Source: Parasitella parasitica NRRL 2501 | Lineage: Eukaryota > Fungi > Mucoromycota | Assembly: GCA_025201805.1 (NCBI GenBank) | Contig: MU619256.1 | Coordinates: 118,343-182,342 of the forward strand | DNA: 64,000 nt | Direction of reading: 5' to 3' | In this document: positions 1-64,000 of the stretch, one piece after another | Layout of the letters: every line of letters starts with the position of its first letter | Position numbering within the stretch: position 1 is the first letter of the stretch | Notes under the pieces: generated by a model | Databases searched by the model: none | What the model saw: only the letters and a program-made list of their open reading frames with translations | What the model was told of the DNA's origin: nothing | Made by a program: the position numbers and the translations under genes

Positions 1-1
1 C

Positions 2-535
2 TGTCCCACCAGATTAGATGAAAACATCCACTCTCAACTTCGCGAAAAATACGGCGAGCAGCTCTTCAAGATGCAAAAGAGCGAAGAGTCGCTTCTTGTC
101 TATATCGATCTCTTCCAATTCGCCTGCCCCAAATTTCTTTCACCCAGCGGTAAGGGTGCCGACGCCCATCAAAACCAGCTCAAGGTATTCATGTCGGATA
201 TCGATATCCAGATCAACCTCCCCACTCTCCGTTCTTTCATGAAGCTCTACACGTCCATGGGCATTGACAAATTGGCTAAATTCTTGGAAATCGACTCTGA
301 GGAACTCAAGACTCAATTATTGATCTTTAAGCAAAAGTCTCGCCAATACAAGTGGGTCGAGGGCAACCTTTTGCAGGGCGAGTATCTACCTACGTCAGAT
401 GTTGATTTTTGCTTGAAGCAAGATGTTGTGCACATTGCTGAAAGCAAGGTCGGTCGTCGTTATGGCGATTGGTTCTTGCGCAACATCAACCGTTGTGAAG
501 ACATTTTGGCAAACTTGGAACTTAGCAGAGCATAA
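2..535 (+). CDS. EIF3L: Eukaryotic translation initiation factor 3 subunit L, C-terminal part (5' truncated by window edge)
   Basis: Open frame from base 2: CPTRLDENIHSQLREKYGE...LFQFACPKFLSP...LPTLRSFMKLYTSM...VHIAESKVGRRYGDWFLR, matching the eIF3L C-terminus; stop TAA 533-535. Confidence 0.9.
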   Translation, partial: CPTRLDENIHSQLREKYGEQLFKMQKSEESLLVYIDLFQFACPKFLSPSGKGADAHQNQLKVFMSDIDIQINLPTLRSFMKLYTSMGIDKLAKFLEIDSEELKTQLLIFKQKSRQYKWVEGNLLQGEYLPTSDVDFCLKQDVVHIAESKVGRRYGDWFLRNINRCEDILANLELSRA

Positions 536-986
536 ATTTACAACTGATTTCTCTTGTACACACCGCACATTTATTTTTACGAACCTTACTCTTTCTCTTC
601 TTTTTCTTGTTGAATTAAACTTGCACACAAACCATTTTGCCTCGGGAAAATCTGCTGCTCCAAGCTAGAAAAATCAAGATTGATTTGCCGTCATGTCATC
701 AATCATGGAAAACCTTTTCGTTTCACACTGATAAGACATCCTTAAACCAAAGACCGGGATTTCTTTTAATTAAGCAAGAAGCATGTCCATTTCTGATTTG
801 GACGCTCTTGAATGCCCGTTGAGCAGCACTTGAAGCCAACTTTTTGAGATTTTTCTCGGCAGATTTATGGCACCGGATTAAAAGATATTGCATTTGATAA
901 AATGGAACCCAGACCATGGTTGGAAAAAAAAAAAAAGAAAAACACGAACAAAAAGATGTGTGGGTACAGTTTCTTTTTTTAACAAC

Positions 987-3184
987 ATGTCAACGTTTGT
1001 CAGCGAACAAGTAAAGCGAATCAACGCATCACTTACGCAGTCATTTGAAAAGCACCTGGCCATCACTGCAAGCCTATCGTCGTTGGACGAGAGGGACAGA
1101 TTTTTGCTTGAAACGTCTCAAGCCATAGACTTGGGCAGTGCAAGCTTACCTTCCTTTGAAAAAGTGCAAGAGTATCTTGAAAAGTACAGCAAGCTCAAAA
1201 GCAGTCAAGATGACAATGCATTAGCAACTGCTTCTGCCGCTGATCCAGCCCTTGAATGGCTTTTTGTAGCTAAATGTGCAATTGCTATCTATGGTCAAGT
1301 GTTCTCCAAGGTGCTCAACCTGACTTTACCTATTTCCGAGTCCATTGACTATTGGAACAGCATCCAGGGGAGCACAATAAACGAATTATATTACGCAATG
1401 CAAGGTAATGAGGCTCTTCTTGTTATATAACTTGGAACGGCATGTACTGATCTTTTGGACAGTCGCACCGCATCGCATTTATTCGCTATTAAAGAATACA
1501 GTCAGCCAGATCAACACCGCATCTTCTGCTGTTGATCAAGTCAAATCACTCTTTACATCTTCCGACTATGTTTTATCTCAATTGTTCCCTATTCACGGCA
1601 GCACTGTTGGCAAGAACAAGGAGAAAAAGCAATCTCTCAAGCCCTTTAATGCGTTCAAGTTTTTCAACCTGTCTTCGTATCATCATCGTCCATTGATCCT
1701 CGAGATAATCAGCGATGAAGTTAGCCTCAAAAAGAAATCACTGCAGCAATTTCGCTCGGAACAGGCGGCCAGCTTGGGGGTTTTGCTCCTGACGCCGCCT
1801 CAGTTTAACAGCGAGGCTGATTTTGCAACTGCAACTGCAAAGGAAACCAAGAACTGCATCGAGGTGATTAAATACGTAATGGGATCATCTTTCAAGACCG
1901 CCGACAGCGATAGCAGCATCCAAAAGAACACACATCATCTGCAGCAACGGCTTAGTACGATGGACTTGAAAGGGACATCTGCAAATGATGCTACGGTAGA
2001 ATTGTACAACCTAGTGAGAAAATGGTCTTCCACTTACAATGGCAAACTGCAATGCATTCAGTCATCATACGGCATGCCGTCCTTGATGACACGCTATTGG
2101 ATCCCAGCACTAGGCTCTTACTTTGTTGGTAACATTGCCATCCGCTATGGATTCAAAAGAAAGAATGATATCATACACTGGATTGAAGAAATCGGTAAAA
2201 CGGCACACGATTTTGTGCTGAATTGGATTTGGGAGCCAGTCGTCAAAGTCTACGGGACAATAAGGCTCAAGGATCAAAGATTAAGCCTACTGAGTAAGGA
2301 GGGGCTTCAAAGCGACCTCGATGTAAGCTGTTCTGAAGCATGCGAAAAGAGCTGTCGTTGACATTTTATTCTAGTCACTAGAGCGTATGGTGGTCGGCTT
2401 TGCAAGAGACAATCTGCACATGTCAGAAAACGAATTATCTCGCCTAGCTATAGATATTCGTGAAGGCGATATGTCTGTGCTATTAAAAGAATACGAAAAG
2501 GAGATCAAGGTAAGCAGTGGATTTTCAACAAAAAGCGTTATATATATATATATATATATACTAACATTCTCTTTAGAACCCCTTGAAAAATGTTATCGTA
2601 GGTGATTTGTTGCAAACTATCCTCATTCAAGTACAAAAGACCAAAGTGGATGTCGATTTGGCCATGTCTGCATTAGACAAACTACTCAAATCAAACGAGT
2701 TGAATTTTGCCTTTTTAGGTATGTACTTTTTTTTTTAATTGACAAACACGCCTTTATTGTTCCTAATTTATATGCAGCGGTTGCACCATCAATGCTTTTG
2801 ACTTGGGCCTCTGTTTCTTGGTTTAAAAACACGATACAAGGAAGATCACAGCAAAAGATGAAAAAAACTGGCATCCCAATGAAAGAGACACTCCGTCGTA
2901 TAGAAAGACAACTGATCGTTGTAGAACCAATCCAGAACGATAAAGGAGAGCTCAATGAATGGAGTAGTAGTAACGATCAACATCAAATTGAGTGTGAAAC
3001 GCAAGGAATTCTACTGTGTGAAGTCCATTTATTGCGTGCATACGCTCGCTCGTTACCCCTTCGAAATTCAACTCGTGCACGATTTTTGGAGGATATCCGA
3101 GACTTGGAAAACCCATCGTTGACAAACGAACAAAAGATTCAAACCATTGCCCGAATGAGTAGATTTTGGAGCTTTTTAACTTGA
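987..3184 (+). CDS. NCA2: Nuclear control of ATPase protein 2 (NCA2 family, mitochondrial), 5 exons
   Basis: Spliced product contains [27 protein letters not shown]|SLERMV, YEKEIK|[51 protein letters not shown] and FLEDIRDLE; short GT-AG introns. Confidence 0.88.
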
Positions 3185-3482
3185 TTTTTTTTTTGTTGAT
3201 GTTTGAATGAAATTCTGATCATTAATCCCAATTCTACTCAATGCTAATCACAACGCATTTCCCATCGTCATCGAATATAGATATATATATATATATACTA
3301 TTTTCCTAAATGTTCTCCTTATCATAAAAAGAAACGTTACGTTACAATGGGAAACCCCCTTAATTTCAACTGTCCTGAAATAGATTTCCTGTTGTCAATA
3401 AATACCGTATTTTCTCTCATCGCTGTAGACTTTCTTTCTATCACTCATACACATAACATTCTGCAGAAAAGGAAAGAAAGAA

Positions 3483-3768
3483 ATGAAGTTAGCACTGGTA
3501 CTCTTGTTGGCTATCTACTGCATTCTCGCTAGTGCAATTCCTGATACAGTCTCCCAAAATGGTATTGCTGAATCTGGCCCATTCACAAACAAAGTCTCTG
3601 GCTCTGGCAGCAGCGCTCAAACATTCAGTCAGTCGACCACTGAATACACAACTCAGGATGGCCGCACCATTGTAAGTGATAATACCAACTTTCAACGTAG
3701 CTCTTCAAACGGTTACAAATTCCAACCAAAATCCTGGATCATTGCAACTACAATGTCATTAATTCTTT
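3483..3768 (+). CDS. Small secreted Ser/Thr-rich protein, possibly GPI-anchored; 3' end lost in N gap
   Basis: Signal peptide MKLALVLLLAIYCILASA, S/T/G-rich body, hydrophobic SWIIATTMSLIL running into the gap at 3769. Confidence 0.6.
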
Positions 3769-3833
3769 NNNNNNNNNNNNNNNNNNNNNNNNNNNNNNNN
3801 NNNNNNNNNNNNNNNNNNNNNNNNNNNNNNNNN
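3769..3833. other. Assembly gap (N run) abutting a poly-A tract
   Basis: Run of N in the sequence. Confidence 0.99.
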
Positions 3834-3988
3834 AAAAAAAAAAAAAAGAGAACAAATGATGTAACAAATCAATATGTTACAAAAGACCAGTTGAAAGAAG
3901 AAATCTCAAGACAATTGACTTTAGTGAGCAGCAGGAAGAGAAGACTGTCATATTAAATCATCCATCTTGTTTATTATCAGAGCTTGTC

Positions 3989-6900
3989 TCATGCTGTAAA
4001 AGATCTATTATGAAATAAAGTAGACTTATTAGTATGGTATTTGTAGAGCTCATCAAAAGTAATGTTGTTTATACCTGACCATGCGTTATGTTCAAACTCA
4101 TACACGATCTTTTCAGCATCAGAGCTCGTCATGTTGTCCATTGTTCCACTAATTGCGTAGTACTGGATGAACACATCCTCTTCAGTGTCATCCAAAGGTA
4201 GTGTTCCTGTGTCATTAATTCTGTTGACGTCGCATCCTCGAATATCAGTTGTTAAAGACATCCTTCGGATGGACAAAGCAGTGGCTCTCCTTGAAAGTAT
4301 TTTTGGCAGAGACATCCTTTCTTCTTCAGAAGATATACTAGACGCAAGAGAAACCGTCTGCCGTGCAATCATGGTTGATCTTCTAACAGGAGGGACACCT
4401 AATGTGATTGGTGTAATCGCAGCAGAGTTTCTTCTTTCCAGCAAACGTTTTCCTCCATTAGCAGATGTAGCAAAACGATCAGGTAACCGCAGTGAATGCT
4501 GTTGACCCAGCAATATTGTGTCTGCTACTTTGATTGAATCCAAGCTTTGTTGTCGTGCCTGATCTACTACGATTGTTGGAACTATACAATTGACATTAGT
4601 TTTTTTTTTTTTTTTTTTTTTCCTTCACACCTTCAGTAGAATGAACTTGTTGGCTCGGGGATCCAGTTTTTTGATTGCTTTGATTTGTTGATCTACCAAG
4701 CTGAAACAATGGGTTTGACCTTTCACGCTTTGGAGATGCTAATCTACTGCCTGGCCTCAACCAATTGTCCATTATAATCAAATTATTGCTATTGCTGGTC
4801 AAGATTTGACTATTTCTAGCTATTTGGCGCTTTTTCAAGTAGTTTCTTCTCTGGATCACCATATTCACTAGTCCTTTGGCACGTTCAGTCGCTAATTGTT
4901 TGCCAATCTTGTCTTGGATTCTAGCACGGGTTACTAATTCATCAAATCTGTACAAGCGTCGTGTTAATCTGCGTGTCGTAATATCGAGTACTTTGTATAT
5001 GAATGAGGTCTTACGTAAGTGATTTGGATATGTCTACTAGTCGAATTGCAAGAATCTCAAGCATCTGATAAAAAGCAATGCCGCGATGTGAAGCAGTATT
5101 TATGATTTCCTACATACCAGCAAGTTGGCGCAAAGCAATTTAATTTACGCTTGTTTGATTTATGAATACATACAAACCTGATAAACTTCAGCATATTGTC
5201 GTTTTCTCTCAACGAGAATTTCCGGATTAATATTGGCCAACCTTTTGTTAAATTCATACAAATTGAAAAATCGCTCGCCCAAGGTGTTATTTGTTTCTGT
5301 TGCATCTGACAAAGGAACAACGATTAAATGTCCCGTGTCGTTATCAAGTTGATTGCTTGCATCTAAAAGCGTATTCAACTTGTGTTCTTTTTCGTATATG
5401 CAAATTGAAAGGACACCCTCTAGTTGCTGTAAATATAACTGTTAGCATTGTATCGTTGAATGCCACTGCCACCTACACTTAGAAAGTTAGGGACATTGGC
5501 CACATCAATGAACCCAGTTGCTTTGGGATCAAATACTGCCCACGCTTTTTTAAAACTACAACGATTTAGCATTCTAATTCCAACCAACATGTATATATAT
5601 ATATAGCCTCATTAACTTACTCTCGAAGGTCTGATCTTGTAATCAGCGTGAACTGATTTCGTTTGTCAAACGTAAAAGAGAAATTATCAATAACGATCTG
5701 TTAATATATAGTAATAATCCAGAAAGTTAGGCAAACTCAAATAACTTGCAAAATCATACACTAACCACAGTGAAAAGGTTGACAAAGATATAAGTGCAAA
5801 CAACATAGAAACTAATGAATAATAAAATGGCGTAGGTCGGAAATCCACAATCGTCATTCCCTACACATTCAGGTGGTCGAACAGTAAAATCATGCATCAA
5901 AAAATCCTATTTACTCATGATTAACCATGTTTTCAGCAATAACACCCTAATGATTACCCAATTTTCACCAGTGGTAATACGAAACAATGTAAGTATAGTG
6001 TTGAACAATGATCTAAAGTTTGCATGTTCATTTCCGTAAGGTCCATAACGTGTTGATGAGAATTCTTCTTGAAAGGCTACACCGAAACACACAATGACAA
6101 TAAAGAAAACGGACGACACAAAGAAAATGGATGGCAAAGCTCGTCTATTTTGTTGCAATCAACACCAATCTACAGTAAAAATATGGATAGCGACAGAGAA
6201 CACTTACTTTACAGATCTAAACAGTGTGTCTAGTGATTCATTACGCTGTGCTAAACGAAACGCTATACCAACCAAGCACAATTTTCTCAACATGTCCATT
6301 CCAAACTTCAAACAGTGTGAGTAGTTGTAGCTTAAATCAGTATGAACTTACTGGTATATCACCAAAGTATTTTGGGACGGACGTAAATATAGCTAGCCAT
6401 ACTAGAACCATATCATAAATATTCCATTTTGCAGATGCCCACTTGTATAGCCCTAGCCCAACTATTTTCACACCCATTTCTAACACGTAGAGACACAGAC
6501 AAGTGGCATTTAACGCATCTTTAGTCAGCAGTTAGTATACGATAATGTCTATACGCACGGTCTTACCTTGTAAATGCCCTAACCATTCGGGCTGATGCAA
6601 ATGTTCTGTGGCAAATACCATAATATTTGCTGCTAGGACAGTAGCCATAAAATGTGCAAACTTGCCTCGCTTGTCAATGACTAAATCGTAGCAAAAGGCC
6701 CTTAACGAACCGTCTGGAGGCCTTTCTGATTTTCTAGACGGTTTTACCAGCGCTAGTTGTCTTTGCAAATCTTGAAATTGTCTTTGTGTATTTGTCAACG
6801 AAGATATGCCGCTTTTTTGTTTGAAAATCTCCAAAAATACCTAACACCAAAATCAATTGAGTTATTCTGCCATAGCTCCTAAATTTGCATACTTTACACC

Positions 6901-9900
6901 AATAAACAGCTGAATAGAACACAGAGATGCGACAAACATGAAAATTACATAGTAGAGCGAATAAAAGATAGATGACGATGACCAGCTGAATTGCGGCTGT
7001 GAATCACTATCATCTGGAATGACACTCATAGCCGTGAATAACGACAGGATCTACATTGTACGGGCCATCATCAATACACAATAAACACACTTTATCCCAA
7101 ATTTACTTGCCCATCCTTCGCCAGACGCACACTCAAACAGGTGCAACAATGCCTGTCCAAACGTATCAAAAGAGTAATCATAAGGATTTTTCCATGTTCT
7201 CGGCAGCAGTATACCAAAAGTGTCACTGTCTGTAGACTGAAATTCCCCAGAGCATCCTTGTCGTGATCCAATATCGTCGTCGTTACAGATGGAAAATCTA
7301 CCACTGAACAGATAACAGCCATAGATGGCAAACGGCACAAACACCAAAAAGTTTAGAGCAAGGGCATCAATCATTTTAGGCAGACCGTAGACCAAGTCCA
7401 GGAAGATGACACGCATTCCACGTACATAATATACAATGCGCATAGCTCTCAATGTTCTCAGAATCCTCAGATATCCACTGTAATCTGTCGTTTTTTTAGG
7501 CAAATCCACAACTGTAGCATTAAGAGCAATGAGGACGATTTGGCCTGTTAAATTCATCATATCGAGCAAATTCCATGCGTTCCGCATATACGACTTGGGA
7601 AGCATAAACACTCCGTCAGCCACCATGTGTATAAACACATCAAACCAGTATATCACAAGAAGCAATGCATGCAAGGGCTCAATTACGCTGCGAACCAGTA
7701 CAGGATGTTCTTCTCGGTTCGATTCGTCTGCCCACAATGCAAGTAAAGTGCTCACGCAAATCAGCCCCACAATACACCGATTGTAGCTTTCTGCGCTTGC
7801 AAGATGGGTGCACACTCTACGAATGACATTGTCCTTTTTCAAAATGATGATGGAGCGAAATACATTCAAGTTCTCCACAATCACTGCCTTGTTTTCTCGT
7901 GCAACGTTGAGTTCGTACTCATCACCATATTTTACAAGCGGTTCCTCATCACGATCAATGTATGGAATGGATTCTGCATCCAAGCAAAGACTATGGCTAC
8001 TGTATTGCGACAGGGCAGAGGCTCTTCTTCCGCTCGCTGCGCTCTTTTGAGATAGTATAGACGATGGCCTTTTCCTCATAGACTGAGATTGGCCTTGTCC
8101 AGAAGTAGAGAAATAGGACATGTTTCTATTTGCAGACTCTGCAGGTGAATATGGGTTAAACTCGTCGCTGTTACTGTTGTCCTGGCCCAAGAAATCTTTG
8201 AATTTGCTTGAAGTGACATGTGCAACCAAGTTGGATGGTATATTTTTGAAATCGAGCTTTTTCTCATCTTGAATGATAAACAGAGGCAATAAAAGTCTAT
8301 TTTGAAACAGTTAATCGTTTCTCCCGAAAGAGAAAAAGATGCAGTATCTTTGTACCTGCTAATGGTGTCCATTTTAAAGTATTCTGGTTTCCACCGATGC
8401 TCTCTAATGTATTTTTTGATCTGAATTTGCTTTATCTCTTCTTCATCCAAATCAAAGTTTTCCATAATAACAGCAATGAAAAGATTGAGGACCATATCTA
8501 TAAATGTCAGCCATTAAACAAGGACGTTTAGGGTTGCGCTGCAACTTACAATGGACTGAAAAGTAAAGAAATATCATATAGATGGCAGCATAGGAGACGG
8601 AGGCTTCTTTTTGACTATGCATGGCATCGTACAGAATATCTGTCCAGTTTTCACCAGTCATGATCTGAAAGAGTGCCAAAAAAGCCTGATATGAATTGTC
8701 AAATCGCATTGATGGTTCATCCTGCTCAATAAATTTGAAATCACCTCCAAATAACTGAACAGAGATAGGTGATAACAACAGCAGAACCAGAAATGTGAAA
8801 AAGGTAAGATTCAGGATGCCTTGGCCATCACCAATGGCGTCTGACTAATGAATAATGTCCTTAGCTGTCCATTAATCATCACAAAATTGTGAAAATTTAT
8901 AAATACCAGTAGTACTAATACACCTGGAAACAAGTAGGCAATGCGATAGGATCGGCACACACTAAATACTAGCAAGTATATGTGGTACTTGCTCTCTCTC
9001 ACAAACGAAAACTCGTCTACTACTGTTGCAATCGCGATGACTAGATCCACACGGTTTCTTATTCTTTGCCAATATTGCTTCCAATGCAAGCATCCATAGA
9101 TACGGACAAGTACTTCGAGTGCAAATATAAGCGTATATATCCTACCAACAAGATCTATATGTGATGTATCAGTATCCTTTATATTTGTATATATTGCATC
9201 AGACAGCATACCATAGTATGCCTTGTCCTGTGTCGACATATTTTTACTATAGAACATCATGGCAAACACGTTCAAAACCACCAGAATACTGCCAAAATAA
9301 GGAAACAAGGCATGATGTGTAATATAATGTGCCCATCCTTGTATCAAAGACCTGGTCTGGAGATGACCACCTAAGCCTGTTCCTTCATAGATCCATTCTT
9401 CATGGTCTTCGTCCTCGTGCGCTTGTTGCTCCTGCTGATGGACCTTGTGTCGCTTACCAGACGCTAGCAGCAGTCTTGCCTTTCGTGTAGATGAAAATGC
9501 ACTCTCTCGCATGTCACCTCGGATATGGGAAAACGAAGTTGTAATGACAGCAATAAACATAGGGACCATTATAAATGTCATCAAATAGATGCAGAACGAA
9601 TAAAAGATAGCAGCCCCAAGGTTGGAGACACTATCTTGCGTAATATAAAGCAAGTCAGTCCAGTTTTCAGTAGAGATTACAGTCAATATGTTCAGCATTG
9701 TATAAAAGATGTTTTTGTAGCTCATGTAGCCGTACTCTGGCTGGTTAGCCACATCTTGTATGCAGACTTGCCCCAGTTTACAAAATAGCCCATCACCGCC
9801 AGGATGCGTGTTTTGAGTGCCAGTGTTGACATCGTAGGGACCAGTTCGCTCGTTTGCGCTTGTCATGTAGCCACTGCAGGAAATACGAGGTTCCACGTAT

Positions 9901-12697
9901 TGTATATCCACTGGATTCTTGTGTAGTCCATTTTCTGGCCAAACAGCACATCGTCTACTGAAAGCATTCATGAATATAAACAGGGCAGCCAAAGAAAATA
10001 GCAGCCAAAAAAAGACAAAAAACCCCAGGACGTTCTTGAGCATGTCGTAGCTGCTGCTAAGCGATTTCATAATGACGGTGGTGCCTTCAGTGATGACCAA
10101 AAGTCGAAGCAAGCGAACGGCAGCCAATGCTTGGAATATAGGGTATGGACGTCTGGATAGATAGAGCACCGTCAGCAGATCGATCCAGTACGATGATACT
10201 GCTATCAGATCCATAATGTTGGCAAGGCTGGAAAGGAAGCTCTTGTGAGTCACTTTGAGGAAATCAACCTCGTTTTCCTCAGCAGAGGAGGTGCGGAGAG
10301 GGTGTGGATTCAAGCTAGCAAGCACTTGCTGTTCAGCCGCGGAAAGAATAGACTTGGCGTCTTCGCTGTCTGCCTCTTCTATTCGTGTACGATGCTTTTG
10401 AGGAACTGACAAGCGAGGGCCGCTGTTATAGACTGACTCCAAATCATCCAGGCAGGATGAAGAGCAATTCCGCATAATAGTGGTATTTTCTGTCATTGCT
10501 GCCGGCGATGCTGAGCTTGAGGATGGAGGCCCGGATAGATTACTGCCTGTACCAAGACTGTGTGCCGCATATTTTGGGTAGATTCTTTCGGTGCTTGATA
10601 TGATAGAAGCATTAGCGGATGATGTGGATCTCGGTGTGTGCGCAAATGATGGTATTTGGCTTTGACGATGGTGAGATCGGATATAATTTGAGGTGGTATC
10701 GTGCTCGTCTCCATCACTATCATCTTGTGAAATCGCAGATTCAGCATCGTTTACACGAACGACGGAAAAAAAGCTAGTCTTCCTTTGGGTATCACGGATG
10801 CGCTTGAGCCATGATTGTAAACTGGGTCTCGAGTGCGAATGTGTGCTGAGAATCAAGCCATATACAATGATTTTTGAAGCCATTTCAAAGCTACAAATGG
10901 CTGATTAGTAAATATATATATATATATATATTTATATAAATTATATACAATATACTGCTCTGTGTGTTTATACTTACGTATAGATAATGTATATCAGCAA
11001 AAGCAGAAAATCACCAATCCTGCTAAAGAGCGCTGCATCTTTGTTGAACAAAACGGGCACAAATGACATTAAAATCCACTGTGTAAGCAGCAACAGTAAT
11101 ACAAGTACCTCAAACCATCTAAATACCCAAAAAAAATCAGTTGCCGTTTACATTATACATCTGATTTCAAGAGTTCCTACTGTGAACCAACGATTTTCCA
11201 GAGACAGAGCCTAGTTGGGCTTGTGGGCGAAAAAAGGAATAATGACCATCCTTCAAATCTGATTTGCGTGTTGTGCTCTTCATGGCACTGATTCTGCTGC
11301 AGACGAATGACTGGGCGACACAGATGCTTTCTGAATTTCGAAAATTTGAGCTTGAGATTTTTTAGATCATTTGACAGTGCCCTGAAATGAGGGAAGGTTT
11401 GTGGCGGCGGCGGCGGCACTAGTCTATCTGTTTCGGACGCTGTGTAATGAATTTGGCTACCCTCTGACCCTGACCTCGATATACTGGGTATACGACTAAT
11501 GGATGCAAAAGGGAAAATGTCGCCTAAACTACCAAGGTTGCGACTCTTACTGCGTTTCTGTGGTGAGCAAAGTAGAGGAGAAGTTTCATCTTGATGTTCT
11601 TCGTCTGTAACGGATAAAACAGCTTGATCTTGACCTGGATGAATGCTGTCCTCTGTTTCTTCAACAAACAGCTCGATAATGGGATGGTTTGCTGCGATGC
11701 AAGGGGTTTGCAGACCATCCTCATTTGATATATTCGTATCGTCATCTTCACTGTCGCTACTGCTGTCCTTGCTCTGTCCACTCTTCAATACATACAGATA
11801 TCGCGACAGAGAGTTCAGTTCTTCAATCGACAATTTTGTGTCTGCTGGTTCAGAGACCCTGCTATCAACTACTCGTGATGCAATAACCCCTAGTTTGTGC
11901 AAGATTGTATATATGGTGGACTGATAGTGTCTTTTCTTGTTTTTTTTTGTTCGATTGAGGGCAATGTGTGCAGCAGATAGTCGCACTAGGCCAGAAAAAC
12001 GTCGTGGTGGACCTGATGAAACTGGCTGCTGCTGGGGTGTACAATTACTAGTGTTGGAAGCACCACTTGTGTTGACAGAGCGACTATGGGTAGATTGTTT
12101 TTTTTTAGCAACTGAACCATAGGAGTGATTTCGGTTGCTATCATTGAGTGTCCTGTTTGAAGATGAAACATGAGATGCGGAAAATGCATGGCGCTGTCCA
12201 TGAAGACGGTGATGATGGTGGTGATTATGCTTGCTGTGGTTGTGCCTTGGATTTTGCCTTGAAAAGCCACGACTGAAATGTGCTCCGTACTGAGAATTGG
12301 GTGAGTTAATCGAAGCACCCGAGCTCTCCGAGCCCATCTTTTCAAACGGTGTAGCTAGTGCCATTGGCGAGTTGTCTTCATTATATACATGACGAGCAAT
12401 GTTACCATTCGATATACTCCGGCGCCTTTGAATCACCCTTACTCCTGTTGCAGGTCCGTCTGAAAGCAGCAAATCTAACCTATCTTTCTTTTCCAGCATG
12501 TCTCTTGTCAACGGCTGTGCATACTGGCCTTGGTCTTGCGGTGAAATACTGCTTTGTAAAGGGGATACAGGACTATTGCTGGAGGAATATTTTGATGGTC
12601 GCACAGACTCCTGGCTGTCAGATGTAAGAGATGTAGCAATTTGTTCACCAAATCGATAGCTATTGAGTTGACGAATGCTATTTGATGGAGAGCTCAT
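3989..12697 (-). CDS. CCH1: Four-domain Cch1/NALCN-family calcium channel alpha subunit, multi-exon
   Basis: Four 6TM repeats with pore loops ISTENW, MTGENW, ASGEGW, TTGENW. Also S6 motifs LNLFIAVIMENF and VNLFTVIVIDNF, III-IV linker SGISSLTNTQRQFQDLQRQL, and charge-poor S4 segments. Exons join in frame from ATG 12697 to stop 3989. Confidence 0.93.
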
Positions 12698-12926
12698 ATA
12701 ACATCAAGTAGCCTTATTCCAGATGTAAATTGTGCCCAACAAGAGATTTTATATCGAGAAAAGGATGAGAATCATTGAGGTTTCTCGGGAGATTTTATAG
12801 ACGTTTGAGTGTGGAAGAGCCATGTGGAGCTATTGGCTCAGCTATTTTTGACTGTTGTAAAAGGTGAAACTCATTCATTTTGGTTTTTTCACGCTTTGGA
12901 AGCTTTACCCTCATATTACGTACACG

Positions 12927-13067
12927 ATGAATTTCTCATGCGGTTGTATATTTGACAAGACAATTAAAGAGCCTCGCTTCAAGAAATCAAAGCACTTTGA
13001 GGACCTGAGTGCCAGTTTCGCCATCAATGCCAAAAATGAACAACTAGGAGCACAGTAAATATGCTTG

Positions 13068-13136
<69 letters not shown>

Positions 13137-13540
13137 GACAGATGCTATCCATCATTTCTTACACACATGCACATAGCTACTCTTGGTTGGTCCAGCTATA
13201 TAAACCTTTGAAGGAAAAGCAGCCTTATGTTGAAGCAACATTTGAAAATCCTGCCGATTCAAGCGATCCTATACATGTTCCAGCAATTGAATTGAAGGGA
13301 GATCAACAGGATTTTGAACACCCTCGCTACTATTTTCTATCCCCAGCATTAGGTGCATTGAATTGTAGACTATACGACATCAAAATCACAGCATATACAG
13401 ATAAATCAAAAACCAAGATCATCACACAGCACGAAAACCAACTTTTATCTCGAATCAACTCTGAGAGCTGTGTCAAATCTGAATTCTTGGAGAGGATGAA
13501 TGCCGCGGCAAAGCAAGCGGAATGGGAGCTAAAACAATAG
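12927..13540 (+). CDS. Uncharacterised ~163-aa protein, 2 exons (12927-13054, 13177-13540)
   Basis: ATG 12927 MNFSCGCIFDK...LGA; intron GT 13055 to AG 13176 (contains A66) joins in frame to HYSWLVQ...EWELKQ*. Confidence 0.7.
13068..13133 (+). repeat. Poly-A homopolymer (~66 nt) inside an intron
   Basis: Direct read; the exact length may be affected by assembly. Confidence 0.95.
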
Positions 13541-13560
13541 ACCGTTTTTTTTTTATTTGG

Positions 13561-14745
13561 CTAAAACATCACTGTATCTTTCAGTTGGAATCGAGGTACC
13601 TTTCTGTAGTCTCCAATCTTGCCCAGCCTCCACAAATAAACATCTAAACTGCCTGTCGTCATATTATTCACAGGTCCTGCTCCACCTTGAGCGGCTTTGA
13701 CAATATCTTCACAAGCGGTGACACCTGCTGCTCTTAGTGTCGTTGCTGCTTGGACACTTAAATCAATATTGTTGTCAATATCTCTTTGCCATTCCTCAGG
13801 AATCTGAATCACACCCAGATGTGCCAACATGGTAGGGATTACGTTATCTGAGAATACAGTGAGTGAATCGATATCCTTGAAATTAAATAGATCTGGTAAT
13901 TGCTCTTTGAAAGTGTACCACAAATGATAAACGATGATTTGAGCCTTTTTATACAAGTATACAGGCTCTGGGTGTCCTGGAAATTTGTAGCTATCGTGAA
14001 GGCCAGGCAATGCCTTGATCAAATGTTCAGTGAGGCTGCGGGCGTTTTGTGGGTTTTGTCTGACATGCTGCATGATGAATTGAGCAAGGTCTTTATAGTT
14101 ATGCGCTTTCAAATATTCGCCTGTTGAGTTGAGAACGTCGGTCAATCCAGCAGCGAAAGACTTGAGAACTGTGGGCTCCGAAACAGTGACAAAGTCCAAC
14201 TTTTCATGCTTGACTTCGCGATCAATTGGGATTTGGAAAGTTTCGGCAATGTCAAAAATAGTGCAGTTCTTGAAACTTTCGGCATCCATAGGCTTTCCAC
14301 CAATATGAAAAGACATGGCACCAAAGCGAATAGTGTCAAAAGCGCTATTGTGGGTACATGGCCAAGGAAAATACACGAAACAAGCACGTTATTAACATGA
14401 ATCACATTCAAAAAAAAAAAAAAAAGACAATTCTTACCCTCTACCTGTCATTTCATGAAGAGGAACTCTATATCCACTTCCAAAATTGAGCAAATCAATC
14501 ACGGTAATAAAATTCAATTCATCCTCGATTGTCTCAAACTTGAGTGGCATCTTGATGGTAACATCATCTGAAAGTTCATTGAATTGTAGCTTGTCCAAGT
14601 TGTTTAAAAATTTATCAATTTCCTTTTGACAAATCTTTACTGGGCTTGATTCAACAAATGACCGACAGGAAGTACGGACAGATTGAATGAAATTTCCACT
14701 AGGCAATTCAGAAGCGTACGGATTTATTTCGTTGCTGCCAGACAT
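13561..14745 (-). CDS. QNG1: Queuosine salvage protein (Q_salvage/DUF2419, queuosine nucleoside glycosylase-like), 2 exons
   Basis: Motifs DLLNFGSGYR, YLYKKAQI, DIDSLTVFSDNVIPTMLAHLG, LRAAGVTACE, LDVYLWRLGK; intron joins GRG|AFDTIRFG. Confidence 0.85.
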
Positions 14746-17700
14746 ATGCTTTGTTTGGGGGGGGGGGAGGAAAAATACGAAGGTACACTACAGTCAACAT
14801 GGCACACGCTTTATGATATGCCAGGGCTACAAGTCACTTGAGTTACCGTTACGGTACCGTATTTAGATTTCTACGCGCTAATTATTTTAGTTTTGATCAA
14901 ACAGCCGTTGTGCAGGACCACTAGGTATTTTTAAATGAATGACTATTTGAGTTCTTCATTATTCCATTTTTCAATGCAATAAAAATTGTTTATCAAGACT
15001 GTCGACATGCATGTACTTCAGATACCTGAAACTGAACAATCACCAACGAGCCACAATAAAAATTGGTTGAATTTCATAATTGATAAATTATTCCAGATAA
15101 ATTCGTTAGATATGGGACATCTGAATAAGCTCAAATATTTAGGCAAGTCTATAGAACCGCATAGATATTTAAACAAAAAAATGGCCCAATTAAAAAACCA
15201 TTAAGTATCAAACTATGAAAGTATCAAACTGCAAATATTATTAAGGCATCAAGTTGTACGTACCCGTCAAATTATGCATTTACACAATAGCAGTTTATCC
15301 CTGAATCCAAGTTTAAACCAACCATTTTCATTCTGTTTTCTCCTATAATTATATGTCCTTTCAAAAAACATATCATATTCAAGCAACTGACAATATCTAT
15401 TTTTATAGCTTCGCATTATCATTTTATGTTACATTTGTCAAGTCAGCATATTCAGTATCAAGGAAAGTATAACGGACGGATTGGTGTACAAAAATGTGTT
15501 TGGTATAGCGAGTTATCCCCAATTCAGAATTTCATACTCTATATTACAATGCGTGGAACCCGTAATCTATCAGAAGCTAATTATAGAGCTTAACTTTTGT
15601 CAGTAAAATTACCCTCAATTTCAATCCTAACCTCTATTTTACTTTCTATTTTACATGCTTAGCATTAGAATTACAAAAAAAAAAGGAACTCTTGACTGAC
15701 ATTAAGCATTATTATAAGCAATAGTGGTAATAGGGCTTCTCTGTCAGTAGCAAGTAGCAACTTATATGAATTATTCACAAATAATAAAGGGTTATTACAG
15801 CAAAACATTGTATTCATTAATTATTCTCTTTTGTTTCCAACTCGATGAGCCGCACCTGTTTTATCTTATTAATATGAAGCAAGGTATACTTGTGTCATCA
15901 AAAATAATTACTTTATAGAGCTGTGTCATGTACTAGAATTGATATTGACTTGCTATCGTCTCCAGATAGATATTTTTACAGCCTAAAAGCAAGAACTTTA
16001 GCTTTATGTGCCATTTTCTGATTGATTTTTATAATTAAAAATGCCCTGAAAACACCAAAAATAGTATCCATTGGGAAAAAACTATAATATATATAATTTT
16101 GGTGCAATTTGAGCATGATTTTTTTTTTATGCAAAATGACGGATTTTTTCGATTTTTTCCTTGTATCCACACATGCAAAATCAACGATTATGCTTTATTC
16201 TCGGTTTTGACCCCAAAAATGCAACTTTTTATTATAACATATATTAGAGGAAAATGATCGTAAAAGACGATTCCTTGATCTGAAAGACTGGAGATGCTCT
16301 TTGATTAAGCAAAATTTTAACTTTTCCCTCTTAATCTGTTTTGAAGTTTTCTCGACTTGACTCCTTCCATAAGCATACGAGAATTATGAAATAATGCTAT
16401 CGTGTAGAGCTTCCAAAAATACAGCTATTATCATAGATTGACAGCCGAGGTATGCATAGTATCGGGGGATGATATCTTGCCTTAAAGAAGTAATTTTGTT
16501 TTCTAATTGTACAAATGGAGTTTCTGAAAGAATTTTTTCTTCCTGATTTTGGATGCGTTTAATCTCCGCTATTAGAGAAAAATGATGTTTTTTTTTGAAG
16601 AAAGTATTAGCTTTGAGAAACCATAGCGTACCCAATTTAAAAGAAAAACTATTGTAACCTATTTTATTTAATTGTCGTGCTTCTTGGATTTCTAATGGTA
16701 GTACTTGCATGTTTGCACCTGGCCTGACGATCTCACGCTCCGATTTTGAAAAATACTTTGCCAAAAAAAGTTAAAAAAGTCGCTACCTTCAATTTATGTC
16801 GACTTGAAAAATACAAAGACCTGCTTTAAGCTATAAAAATACGTTATCAGAAGGTGTATTATAGTCTACTGCATTACTTTGCATTACTTGTTTATGTGGC
16901 TAAGATCCCTAAATTATTGTTTTCTTACAGTTTTTGTCTTTCTTCTGGCAAAAGCACACTAACGTTCACGCAGACCAAAAAAAAAAACAGGCGTCTAAAA
17001 TCTACGCTTTACAGACACAAACTTTTGAACCATTCCAATATTATGGGAAAAATGGCACAGGTTGACTAGCTGTTCTTCTGTGCGACTGGATATACAGAAG
17101 CCAGCTTGGTACTTGTCCGACCACACCTCCTACACTAGAAGACGTCAGATCAACAGAAGGTATAAGAAAGTGCCAGAGAAAAGGAAACAATCTGCCACCA
17201 GGATAATACGCCCATTTACTAAAAAAATACATCTGTATAGAAATTTATGAAATTCCAAGGACATAAAAGTGTTTATCTTCAACCTTGCTCTCCGTTCCTG
17301 AATCCAATTAAAGGTCTTTAATCCAAAGTCAACAGACACACTCGCACCAAGAATTACAGATGTTTGTCAATAGACAATCGTAACCTGTTTTAGTGACTAC
17401 CTTGAACTTCAAGATAGGATGTAGATACAGTATCTTATTTCACAACACATTCTCTTAATATTTTCACTACGAATGAAATATAGCAATTATTCTTTTTCTC
17501 TAAATATGGGAATTCCCTACTCAAAAACTTTCAATGGAGACATATCTCTTCTCTTAGAAACTTCTTGGCTTTTATCAGAGATAAAAGGTTTGTTACCAGA
17601 AACTTTAAAATATATAATCACAATGACCATGACCTTTAACATTTACTTGAACTTTTTTTTTTTCAGAAACTGCAAAATGACAGTATATCAGATAGCCCTG

Positions 17701-18381
17701 ATCATGGCGGTCTCAGACAAGTATACGACATGGCTTGAATTGTCCTTTATGATATGAAAGTTAGTGGGGGGTTTTTTTTCCCAGTCAACTGCTTATGTAT
17801 AGAAATTCAGTGGAACAAAATATGTATGATTTCTGGGTATGATATGTAATATCTGATCTTGGATAATGGGAGTTATCTTTGTCGAAAGTCATTGGACTGA
17901 AAACCACTATTTCTTTATAGCGTAATAGCGGGTTGAAGATCTAAAGACTAAGTAATAGAAGCTATTGCAACATCATTGGAGGGGTAGTTATTTGCTAAAG
18001 AGGTCTCCATCATCATGCGTGGTGGTGGTGGTGGTGGCGCGATGATGAGATCGAACGGCTTAGCTTGATGAGGCAGCAAAACAAATTAGCCTTCACATCT
18101 TTAAAGCAATGCTATAGGGAAATTGAATTTTCGTTCATTAATTAATTAGTTAGCAATTAGTAAATACAGTGTGTAGTGGGTTAACCATGAACGGTGTTGG
18201 GTTTCATATGTTACGTTTGCAAAAAAGCAAGAGGTTGCTTCCCATGCTTGATTGCTTCTAGCAGCCAAGAAGATCAAGGAAAGATGGACGTCCCGTTCCA
18301 AACAGTCACCATTGTGTTGTTGCCATGATTCAAAATCAACATTGGAAAAAAAAAAAAACTATTACTTTACACTAAATCAAC

Positions 18382-19199
18382 ATGTCCAGCAACACACCAA
18401 TTGACATTACGCAAGATACACCTAAATCAAGCAGCAAGCAAGTTCCTGGAAGAACACCTGGTACAACCATGCTTCCTTTAGCTAGAATAAAGCGCGTCAT
18501 TAAAGAAGACAAGGATGTTGCGCTCATCAACGCAGAGGCAACATTTTGTATTGCCTATGCCACTGTAAATTGACCCATCAATATATGAAGAAAAAAAAAC
18601 CGAAATCACTAATGCAACTGGGAAATAGGAATTGTTTATGGAATATCTTGTCACTGAAGCCTTCTCAAGAGCTAAAAAAGAAAAGAGAAAAACTGTCTAC
18701 TACAAAGATTTAGGTTTGTTGCTATCACAAGACGAAAGAATTTTACAGTGCTCATTCGATTATAGCTAGTACAGTCAAGGAATCCGATCAATTGGAGTTT
18801 TTAGTAGATGTCATACCTACAACCATGACTTTGAAGGAGGCTATGGCTAAACGTAAAGAGAACTTGAGCGACGAAACAGAATCATCAAGCCCAACTCCGG
18901 CCAAGAAGCAAAAGACAAGCAACAAATCAAATGCGAAATCAGATGCAACTGATACACGAAACACATCTGCGCCTCCTACTTCCACTATTAAAGCTGCCGC
19001 TGCTGAATCCATAGATGAAAATACAATCACCTTGGACGAAAATGATGAAACTAACTCTCAAGGCGAAGAGGATGACAACATAGAACAAGGAGAAGATGAA
19101 GCACAAGTGGAGACTGAGAACACTGCAGTGACAACAGAGACTCAAGATGATGTCGATCAGGACGATTTGATGATGGAAGAAGATCCAAAACAAGATTAG
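18382..19199 (+). CDS. Histone-fold protein (CBFD/NF-Y family; Dpb3/POLE4/CHRAC-like) with acidic tail, 3 exons
   Basis: LPLARIKRVIKEDKDV...AYAT|ELFMEYL...RKTVYYKDL|ASTV...LEFLVDVIP, followed by a D/E-rich tail. Confidence 0.85.
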
Positions 19200-19394
19200 A
19201 ACATCAGTTCTTTACGTCATGTGGTCTCTTTTATTTGTGTATGTAGAGCGAGTAAATGCGAAGGTTTTTTTCGTGCAACAATTCTCGTATAAAATAAAAA
19301 GCCCATTGCAACCACCACTTTCTTTTTCCTTTCGTTTCTCCCTCCCCTCTCCCCCCCTTTTTTTTTTCTTGATAATAGCAAGAAACAATAAAGA

Positions 19395-20756
19395 ATGTTA
19401 AATATTGGTTCAAGATTACTACGCTTTCATACTTTAAAAGCTGTCAGTGCCAAGTCAGTTACTTTCCGTGCCCTGTCGACTTCCACCAGCTGTTTGTCTC
19501 CAAAGAACCAAGACGCTGATGAACCCGTTGATCCTAATAACAAGCAAAGTGCTGGATTCATCAAATCCGTGCTGTACGGTAAAGAATTGAGTGGAGCAGG
19601 TAATGTATTTGCTCCCGAGCTTACAACCACTCATTCCAAAAAGCTGGCGAGAGGCAAATACGTTCACGAAATGCAAAGTAAGTGTGTTATAGAATCAGGG
19701 GGAGGGGGCGCGAGGCAATGAAACATTTTTAACTGAATAAAAATACGTCATGCTAGCGCACCGTGTTAAACCCGACAAGGTGGAAGAATACATCCAGCTC
19801 ATGTCTACCCATTATCCTCGTATTGCTAACGATCCTCAAAACCAAGTAAATTTATGCGGTAGTTGGGAAATGATTGTCGGTGATCTGGATACATTTGGTG
19901 AGTGTCTGATTTTGAAGTACCTTGTTTTTTTTTGGTGCATTAACATGGTTCAAATTGTATAGTTCACATTTGGGAATACAAAGGTTATCCTGGACATAAG
20001 CAAACTATGGAAAGATTGTCAAAGGACCCAGTAAGTGCTTATTGAATATACTATATACAGAGGGTGCGGGGTCTTGACACCTCTCTTTTACAGGTTTATG
20101 CACAATTCATCAAAGACCTCCGACCTTTGTTAATTTCTCGTGAGAACAACATGATGTTAGAGTTCTCCTTTTGGATGACTTCGCCTCCTCAAACAACGAA
20201 TGGCATCTACGAACTTCGTAAATACAACTTGAAGGTGAGTTCCTTTGACCAAGCCCGTATTTTATCTAATCTAATCTGCTTAAATATAGCCTGGAAATTT
20301 GCTTGAATGGGAATATTACTGGTAAAAGTGTGATGGGAAAAAACCAAAGGGCATTTGTCATACTCACCCTTTTAAATGTTTAGGCGCAAGGGACTTGAGT
20401 GCAGAAGTCAATTCTGTGAACCTGTCGGAGCCTGGTTCAGTCAATTGGGTAATCTGCATACAGTTCAGCACATGTGGACATACCCGTAAGTGTTCAATGT
20501 AAAATGTTGAGCGAGAGCTCAGGGCTAAACTATCAATTGAAAACCAGTGATCTGCAAACAAGAAAAACCACCAGAGAGGAGGCTTGGAAGGTGGAGGGAT
20601 GGTCTGATACTGTGTACAAGACAGGTAAATATCTTTTTGCAAGTCAAGATTTATAGAATTCGCCAATAATGCTCACTATATACTATAATAGTTCGCCTGG
20701 TTGACAGTATGCATTCATTCATTTTGAAGCCACTAGACTATAGTCCTCTAAGATAG
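19395..20756 (+). CDS. NIPSNAP family mitochondrial protein, multi-exon
   Basis: Mitochondrial presequence; HSKKLARGKYVHE, HRVKPD, LCGSWE..VGDLDTFVHIWEY.GY, IYELRKYNLKPGNLLEW, GAWFSQLG, TREEAWKVEGW, LKPLDYSPLR*. Confidence 0.9.
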
Positions 20757-20952
20757 ATTGTAATGACGAGAAAAGGGAAATGTTGCCAATGTTTTATTGT
20801 ATCAATAAAAAAGCAAAAAAAAAAAAATATATAACATTAGTATATACAAGTGATGAAATTGTTAATTTTAGCTTTAGGTGTGGGGTTAAGAGTTGCTAGA
20901 TGAATATGCACAGTTATGAGAGAAATAATGATAATAATATAATAAATTTGTG

Positions 20953-21781
20953 TTAATGAGCCGCCATGTTTCGTAATGCGTTCATGTTTCCACTGGCCTC
21001 ACGACTACGAGTAACACGACCTTCGCCCTCCATCAGCGTTTCCTCATACAATGTGCAATTTCTCGATCCAAATCTTTTTTGAAACTTGATCAGTTCTCGT
21101 GTAAGTATGTCCATGATTTCCATTGAGTTTTGGCTGTCTTTATCCAAGGTCCCCACCACATCATCGTCGTCTTCTATATCTCGAACTAGTGGGATGGTAC
21201 TCGCACTGCTCAATGAATCGACGTCGTCGTCGTCCCGCATCTGCTCTGTCTCTCTCATGGCCACTGCCGCTGTGAGGTTGTTTAAATGACTCGTTGCAGC
21301 AATTGCCATTGAGGATTTCATGTCATTGCCATGTCCTGCACGGTTGTCATTTTCTTTAGTTGCCATCTCGACTTGGATAGAGCTGATATACTCTAGGATT
21401 TGATTTGCTCTTCTATTCATTTCAGATATACTCATACGAGCCTGCGGTTGGCGAGTCCTTGCTGGAGGAGACGAAGCACGTGCCGTAGGTGAGAAATGGT
21501 CGAATAAAACTGAAGAAATGCCATCTTCTGGACAATCTTTTCCCTCGTCGTCCAATTCATTACACCCAATAGGCGGTGACTCTCGAACTGGCGTGGATGT
21601 ACGAGACCTTGGTTTTCCTCGTTTCCCACCACCGTTTACTTTACCATTCATTCGACCGTTTGTCTTTTTATCAGATTGTTTCGCTTGCTTTCGTTTGGGT
21701 TTAACGGGTGTTGATGTGAGTGGTTTTGTTGCAATAAGATCAAGCTCAGGAAATTCTTCTATGACAGTTTCAATATACATC

Positions 21782-21815
<34 letters not shown>

Positions 21816-22806
21816 TAACGGATAAACATATATCTACCTTGCTCTTTTAGAAAAACTACTTCTTCGTGACCTACAGATGAAACAGTAGATGAAGGCGGTT
21901 CTGATTTTTCGTCGATTGTATCAGGCAGCTTGATTCCTAAATCTCTTTTTCTCTTGTTTGACTTGTCTCGGTTTTCCTTGATTGCCATGGTGTTATTGTT
22001 TTGACTTTTTGGTGGTGGTGTTGTTCCAGTGATAGCTGCAGCTGTATTCGATGGCTCGTTGTGCGAATGAATGAGAACATTATTAGCATCGCTGGAATGA
22101 GGAGGCGGAGAAGAGCTTGATTGTAGTGAATCGCCATCTTTATGTGACTCATACATTTCCAGGGCATTTCTTGCTGCCAACACATCTTCCAGAGACATAC
22201 TTGCTTCTCGACTGTTCAAAGTCATTCTCTTTTTCGGTGCTTTCGCATTAGTTGTTGCACGTTCGGTCGAAACATATTGGCGCTTTGTTCTAATAATAAA
22301 TAAAACGAGAGCGAAAGAGGGAGAGAAGAAATGGCATTTAGTAAAGAGAGGGAGCTTTTCCTTTCTTTGCGTTGTTCTCTTACCTTCCATTGCTTTGGCG
22401 CAGGCCTTTGTGATTATCCGGCTTGCATTGCTCGCAATAATAATGGTCAGGTATATCCGGCTGCTCGAGTCCCATACATTCACAATGCTGCCACACTTCG
22501 CATTTGTCACATTGGACCATCAAACCTAGACTGTCTTTAAAAGACACCAACAACTATCAGCACCTCGTCAGAAGAAGAAGCTTCCAATTCGCAACTTACG
22601 AGTTTCATTACAGACACAACGTGTGATGGAGCCGCTATCAGAGCTATTCTCATCAGACGTAGATTGGGATCTTCTTCTTGGTGGAGCTCTTTGTTTTCTT
22701 CTGCCTACTCGACTTGGCCTACCGCCTCTTCTATGCACAACTAATCGCAAAAAGGTTGTTAATGCAAAGCCAATCCATCCAGTGCGATGTCGGTTCATTT
22801 ACCCAT
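20953..22806 (-). CDS. PHD-finger protein, Cti6-like (Rpd3L histone deacetylase complex subunit)
   Basis: Spliced PHD ITRCVC...[17 protein letters not shown]...YYCEQC; RMTLNSRE; [18 protein letters not shown]; C-terminal [16 protein letters not shown]. Predicted first coding exon is ATGG (22806-22803). Confidence 0.8.
21784..21811. repeat. (CA)n microsatellite, intronic
   Basis: About 14 CA units read directly. Confidence 0.9.
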
Positions 22807-23544
22807 GTAGATGCTTGATTAAATCCTTTTGCTTTTGCTAATAACGCTTTTCGCCCAAGAGTGATAAAATGATGAACAAGAAATGATTAAACTTGTGAGT
22901 TCAATTTGGGAGACTAAAGAGAAAAGGTTTAGGAAAAATACCAACAGAAAAAATATTTTGAATGTTGCAGATTTGACTGTTTTTTGTTTAATCAGGTGTG
23001 GTGCAATATGCTTGTGCAGAATCCCTCTCGACTCACAATCTCCCAAATGTTAAGGTGATGCTATGTGAAACCTATATAACTTGCGCTATTACCTGCTACA
23101 AATGGGGCATGCTCTCATAGAAGGTGATGTATGTGACTAATGATGTATTTCAGCCATGTTAAAAGTAGTAATCACGAGGGCCAACTTTTTCATAAAAACT
23201 TTATGCCATCAATTCTGCACTCGCCTATTTTTTTTTTTTTTTTATGTTAAATAGCAAAATAGGTGTATTTGAGCAAAGAAACAAACCGCATCTGGCTGTA
23301 ACCTTGCTGTAGTTGTAGCATGACTTTGATTACTGATCAGCAAATCTTGGTCTCAAAGGTGAAACAATTTTTTTTCCTTGGAAATCGTTACATTTAGATA
23401 CCTCTGATTTTTTTTTTTTCTTGGTTACTACGGCACGATGGGATATTTGATAGTGGGATAAATACACTTTAATTTAATTAATTAGTGGTACAGAAGCAGT
23501 GATATGGAAGGATTTATATAGACAACTTGCGGATCATCAGTTGA

Positions 23545-25389
23545 TTAATCACCAAGAACTGCTGATAAACCAGGGACATCGCGCAATTCCATAGAGGTTA
23601 CACCTCGGGAATCGGCTTGCGAAAGAAGAGGACCTACGCTAAGCTCTCTCCAAGACTCCCAGACAAGACAAACGTCTTTTCTTGCTTTTTCTGACAAAAC
23701 AATGCACCCAATGGCATCGTAACCACCCGCTAAACATGTCATGTCAGTATACAGATACCCCTCCTTGCTAATTCACTTAATTTTTACCTCCTGGAACAAC
23801 AGCCATGGCAACACCAGGTACATTTGTGCATTCATTCAACAGGTGCGTCTGTTCCTTTGGTTCAATTGGAACGCTGGATAAATCGCCCATCATTCGCATT
23901 AGCGAGCGAACATGGCCAGCGTCGTTGGCCAGTGCTACGAACTCTTCCGCGATGATTCCAGGAACAGTGTGCCATTCGCTGGACTTTAATTGAGAGCATT
24001 GAATCAGAGTGTCATTGTATAATTTGGCATCTTGCTGATGATGTGCGGCAAGTTGGCGGAAATGCTGCTCAACTAGAGAGTTGTATGTACCTAATTCGTC
24101 CCAGAGAGCATCAGCTGAACGTGTGTCAATCAACAATGGAGATGAATTTGTCAATGCCTAGCGTAAAATAGATTTCTATGCTTGCGAATTTACCTTCTTC
24201 AGGCTTTGATTTCTTCCAAGCCAATACTTTTCCAACCAAAGTGGGTGTATGACTGCCAGCATCAATGTCTGCCAACATTAGATGGAAACCTGGGGGTAAT
24301 TGGAATGGAACAACATCATTGTCCCAGCTAGATATGCGCACATTTGAATATTCTTGCGTTACACACATAGCAGAATGTCACTTTACCTCTGGTTGTGAGC
24401 ATCCAATGCATCTGAAAGTACTTTGGAGTTTACATGTTCATCCTGGTCGATGCAAGAGAAAGGAGATTATATATACGTGCATTCTAATATGCCTTCCTCC
24501 CTTCCGTGGTAATATTTACCATAATTGGGGTCAAAATCGCTGGATTGAATCTCTTGTATCTGTGGCTACCCCAGACAGCAGATGACACGTCAAACCCACT
24601 TCCCACTTTACCCTGAGCAAAACAATGAACGAATTGAGCAACATTATGGATCAGCACCTTGTCGTTTTCAACAAGGGATTCGTTGACAACTTTGAAATGG
24701 AGCAACAATGCAGCAACTAAAGAGGTTGTCAGTGCAGCAGAGCTTCCAAGGCCTGTTTTATGTACGGTCGACAGTGTAGCATGTGTCTTGCAAAAGGGGT
24801 CGAGTGAAGCTAATGCATCTGCAGTATTTGAAAGGTGTTTTGCTTCCAACTATTGTTAACGAGCTTGGGGGTTTAGATGAATTACAAACCTCCAACTGAT
24901 CTACAAGTTTAAATTTACCTGAGCACGTTGGGAGTAAAAGTCGTTGTCCCCCACAATTGTCACTTGAATGCCTTTGCTCAACAACCGATTTAATTGCTCT
25001 GCGCCAATTCTTTCTAGAACTACATGCAATGTAAATTTCAAGCATGTTTCTACAAACTTATTGCTGCTTTCAGTGGTTCTATTTGCGTTGAATTAGGTTT
25101 CAGGGATCATCGTACAGCGAAAAAAAAAAAAAAAAAAAATAGCATACATGGCTTTAAATTCGAGCTTGTCACTATGACCAGTTGTTTTATACTGCCAGGT
25201 TGCTTCTTCAAACTGAGGTGAGTGTACAGTGAGGGTACCTGCAGCACCGGTATACTCGGGTTTGATCACAGTATAGAATCTAGCTGATGTGCCAATAACT
25301 AAACCAGTGTAGGCTTGTTCTAAAACCAAATAGCCACCAGTCAAGAGCACTTTACCCGGGGCTGAAGCAATAGTATAGCTCGGAGTCAT
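23545..25389 (-). CDS. ERG8: Phosphomevalonate kinase, multi-exon
   Basis: SAPGKVLLTGGYLVL, GDNDFYSQ, HKTGLGSSAALTT, HCFAQGKVGSGFDVSSAVWG, VPIEP.EQT.LL, PG|AGGYDAI. Confidence 0.95.
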
Positions 25390-27266
25390 TCCAGTGCCAA
25401 GGTAATAATGTGAAAGAGGAACAAGACGCGAAATATATTTGCTTGTGGAACTAAATAACTAGAAGCGCCTGTCCAATGGGCCAATAATGTGAATGATTCA
25501 ACTCAATGGATGAAATAAGCATTATACCTCGCAATTGGAAAGAAACATTTTTCTGGTGAGAGGGGAACCTTGTAAAATAATCATAGGCGAGTAAAATATG
25601 GTGTTATTATGCAAATATAACATAATACAAGTGAATATCGCTGATTTATAAATTTATAGATATGTCAAAGTACACAATAAATGTATTTTTTTAACATGCT
25701 TAACTGGGTAAGAATTATACACAATTTCTCATATGGTGTTGGTGGTTCTAGCGTATTTTTACAGATGTATGTTCGGTAGCAAAAAGGATTGTAGATTGTT
25801 GATGGTAAATGCACCAATACGGGTTCCTTAGGGTCGTCTGTGTAGCATATCTCTCAGTTTTCCTTCTCAAGTGTCTTGGCTAAACTGATTACGTTCTCTT
25901 TGTTACAAAAAAAAATACAAAGCGCTGGTTCCTTTGTGATGGTCAACATAGCAAAGGATATAAAAGAGAAAGTAAAGGGCATAACAAAAAGTAATAACAA
26001 AAATGACCAGGTATAACACAGGTAAATAAAAATTTTGTTTGTATGAAGATTTATTAATAAATCTTTGGCTATTAAACACAGGGTAAATTATCAGAACTCT
26101 TCGTCTTTAATTTGAAGCGGTAAATTCATACCTCGAATCAATGTATATGTCCAATCAATAAAGAAAATAATTTTATATGAATCTAGAATGTATGTGGCAA
26201 ACTTTACTTCATTTCATATCATATACAAGGTGACCTATAGCAGTTTATTGATTGGATCCTTTAGGATGATTGTAAATTGGGTCGTCTATTTTGTGAAGGC
26301 TTTGATAGTTTCTGTGACGCTTCTTATTGGAGAAGTTTACCATAGTTTATAGCTCCCACATGAGAACAATTTGTTTGGAACAAGACGAGGTTTCAGCAAT
26401 TAGATCCTCTCTTTTAGGCAGTGTTTGTTTATCTGAAAGAGCCATCCCCAGGCAAATAAGAGTGTAAAATTGGAATGTAAAAAGCGCAAAGCGCAAAGCG
26501 CATAAGGGTTTTAATTAGCCAGAGGCACTGTGCATAATTCAAATGTTTTTACTTTTCTGATCTTGGAGCTTATTGGTTTTCATTTTGATTTGTATACCAT
26601 TATGAAAGAAAAGAAATGGTTTGGAATATCTCCCATGATGTCTCTGTGGCGTATATACGTAAATATCGCCGAATGTATCATGACAATCTTGATAAGGCTG
26701 CTCCATGAGGATGATGGTACTTGACCAATGATTATTTGAATTTTAGTTGGCTTATTCTCGCTCGTGAACATCGGATGCACTATTTGCTTTTTTAAGCACC
26801 TTAATTTATCATTGATCAAGTTGTCATTGCTCGAGATCATTCAGTCGTCGTTTTTTAAGCATTGTTTACTTATCAATGTACAAATGGCGTGTGTTCATCA
26901 ATTAGCTCCGAAATGTGCTCAAGCACTCAAGATTTCAGAAACGCTTTTGCAAGATGGTGTAAAATGTAAAAGGCAATTGGTATACAAACTTTTGTTCACA
27001 GACAAGACATGTTGAAGGGTACAAAAAGAAGAGAAGAGCATGCATTTTACTTCTCTCCTTAATTTGAGGAATAGTATCAAACATTTGATTACCGCGCTCG
27101 ATTGATATAGTCAAGAAGTTTGAGGTTGGACAAACAGCAAACATGTTATATTTAATTCTAGGGGTTACATGTACAAAACACTTTCTTCTTGTTCTGCTTC
27201 TTCTCTCCTCTTTATTTTTCTCTATCTCATTTTAACTTTTTTTTTTCTTTCTTTTTCTGCTGGAGA

Positions 27267-29086
27267 ATGTCTATTGATGTTTGTAACAATTCGATCTTCT
27301 TGAAAAAAGCAGCGGCAGCGGCAACAGCAACAGTATCGAAAAATGACAGTACTAAAGAAACAAAAACAACAAAAAAGAGCAGGTCGTCTTCGTTCAGCAA
27401 GCTTCAGACATTAGTTGCATCTGTATCAAGACGAAGGTCTAAGCAAAAAGCAGCATTGGAGAGTAAATCGAATGCCTGCGTGCCTTCACCTCAACCTCAA
27501 CCACAACCTCAACCACAACCTCAACCACAACGACCACAACGACCACAATCACCGCCATCAAACTTAAAGTTACGACCCTCCGTGTCAGCAAGGCCGATTT
27601 CACAATTCTTCTTTCCATCGATAAAAGAGGAAGAAGATGTAGCTGCAAACAGAGCGACAATGACACGACAGATATCATTTTCGCCACCACCACCATCACT
27701 GCAACAAAAACAACAACAAACAAAAAATCGGCAGCTCAACCGACACTCCCTCGCGATAGACCTTATTGATCGACAGCAAAACGAAGAAAGTGTTTCCTCA
27801 AGTAGCTCATCCAGATCATCTTCGTTAAAAACGATAAGACTGTTGGACGATTTTGCCATTAAAGAAGAGGATGAAGACGAGGAGTTCATCAATACAGTCC
27901 AATCAGATATTAATGTGTCTTCAATGTCGATTAGAAAAGACTACTGTCTCGCTCGCTCCACATCATCCCAGATTAAAGAAAAGAGGCTGTCAGGCGTAGT
28001 CAATGTAGCACGAGCTCGTACTGTATTAGGGTTAGATTCACTAAAATCAAAAGAAACCCGAGCAATCCATGTATGGCAAAATACGATTACACAACTTTTG
28101 TCTACAGATCTTGATCAAGATTGTATGTTCGATAACGATAAAAAAGAATTATATAAAATGTTAACACATCCAGCATTAGTGGTGAGTTTTCTTGCACTTT
28201 TCATAGACACACCATAACTAAACATTTCTCTCAATTATTGGCTCCAAGCCGGAGGATACCCTAGAACGCCAAAAGTTCGTGCGACAATCATCAACAAAAG
28301 ACCTTGCCATGATTAGATTCATATTGAATGAGTTGATAGAGACAGAAAAATCTTACAACCAGCTGTTGGCGCTGATACAAGATGTAAGGTTTATGTGTCA
28401 TTCCTACATCATACATGCTAAACGTTTGTTTGCAGAGGTATATGCGCCCCATGTTGGCTGCTTCTCGAGCAAAAGACCCTCTTGTTAAATCGGCAGACAT
28501 TCCAATCCTATTCAATCATTTACCAGAACTGCTCCAGCTTTCTGATAAATTGCTACAATCATTCGAATCAACCAATAATGTCGGCCATATATTTAGGTCC
28601 TTTGAATCCAGCTTTGTTGTGTTTTTGAAATACGCCATGCATTATAGAGCAAACATCAAAACAATCAAAAGAGCCTGTAGCAATGTACTGTTTATTAAAA
28701 TAGATCAGGTATGTTTGTAGTAAAAACAAAAAGGAGATTACAGAAAATATAGAAAATATATACTAATTAGGCATATTATTATGCGTGTCCCCGCAGGAAA
28801 ATCTTTCCCGAAGAGATACAAATCGACTTGGCATGTCAGATTATCTCATTGCACCTATCCAAAGGATACCCAGATTCATTCTGCTGATAAAAGGTAACAG
28901 AAAACCTTTGTATGTTTTTGCTCCTACTCATTTCTTTCAGATTTGCAAAAATATGTTCATCCGATGGATACAAACTACGTCGAGCTGGATTTAGCATTGA
29001 AGATTTTGACTGGTTTGGCTGTTGCAATGGACTATGCACAAAACAAAGCACCACCACCGTCTCGTCCATCTATGGGAACACTTTAA
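27267..29086 (+). CDS. RhoGEF (Dbl-homology domain) protein with low-complexity N-terminus
   Basis: FILNELIETEKSYNQLL, ILFNHLPELLQLS, YLIAPIQRIPRFILLIKDLQKY; QP repeat at ~27490-27550. Confidence 0.85.
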
Positions 29087-31248
29087 ACATACACATACAC
29101 ACATATATTTGCATTATTTGTATCATATTCATATCAAAATAAAGCCCTTATCATATTTGTCAAGCAACTGTTATGTATCATGTACATTCAAATGCAACCC
29201 TCAAATGTGTCTGGTTGTAATTTGTATCATGTAGACTTTATATCGCTAACGTATGTAGCATTTCTATGTGTTGTATGCAGTTTGCTTTGTTTTTTTTTTT
29301 TTTTATTTTACCCTTTTTCATCACTAATCCTTTTTCTGCAAATGCATTTCCCCTTGTTGTTGACAAATAAATTAGCATTTGAGTTGGACTTTAGGGAAAC
29401 TTGAATAGCTGTATTTTATGACAAGTGTGTCATTAAACTCTTGATTCCAGTTATTCTCTGTGTTTGTACCATTTACGCTCAAATAGTGATCACATCATTA
29501 TATGATTCAATGAAGTTTCCAGAATTTGTTTTCGTATGAGATAAATACTATTTTGCTCAACTGAGCTATTTCATCTCCTTATTCTGCTGTATCTTATATA
29601 CATAGGAGATCAGGAGGCATTTACGCGTTTCAGCTCATGTATTACTGCTATCGCTGAAAAAGCCAGTGTAGAGGAGGCATTTGCGATTTTGCGAAGGCTG
29701 TGCTCCTGTGATTCGTTTGTCAAGATGAATCCTGCTTTATGGTATTATTGTTGCAGTTAGTGCAAATATAATAATAGATAATAGGGTGTATGTGTGGTCC
29801 GATTATACATATTAAGCATTTATCACTGACTATTTTTTCAATTCTTCTGAGCTTATTATTACAAACTGTCTTCAATGCACAGCTTTCTCTTGTAATTGGA
29901 AGTTTGTAACCTGTTTACGCAAAGAACTTTTACCAATCAATGCACCGCGCCACTGATGTCCTTAACTGCCCATTCTTTTTGTTTTAAATAAAAAAAAAAT
30001 ATGAATGGGATGCAATGTGAGCATTTAAGAAGGGATCATTGCTATTTATACAATCGATTATGAGAGCCCAAGGATGAAAAGGATTAAACATCAACCGATG
30101 CCTTCAGACCACTTTGAAATTTACGAATGTAAACTTAGTATTTGATAGGCAATAAATATATTCTATGTACAGCCAAATCTGCAAATTCTAGTTTTTTTTT
30201 CCAGGCGATTTAAAAAGCCAGGTATATTGAATCATTTGTATTGCAAAGAATAACAATTTTTTCGTGTCAAAATTAACGACTTTATTGTATTACTTGGCTG
30301 CTTCGTTAGAATCTGAACTTGAACAGAGTGCAGCGTAAGATGTTCACTCATGCCAGCAGGACACAGCTTCATAAAACATCTGCTATTCGAAAAGGAGCGT
30401 AATCTAGGTTTTGATCTAAGAATCCCTGTTGTAAGTGGTGCTTTAGACTCGTGTCGAGTAAGACCAGCTCTTGCTGTTTGGGTCAATTGCTGGGAATTAC
30501 ATTACAAAGTCTAGCTGGATGAAATGTCAAACAGTACAATTGGTCAATAGCGCAATTTGATCTATAATATCATCGACAATACAGTTACCAAATAAATGTT
30601 TTCAAAACAAGGCCAGCAAAAGACTGAATACTTGATATAATATCTGCTATTGACAGCTTTGTTTTACTTTAACTGATAGCCGTTACCCAATATAGACTAC
30701 GAGAACGAACTTTGATCAAGTCTTTCATGCTCTTACTCTGGATCACTTTATCCAATAAAAAGTCAAGCCACAGCTCTTCAATACTGCTTACACTCTACTA
30801 AGGACAAACTCAATTGATATGGCCTCAATGCAACATAAATAGTATGATATCCACATCTACTTCTCTAGCCTTAGTCATGAATTATGCTACTCTGGTAGTT
30901 TAATACAAAGATTCTCGTAGTCAAAACCGCAAATTTACATCGATTTTTTTTTTTTGCAGAAACACAGCTATTTCATCTGTCCTCAGTATTTCTCATAGCA
31001 ACTAGTGTTTTGATGATTTGTATCGGACACAGTAGTTATCAGAAAAGCATAGTCACAACACACCTCTTCCTTTGTCCGTACGCAAAGATGTATGCATATA
31101 TTCTACAGATATAGGACAACAAAACGATTGGCGCTGCGGTAATTTTGCTTGGATATTTTTATTTCGTATAGATATAATCAATTTTTGCTCATGACAATAA
31201 ATGTCCAAAATTGTAGGTTATAATGATAGTATAGTGATCACAGCGTAA

Positions 31249-32711
31249 TTAGTCCCTGGGCCAAACTTCCAATTCCTTGTAACCGTCGATAATCTCACTC
31301 AATTTCTCTGTTGTCAACAAGGGGACTGAGTAAGTGAATCCGGTGTCACGTTCGATTTTGGATCCGTCAACAGAAAGGGTATTGTTATACAGCAACTCCT
31401 TGTCGATGTAAGGCGACAATGGCGTAACCACAATGCCATTTTTACGAACAAGTTCTGCCCATGGTGCCAAGTGTTTTTCATTGACAACGTCAATAACAGA
31501 GTCCAAGTTGAGCTAGGGAAACAAAGAAAAAGGAGCGTTTAATTTTCGAAATCTGATTAAACACGTAACGCAACACAGCGGACTTTACCTTTGCAAAAGA
31601 AGACACCACATTACCATGGTAACCGGTTTTTATATTGAAAATAAGTTCCAAACGCTCGTTGATAGTTTGCTGATCTGTGCCCTGTTTATCTGCTAGGTTG
31701 AAAATAGGCACTTGGCCTGAAGAGCCGATACTGTTGTCGGTGTACCACTGTGCCAAATGCCAACAGGCCCTTGATACGTCGTTTACATGAACCGTGTTAA
31801 GTTTTAAATCTTTTGACCAAAGCAATTTCATTTCTTCATCAAGGTATTTGTAGATCCTGCCGATAATCAAACGTGGTGCTATACGGACAAAACGATGTAA
31901 CATAAATAAACCACACACAAAGACGCTATAAACACAACTTACTCAGGCCTGAAAGAGCACCAGGACCGTAAACAACAGCAGGACGAAGGATAATCAGGTT
32001 TATGCTATTGCACACATGTGAATGCCTTTTCAGAGGAACTGCGTTTGCGTCTGTCTTACCCTTTAATCTTTTTCAGCTCTTCTTCTGCTTTGTATTTGTG
32101 TTTGGCGATGACTGTCCAAGGATTGATTTTTGACGATTCTGTAGAGGCTTCCTGCAGTAGTAAAGCAAGCCAAACAGTAAGCAATCCAACGTCGACCAAT
32201 GCAAAGTTATAAAAATAAAAATTAATAATTAAAAGCTCACCTGGCTGCTATCGTACACTTCAGCAGTGGACATTTCAATAAAGACTTTTACGTTTCTTTT
32301 CGCTGCTTCCTTTGCGCAATTGACGGAGAGATTGAAAATACGTTCCTGATAGATTTCAGGTACCTGGGAATACTTTGTTTCAGCAGCAAAATTGAAGACA
32401 TAATCAAACTGTTTGCCGTCTTCCCTATCAAAGCATGCCGCAATAGAAGCTAGAGCACGTGTTAGGTGTGCCATGTACATGTACATATGTGGATTTCTTT
32501 GTTTTACCTTGGTTGATCAGATTGGTCTGTCTGAATTCTACTTTGGAAAAGTCGCTTTTAAATGTCTCTGACAAGTACGCTGTTTGTGGAAGCATTTTAT
32601 CAGCAACTCGGATGTCTGCCACCAAGTTGTTTGTTGATAAATAGTGCACAAAGTTTCTCCCAATGAAACCAACACCGCCTAATACCAGCACATTAACCTT
32701 TTCATCTTGAG
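31249..32711 (-). CDS. NAD-dependent epimerase/dehydratase (extended SDR); start codon probably in N gap
   Basis: VLVLGGVGFIGRNFV Rossmann motif, VFNFAAET, PWTVIAKHKYKAE, ILRPAVVYGPG, NTVHVNDV. Confidence 0.85.
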
Positions 32712-32741
32712 NNNNNNNNNNNNNNNNNNNNNNNNNNNNNN
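32712..32741. other. Assembly gap (N run) abutting a poly-A tract
   Basis: Run of N in the sequence. Confidence 0.99.
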
Positions 32742-33394
32742 AAAAAAAAAAAAAAAAAAAAAGAAAGAGAGACAAATCCCCACTGTCCGGAGAAGAGGTC
32801 TAACCCAGCTGAAAACACCAATGGTGCCTTTGTAACACAACCGCTTAAACAGTTTTGTGTGGTTTGCGTGGAAGGAGTTTGGGTGTGAAACTTTATATAA
32901 ATCCATAGATTCTTTGATCTACGGGGCCTGTATCTACATATGCACATATCTTTTGGATCAGATTTGAAGAAACTGTAAAAGACGACATGCCATTTCACAC
33001 CTATGGCGCTGTACCACAGACATCCAACTGTGCAAATGACGCACGGCTTATATAATTTGTACATGACAAAGCTATGTAATCAAGATTTGAGGCTTTCTAA
33101 CCTCAGCAATGTTGATGTATTATGGCAGTAAAACGAAGGAACGGTCAGAATGGTGCTATTTCCATCATCATCATATGTAACAAATAAACAGACTATAAAT
33201 ACACAAGTTGAAAAACCGTGTGATGTGTCCCCTTTTTTCCTGTCTTCTGCACCCATTGTAATAATTATATAGTGTATTTGCTAATTGTATAATATTATTA
33301 AGTCAATCAGTTTGGTGCGACTTTAACCTATTTTACCACATCATTATTGTGCATCTATTTTTTTTCCTCCCCTCCTCTTTCTTTCCTTTATTAC

Positions 33395-36300
33395 ATGAAT
33401 CCCTCCAATAACGTCGCTGCTGCTGCTGCTGCTGCTGCTACTTCTGCAGCGGGTCGTTCAACATCACTGCGACGAAACATGTCAAAATCATCGCAATCAG
33501 ATGCCAATAGACCCAAGAGACAAAAATCACTAGTGAGACCAGAGCGAGAGCGAAATGATCCAAACGGCCGTCTCTATCACTATCGCCAAAGAGCTGCTCA
33601 CGAGCCGGATCACAGCCATCCCAGCACGACTGGGAACCAGCCCCCACAGGCTCCACCCACATCAGCACGCTTAGAACGAAGAACGACCACGAGCAAACAA
33701 TTCCTCAGGCGCGGAAAGAGCATATTGGGCCGAGAAGAAAAGCAAGAGGACGAGCAAGAGATCCAGCAGCAAGAGACGGAATACAGCAACAGAAAATCGA
33801 GCTTATTTTCTGGATTCAGCCCTTGGATGACCTACTGTCGCATTCTAACGTGCTGCATACCAAAGCCTTTGCTTCGATGTGCGGGTAAGTGCCATTTGGT
33901 GATAAATATACTAGTAGTGATGGATTCATCAATTTCTCACATGCAAAAAAAAAAAAAAAAAAAAAAAAAAAGGAATACCTGATGGTCCTGCGCAGATGGC
34001 TTGGCGTGAAAAAATAGGCTTGGTTTCTTTCATCCTGTTCATTATGGGATGTGTTGGCTTTTTGACTTTTGGATTTACTCAGGCGGTGTGTCCCATTCCG
34101 CCTTTGAGTGTTCGTGGAGGCCAAGTGAGTCCAGGCTACCTGATTATTGCAGGTTGGGCCTACATGATGGCTGAATGGGAGCATCCGGTAGGGCCTAGCA
34201 ACGAGCCAACCAACATACTCTTTCCCCCAGTCAACGCTGGTGGCATGGATGCGACATTTTTATTTCAAACAAGTCAACCCGACTGTGCATCTGTGTTTAC
34301 GCCAATTCAAGGTGATCAGCAAATCTACTTTCCATGCCAATTGTTTAACCCAAATTCGACCATCCCACCTGACCCTTCCCAATTTACAAACCAAACATCC
34401 TGCCACCTAGTAGCAAATGCGCGCAATGTTTACAGCGGATTCCAGAGCCAAGGCGTGCCAAAATCTGCGGGTGGGTTTGATAAAGCAGCCCGGGTTTACT
34501 ATGACTGGAATGACGTTACAGCTGAAAGCTCGCTCAGTGTTTACAATGGGTATTTATTTCTATCTTTAGTTGATCTGCTGCCGGCATTAATCTTATCTTT
34601 TATTAGAAACGTGTTGAATCTGAAACTGTTATCATCGCTGCCACCCGCCTACTTTCAGACAAATGCAAACGGCCTGATTGCCGCCATCAAACAGGACGTC
34701 ACCCAGTTTTCAGGAAAGGACATTACCCGAATCATCAACGCAAACAGAGCAAACGACGAAGGCTTGTGGGAGCAGGAGGCACGCTGTCTGTCCGCAACCA
34801 TCATGGTAGGCTCGTTGGACACCATCAGCATCGGCTGCATGGCATCAGACATTGTGCTGTATGTCTCTTTGGCTGTCATTTTGGGCGTCATCCTCGTCAA
34901 ATTTGCGTTGGCTGTCATTTTTGGCTGGTTTTTGTCGTGGAAATTGGGAAACTTCAAAGAGGGCGAATCCTATGCTGCGAGAATGAAGCGCGAGGCAGAA
35001 ATTGAAAATTGGACAACCAACATGCAGGCCGCTGCTCCGCTGTCGAAACCTCGAATTCAGTCGCAGTTTTATGGCGCCGGCAGCAGCAAACGCAAGAGCC
35101 TGTTTCCTCAGACATCCCGCTTCACCCAGCCTTTGCACGGCTCCACCCGCTTTGATACCGAGAAAGTTGCAAATGCTTCAGCTGTCTGGAGAACCCCAAA
35201 TAGGTATTGTTTATTTTTTTTTTATTTTTTTTTTTATTTTTTGCCCAAGTGGTACATGAATTTACAAACAACAACACATCTATTCTTAGCGCTTTGGAAG
35301 GTCACGTGAATCGACAATCCATGATGTATGGCTTGGATGGAGCTGGCAGACATTCCTCGTACATGCTGGGCTCACCAGACGGCTACAATACCAGTAGATC
35401 GTCGTTTTACAACACGCCGTCAGCATCGGCTCGATTTTTGGGCGTTGATCCGCACGCTCGTCGCTCATCCATCACATCCTCTGACTTGGCAAGCAGCACC
35501 GACACGCACTCATCCGGGCCAGCATGTCCCTATCCCATCTCGCGTCATGCAGTGAGACAGCCTCCTTCAGACTACATGCCCTTTAATTTCCCCCTTGCTC
35601 ACACCATCTGTCTAGTGACATGCTACTCAGAAGGCGAGGCAGGCATTCGCATTACACTTGACTCCATTGCCACCAGCGACTACCCCAACAGCCACAAGCT
35701 CCTGTTGGTCATTTGCGATGGCTTAATCACCGGGGCTGGCGAAACCATGTCCACACCCGATATATGTGTCAACATGATGAGGGATCTGATCGTCCCTGCA
35801 AATCAAGTAGAGTCGTATTCGTACGTAGCATTGGCCGATGGCTCGCGGCAGAACAACATGGCCAAGGTGTATGCCGGCTTTTATAAATATGACGATACCA
35901 CAGTTGACAAGGCGCATCAGCAACGTGTTCCTATGATTACTATTGTCAAATGTGGCACCCCTGAGGAGCAGGAGAAAGCAGGCAAGCCGGGCAACCGTGG
36001 CAAGAGAGACTCTCAAATCATCCTAATGCAATTTATGCAGAAGGTCATGTTTGATGAGCGTATGACGACCATGGAATACGAGTTCTTCAACGGCATCTGG
36101 CGCGTCGCAGGCGTTCCTCCTGACGCGTACGAGATCGTTCTGATGGTTGATGCCGATACAAAGCTGTTTCCCGACGCACTTTCAAGACTTATATCATGTG
36201 CTGTCAAAGACCCTGAAATTTCAGGCCTTTGTGGTGAAACCAAGATTGCCAACAAGACAGACAGCTGGGTCACCATGATGCAGGTGTTTGAATACTACAT

Positions 36301-37794
36301 CTCCCATCATCAGTCCAAGGCTTTCGAGTCCATCTTTGGCGGCGTGACATGCTTGCCTGGCTGTTTCTGCATGTACCGTATCAAGGCGCCCAAGGGCCCG
36401 GACGGCTACTGGGTCCCTATCCTCGCAAACCCTGACATTGTTGAGCGCTATTCTGAAAACATAGTAGATACACTGCATAAAAAGAATCTGCTGCTTTTGG
36501 GCGAAGATCGCTATTTGTCTACATTGATGCTTCGAACCTTTCCTAACAGAAAGATGATGTTTGTTCCACAGGCCGTGTAAGTTGCTGAGTGTGTTTTATT
36601 ATTGGTTAAATGTGTACGTTTTAAACTGACAAAAAAAATCGATGGCTTTATAGATGCAAAACAGTGGTCCCTGACACTTTTATGGTGCTGCTGTCTCAGC
36701 GCAGACGCTGGATCAACTCCACCATCCACAACCTAATGGAGCTGCTGTTTGTACACGATCTCTGCGGCACGTTTTGTTTTTCGATGCAGTTTGTCATTTT
36801 TATGGAGCTGGTCGGCACGTTGGCCCTGCCTGCAGCCATTTCCTTTACGCTGTACCTGATTGTGATGGCTATTTTGGGACAGCCTGCTTTGATTCCGCTC
36901 ATCCTTCTGGCATTAATACTGGGCCTGCCGGCTGTGCTTATTGTGATGACGAGCAGAAAGATTGTCTATGTTGGCTGGATGATGGTTTATTTGATCAGCT
37001 TGCCTATTTGGAATTTCGTACTGCCCACCTACGCCTACTGGCATTTCGATGACTTTTCGTGGGGCGATACTCGCAAGGTAGAAGGTGCAAAATCAGACAA
37101 GAAGGGAGGCCACGCGGACAAAGACGGCGAGTTTGATAGCAGCGTGATTACCATGAAGAAATGGAGCGAGTACGAAAAGGAACGAAGAACCAACGAGGCA
37201 ATTGAGCGCAACATGCCTATTCCTCGCTTCCTGGATAAACCCAGAGGCAGCCTTGACATCTTTAGGGACTCTGTGTTCCCCAAGCGCTACAGCAAGACGG
37301 GTTCAGCAGGATCCAACGAATCAGACATGCCACTCACTCAGATGGGGGCTGTATCTGGGTATGCAGCAACGAAGCTGCTACCCCAGAGACAGACAACGAA
37401 AGCTGTTATAAATGAGAGCATTGTCGACGATCTAATCATCGAAGAGGGACGCGGCAAAAACCAAGCGCCATCATCATCAACAACTGATATCCCGTTGACT
37501 ACAATGCATTCCCAAGAGGCGCCTGTCTTGAACAGACCACGCGGAAGCTACAATGCGAATCTGACTGATTTTCCCGCAGAAGAGGAGGATGAAGATGATG
37601 CGTATCATCAAACATCTCTGCTATCACCAAACAGACAGACAAGCTTTAGCGCAAACAACGAATGGTCGAATCCAGCACCTCACCACTACCACCAGACAAC
37701 AAACAGTTACGAAAGCCCTCTTTTAGACTCGTACCCATCAAAATCTACCAATATACCCTTGCCCCCACCTCACGACAATGATCCTAGAACATAG
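33395..37794 (+). CDS. Chitin synthase, class IV (Chs3-like), multi-exon
   Basis: [82 protein letters not shown]; no myosin motor domain. Confidence 0.95.
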
Positions 37795-38711
37795 GCTGCG
37801 CTGTGGCAGTAGTAGTAGTAGTAGCAGTAGTAGTGTTAAAATAAAACTTGGTATCGTTTTATGGATAAAATATCTTGAAAAGGAAAATGGCTATATATCG
37901 ATGTTTGTTTATAACGGTATAAGATTTCAGGATGGTTTCCATTTGTTATTTCTTTAGTGCTGGTCTCTTGTGTGCATAACATGCATGTACAATGTATAGT
38001 CTAATCTATCACCATTCGCTGCCCCCCCCCCTTTTTTTTTGTTCCTCTTCTCTTCTTTTGTACACATATATATATCAAATTACTCATCCAAGTTGCAAGA
38101 TAACTGGCAACACAAGTATGATTCTGGAATCTCGCAAGTGTATCAGTTGTACATGCAATTCCCAAATACAAATGTTTTATATTAAATAAATCAAGCAAGA
38201 GAAAAAAATATACAGTACCACGTTGTACATTTGCTACCCAAACTCGTGATACTTGAATCCGTTTTTTCCATTTCGCTTCAACTGTATATTATACGTTTCA
38301 ATCAGCAATACTCTCTTTTAACGCGCCCGAATCAACAAAGCATCATAGATTCCATGTGGCAAGATAACAAACATTATCATGGGATTAAGATAAAAAAAAA
38401 GCCCAAAGTTGAGAAATTTCTCGACCGGTTTTTTTCGCTGTTTAGTGCTAAGCATAATGCATATGATTCTCACTTCTTTTTTTTGATTTCGTGCTACATC
38501 GGTCCTTTGTTTTTAAGCTATTGAAAAAGGAGGAGAGTTTTGGGCACCAGCACTTTGATTATAAACAAAGACGACATGGCAGATCAAAGAGATGAATTTC
38601 CAAGAGTTCCATGCGCATCAAATGAAACTGTTGTAGAAAAAGAAAACAGATGATGTTTAACCATGGTAACTGCTATAGAATTTTAAAGGTCATATTGTTA
38701 TTTGTGTACAT

Positions 38712-38712
38712 G

Positions 38713-38742
<30 letters not shown>
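38712..38742. repeat. Compound (TA)n(TG)n microsatellite upstream of the H+-ATPase
   Basis: tatatata...tgtgtgtg read directly. Confidence 0.85.
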
Positions 38743-38743
<1 letters not shown>

Positions 38744-39601
38744 ATGTGGCAATGTATACCGTATTCATCCATTAAGTAACCCAATTACTTTACCTAAAAG
38801 ACTCAAATTCTCACTCACCAATAAATTTTGTTTATTATGCATTTATCCTTTTGTGAAACCTTAACAGAAGGGTGCCTTTTTTTCAGTGTGCGTTTGTTAT
38901 ATACTATCGCCTATACAGTATCCTACATGTGATTCATGGCAAGGAGAGAAAAATAAACAGATACAAGCCTTCGTTCTTGTTTTTAATAGAACTCAATGAT
39001 GGAAATCATTGCTAACCTAAGATTTATTGTGTATATAGCACATTCAAATTACTGCCTCTCATTTCGGCTCCTCCACTTCTCCTGCCTTCCCTGAGACTCC
39101 CCCGTTTTCTTTGATTGATTCCGCCTCCCTTGGCAGAAACATGATGACAAAATTTAGCTTGTTTGGCTATCCTGAAGAAATATTCCCATAGCATTTAGTG
39201 TAGCCAAATTAATCTTTTTTGTATATAGATCAGAAAACCCTGCAGTACGGCAACAATAGGCGTGAAAAACAGAACTGGATGTCGTCGTTTGATCATCCGC
39301 CTGCAACACACACTAGATACAACGTCTCTAGGTCGTACTAATCAGACGATAACATCTATCATTATACATGGATTCAATCGTTTTTCCGTTGATTGAGATC
39401 ACAACAACCGTATAAAGATAAATTCCAAGCTTCTTCTTTCTCTCTTTCTTTCTTCTTGTTTTCTTTACCCTTTTTTTCTCTAATTTTTTTTTTTAAAAAA
39501 AAACCAGCCATTGTATTATACACACTCGACCTTCGTCTCCCCTCCCCCTAAAAGGCGTTTTTTTATACAGTAGTGGAAATACATAAAACAGCAAAGCAAA
39601 A

Positions 39602-42473
39602 ATGTCAAACGAGGAAAAGATCGAAGTTCGATCTGATGTCAAGCCAGAAGATGAAAAGAAAGAGGATGTCCAGTTTGAGGACCATGAGCATGTTGAACAT
39701 GAAGATGAAATATCTCCAGAGCTAGAGCTGTTATTGCACACGGATCCTGCCACTGGTTTGTCCGATACAGAAGTCGCTGAGCGCACTGAAAAGTTTGGTT
39801 TAAACGAGTTGCCTGAAAGAAGACAGAATCCCATCATCAAATTCTTGCTGTATTTCACCGGCCCTATTGCTTACTTGATTGAAATCGCCTGTATCATTGC
39901 TGCTGTCGTAGGTGATTGGCTTGATTTCGGTATCATCTTGGCCCTCTTGTTCATCAACGCCTTGATCGGTTTCATTGAAGAAGCAAAGGCTGAATCAGCC
40001 CTGGATGCACTCCGCCAGACTCTGGCTCTCAAAACAAGATGTTGGAGAAACAGCGAGCTTATAGAAATCAATGTCAAGGAACTTGTTCCAGGCGATATCA
40101 TTGTCCTTCGTATAGGTGACATTGTTCCGGCTGACGCTAAGCTTCTTGGCCTTGGTGTGAATGGTGAAGTCAATGAAACTGAACTTCAGATTGATCAATC
40201 TGCTCTCACTGGTGAATCTCTCCCTGTCTCCAAGAAGAAGGGCTCCACTGTATTTTCTTCTAGTATCGTCAAACAAGGTCAAAACTTGGCTGTAGTTACC
40301 AAGACTGGTGTCAACACATTCATTGGTCGTGCTGCCAATCTGATTGCTATCACTAATGAAGAAGGCCATTTCCAAAAGATTATTGGCAAAATCGGCAACG
40401 TCTTGATTTGGTCTACCGTTGTCCTTGTGCTCATCATCCTCATCTATCAGCTTGTTCGTTTCCGCGGCACGCCTGCCGGTGACTGGAGAGAGGTGCTTGA
40501 ACACTGTCTTGTATTGACGGTTGCTGCTATTCCTGTTGGTTTGCCTACTGTTATGTCTGTAACTATGGCTCTTGGTGCTAAACAACTTGCGCAAAAGCAG
40601 GTTATTGTGAAGCGTCTTACTGCTGTTGAGGAGCTGGCTTCTGTTTCTGTCCTCTGCTCTGACAAAACCGGTACATTGACATTGAATGAATTGACCTTTG
40701 ACGAGCCTTGGTTGTCTGGTGATTACACTGCTGATGACATTCTCCTTTACTCTTACCTTGCTGCAGAATCCGGTGCTAACGACCCTATTGAATTTGCCGT
40801 CCGTCGTGCTGCTGAAGGTTCTCTTGAAGTGCTCAAAAATCGCCCTCCCAAGTCTTTGGGTGTTCCTGGCTACAAGGTCACCGCCTTCCAACCTTTCAAT
40901 CCTACGACCAAGATGACAGAAGCTACTATTCTTGATTTAGCTACGAACCAATCGTTCCGTGTTGCTAAAGGTGCTCCTCAAGTCATTACTAAACTCGCTG
41001 GTGGTAGCAATGATGCCGTTAATGCCGTAAACTCTTTAGCTCGCCGTGGTCTTCGTGCTCTTGGTGTTGCCAAGACTGTTCCTGGTGACATGAACAAGTT
41101 TGAGCTTGTTGGTATGATCTCTCTTTTGGATCCTCCCCGTCCTGATTCTGCTGCCACTATTCGCGACTGTAATATTCTTGGTGTTGATGTCAAGATGATT
41201 ACAGGTGATCAGCTCATTATTGCAAAGGAAGTCGGTGCTCGTCTTGGTATGGGCCGTGTTATCCTGGATGCCAACCATTTGGTAGACCCTAGCAAGACTG
41301 AGGAAGAAGTTACTGAACACTGTCGCCGTGCTGATGGTTTTGCTCAGGTTATCCCTGAGCACAAGTATCGTGTTGTTGAACTGCTGCAAAACAAGGGTTA
41401 CTTGGTTGGTATGACTGGTGATGGTGTCAATGATGCTCCTGCTTTGAAGAAGGCTAACGTCGGTATTGCTGTTGAGGGTTGTACTGACGCTGCTCGCTCT
41501 GCTGCTGATATTGTGTTGCTTGCTCCCGGTTTGTCTACTATTATTGACGGTGTAAAGACTTCTCGTGCCATCTTCCAGCGTCTCCGTTCCTATGCTCTTT
41601 ATCGTATCACTTCGACCATCCATTTCTTGCTCTTCATGTTTATCATTACCTTGGTTGAAAACTGGAATATGCCTGCTATCTTGCTGATTATGATTTGTGT
41701 CTTGGTAAGTTTTATTTTCGTCTTATATCATTATCATTTCGCATACTCATGTGTGCTTGCTTATAGAATGATGCTGCTACTTTGGTCATTTCTGTTGATA
41801 ACACCGAAATCTCTGAGCGCCCTGACAAGTGGAGAATTGGCCAACTGCTTACCATGTCTACTGTTTTGGCTGTCCTTCTTACTGCTCTTTCATTTGCCCA
41901 CTTTTACGTTGCTCGTGATGTATTCCATGTTACTCCTTACGAGTTGCATTCCATCATGTACCTTCATATTTCTTCCGGTAAGGATTCCCCATTTCGACTA
42001 GTATATATATATATGTGTACCGGATTCTAACATTTTTCCTATTCAAACTATAAGCTCCCCACTTTGTCATCTTCTCTACCCGTGTTCCTGGCTACTGGTA
42101 CAAGAATATACCCCATTGGATCTTTACTGTTTGTATCCTTGCTACCCAAGTCCTTGCCTTGTTTTTCTCTGTTTATGGCATTTTTGGTGAGAAGGAAGAA
42201 GTTGCTCCCTGTGGTTGGCCTTGGGGTATTGCTGTCCTTGGTATTTCATTAGTTTACTTTATGCTTCTTGACGTTGTCAAGGTCTGGCTTTTCCGCAGAT
42301 GGAGCTTCGAGCTCACTGCAAAGTTATCTCCAACTCCAAAGCGCAAAGCCAAGCTCGCTCTTCGTGGCAAAGAGGCCCTTCACAAAGAACGTTTGGAAGC
42401 TTCCTGGAAGAAGGTCATTGATCCTGTTGAGGCTCATCAAATTGTCGCCGCTTTCAAGCTTGCTTCTCAATAA
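39602..42473 (+). CDS. PMA1: Plasma-membrane P3A H+-ATPase, 3 exons
   Basis: IDQSALTGESLP, IPVGLP, LCSDKTGTLT, KGAP, DPPRPD, MITGD, MTGDGVNDAPALKKA, IFQRLRSY; strong codon bias. Confidence 0.96.
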
Positions 42474-43850
42474 GAAAGCAATAATAATAATGATTATTGA
42501 GGAGGATATCCTTTTAAACAGCTTTACTTTTATCGTTATTATCATCTAATTCGCCCTACTTTTTATTATATATACTACACTACAATTTACACTGTCTTTT
42601 TATTGCCGTCAATTCTTCTCTCTTTTTCGTTCCGTTACCCTATTCTTGTGTGTATCTAGTCTCCAAAAAATGATTATATTTTATATATAAAAATCCTAAA
42701 TTCTTTCCCTGAATTTTTGAATGTCATGTATACACTACATAATCTAAGTAGTTCAAAACTAGTGGTAATGTATTGTTCTATCATGTAATGATTTTTTTTT
42801 TTTTTTTGCAGATGGCGGTTGCTTTCCTTTTTGGCTTGGTCACACTTGCATACACAGATCTCTATAGATTCTTAAGAACTGTACCTACATCCTCCAAACC
42901 AAGTTACTCGAATTGCATTGCCTTGCCAAGTGCCGTATTAGGGAATACACAATTTAGAGCATGTGGCCATCATGATGAGTACATCCTTTTGTACATTTGT
43001 ACTGCAGAAGAAGCAGAAAGCGGATCAACGCTGGATAGAGGCAAGATAATGTATTGTAATTAAGCTTTTGGTCACAGAAGCTGCGAGGTTCATGAAGTAG
43101 CTATCCTAATAACATGCAAATAATGTACAGTACTACCGTATTATCAAAAGAACTAATACTATTCAACATTCACCAATTACTATCATAAGAAGCGCGCTTA
43201 TGTGGGGAAAAAAAAAGATTGGTATCCACAACAGAGGCCTTAGTTCGAGCCCCAAGGTGGTAACATTTTATTCCGTCCTATTTGGTTTTATCACTGTTGC
43301 GTAGCCATATTTGTAGTAAGCGAAACGAACGAAGAAAATTTTCAACTTCGGGACAACCTTCAGGGTGCTTTTTAGGTGGGGATTAAGAGTAAGAACCAAG
43401 TATACAGGCTAATACTAGTATGATAACTCTATCTGATTACGTTTTTGGATTGTCGATATTTAAGTTTGCTGTGGAGCATATGGTCCTATACAAAATACCA
43501 AATCTCACAACTCGTACCCAGCTTTAAAATCAAACTTTTACATTACAGCAAAAATTAAAATCTACAAGCAGTTTTTTATTTATTCTTCCCTGAAGTAGCG
43601 GGAAGAACCATCATATACAAATTGAATGTTGGTATAATATATTACAACATGGGACGACATGATGAACGCAATGTATCAGTCATAGAGTACGAGGATGATA
43701 TCTATATATTTACGATTTAGCAGATAAGCTAACTTTATTAAAATAAACACTATCTTGAGCTGCAACCATTTAGTTCGGTGTAATAGATACATTCTTGGAT
43801 GGAAGCTTGATCCACTTTCATTTTCTCAGAAGAGTGTACTATCGCTTTAA

Positions 43851-44789
43851 TTATAATGAAACATTGCTTCGGATATAAGCCCTGCTTTCCAAGTCTGCGG
43901 CTCTAATCGGTTCTGGAATACGATATTGAGGGCAGGTATTTAAAACTATCTTGATAGCTGTTTCTAGTGAAATGAGATGTCCTTGGCTTACAAAAACAGG
44001 ATTTGTTGCAGTGTTGGATGTCCTCAGCGCAGTGCCGTAGACTGTCCCGCTGGCATTTCCAACTAGTTTATAATCATCACCCTTTTTGCAAAGTGATCCT
44101 TTGAATTTGTCTTTAATTGCAGCCATATCATCAAATTCAGACGGAATAACCAAGAAATTCTTTGCTATTCCTATTGTTGGCGTTCGGCATAAAACACCTA
44201 AATGACTAGCAATACCAAATTTTCGCGGATGCAAGAGACCATTTCCTACAGTTGTAATGCTGCCGATCAGATATCAGATTTTCCGTATCGTTACATGCAT
44301 ATGAATACCATCGACAAGAATAACCTGAGGATACAACTCAGGCCTATTAGTTTTTAGCTGATTAATCAGCTCCAAAAGGGGGTCGACCTCTCTAAACGCC
44401 AAGAACCCTGAGATATATGGCAAATATAGCTTTGTGTGCAAAAATTCCTTGTATACAATCTGAATCGATGGTTAAACTAATAAGAAATGTAATTTGAGTT
44501 TGTATACACACCTGCAGCTCGGGCATTTTCATTACGATGAGACATGCTACAGCATTTTCATGATCACCTAAAGGGAAGCTTAAATCGACACCCCCGACGT
44601 GTCTCAAACCTGTTAAAGTAACAGCATCGAAAGATAGGGTATCCTCGAGAACTAGTTGCTTTTTCAGATCGCTTTGCTGTCTAAGTCATGTAGCAATTAG
44701 AAATGCTGATTCGAATTGCAATTTGAACCTTACTGGCTCCACAAAGATCTCTGTTCCTCAGATGGATCTTGGTCGTAACTTGAAGTCAT
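43851..44789 (-). CDS. ENDOV: Endonuclease V (inosine 3' endonuclease), 4 exons
   Basis: [25 protein letters not shown]|[43 protein letters not shown]. Confidence 0.92.
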
Positions 44790-45307
44790 CCAAAATATGG
44801 TTCCAAGGTGAATATCTGATCGTCATTATGTTTGAGAAATCGCGATCCTGACCTTGAAATTATTCCACATGCGTCGTTGCCGTACGTCATTTCCAATGTA
44901 AAACAGACTCTTGTTTCAACATGACATTTGTCAAATTGTGCGCGTATTAATGCAGCCTATTCCATCAATTAAATTTATCATTTTGTTGTCTGCATTTATT
45001 GTCCGGAATTCCCCCTAATCAAGTCATTGATATTAACATTGATATCAATATTAATCCTACATTGTCCCTTGGCATCATTCATGATGGAAGGAAATAGACG
45101 TTTTCTACTTGATTTTGTCCTGCATTGTTTAGCGTAGCACCAACTACAAGTTCCATTTCGACTGCATAAAAGTTTCTGGCAGCGATCCATTATATCATAA
45201 TGACAACATGGCAATGAGATCATCACTCAACTCAAAAGGTATAAATAAGCAGTGAATTCCAACTCGAAATGTACATTATAACAAGAATCTAAATAATTAA
45301 TTACAAA

Positions 45308-45601
45308 ATGAACGCCTCAAAGACCGATGCTAACAAGGACAAGTTTGTTGGAAACGTGAAGGACGCTGTTGGTGGTGCCGTTGGCAATGAATCGCTGCAA
45401 GCCGAGGGCAAGACCCAGCACTCCTCTGGTGAAGCTCAAGGTGTACTTGCTACTGCTCAAGGCTATGTCGAAGGCGCTGTTGACCAAGTTAGTGGCGCTG
45501 TCAAAGGAGCTGCCAATGCTTTAACAGGAAATAGCTCTGGCGAAGCCGCTGGCAAGGCCCAACGTACTAAGGGTGAAGCCCAAAAGGAATGGAACTCTTA
45601 A
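45308..45601 (+). CDS. CsbD/LEA-like small hydrophilic stress protein
   Basis: Two repeats of G.VK.AVG.A.GN.S...EGK.Q...GEAQ; intronless; TATAAA at ~45240. Confidence 0.8.
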   Translation: MNASKTDANKDKFVGNVKDAVGGAVGNESLQAEGKTQHSSGEAQGVLATAQGYVEGAVDQVSGAVKGAANALTGNSSGEAAGKAQRTKGEAQKEWNS

Positions 45602-46459
45602 ATCAATACGCTAAATTTGTAAATAAACCGAAGATGGGTGGTTCTCTTCTATCATACATACTATTGAATAAAAATATAAAGTCTATCTTGTAATTCAATA
45701 AATGTCATTAATGTCAATCGATACCCCAATGAGATAACGAATAAGTCGCAACTGAAACAATCTCAATGATCTGATGGTGTCTACTGAGGCTGATCGATTT
45801 AGTATTGAGAGCTATAGTATTGTTCAGGGAAATGTGTTTTGGGACCAGCTCGTTTGTTTTAAACGCTGGAAAAATTATGTTATAAAAAAGCCAGTAAGCA
45901 TGGTGTTGTTTGCTCAATTCATATCTCTGTTTGCTGCAGTTGTACTATTTATATTAGTACCATGGACGGATCACATTGCGCCATTCATCAGAGTTTACGT
46001 TGCCCAAGGGTAATCTTCTAATTTGCTTTCAACTTCTTTTGTGTATGAACCGCTGTTTTGTGAAACTTCTCAAAAGGTTTCACTATCTCGAATAATTGCA
46101 ACCGGCTGTGATTGATAACCTTATATTTACATCCTTGCATGTTTTGCTGGCGTTTTTCTTGTTGGAAACAAGTAAATGTAGCATCTCAAATTGAAAAGTT
46201 TTCAGCAGAAGATCACAATGGCATTCCAATGTTTTTGTATGAAGAACTGTCATTTTCGAGCTAAAGGGGATATGATGTTCTTTAGTAATATCAAGTCATT
46301 TCCAAGCGAATTGTCTTGCTCACTCTCATAAAATATTATACTTCCTACGGTTGCTGGAGTAATGGTATTTTCAAAAACTCTTTTTATTATTATTTTTTTT
46401 ATTTGCAAAAAGCTTATGATTTAATATGGGAGAAATTAATTTACAACCAGTAGAGTGAT

Positions 46460-48279
46460 TTAATGTTGAGCCCATTGAATAGATTTGATGTCGATGCCCT
46501 CCTGGACCATTTCCCATAAAGGAGACATTTCTCTTAATTTATCAACATGTTGAGTAACTCTCTTGATGACGAATTCAATTTCCTCGTCAGTGGTGAATCT
46601 ACCAATGCCGAAGCGGATGGAACTGTGTGCCATTTCATCGTCTGCACCCAATGCACGCAATACGTATGAGGGCTCAAGCGATGCTGAAGTACAAGCAGAG
46701 CCTGAAGACAAAGCAATGTCCTTCAATGCCATCAGCAGTGATTCACCTTCAACGTAAGCAAACGATAGGTTGACACAGCCGGGATAATTGTGTTCAGGGT
46801 CACCATTGCGATGCACTTCGTCAATCTTGGACTGGATGCCGTCAATCAAACGCTTTGAGAGCTTTGAAATTCTATCATGGTCATACTAGAAAAGACAAGT
46901 AAGTAAATTTCAAAAGATAATAATGGGAAAAAAAATCATGATCCTCAGAACCCCTGCACAATAATTCATTGTGAAAGCCTTACTATCCATCATTCGTTTG
47001 AAGGATGGACTTGGTTCACGCCTCGAAAAAATTGCTTTCATCAAGTAGCAAACCAAACGTAACTATTCACTCCCATTACAGTTTACGATGCACTTTGGCA
47101 CGATTCATCATCGGGTCATATTATACAGTATACGACATTACCTGCATTTCCTCCATAGCAATTTTACAAGCTTCACCCATACCGACTACTAAAGGATGAG
47201 GCACAGTACCACTTCTTAAGCCTCTTTCTTGACCGCCACCGCTTTGAATTGGCTCTAAACGAACTCTGGGCCGTCTGCGAACATAGATGGCACCGATACC
47301 TTTGGGTCCGTACAGCTTATGACCCGAAATGCTCATCAAATCAACATTCATGGTATTGACGTCCAAAGGAATTTTTCCAGCAGCTTGCGCAGCATCTGTA
47401 TGGAAAAATACTTTTTTTGATCTGCACAGTTTACCAATCTCTTCAATGGGTTGCATAACTCCAATCTCGTTGTTGACGGTCATGATGGAAACAATTGAAG
47501 TGTCTGGACGGATAGCCTCCTCTAATTGCTTCATATCAATGCGACCGTTGCTCTGAACAGGAAGATAAGTGACATCGAAACCCTCTTCCTGCAAGACTCT
47601 GCACGAATCCAAGACACACTTATGTTCCTAATCACCTATATTAGTAATCCTACCACCGTTTTGAATCACAAATCCAAGCTTACAATTTGGGTGGTGATGA
47701 TATGCTTCTTTTTGTTCTTGTAAAATCTAGCAACACCCTTGATACTGATGTTATTCGATTCCGTAGCACCAGAGGTGAAGAGGATTTCCTTGGGATCTGC
47801 GTTAATCATTTTGGCAACATACTTGGAAGAAAGTGTTGGTTTTTGTTTGTTTGTAATGGAGTCCGCAGTAGAAGCTTACCTCACGAGCCTTTTCGACAGC
47901 ACTCTCAGTTTCCCAGCCGTACTTGTGAGTTCTAGAGTGAGGATTACCGTATAATTCAGTCATGTAGGGAATCATTGCATCCAACACTCGAGGATCAGTG
48001 GGGCTAGTGGCTTGCATATCGAGATAAATAGGTCTGTTATAGCCGCTTACTGCCTTTGATTCAAATCCCAAAGAATCTACGCAGAGATTTCAGACATGTT
48101 GGATGCACATCAATTTGTCAAATAAAAATCTTACCAGAGCTAGGTTTTAGAGTTTCAGCTTCTTGCTGTTGCTTTGCATTCACAGAAAAGAGTCTTGTCG
48201 ATGCAGGCAATGCTGTTTTGATTGTATTTTTGGCCACAATGGGTCTAATCAATGACTTTTGAAAAATATTTCTCAACAT
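46460..48279 (-). CDS. NFS1: Mitochondrial cysteine desulfurase, 5 exons
   Basis: [50 protein letters not shown] (PLP Lys), [17 protein letters not shown] (catalytic Cys), [10 protein letters not shown]. Confidence 0.96.
46938..47119 (-). ncRNA. Intronic box C/D snoRNA, predicted U6 snRNA 2'-O-methylation guide
   Basis: Lies in a 256-nt NFS1 intron (47141-46886). Box C ATGATGA (47111-47105), box D CTGA (46948-46945), terminal stem ATGACCC/GGATCAT, and guide TTGTGCAGGGGTT antisense to U6 GGCCCCUGCACAA. Confidence 0.75.
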
Positions 48280-50023
48280 TTGATTTATGGATGTTGCAAA
48301 CAAGATGAAGAGGGGAGGGGTCTTTAAAAACGAGTAAATATAGAGGGCTTCAACAATAGCAAACTTATAGTCACAAAGCTTCTAATCTTGTTGGGATACA
48401 ACCAATCATCAGCACGACCAAGAACATCATATTAAGATCAAAATTGACAAACCGGGCCTATCGGACAACATCCAAATGGTATTTTGACTGTAACAGCTGT
48501 ATATGGCATCAAAGTGAGCATGCAGTGAATTGCAGCATCGGGGATATCCGTTCAATAGAAATACATAGCATGGTTGATATGCGCGGAACATCGGCTCGGT
48601 TAAATTGAATTGATAGCTTGGACAAACGACTTGACAGTAATTTTATCTCGTTTTTCTTTTTCCTCATACTGATGGATGCCTTGCAGAATTATCTGAAATT
48701 GATATTCTGACGCTTACCCCCTGAATTTATTTTGACAGCTCTACCATCATTGCCATCATTATAGTAATTACATCTCGGAGTAGTTTTCTGTTGAAATTAA
48801 TATAGGCCGAGAGCAAAGCAATATTGAGTATATGCCCATCTAAAAAGTCGTTGTCATGACCATCAAATGCTTTCATAAACAGCTCGAATATCGCAAGTGT
48901 TTAAAACATAATGGGCTTGTATCTATAGAGATAATAAACATGTAGCTTATATAGCTTCAAACATCCAATCACATATGATTTTTTTGCTATTCAAGGCAGC
49001 TAGGCATAAACCCCAAGGAAGAGGATCTCACCCGTACTGCATGATGCTTAAAGCCATTTTATGAAATATTCTCTATTTACGCGAGCCTGGTCAGCCGAAT
49101 CAGCAAGGGAACAAATTTCAATTAAAGCCCAATCAACTTGCTCAGAGCCTGGGAGAGGGCAACGTCAGGCTAAAATGTTCCCTGAGTATAGAAAACGATG
49201 ATAGGCCCTCTGAAATTACAAACTTTTGTAGCGTTGCTGAAGTATCAAGACAGGAAATGCTCCAATTCGACAATACACATAGTAGGAATATTCTGTTAAT
49301 AGATTTGAAAATCATGCATTTTGGGCATTAATACCGCAATCTCATCAGCAAATTTGAATGAAGCCATTTTAAAAGCAAAACATATGTTGCTCAGGAAGAA
49401 ATACATGATATCGTACGGCCGATGAACAATGCCCCAGCAAGCTAACCCACACCAAGTTCATCAGTATGAAGCCTAGACAATATTTCTATAGCCGCATGCA
49501 TGTCAATATCTCAACTTATCATTTTGTATGATGCCACTACAATATTACTACCAAAATTATTCCTAGATCGATGAAATTTTCAAGTTAAAAGATCAAATAC
49601 AATACAAGTGAGCAATATAAAAAGCAACTTTATGGCTAGACTATAATGCCTTTTAGCGGTTCCTCATTTCCACAGGAATTTATAGGTGGCCTGTAAAGAC
49701 AGCCCTTACAAACATTGGGGAACCGCTCATGAAACGTTTGATATACTAAAGGCGCTGGGGGGGGGGCACTCACCGCTCAACAGGCATTAATGCCATAGAT
49801 TCCCATCTCACTTTATGTCTGAAAGAAGATCCCAGTTTCAGAATTATGCTTGAAAAAAGCCATTTGTCTCGATTTATATATTTCCAATTCGCTGCAAAAG
49901 AAAGGATCAACGTGTTTGATAGAACCTCACTAACTCGCTATATACCAAAAAGATGTATAAAAAGTATGTGTATTAAACGGTCAAAACGTTTTATGGCTCA
50001 ACAACGAATAGCAATATTACTGA

Positions 50024-52046
50024 CTAACAACAATTTTTATTACACTCAAACGGGAAACACTGTATGTGTTGTTCTTGTTCACAAACTTCCACTATTTTTG
50101 CACTGTTATAGAAATTATATGGCGCTGCAAACTGCTGCTGTTGTGTTTGTATTTGTTGTTGTTGTTGCTGTAGTACTGCGGTATTTATCATCATTGGCGT
50201 AAAATCTAAGGGCGTTTGTTGACACACCTCAGTTCCGCTACAGACTTGTTGCTGATGATAGTATCTCGGCGGCTTCAAAGATCGATTGTACGGATGCTGT
50301 CTTGGAATATTAGCATCTTCCTCTCTTGTGTGGCTAATAGCTGCAGCCGATGCCACCGCAGCGTTGGTCGATCTAGACGTGCTGAAAATAGCAACAGCGG
50401 CAGCGACAGCAGCAGCAGATTCATGGGATTTGGCGTGCTTTCGAAGTGATCTTGAGTGAAAATACGCTTTGCCGCAGTTTTCAAACGTGCATTCATATGG
50501 TCTGACGCTTGAATGTGTCTTGATATGTGTATTTAAAGAATCAGGTCTTGAGAATTTTTTATCGCAGCCTTCAACTTGGCATTCAAAGGGCCGTTCACCA
50601 GTATGAGTTCTCATATGGTTCTGCATTTTATGGCGTTTTAAGAAAGGCTTGTACTCTCTAGGACAGGATACCCATTCACAGATGTAAGCAGGCTACAAAA
50701 AAACCAGGGGAGACGGGAGGGAAGGAGAGGTTTATGATTTAATTGGGAGACTAATGTTATCTACAAATGTACAAATACCTTGCCACTGCCAATATGGTCA
50801 TCCTTGATGTGGACAATCAGCTGGTCCAGCGTTGTTGCTGACGTGGCACAGCCCTTCCATCGACAGGAATGGGGTTCAGCATGGTCAGACTCTTCAGCTA
50901 TTTGAGCAATAGTCTGAACAGAAGTGGGTCCGTTATCGGATGAGACGGCGGTGGCTCCTATTAGATATTTCAGTATGTGCGACCAAACTAAGAGGAAACC
51001 ATGTTTACCCAAAAATTTAGAGTTTAATTGTTTCTCTCGTTCGAGCTGAACTACACGCTGAATAAGCTCTTCTCTTGACAGATGGCAAAAGGAGGCGCGG
51101 GGCTCGGTTTGCTGCCCTTTTCTGGATTTTGATTGAGCCAAGAAAGAATTCATGGATTGCCTTCTTGCCTCCTTGTCTGTTGGGTCACACCATGCATCTG
51201 TACCAGGAAATGATGATACAGTGTTACGGCGATTATTAGTAGATTTGCGCACTGATGGCCAACATAAACCTTGTTGTGTCTCTTGCTTCTCGTGATGATC
51301 AATGTTATCAGCACCTTCTGCTTTCAGATGTGGAGAATTAGAGTATAACAGCGCCATCTAAGAATAGATTTCTTTAGTGTTATTACGCTGGTGCCAGTAG
51401 TCTCCGTGTAGACCTGTACTACCTTTTGCTCTGTGTCTGATGAGCATGAAACAGAGCAAGATTCATCATTTTCTTCGGAACTAATTGATGGGGGATAGCC
51501 TGATTCAACGGTTGACATTAGGTCGTTGAAGGTGTCCATAGTGGATGTCTCAACCATGGAGGGGTCTTGATATTGAGGCCAGTGTTGAGCCAATGCAGTA
51601 GTAGCTTGCAATGTTATTTGATTACCAAGTGAAGCATTAGTGGTCATAGCCTGTCCCACTATTTCCGGTGGTATGCTAATACTGTAAGTCGGATGAATAT
51701 CAGGTGTGCGTATATCCATTGATGAACAAACGGACGCTTCAGATAAGGATATGCCATCTCCGTATGCGATTTGCTGGCGGTTAATAGTATAAGCTTGGCT
51801 CATACAATCTAGGCAGCAAGCTTTAATGTTCATGTATACATTTTGCTCTCATGTTTTAACGTATATATTTATACCTATTTCTGCGTTGTTTTCATAATTG
51901 AACAATATTTTTGTGTTATATGTCGCATGATTATGATGCTGCTCGGCCTGAAATGTATCAAGTTGGTTACTGGTAGAGATATTTGACATTTTGTATTCAA
52001 AAGCAGTAGAAAACTGCTGTTCATCAATATTTTCAATAGGATTCAT
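50024..52046 (-). CDS. C2H2 zinc-finger transcription factor (Gli/Zic-like finger array), multi-exon
   Basis: CRWKGC...HIKDDHIG, CEWVSCPR...KRHKMQNHMRTHTGERPFEC, FSRPDSLNTHIKTH, YFHSRSLRKH; Q-rich C-terminus. Upstream exons join in frame; start is less certain. Confidence 0.85.
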
Positions 52047-53424
52047 TTCGCGTTTCAATGAGTTTTTATTCTCGGCAAGTCGATGCTTATGTATGTAACT
52101 AACGTTATTTTTTTTTTTTTTTACCAGCCCAAATGAGATTTTATGTAGTAAAAATTTCAATTCTAGACTTTACATGATTATTTTTTTCCACTATAAATAT
52201 GTATAGATCAACAATTTAGATTTTCTGTATAAATCTATAATTTGATGGATACTGTTAATAAACAAATGCTTCAACATGTCAATGAGAAATATGTGTACCT
52301 TCTTCCAATGTGTATTTCTATAAAAGGTAATAATATAGTCAAATTATGCGAAGAAGAAAGAAAAAGACATGGCGAGAAGAAGGAGAATGGGGACATATAT
52401 ATAATGCTTTCGTTGGGACCGCTTTTTCATTCCATCATGCGTGTATAACAGAGCACAACAACTTGGTGGAGACAGCTTAATAGCGTATACATGTATTGTA
52501 ATATCAAAACATGCTGTGATACAATGTAAGAGTTTTTGTGTAAGCAGGTCTGTTTTTGTCCTTATTTACGCCCTTATAAATCCTCTTTTTTTTTTTATTC
52601 AAACTAGATGTTCCGCCCGATTCAACAACTCTTAATGGTTGACAACAAACAATAAAATAAAGTGAACGGAATCTATTTTCAACGTAAATCATATAAACAG
52701 ACGCTCATTTTCACATGCTTGTCGGCTCGCGGAAATTATGTGTACTTTGATCCGAATCCATTGATGTGCTTCGAGAAAACATCTTGTATATGAGAAAGAT
52801 CAAATTACTATGGCAACAGTTGTTTTTTCGCCCACTGCTCAACCAGGGCTCGTGCGTTTCATCATTCTGGAATCATCTAGTGATTGTTTACATTAATATC
52901 AATGAAATATTGGACCTGTATTCTCCCGACCATTCCAAATTGGTCTTTACGGGGGCGCTGACTACCTTTTTTTCCAGCAAATCCCTTAAATTATAAATTT
53001 ATTATGTCAAAAAGCTTCTCGTGTGATAATGGATTTTTCGGGTTTTCTTATTTGAACAATACCGACAAGTTATTTATCACTCGTAAAGGATAAGAGCCGA
53101 TTCAAGTGACGATATCAGGTACTAAACAGTAGAATGTTTCAAGTGTATCTATATATAATAGATGAGATCTAGAACTATGCAAGCATTGATAAATTTGTCG
53201 TCATGACGCGTTCAGCTTGGGGACTTTTCGTGCTGCTAGTTGTATGATTCCACTCATAAATATGTCTTATATAGAACTGCACATTTGAACTTGAAGAAAA
53301 GTGTTTTTTTTTGTACAGAGCATCGGAAAAAAGAGAGCTAGAATGCAAATGGTTTTCAAATTACATTTTGTTGTTTTTACTAGTTGGTTATTGAAAGATA
53401 TTTTGTGGTAATAATGTGTCAAGT

Positions 53425-54489
53425 TTAAAGAGCAGAGGCACCAGTGATAATATCAATCAATTCATTGGTGATGACAGCTTGACGACCACGGTTAAAGGTC
53501 ATGGTCAATTTCTGAATCATTTCACCGGCATTCTTGGTGGCGTTCTCCATAGCAGCACGCTTGGCACACATCTCAGCGGCGTGGCCTTCAACCATAGCCC
53601 AGTAGAGACTATTAGCAAAAGTGAATTCTTGGAGATTAGCAAGAACATCGTCTTCAATCTCGTAAACAGCAAAGTTGGGAGAAGCTTTAAATGTAGCTTC
53701 AGAGTAAATGGGGAGAGTGTCAGCTTCATAAGATACGACAGAGATGAACTTGTTGTAAACAATGTTGGCAGTGTCAAATTCGAGCTCGGAAGACTTGATA
53801 ATGTCGACGATGGAAGCAGCCTCTTCAAAAGTGGGAACATCCTTACCGATTTGATTGAACGTAACAGCAAGTTGCTTACGGACAGCACGGCTCAATTGAG
53901 CTTTGGGCTTATCACCGAGGACGACAATATCAGAAGTAGGGTGTTCGGCGACAGCTCGACGGGTTGCCTTGGAAACACTGGAATGAATACCACCACAGAG
54001 ACCACGATCAGATGAAGAAGCAACAAAAAGAATCTTGCCATCATCAGCAGCCTTGGTTTCGGCATTATCAAATAGAGCTATGTTCAAGAAAATCAGTAAG
54101 TAAAAGCAAATAAATTAATGCCGAATTATTGAATGATATATACACTTGGAAGCTTGACCAAAAATGCGAGCAGCGTCCATGCCACGTTGGGCTTTGCTGA
54201 CCTTGGTAGAAGCAATCATCTTCATGGACTTGGTAATTTTTTCAATGTTTTGTACAGACTTCAAACGCTGTTGAACTGATTACGGCATTAATGACATGTC
54301 ACATTCTATCCACAGTATACAAATGATCTTACTTTCTTTCAGGGTTGCCATGTTACGAACTTGAGCACTAACATATTAAATGTTGATACGGCTTGTTTGT
54401 CAATATGCTGATTTTTTTTCTCTCTGTTTTTCTTACCTCATAGGTGCCTTGCAGGTACGAACAGCATTACGAGATACAGCGTTCAACAT
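53425..54489 (-). CDS. ATP3: Mitochondrial ATP synthase F1 gamma subunit, 4 exons
   Basis: ATLKE|IQQRLKSVQNIEKITKSMKMIAS, SSDRGLCGGIH, RAAMENATKNAGEMI, NRGRQAVITNELIDIITGASAL. Confidence 0.96.
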
Positions 54490-54817
54490 GATTATAGAAT
54501 TGTCAAAAAAGAGGAAGAAAGGGGTGGATATTAGTTTGTAGTATTGTTTTTTTCCCTCGCCAAACGAAAAAAAAAAAAAAAAAAAAAATGTTTTGACGGG
54601 GTTCCCGTCTCTGTGAATGGAAGCAAGAGGAGCTCGCCCAGCAGGATAGGCCCCATCCACTCCGAAATGGATCAAGACTTGCCCTGACCGTATGTAGAGC
54701 CTAGGGTTGACCGTGGTTCCGTTGATGTCATTCCAATACCATTAAAACTCCATTCCTTCAACAGATTCATGCTACACAGTTGTTATTGTTGCATTTTCTA
54801 CAGTTTAAAAACCATAA
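54490..54817. promoter_or_regulatory. Short bidirectional promoter region between ATP3 and COX20
   Basis: Head-to-head ATGs 328 bp apart; contains an A22 tract and a GC-rich block. Confidence 0.6.
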
Positions 54818-55357
54818 ATGTCCACTTCATCATCATCAGACCAAGAATCACCTAAATTTGTTGATGCATTAAAGGTGAAAAACAAAGATCATTTTGTATA
54901 GCGTATAGCGAGTTTGTTTTATTCATGCCCCCTGTATATCAGACTGTCAAACTCGAAGACTTTAAAGATGTCAACCGAATCCCCTGTGCCCGTAATGCCT
55001 TGCTGTACGGTATAGGTTAGTATATTTTAACACAATAGCATAAACGCATGTGCTGAATGTGGGTGAATAGTTGCTGGTGTTACTGTTGGAGCTGTTCGCT
55101 TCGCTACTAAGCGCTTGATTCCAACATCTGCAAACTGGGCTGTGGGTACATTCTGTGGCGTATCCATTGCCTCTTTCGAAGGATGTCAAAAAGAAAGAAA
55201 ACAAAAGATTGAAAAGATGAGGTTGATTGTCAAAGCAACAGATTCAAAGCCTAGGCCCGATGAAAAGATGATTGTTACTGAAAGAGGTAAAAACGGTGCT
55301 TTCAATGTCGTTATTGAGACCCCTCCTATTATACCAGAGGGTCAAGATAAAAACTAA
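54818..55357 (+). CDS. COX20: Cytochrome c oxidase assembly protein Cox20, 3 exons
   Basis: Spliced: FVDALK|TVKLEDFKDVNRIPCARNALLYGI|VAGVTVGAVRF...SANWAVGTFCGVSIASFEGCQKER. Confidence 0.85.
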
Positions 55358-55600
55358 AATTTGGTGTAAATAATAATGTTGATAATAAATAAAAAAGTGT
55401 AGTCTCGATGGATAAATGAGTTAAAAGAACCAAATTGAGAATGCTTGCATGTTGCTGTAGTATAATAGGATGCAATATCTTTTCAGGTGAGTGTGCACAA
55501 GAACAGGATTTTGTTTATTTAATTATGGTATGCTAAAAAGAAAGAAGGAAAAAGGCAAAGGATGCTGTGTGTGTATTGGATTATAGGCGTATGAGCACGA

Positions 55601-56818
55601 TTAATCAACTTTAGCTTTTTGGTTTATGCCCAGGTAAAGGAGTGGGGTCTTCATCTCATCTTGAGCCTTTTCTTTGATCGCATCAGCATAAGCTTTAATT
55701 TGAGAATTCATGTTTTCTAAGAGGGGCAATACTTGCTGCTGAAGTTGCATGGCGACGCCTTTGACTTTGGCAGTGTAGCTGATGTCAGTGCGGGCTAATT
55801 CAGTTTTGATGTAGGTCAATTGGTGTTTGACTTTATCAATTGCCGTTGCTAATTGTTGCTTTAGCCAGGCTGGGACTTGAGGAGACTTGACGTAGTGGAC
55901 TAAATCAACTATTTGACTTTGAACGGACTGAGTGACCTGGGTGAACAAAGCGTGTACTTGATCGGCGCAAAAAGTAATAGAAGCAGGTAGACGTTTCTGA
56001 GCAGCTTCAGAATAAACTTTGACAGATTGAGTCATTGTATCTTGAATAAACTTGAGGTTATTCTGCAATTTTTGAATCGTTGCAAGTTGAGATAGGTCTT
56101 GACGAGACTTGGGGATCCCGGATGTAGACCGACTGACCTGATCAGATACTTTTACTGTTAAACGACGGGAAGCTTCGTTCAATACACCGTATACTCTTTT
56201 CACTTGGTTGCCATTTTCTTTGTCTGTGTGTTGGGTGGCATTGCCATTCATTGTGCTGGTGCCATGTCCATTAGAAGATGAGGGTGTTGGTGGCAAATAC
56301 TTGTCCACGACACCTTCGATATTATCTACTGCAGTGCTGAGTGTCTTGTTTGCGTTTCGTACAACAACATGTGCAGGATGTGTGACAGTTTGGATGGTAT
56401 TGTCGATTTTAACTCTAACGCCATCAATGATCTGATAAGATGGCTGAGTTAATGTTTTGATAATTTCAGAACTAGGTTGGTTGATGATGGGCACTTTAGA
56501 CTGCAATGTATCGAGTGAACGACATCCAAATGCATCTGCCTTCTCGATCTGAGGCTGTAAGTAGGTTTCATAATAGGACTGAAGGTATTTTGGCTGGTTC
56601 TTGGCAGCATATTGAGCCACTGTGGAAAATGTAGAGTTTGCAGTTGACAGGGCAAATCTACCGATTGAGGTTTTGTTGGCTATCTCTTGTGCTGTTACAA
56701 CAGTGTCTTTTACCAGTGGGATGGAGGCGACACGGTCAACAAAGTCTTGACCTCCTTTTTTGATTAAATTGCTATTGACGTCTTCAGATGAATTAACGTA
56801 ACCATCTTGGCCTAACAT
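55601..56818 (-). CDS. Perilipin-like lipid-droplet protein
   Basis: N-terminal PAT-like FVDRVASIPLVKDTV...ADAFGCRSLDTLQSKVPII, followed by amphipathic helical repeats; intronless. Confidence 0.7.
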   Translation of the reverse strand: MLGQDGYVNSSEDVNSNLIKKGGQDFVDRVASIPLVKDTVVTAQEIANKTSIGRFALSTANSTFSTVAQYAAKNQPKYLQSYYETYLQPQIEKADAFGCRSLDTLQSKVPIINQPSSEIIKTLTQPSYQIIDGVRVKIDNTIQTVTHPAHVVVRNANKTLSTAVDNIEGVVDKYLPPTPSSSNGHGTSTMNGNATQHTDKENGNQVKRVYGVLNEASRRLTVKVSDQVSRSTSGIPKSRQDLSQLATIQKLQNNLKFIQDTMTQSVKVYSEAAQKRLPASITFCADQVHALFTQVTQSVQSQIVDLVHYVKSPQVPAWLKQQLATAIDKVKHQLTYIKTELARTDISYTAKVKGVAMQLQQQVLPLLENMNSQIKAYADAIKEKAQDEMKTPLLYLGINQKAKVD

Positions 56819-57036
56819 GTTAATGCTGTTAATAGTGTTACTTGGATGTAAACGAGAAAGAAGAGAAGAGAAAAAGGTTGAAATTGATTTACATAAAAAC
56901 ACGTTTCTATCAATTTATCTCTCTCCATTACTTGCCATTTTCTGTGAGTTGATGTCGTAAGATTCTGCCCATATTAAACCCAAGTTTGTATCAGAAGGAA
57001 GAGAAGAAAGAGAAGAAAGAGGAAAAAGAGAAATAC

Positions 57037-57081
57037 AGAGTCAAAGAGTCAAGGGTCAAGAGTTAAGAGTCAAGAGTTAAG
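57037..57081. repeat. Tandem ~7-bp repeat, six GAGTCA-like units
   Basis: GAGTCA, GAGTCA, GGGTCA, GAGTTA, GAGTCA, GAGTTA spaced 7-8 bp apart. Confidence 0.85.
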
Positions 57082-58331
57082 AAGTGGATAGCGTGAGAAT
57101 GAAGCAGTACGTTCCGTCATAGCATGAAAAGACAATTTGAATGAAAGCGATGAGGGGGCGTAAACTTGTTTGTTGCAATGATTGATATGTATGATCTATT
57201 GGGGTTTTAAGTTTTAAATCAGTTATATTTAGACAAACAAGCCATGTGAAAAATATTTCCAAGCTGTTTTGTCCAGGTTTATCGATGGACATTTGTTAAG
57301 AAGCTGGTTCATTACCTGCAGCTCGTGAATACCATGATTTTCACATGAAGCTGGCCAGTGCTTGTATATGAAACTCTAATTTTCTTGTTTACTTGAGTTT
57401 GGTGTAAAGATAAGCCTTTTTTTTTTCTCTTTTTATGAAAATAACGTAGACAGATAAGGTGCATGTGTCATGTCTAACAAAAGATTTGAGAAGCACAAAA
57501 TGACCCTATAACACGTCTTATTATGATTTGCTTTATGATAGACGATCAAGCAGTAGTTCTTTACATCACCGTACACATCTCTTATCCATGCTTCCGCTGC
57601 ATAACAATATCTACATATGGATATTCCATTATGGAGCGCATCGTTGATAAACCTCCAGGTTATCTAGCAATTTTATCTACTTCTAGACCTTTCATTTCGA
57701 TTTATAGTGCGTTATCAAAGTTGTGCAATCAGCGCTCCTTGCGACTCCTCCCGGTCAAACGTACCACAATGGGTTAATATGGAACTCTTTTTCTTTTAAT
57801 TCTCACACATCAATCACAAAAAGCTTAATAGTTTATAGTGTATGGGCCAAAATCAGGATAGGAAAAAGTACGGCAAACAACTGTATATGGAAAAACCTTT
57901 AAACATGTTTTCATTTCCCAAGGAAAATGGGCCGAAAATTCATTTCCAATTCATTCTTTTTTGGAGAAAGACATACAGAATGACGTTATAAATTATTTGT
58001 TAGTTGTACTGATCATAAGAATCAAGATAAAACGTGTACCATATTGCCGTTTATTTAGTCATCAACAAAGGCCAAAACAGACATGTGTTCTTCATAATTG
58101 ATCATGCAGACTTCTGTAACTTGGCGGTATTATTTCTTATTGCACACTGCCGATAAAGCTTTAATGAATAATAATTTATTTATGCAAAAATCCAACGTGT
58201 GAGGCACCTTTCAAGTATTAAAATCCGTATAATTGACGAATTTGTTGTCAAAAAATTGATCGTTACGCTTAACAATGACAGGCCAGGTTACAATATAATG
58301 CATTTAAAGCAATGATGCCAAGATCACAGAG

Positions 58332-58335
<4 letters not shown>

Positions 58336-58396
<61 letters not shown>
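58336..58396 (+). repeat. Intergenic poly-A homopolymer (~61 nt)
   Basis: Direct read. Confidence 0.95.
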
Positions 58397-58399
<3 letters not shown>

Positions 58400-59092
58400 A
58401 TAATACCTTATCGCAGTTGCTATGAAAAGAAAATTTAGTCTTTGTTTGATTTTGATTTTGATTTTGCAATATATGCTCTTGTAAGGATTTTTGTATTTTG
58501 AGGCCTTGGTTTCCTTGCCAAGCGGACGGTCATCAATTTTGAAACCTATAGGCTGTTGGTGTTGACAATTTGATATAGTACCGATGCAATATCTAGTGTT
58601 TGTTACCAATTCATTATATGCTTTCATGGAGAATATAGGTGCTTAATCAAAAAGATGAAAGAGCCAAAAAAATTCACTACAGCACAAATCTAAAGGGAAA
58701 TGTGTTGCAGCCTGCTATCTTTTATATTTTAACCGTATCATTATAGCCTGTTTTATTAAAGCAATATATGATAATATGAATGTCTAGCAGCAGTATTGTA
58801 CTGCTTGCTATAGTCAGTTGGTCATTCCAACTTATCTATTAGATAATGGCCTAACGTTCATTAGTTTTAGATTCACTTGTTAGATCATCGTGTAACTTTG
58901 AATGGATGGCAATTATGCAACCTTAAAAAATTGGTAATCCATAGACATGCTTTTACAAGGCAAATTATTTACTTTTAAAATACAATATCGAGAAAAAAAA
59001 TGGATACATAACAAAAAAAAAAAAAGAGGTGCTAGACGTTGTTCTATCTAGAAACATAGTATGGACACTAATGATTTAATAAGACGGCGTGT

Positions 59093-59501
59093 TTAGCACG
59101 AACAGGTTTTTGTGCATTCACATCCTACGCCAGAGCCACGACCTGTAAATAAACATATAAATGCCCGCATTCACAGACTCACACACACTGTTACATTATT
59201 AGTACTTACAGCTACAAGCAGAATGGTGGGAAAAGAAAATGCGAGAACTGTCACCATAAACTGGTGATCCCGAAGTCTGAGCATCTTCCCTAGGGGATGT
59301 TCGAATCATAAAGCCACCAGGAGTATAGTAGGTAGGCGAGATGCCGGATTCAGTGAAGTTTAAACTATTTCGACGGATCGGTTGACCATGGCTATCGGTA
59401 ACAGTGGAGCTCAGCGTAGTGTGTCCATTAGGTGTGGTGGTTGCAAGGATGCGTGTAGTTTTGGTAGTGGGGATATCTACAGCAGAAGTTTGATTGTTCA
59501 T
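59093..59501 (-). CDS. 113-aa low-complexity protein with metallothionein-like C-terminus, 2 exons (59501-59210, 59142-59093)
   Basis: GTAAGT...TTTACAG 67-nt intron gives ...HHSACS|CRGSGVGCECTKTCSC*; ATG in A-rich context. Confidence 0.7.
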
Positions 59502-60817
59502 TTGTTCAAAAGAAAAAGTAAAAGAAAGATGTTAAATGATTTTCATGCATTTCTCAAACCTTATAAATGTGTTTCCGCTGATCTGATATCATAAACCGAA
59601 CGAATTAGAAACATGATAGGTTTCATAACAGTCCGAGCAGTATATGGATCCAGCACTTTTGTTCAACTGTTGGGCCTAGTTGAACTATATAGTAAATTCG
59701 TGTGCGATTAGCATAATCTCCAAGCATTTTCGGTGACATCGCCGAGATGTTTATCATCTACTATGGCAACTCCATCTTTTCCAATTTCAAAAGATCCTCG
59801 CTCACTATTTCACATTTCAAATGATATGACTTTAACTCCCAGTTTCACTTAATACATCTACAAATCCTCGTTTTTTTTCACCAAGAGCCATTTTAATTTT
59901 GTCTACTGTTGAATGCTTTGTATACAAAGCGCCATTCTTTTATGCAGAAGGCCAGATTCAAGTAATCATTTATAATCGATGTGTCTTTATAAAAAAAGTG
60001 ATTCTGATACTAGCTTTCGCAAATTCATCTAAAGACTATTTATTTAATCGGGTCATGTTGGATGCTGGATATCAGCTCTCAAGAATCAATTCAAATTTCG
60101 ACCAAGTGTATCAATGAAATATGGGGCTGTTGAAGAAATTAAAATGATAAGCCTAGTAAACGAAATTATTTAATATCATTTGAATCAGCATTTGTTACGT
60201 CGTCTTTCCAAATAGAATTATCCTTTTCAAATCATGGAGTGAACTAGGTTCTATTAGCCAGATTTTGCAGCTAAACCCTCCATTTCAATGTCGACAACTA
60301 TGTCTGTCGGCAATATAAGTCCTTAGCACGCTTGTGTTTAAAATGTTACCTTATAGTTTGGGCCTTTAGTCTTGGTATCGAGTGAATCTATCATTATACA
60401 GTTTTTTGATATCCAAGACCATCATCTTCGTATTGCCTTCGTAGACTTTGGTAGCCTTATCAATGTTCCTACCAAGTCATTGATCATACCTTCCCAAGAT
60501 ATCATCTTTTGCTCATTAAACTCTGATTGTCCTAAACAACACAATGAGGGTTCAGCCCCACGAATTTATTGATAGTTCACTTATTTGTAACTGTGTTATA
60601 GAGCAGAATAAAGTTCCAAAATATAGCGAATCGCTTCGAATCGCTTCTAGGTTTCATTTAAAGTTTTTAAGCGTCACTGGTGAATTGAAGTAGAGGGGTG
60701 AGAGGATACCTTTTTTTTTGAATATCGGTCAAGTAAAGCTAAAAAAGAAAGCGTCTTCTCATGAAGTTCTCTTTCACCTATTTCTTTTCAACATCTAAAC
60801 TTAAGAAAACTGTAAAA

Positions 60818-61490
60818 ATGGAATCCGTCAAAAATCCCTCTAGAAGCAGCTCCATTTCTGAAGAAGAATTGAATAGTCTCAAAGAAGGTGAGTTGTTTTG
60901 CATCTTGTAAACAGAGCAAAAATTGACAATATAAAACAAAAGCCTTTTCATTGTACGACACCAACAACAATGGCGCTATTGACCTCGGGCAGTTTGCAAA
61001 AATCATCAAAAGTTTGAATATCGAGACGGATGATGACAAGATTGCAGTTTTTTTGGGCAAAGTAGATAAAAATCATGACGGTGGAATTGATTTTGACGAA
61101 TTCGTTGGGGCCATGACACAGTTGTTGACTCAAAATGATGTATTCTGCGAACCTGAAACTCTTAGAAGATACAAGACATACCCAGAGCCCAAAGTCGAAG
61201 GATCAAGAAAGATGAAATTTGCCAAAGATGGCAGTAAATCACATTATTCTCGCAGGATGAGTGTCCACGAAACAGACGAGTTGAAGCTTTGCTTTGCAAA
61301 GTTTGACAAGAATGGCGACGGGCAAATCTCTCAAGAGGAGCTCAAGGAAGCCATGGGCGGATTAGGAGAAAATTTGACAGATGCAGAAATCAAGGACATG
61401 ATGCACGATGCAGATGCAAATCGCGATGGTTTTATTGATTTTGAAGAGTTCAAGGCGTTGATGCCCCACAATAAAAAAGAACTAGAATAG
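60818..61490 (+). CDS. Calmodulin-like 4-EF-hand protein with extended central linker, 2 exons
   Basis: SEEELNSLKE|AFSLYD; EF loops DTNNNGAIDLGQ, DKNHDGGIDFDE, DKNGDGQISQEE, DANRDGFIDFEE. Confidence 0.88.
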
Positions 61491-61666
61491 TGTGTTACAT
61501 TTAATAAAGTAGACATCGTTTTTATGTGAGACAAATATGTGCTTTATAGGTATACATGTAACCTTTTTTGTGGTAGCATGGAAGTAAATATATAATTTTT
61601 TTTTGTGCATCTGATATCAAACTCTTCCTTTCTTCTCTGTCTCTATTTCTTTGAATACACTGCAAA

Positions 61667-63302
61667 ATGAAGATGAGACCGCTGCTATGCTTTCTAGTTA
61701 CGTTATTTGGTTGCTTAGTAACAGGCTTTGCTAGTTGGCTGGAAACAAACAATCTTTTCTATACATCCTCTATGTCGGTCAATCAACATTTCTCATTATT
61801 CAAAGTATCGCTTACTGGCAAAGACAATGCTGCGAGTGTTATCACATTTGGATTGTGGAGATATTGTATCTCTAGCAGAATTGGGTTTTCATGCTCTCCA
61901 GTGCGGATGGATTTTGACATTGGTTGGTTCACTATAAACACTGATCATTGATTTTGATGTTGCATGGCTGATGGCTGATGGTTTTTGTTTGTTAGACGCA
62001 TTGGCAGCTATCAACAATGTAAATCGACTTGATAGTAGTTATAAGCACACAGAATTGCCACATCTACTACCCGTATCCTACGTACGTCTGATTCCCTTGT
62101 TAATAGCATCATCACTGGCGGTGGCAGCCCTTGGACTCACAGTAGTTTTAATACCTGGGAATTTTAACAGGACATTGCAGAGAAGATTCTTGTTCTGGTT
62201 TACAAGTTTATTATGCTTTCTTTGTGCTGTGCTGATATCAATTGCATTTGGCATAACTTATGACACATATACTACCAGCATAAGGAAAGCATGCTCCTCT
62301 GTAGATCTTGAATACGTCTGCTCAAATTACACACTAAACACAGAAGTTATATTGCTTGCAATCTCTATTGGTATTTTCATCATCAGCGCCATGTATAGCG
62401 TCGTGTGTTCAGCTGGCGAAATAGACAATATTTTTCAACAGAACCATACGAGCAGTTCATATTCTGTTTATGCTGACGATGATGACAGCCCTGACGAAAC
62501 TCCATCGATCGATGCTGAAAAGAGGGATATGCCATATACTAATTCGCAGCCACAACGAGCCTCTCTACGACCACCACCCCCACCAACAACAAACCAAGAA
62601 AAAGGCAGGAGTCGATTATCTCATTCAATCGTCCGAAATAGATCATCATTATTACCAGCCCAGCTATTAGATACTGGCTTGGATTCCGGTAGGATGGCAC
62701 CTTATTTGGAATCATCATCACAACAGTATCCAACAACGGGTACATCCGATATTGTATATGCCCCATTTGCTCGTACAATTCCAGACGAAGTTGTGTTGCG
62801 CCCACCGACGTTACCATTTGCTAGCCGAGCCAACAATCAAAGCAAAAATAGACCATCAAGTTATGGGTCCAATAATACATTTGGTGCTATAGATGGAAAT
62901 AGTAATCCTAGTAGCCCTGTGTTAGATGACGGGTCGTCTCAAATCTCTTCATATATGGATTACCATCAAAGAACTCATTCTGGATCAAGTATTTCTAACC
63001 ATCCGAACGGCAATGTATTTTACGCAGCAAGCTCTGGAATCCCTTCAAATCATACGCTAGGAGGGTCACTTCAGTTGAATAGCCACACGAAAAAGCCCAG
63101 CTCTCATCACTACACTTCCTCAGAGGAAGAAGACACCGACAGACGGCAATTTGGCACTAGTAGCAGTTGTAGCGGCAGTAGCCTTTGCTCAGGTGGGCAT
63201 CCGGGTAGCAATTGTACTGCTACTTTATCTAAAAAGCTTCCAGATGACACACTTTTCCAGCGTATTGATGATTACCTTCATGAAGCGCAAGAAAGAAAAT
63301 AA
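61667..63302 (+). CDS. SUR7/PalI(Rim9)-like tetraspan membrane protein with long Ser/Pro-rich cytoplasmic tail, 2 exons
   Basis: N-terminal TM/signal, claudin-like FGLWRYC...C loop, three further TMs; intron ~61923-61995 joins DI|DALAA. Confidence 0.7.
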
Positions 63303-64000
63303 TAATCGGGTTATAATACGACAAAAAGCCTCTAATTGTGTAAATTCTTCTTTGACAAGTGCTTTAATTAATTTTGTACTACATTCATCTGCACCTTGTA
63401 TGAAAGCACACCTGTACATATTCAACTTTTAAATTTATGACATTTATTTTTCTAATTCTAACTTTTTTTTTTCATGAATCTTTTATTGATTACATATAAG
63501 TCACGCGTCAAAATGAGTAGCGTACTTAGATTAAACTGTTAAAATAAAAATATTGTGAAGAGTTGGAAAACAAAGAAACTCATAGAGAGACTGACTGGTA
63601 AGGAAAATCATAATCTCTTATATTAAAATGATAGACGAGCTGTGTACCCCCCAATAAGAACGAAGGTCGGAAAATATCACCGTAGTTCGGGGGGTGTATA
63701 AAAGCTCCGACATTCAATTTTTGTCGAAAAGTCTAGATGTACAGACATATCAATTCCATCTGCAGCAGTTACGTCACCCATAAAAATTTCTCAAGGATAA
63801 GAAAATATGTACACTTTTTCTTTTTTACATTTTGAATCATACTTAACATCAAGAGCTATGACCAACGCCAGTAATACTGTCGAAAAAGACCTTCTAATTT
63901 GCGGATAGTGCAGGGTATTCATGAACGCGGGGGATTGTTTACTCTTGAGTGTGGGCTCCTATATTTTGCTTTAGAAAGGAAAGGCTGGCTTGGTTGGTGT

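Follow-up and report, generated by a model that had tools for sequence, protein, structure and literature searches.

A candidate box C/D snoRNA for the U6 internal stem-loop, encoded by an NFS1 intron shared among three fungal phyla

Introduction

The gene for the cysteine desulfurase NFS1 lies on the minus strand of the 64-kb stretch of Mucorales DNA analysed here, to which we refer as the window. One of its introns extends over 256 nt, from the GT at 47141 to the AG at 46886, and is oversized, because the three remaining NFS1 introns in the window measure only 58 nt (48134-48077), 58 nt (47879-47822) and 56 nt (47683-47628). This raises the question of what the intron contains. An earlier note on this DNA had singled it out by its length, which our analysis bears out, and had proposed that it hides a box C/D guide RNA directed at the spliceosomal U6 RNA.

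U6, the catalytic RNA of the spliceosome, bears a cluster of ribose methylations in its internal stem-loop (ISL), and their role is poorly understood. In human U6, 2'-O-methyl groups are present at A47, A53, G54, C60, C62, C63, A70 and C77 (PMC5855946), and the modification of C62 is guided by SNORD94 (PMC6894857; PMC5855946). The U6 RNA of S. pombe is methylated at C55-C57, and no candidate guide was found for C55, C56 or C57; the only proven fungal U6 guides are snoZ30 (A41) and sno530 (A64) of the same species, both established by deletion (PMC10484740). In the N. crassa catalogue, U6-Am47 is the only U6 site among the guides and there is no guide for a U6 Cm, and the fungal snoRNAome survey names in its text only the A47-equivalent site, for the snR53 family (PMC2780460, PMC5824354). 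In full-text searches of the literature, nothing relevant emerged on an NFS1 snoRNA and U6, on snoRNAs of Mucorales or on U6 guides in Cryptococcus.

Host gene and anatomy of the predicted RNA

Four exon pieces on the minus strand of the window match the Pfam family Aminotran_5 in order, the exons having been compared with Pfam one by one. The exon on the 5' side of the long intron (47142-47627; PF00266, E=5.8e-46) is bounded by an acceptor AG at 47629-47628 and a donor GT at 47141-47140, and the final exon (46460-46885; PF00266, E=1.2e-08) runs to the stop codon, as given by the listing of open reading frames. The host intron itself (46886-47141) has GT..AG ends, is of phase 0 and separates the peptides ..AMEEMQ and YDHDRISK...

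All elements of the predicted RNA lie on the same minus strand. Delimited by the ends of its terminal stem, the mature snoRNA would comprise about 182-184 nt (46937-47120); at some 180 nt, it would be a long member of the C/D class. Box C (AUGAUGA, 47105-47111) is located near the 5' end and box D (CUGA, 46945-46948) near the 3' end, the arrangement that characterizes box C/D snoRNAs, and both are enclosed by stem I, the terminal stem, whose 5' strand (47113-47120) pairs with the 3' strand (46937-46944) in the register -2:+1. Of the first seven positions all but the third, a C x A mismatch, are paired, and the eighth is a U.G pair. When a 186-nt RNA is folded, this stem appears in both the MFE and the centroid structure. 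Stem II of a C/D k-turn is formed by box C G6 with box D C1 and by box C A7 with the nucleotide 5' of box D, and in the window these are a G-C and an A-U pair. Boxes and terminal stem are found where the earlier note had placed them, and the distance from box D to the 3' splice site is 59 nt.

Box D is preceded by the guide UUGUGCAGGGGUU (46949-46961). Antisense elements of box C/D snoRNAs span at least 10 nt, end 1-2 nt before box D or D' and have their target at position D+5, and the 13-nt guide conforms to this description. Upstream of the guide we find a conserved C'-like motif, AAUGAA (46965-46970), of which the UGA is invariant in seven aligned lineages (columns T156 G157 A158 in alignments A1 and A2); across lineages, an xxUGA motif of this kind is located about 4-9 nt upstream of the guide. 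Two other motifs, TTGATGA (47044-47038) and ATGATGG (46993-46987), had been put forward as internal C' boxes. Both are present in the window intron but are absent from even the closest orthologues, and as judged from the alignments the conserved C'-like motif is instead the xxUGA at 46970-46965, which precedes the guide by 4-5 nt. A conserved or convincing D' box was not found in the element or in its aligned orthologues.

The 5' domain (47056-47104) consists of AUCGUGC, a small hairpin, CGUAAA and AAUGGGAGU..GUUACG, and is conserved in the Mucorales-type lineages (alignments A1-A3). Only a 4-bp hairpin directly after box C is predicted for it, without compensatory changes, and it shows no conserved complementarity to the U2, U4, U5, U6 or U6atac of this genome by which it might serve as a second guide. 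At the gathering threshold of Rfam 15 no family, SNORD94 and SNORD67 included, matches the element in the window, and at E<=10 the window intron and the orthologues L016 and L020 returned noise only, with neither SNORD94 (RF00613) nor SNORD67 among it.

Two C/D-like frames with a terminal stem of at least 6/7 pairs exist in the 64-kb window, and this is the only one with a U6-complementary 10-mer beside CUGA. In the 32.8-Mb genome, the pattern of GTGCAGGGG followed by 0-5 nt and CTGA has a single occurrence, at the NFS1 intron; the snoRNA element is single-copy, and no paralogues or other guide registers were found in the genome. Elsewhere in the window, at 12276-12293 of the plus strand, AATGTGCTCCGTA followed by CTGA is perfectly complementary, over 13 nt, to the 3' end of the genome's own U6 (UACGGAGCACAUU). 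This match lies antisense within a conserved kinase-like ORF (11177-12697, minus strand), with a box C-like GTGATGA near 12209, and is probably due to chance, because a terminal stem is absent.

Pairing with U6

The U6 gene of this genome (G000:C31:28227-28341, corresponding to L001 1501-1615) scores 85 bits against RF00026. Nucleotides 56-73 of its product read GGCCCCUGCACAAGGAUG, within the wider stretch ...GCAUGGCCCCUGCACAAGGAUGACAC..., and the target sequence that the earlier note had put forward is therefore present in the U6 RNA of the very same organism. The guide pairs with nucleotides 56-68, which form the 5' strand and the loop of the ISL, and the 13 positions comprise 11 Watson-Crick and two G.U pairs. 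Counting upstream from box D, the guide's fifth nucleotide stands opposite C60, so that the application of the D+5 rule, which had pointed to the third C of the CCCC run, is confirmed on the organism's own U6. By alignment of the numbering, C60 corresponds to C62 in human and C56 in S. pombe U6. By its D+5 geometry, the target is the equivalent of the site served by SNORD94, as the earlier note had pointed out; this position alone is shared, and homology to SNORD94 is undetectable with the Rfam model.

The duplex of the guide with its own U6 has a predicted energy of -24 kcal/mol, versus -9 to -13 kcal/mol with U2, U4, U5 and U6atac, and a scan of the genome's own snRNAs revealed no other conserved complementarity to the element. 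A second element, CAUCCUU (47001-47007), had been proposed in the earlier note as an accessory contact to U6. It is present in the window, but it is not conserved in the orthologues, not even in the closest relatives, and is probably a chance occurrence.

Some observations on the snRNA genes themselves may be added. The U6 gene is the sole one above the Rfam cut-off and is preceded, at a distance of about 30 nt, by a TATA-like box; the 3' domain of the RNA (..ACACUAAAUCUCUGAGAAGGAAGCUCUACGGAGCACAU(U)n) looks unlike the telestem region of human or yeast U6. A U6atac gene (L032; G000:C22:165495-165632, minus strand) was found at 64.5 bits, above the cut-off, with a guide duplex of only -11.5 kcal/mol, and given this gene the minor spliceosome seems to have been retained in this Mucorales genome.

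Conservation across fungi

Relatives of the host gene were found by a word search with the upstream exon among exon-sized NFS1 ORF fragments, and the flanking DNA was then examined. L007, L008/L009, L013/L014, L015 and L016 all have the element in the orthologous intron of their NFS1 genes, which occupies the same exon junction. As a second route, metagenome contigs were scanned for a pattern of guide, box D and C'-like UGA. Of the six matches, two (L020 and L022) are again located in this NFS1 intron. L022 is an Agaricales contig, with a GH6 neighbour gene whose product is 82% identical to a protein of Agrocybe pediades; two GC-rich relatives of its NFS1 (L028-30 and L031) carry the element as well, and so does the annotated NFS1 of Dimargaris cristalligena (Zoopagomycota; L036). 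The sample thus amounts to 11 lineages, namely the window, five of Mucorales type, one unplaced fungus, Dimargaris, the Agaricales contig and its two GC-rich relatives. The window itself belongs to a genome of the Mucorales, as the earlier note had supposed; for a protein encoded nearby, the best match with a name comes from Mucor velutinosus, at 56%. The remaining pattern matches (L017, L018, L019 and L021) are unrelated to the element and were dismissed as chance; L018 (about 13900-14030) and L019 (about 3020-3150) contain a tandem repeat with a unit of ~50 nt (..aagttgaaaacTGTGCAGGGGTT..gtgccatg..) 3' of an ORF, unrelated to NFS1.

In the comparison of orthologous introns that the earlier note had called for, boxes, guide and a covarying terminal stem are retained in the 10 other lineages. 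Its view of the element as a feature of an early-diverging fungus was too narrow, as the element also occurs in Basidiomycota. The sequence UGUGCAGGGGU followed by (C/A)UGA is near-invariant over all 11 lineages, and the rest of the introns is unalignable. Within this block, UGUGCAGGGGUUCUGA is identical in 8 of the 11 and differs by one or two bases in the other three, the variants being UA-CUGA in L028 and L031 and UU-AUGA in Dimargaris. In every lineage the guide adjoins box D in the exact methylation register. Box C retains the core xUGA(U/C)GA in the orthologues, with GUGACGA, AUGAUGU and AUGAUUA as variants, and box D is kept in all of them except Dimargaris, where AUGA is compensated by the AUGAUUA form of box C.

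The orthologous host introns range from 193 to 461 nt in the 11 lineages, and box C follows the 5' splice site at a distance of 23-53 nt. In all 10 lineages that permit the measurement (the L036 contig ends before this point), 54-94 nt separate box D and the 3' splice site, a distance that fits the splicing-dependent release of intronic C/D snoRNAs. As a searchable signature we propose UGUGCAGGGGUU-CUGA in the NFS1 intron that follows ..EEM(E/Q/A), or, in a form suited to whole genomes, UGUGCAGGGGUN-CUGA accompanied by box C and a terminal stem. Further lineages may be represented among the peptide entries P0004, P0007, P0016 and P0118, in which read-through from the NFS1 exon ends in ..CDESCR.., ..SDESC..TRKIIA or ..AMM-stop; translated back, such ends would fit box C (UGAUGAAUCGUGC / GAUGAUGUGA) and the CGUAAAA motif.

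Covariation in the two helices

Stem I occupies one register, from -2:+1 onward, with different sequences across the lineages. Over seven lineages, 77.6% of its cells are paired and 6 of the 7 pairs have double changes, with both sides altered. The covariation score is 0.605 for these seven lineages, versus 0.258 after shuffling (exceeded in 0 of 500 trials) and at most 0.32 for slid controls. Stem II of the k-turn shows compensation of its own: in Dimargaris, box C AUGAUUA together with box D AUGA turns the G6-C1 pair into U-A, and in L028 box C AUGAUGU together with an A before CUGA turns the A7-U pair into U-A. Pairing within stem II explains the constant U before box D, although this U only wobbles with G56 of U6. 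The structure is not equally well preserved everywhere. Stem II of L031 contains an A x A that is not compensated, L022 has a degenerate box C (AGGAUGG) and a weak terminal stem, and in these two Basidiomycota-type copies box C or the terminal stem is weak.

Alternative explanations

A genuine box C/D snoRNA might have another RNA, such as an rRNA or a tRNA sharing CCCCUGCACA, as its main target, with the match to U6 being secondary. The nuclear rDNA unit is absent from the assembly, which leaves room for an rRNA target of 10-12 nt, and the conserved 5' domain of the Mucorales-type copies, having no complementarity to snRNAs, could be a second guide. The rRNA-like sequence in the assembly is limited to pieces at C60:34650-34933 (L005), C61:68109-68718 (L003) and C243:13299-13611 (L004), all in G000; in L005, about 280 nt of nuclear-type 18S are surrounded by unrelated sequence. 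Against a different main target stands the behavior of the guide itself. Its invariant core forms 10 Watson-Crick pairs with U6, and beyond this core the sequence varies by lineage and nevertheless continues along U6 in each case, where the comparison was made with the U6 of the window genome and conservation of U6 in the other lineages was assumed. The extension AUC-A-UUGUG.. of L007 and L008 follows U6, as does AUUU-C-UGUG.. of L028, and in the Agaricales copy AUCUUUGUGCAGGGGUU pairs with U6 56-72 over 17 nt. Moreover, an exact Watson-Crick complement of the 12-nt guide exists nowhere else in the assembled genome, the assembly being one without the nuclear rDNA unit, and in human U6 a snoRNA has been documented to guide modification at this very position (PMC6894857). 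We consider a main target other than U6 to be very improbable.

The element might also act in cis, as a conserved intronic sequence that regulates the splicing or expression of NFS1 by pairing with U6 or by folding. Such a role would agree with its strict linkage to one intron of one gene over three phyla and with a complementarity to the catalytic snRNA itself. Boxes C and D, a covarying stem I and a compensated stem II are, however, the signature of a C/D RNP and not of a splicing enhancer, and the methylation register of guide and box D is kept throughout. In addition, the intron spliced at this junction is short and lacks the element in two relatives, where it measures 67 nt in L010/L011 (L010 2087-2153, L011 650-716) and 57 nt in L012 (2934-2990). 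A regulatory element acting in cis is thus very improbable. These are close relatives, with NFS1 exons that are 87-91% identical, and their introns suggest that some Mucorales-type lineages have lost or relocated the guide; the short intron of L010 still shows CUGUGAUGAAA.

A mere constellation of motifs, each of them short and without an Rfam family match, that arose by chance in a long intron has a negligible probability and is refuted by the comparative data, since 11 lineages of three phyla share a block of ~16 nt, unchanged or almost unchanged, within otherwise unalignable introns, both helices show compensatory changes and the motif occurs only once in the genome.

Discussion

As evidenced by boxes, register and covariation, the element in the NFS1 intron is very probably a functional box C/D snoRNA that guides the 2'-O-methylation of U6 at C60. 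From sequence comparison it appears to represent an ancient and so far undescribed family of fungal snoRNAs, which Mucoromycota, Zoopagomycota and Basidiomycota carry in one and the same intron of NFS1. We further lean towards the view that this family is pan-fungal and older than the split of Mucoromycota, Zoopagomycota and Dikarya, that it has remained locked in the NFS1 intron as a guide for methylation of the U6 ISL and that it is possibly an orthologue of SNORD94.

In the mechanism that we propose, the RNA would be freed from the spliced NFS1 intron through debranching and exonucleolytic trimming. The trimming would come to a halt at the core RNP of Snu13, Nop56, Nop58 and fibrillarin/Nop1, assembled on the k-turn of box C, box D and the terminal stem. 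Thereafter the ribose of C60 would be methylated by fibrillarin, presumably during the nucleolar passage of U6, a Pol III transcript.

Both the kind of molecule and its mechanism are already well known. What the locus offers is a concrete, canonical candidate guide for a cytosine of the CCCC run, with a signature that can be searched for in any fungal genome, and a guide for ISL methylation is the very class that is missing for C55-C57 of S. pombe U6. The linkage of snoRNA and host has been kept across three phyla, and the host, NFS1, is related neither to ribosome biogenesis nor to splicing.

The known fungal U6 guides resemble the present RNA to different degrees. The CD11/snR53 family of N. 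crassa likewise consists of intronic, widely conserved C/D RNAs with a predicted U6 target, but it addresses the A47 equivalent via a D' guide and also serves as an rRNA guide (PMC2780460, PMC5824354). S. pombe snoZ30 (mgU6-47) and sno530 are fungal box C/D guides for U6 as well, and differ in that their targets, A41 and A64, lie outside the CCCC run (PMC10484740). In addition, sno530 departs from the canonical architecture, to which the RNA described here conforms in its terminal boxes and stem. Among vertebrate guides, the human SNORD94 is hosted by PTCD3 and not by NFS1. SNORD67 (MBII-166/HBII-166) is a C/D guide for a neighboring cytosine of the ISL, U6 C60 in the human numbering (PMC5855946), with a register shifted by two nucleotides and no Rfam match to the element described here. 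SNORD94 (RF00613) has no detectable similarity to the present RNA in sequence or covariance model (cmscan, E<=10), but it is the closest in function, an intron-encoded box C/D guide for the same U6 nucleotide (PMC6894857). The two thus share the guided position, and the defining features of a box C/D guide appear to be present in the fungal RNA, while homology is not demonstrable from the sequences; if they should prove to be orthologues, the guide for U6 C62 would date back to the ancestor of the opisthokonts.
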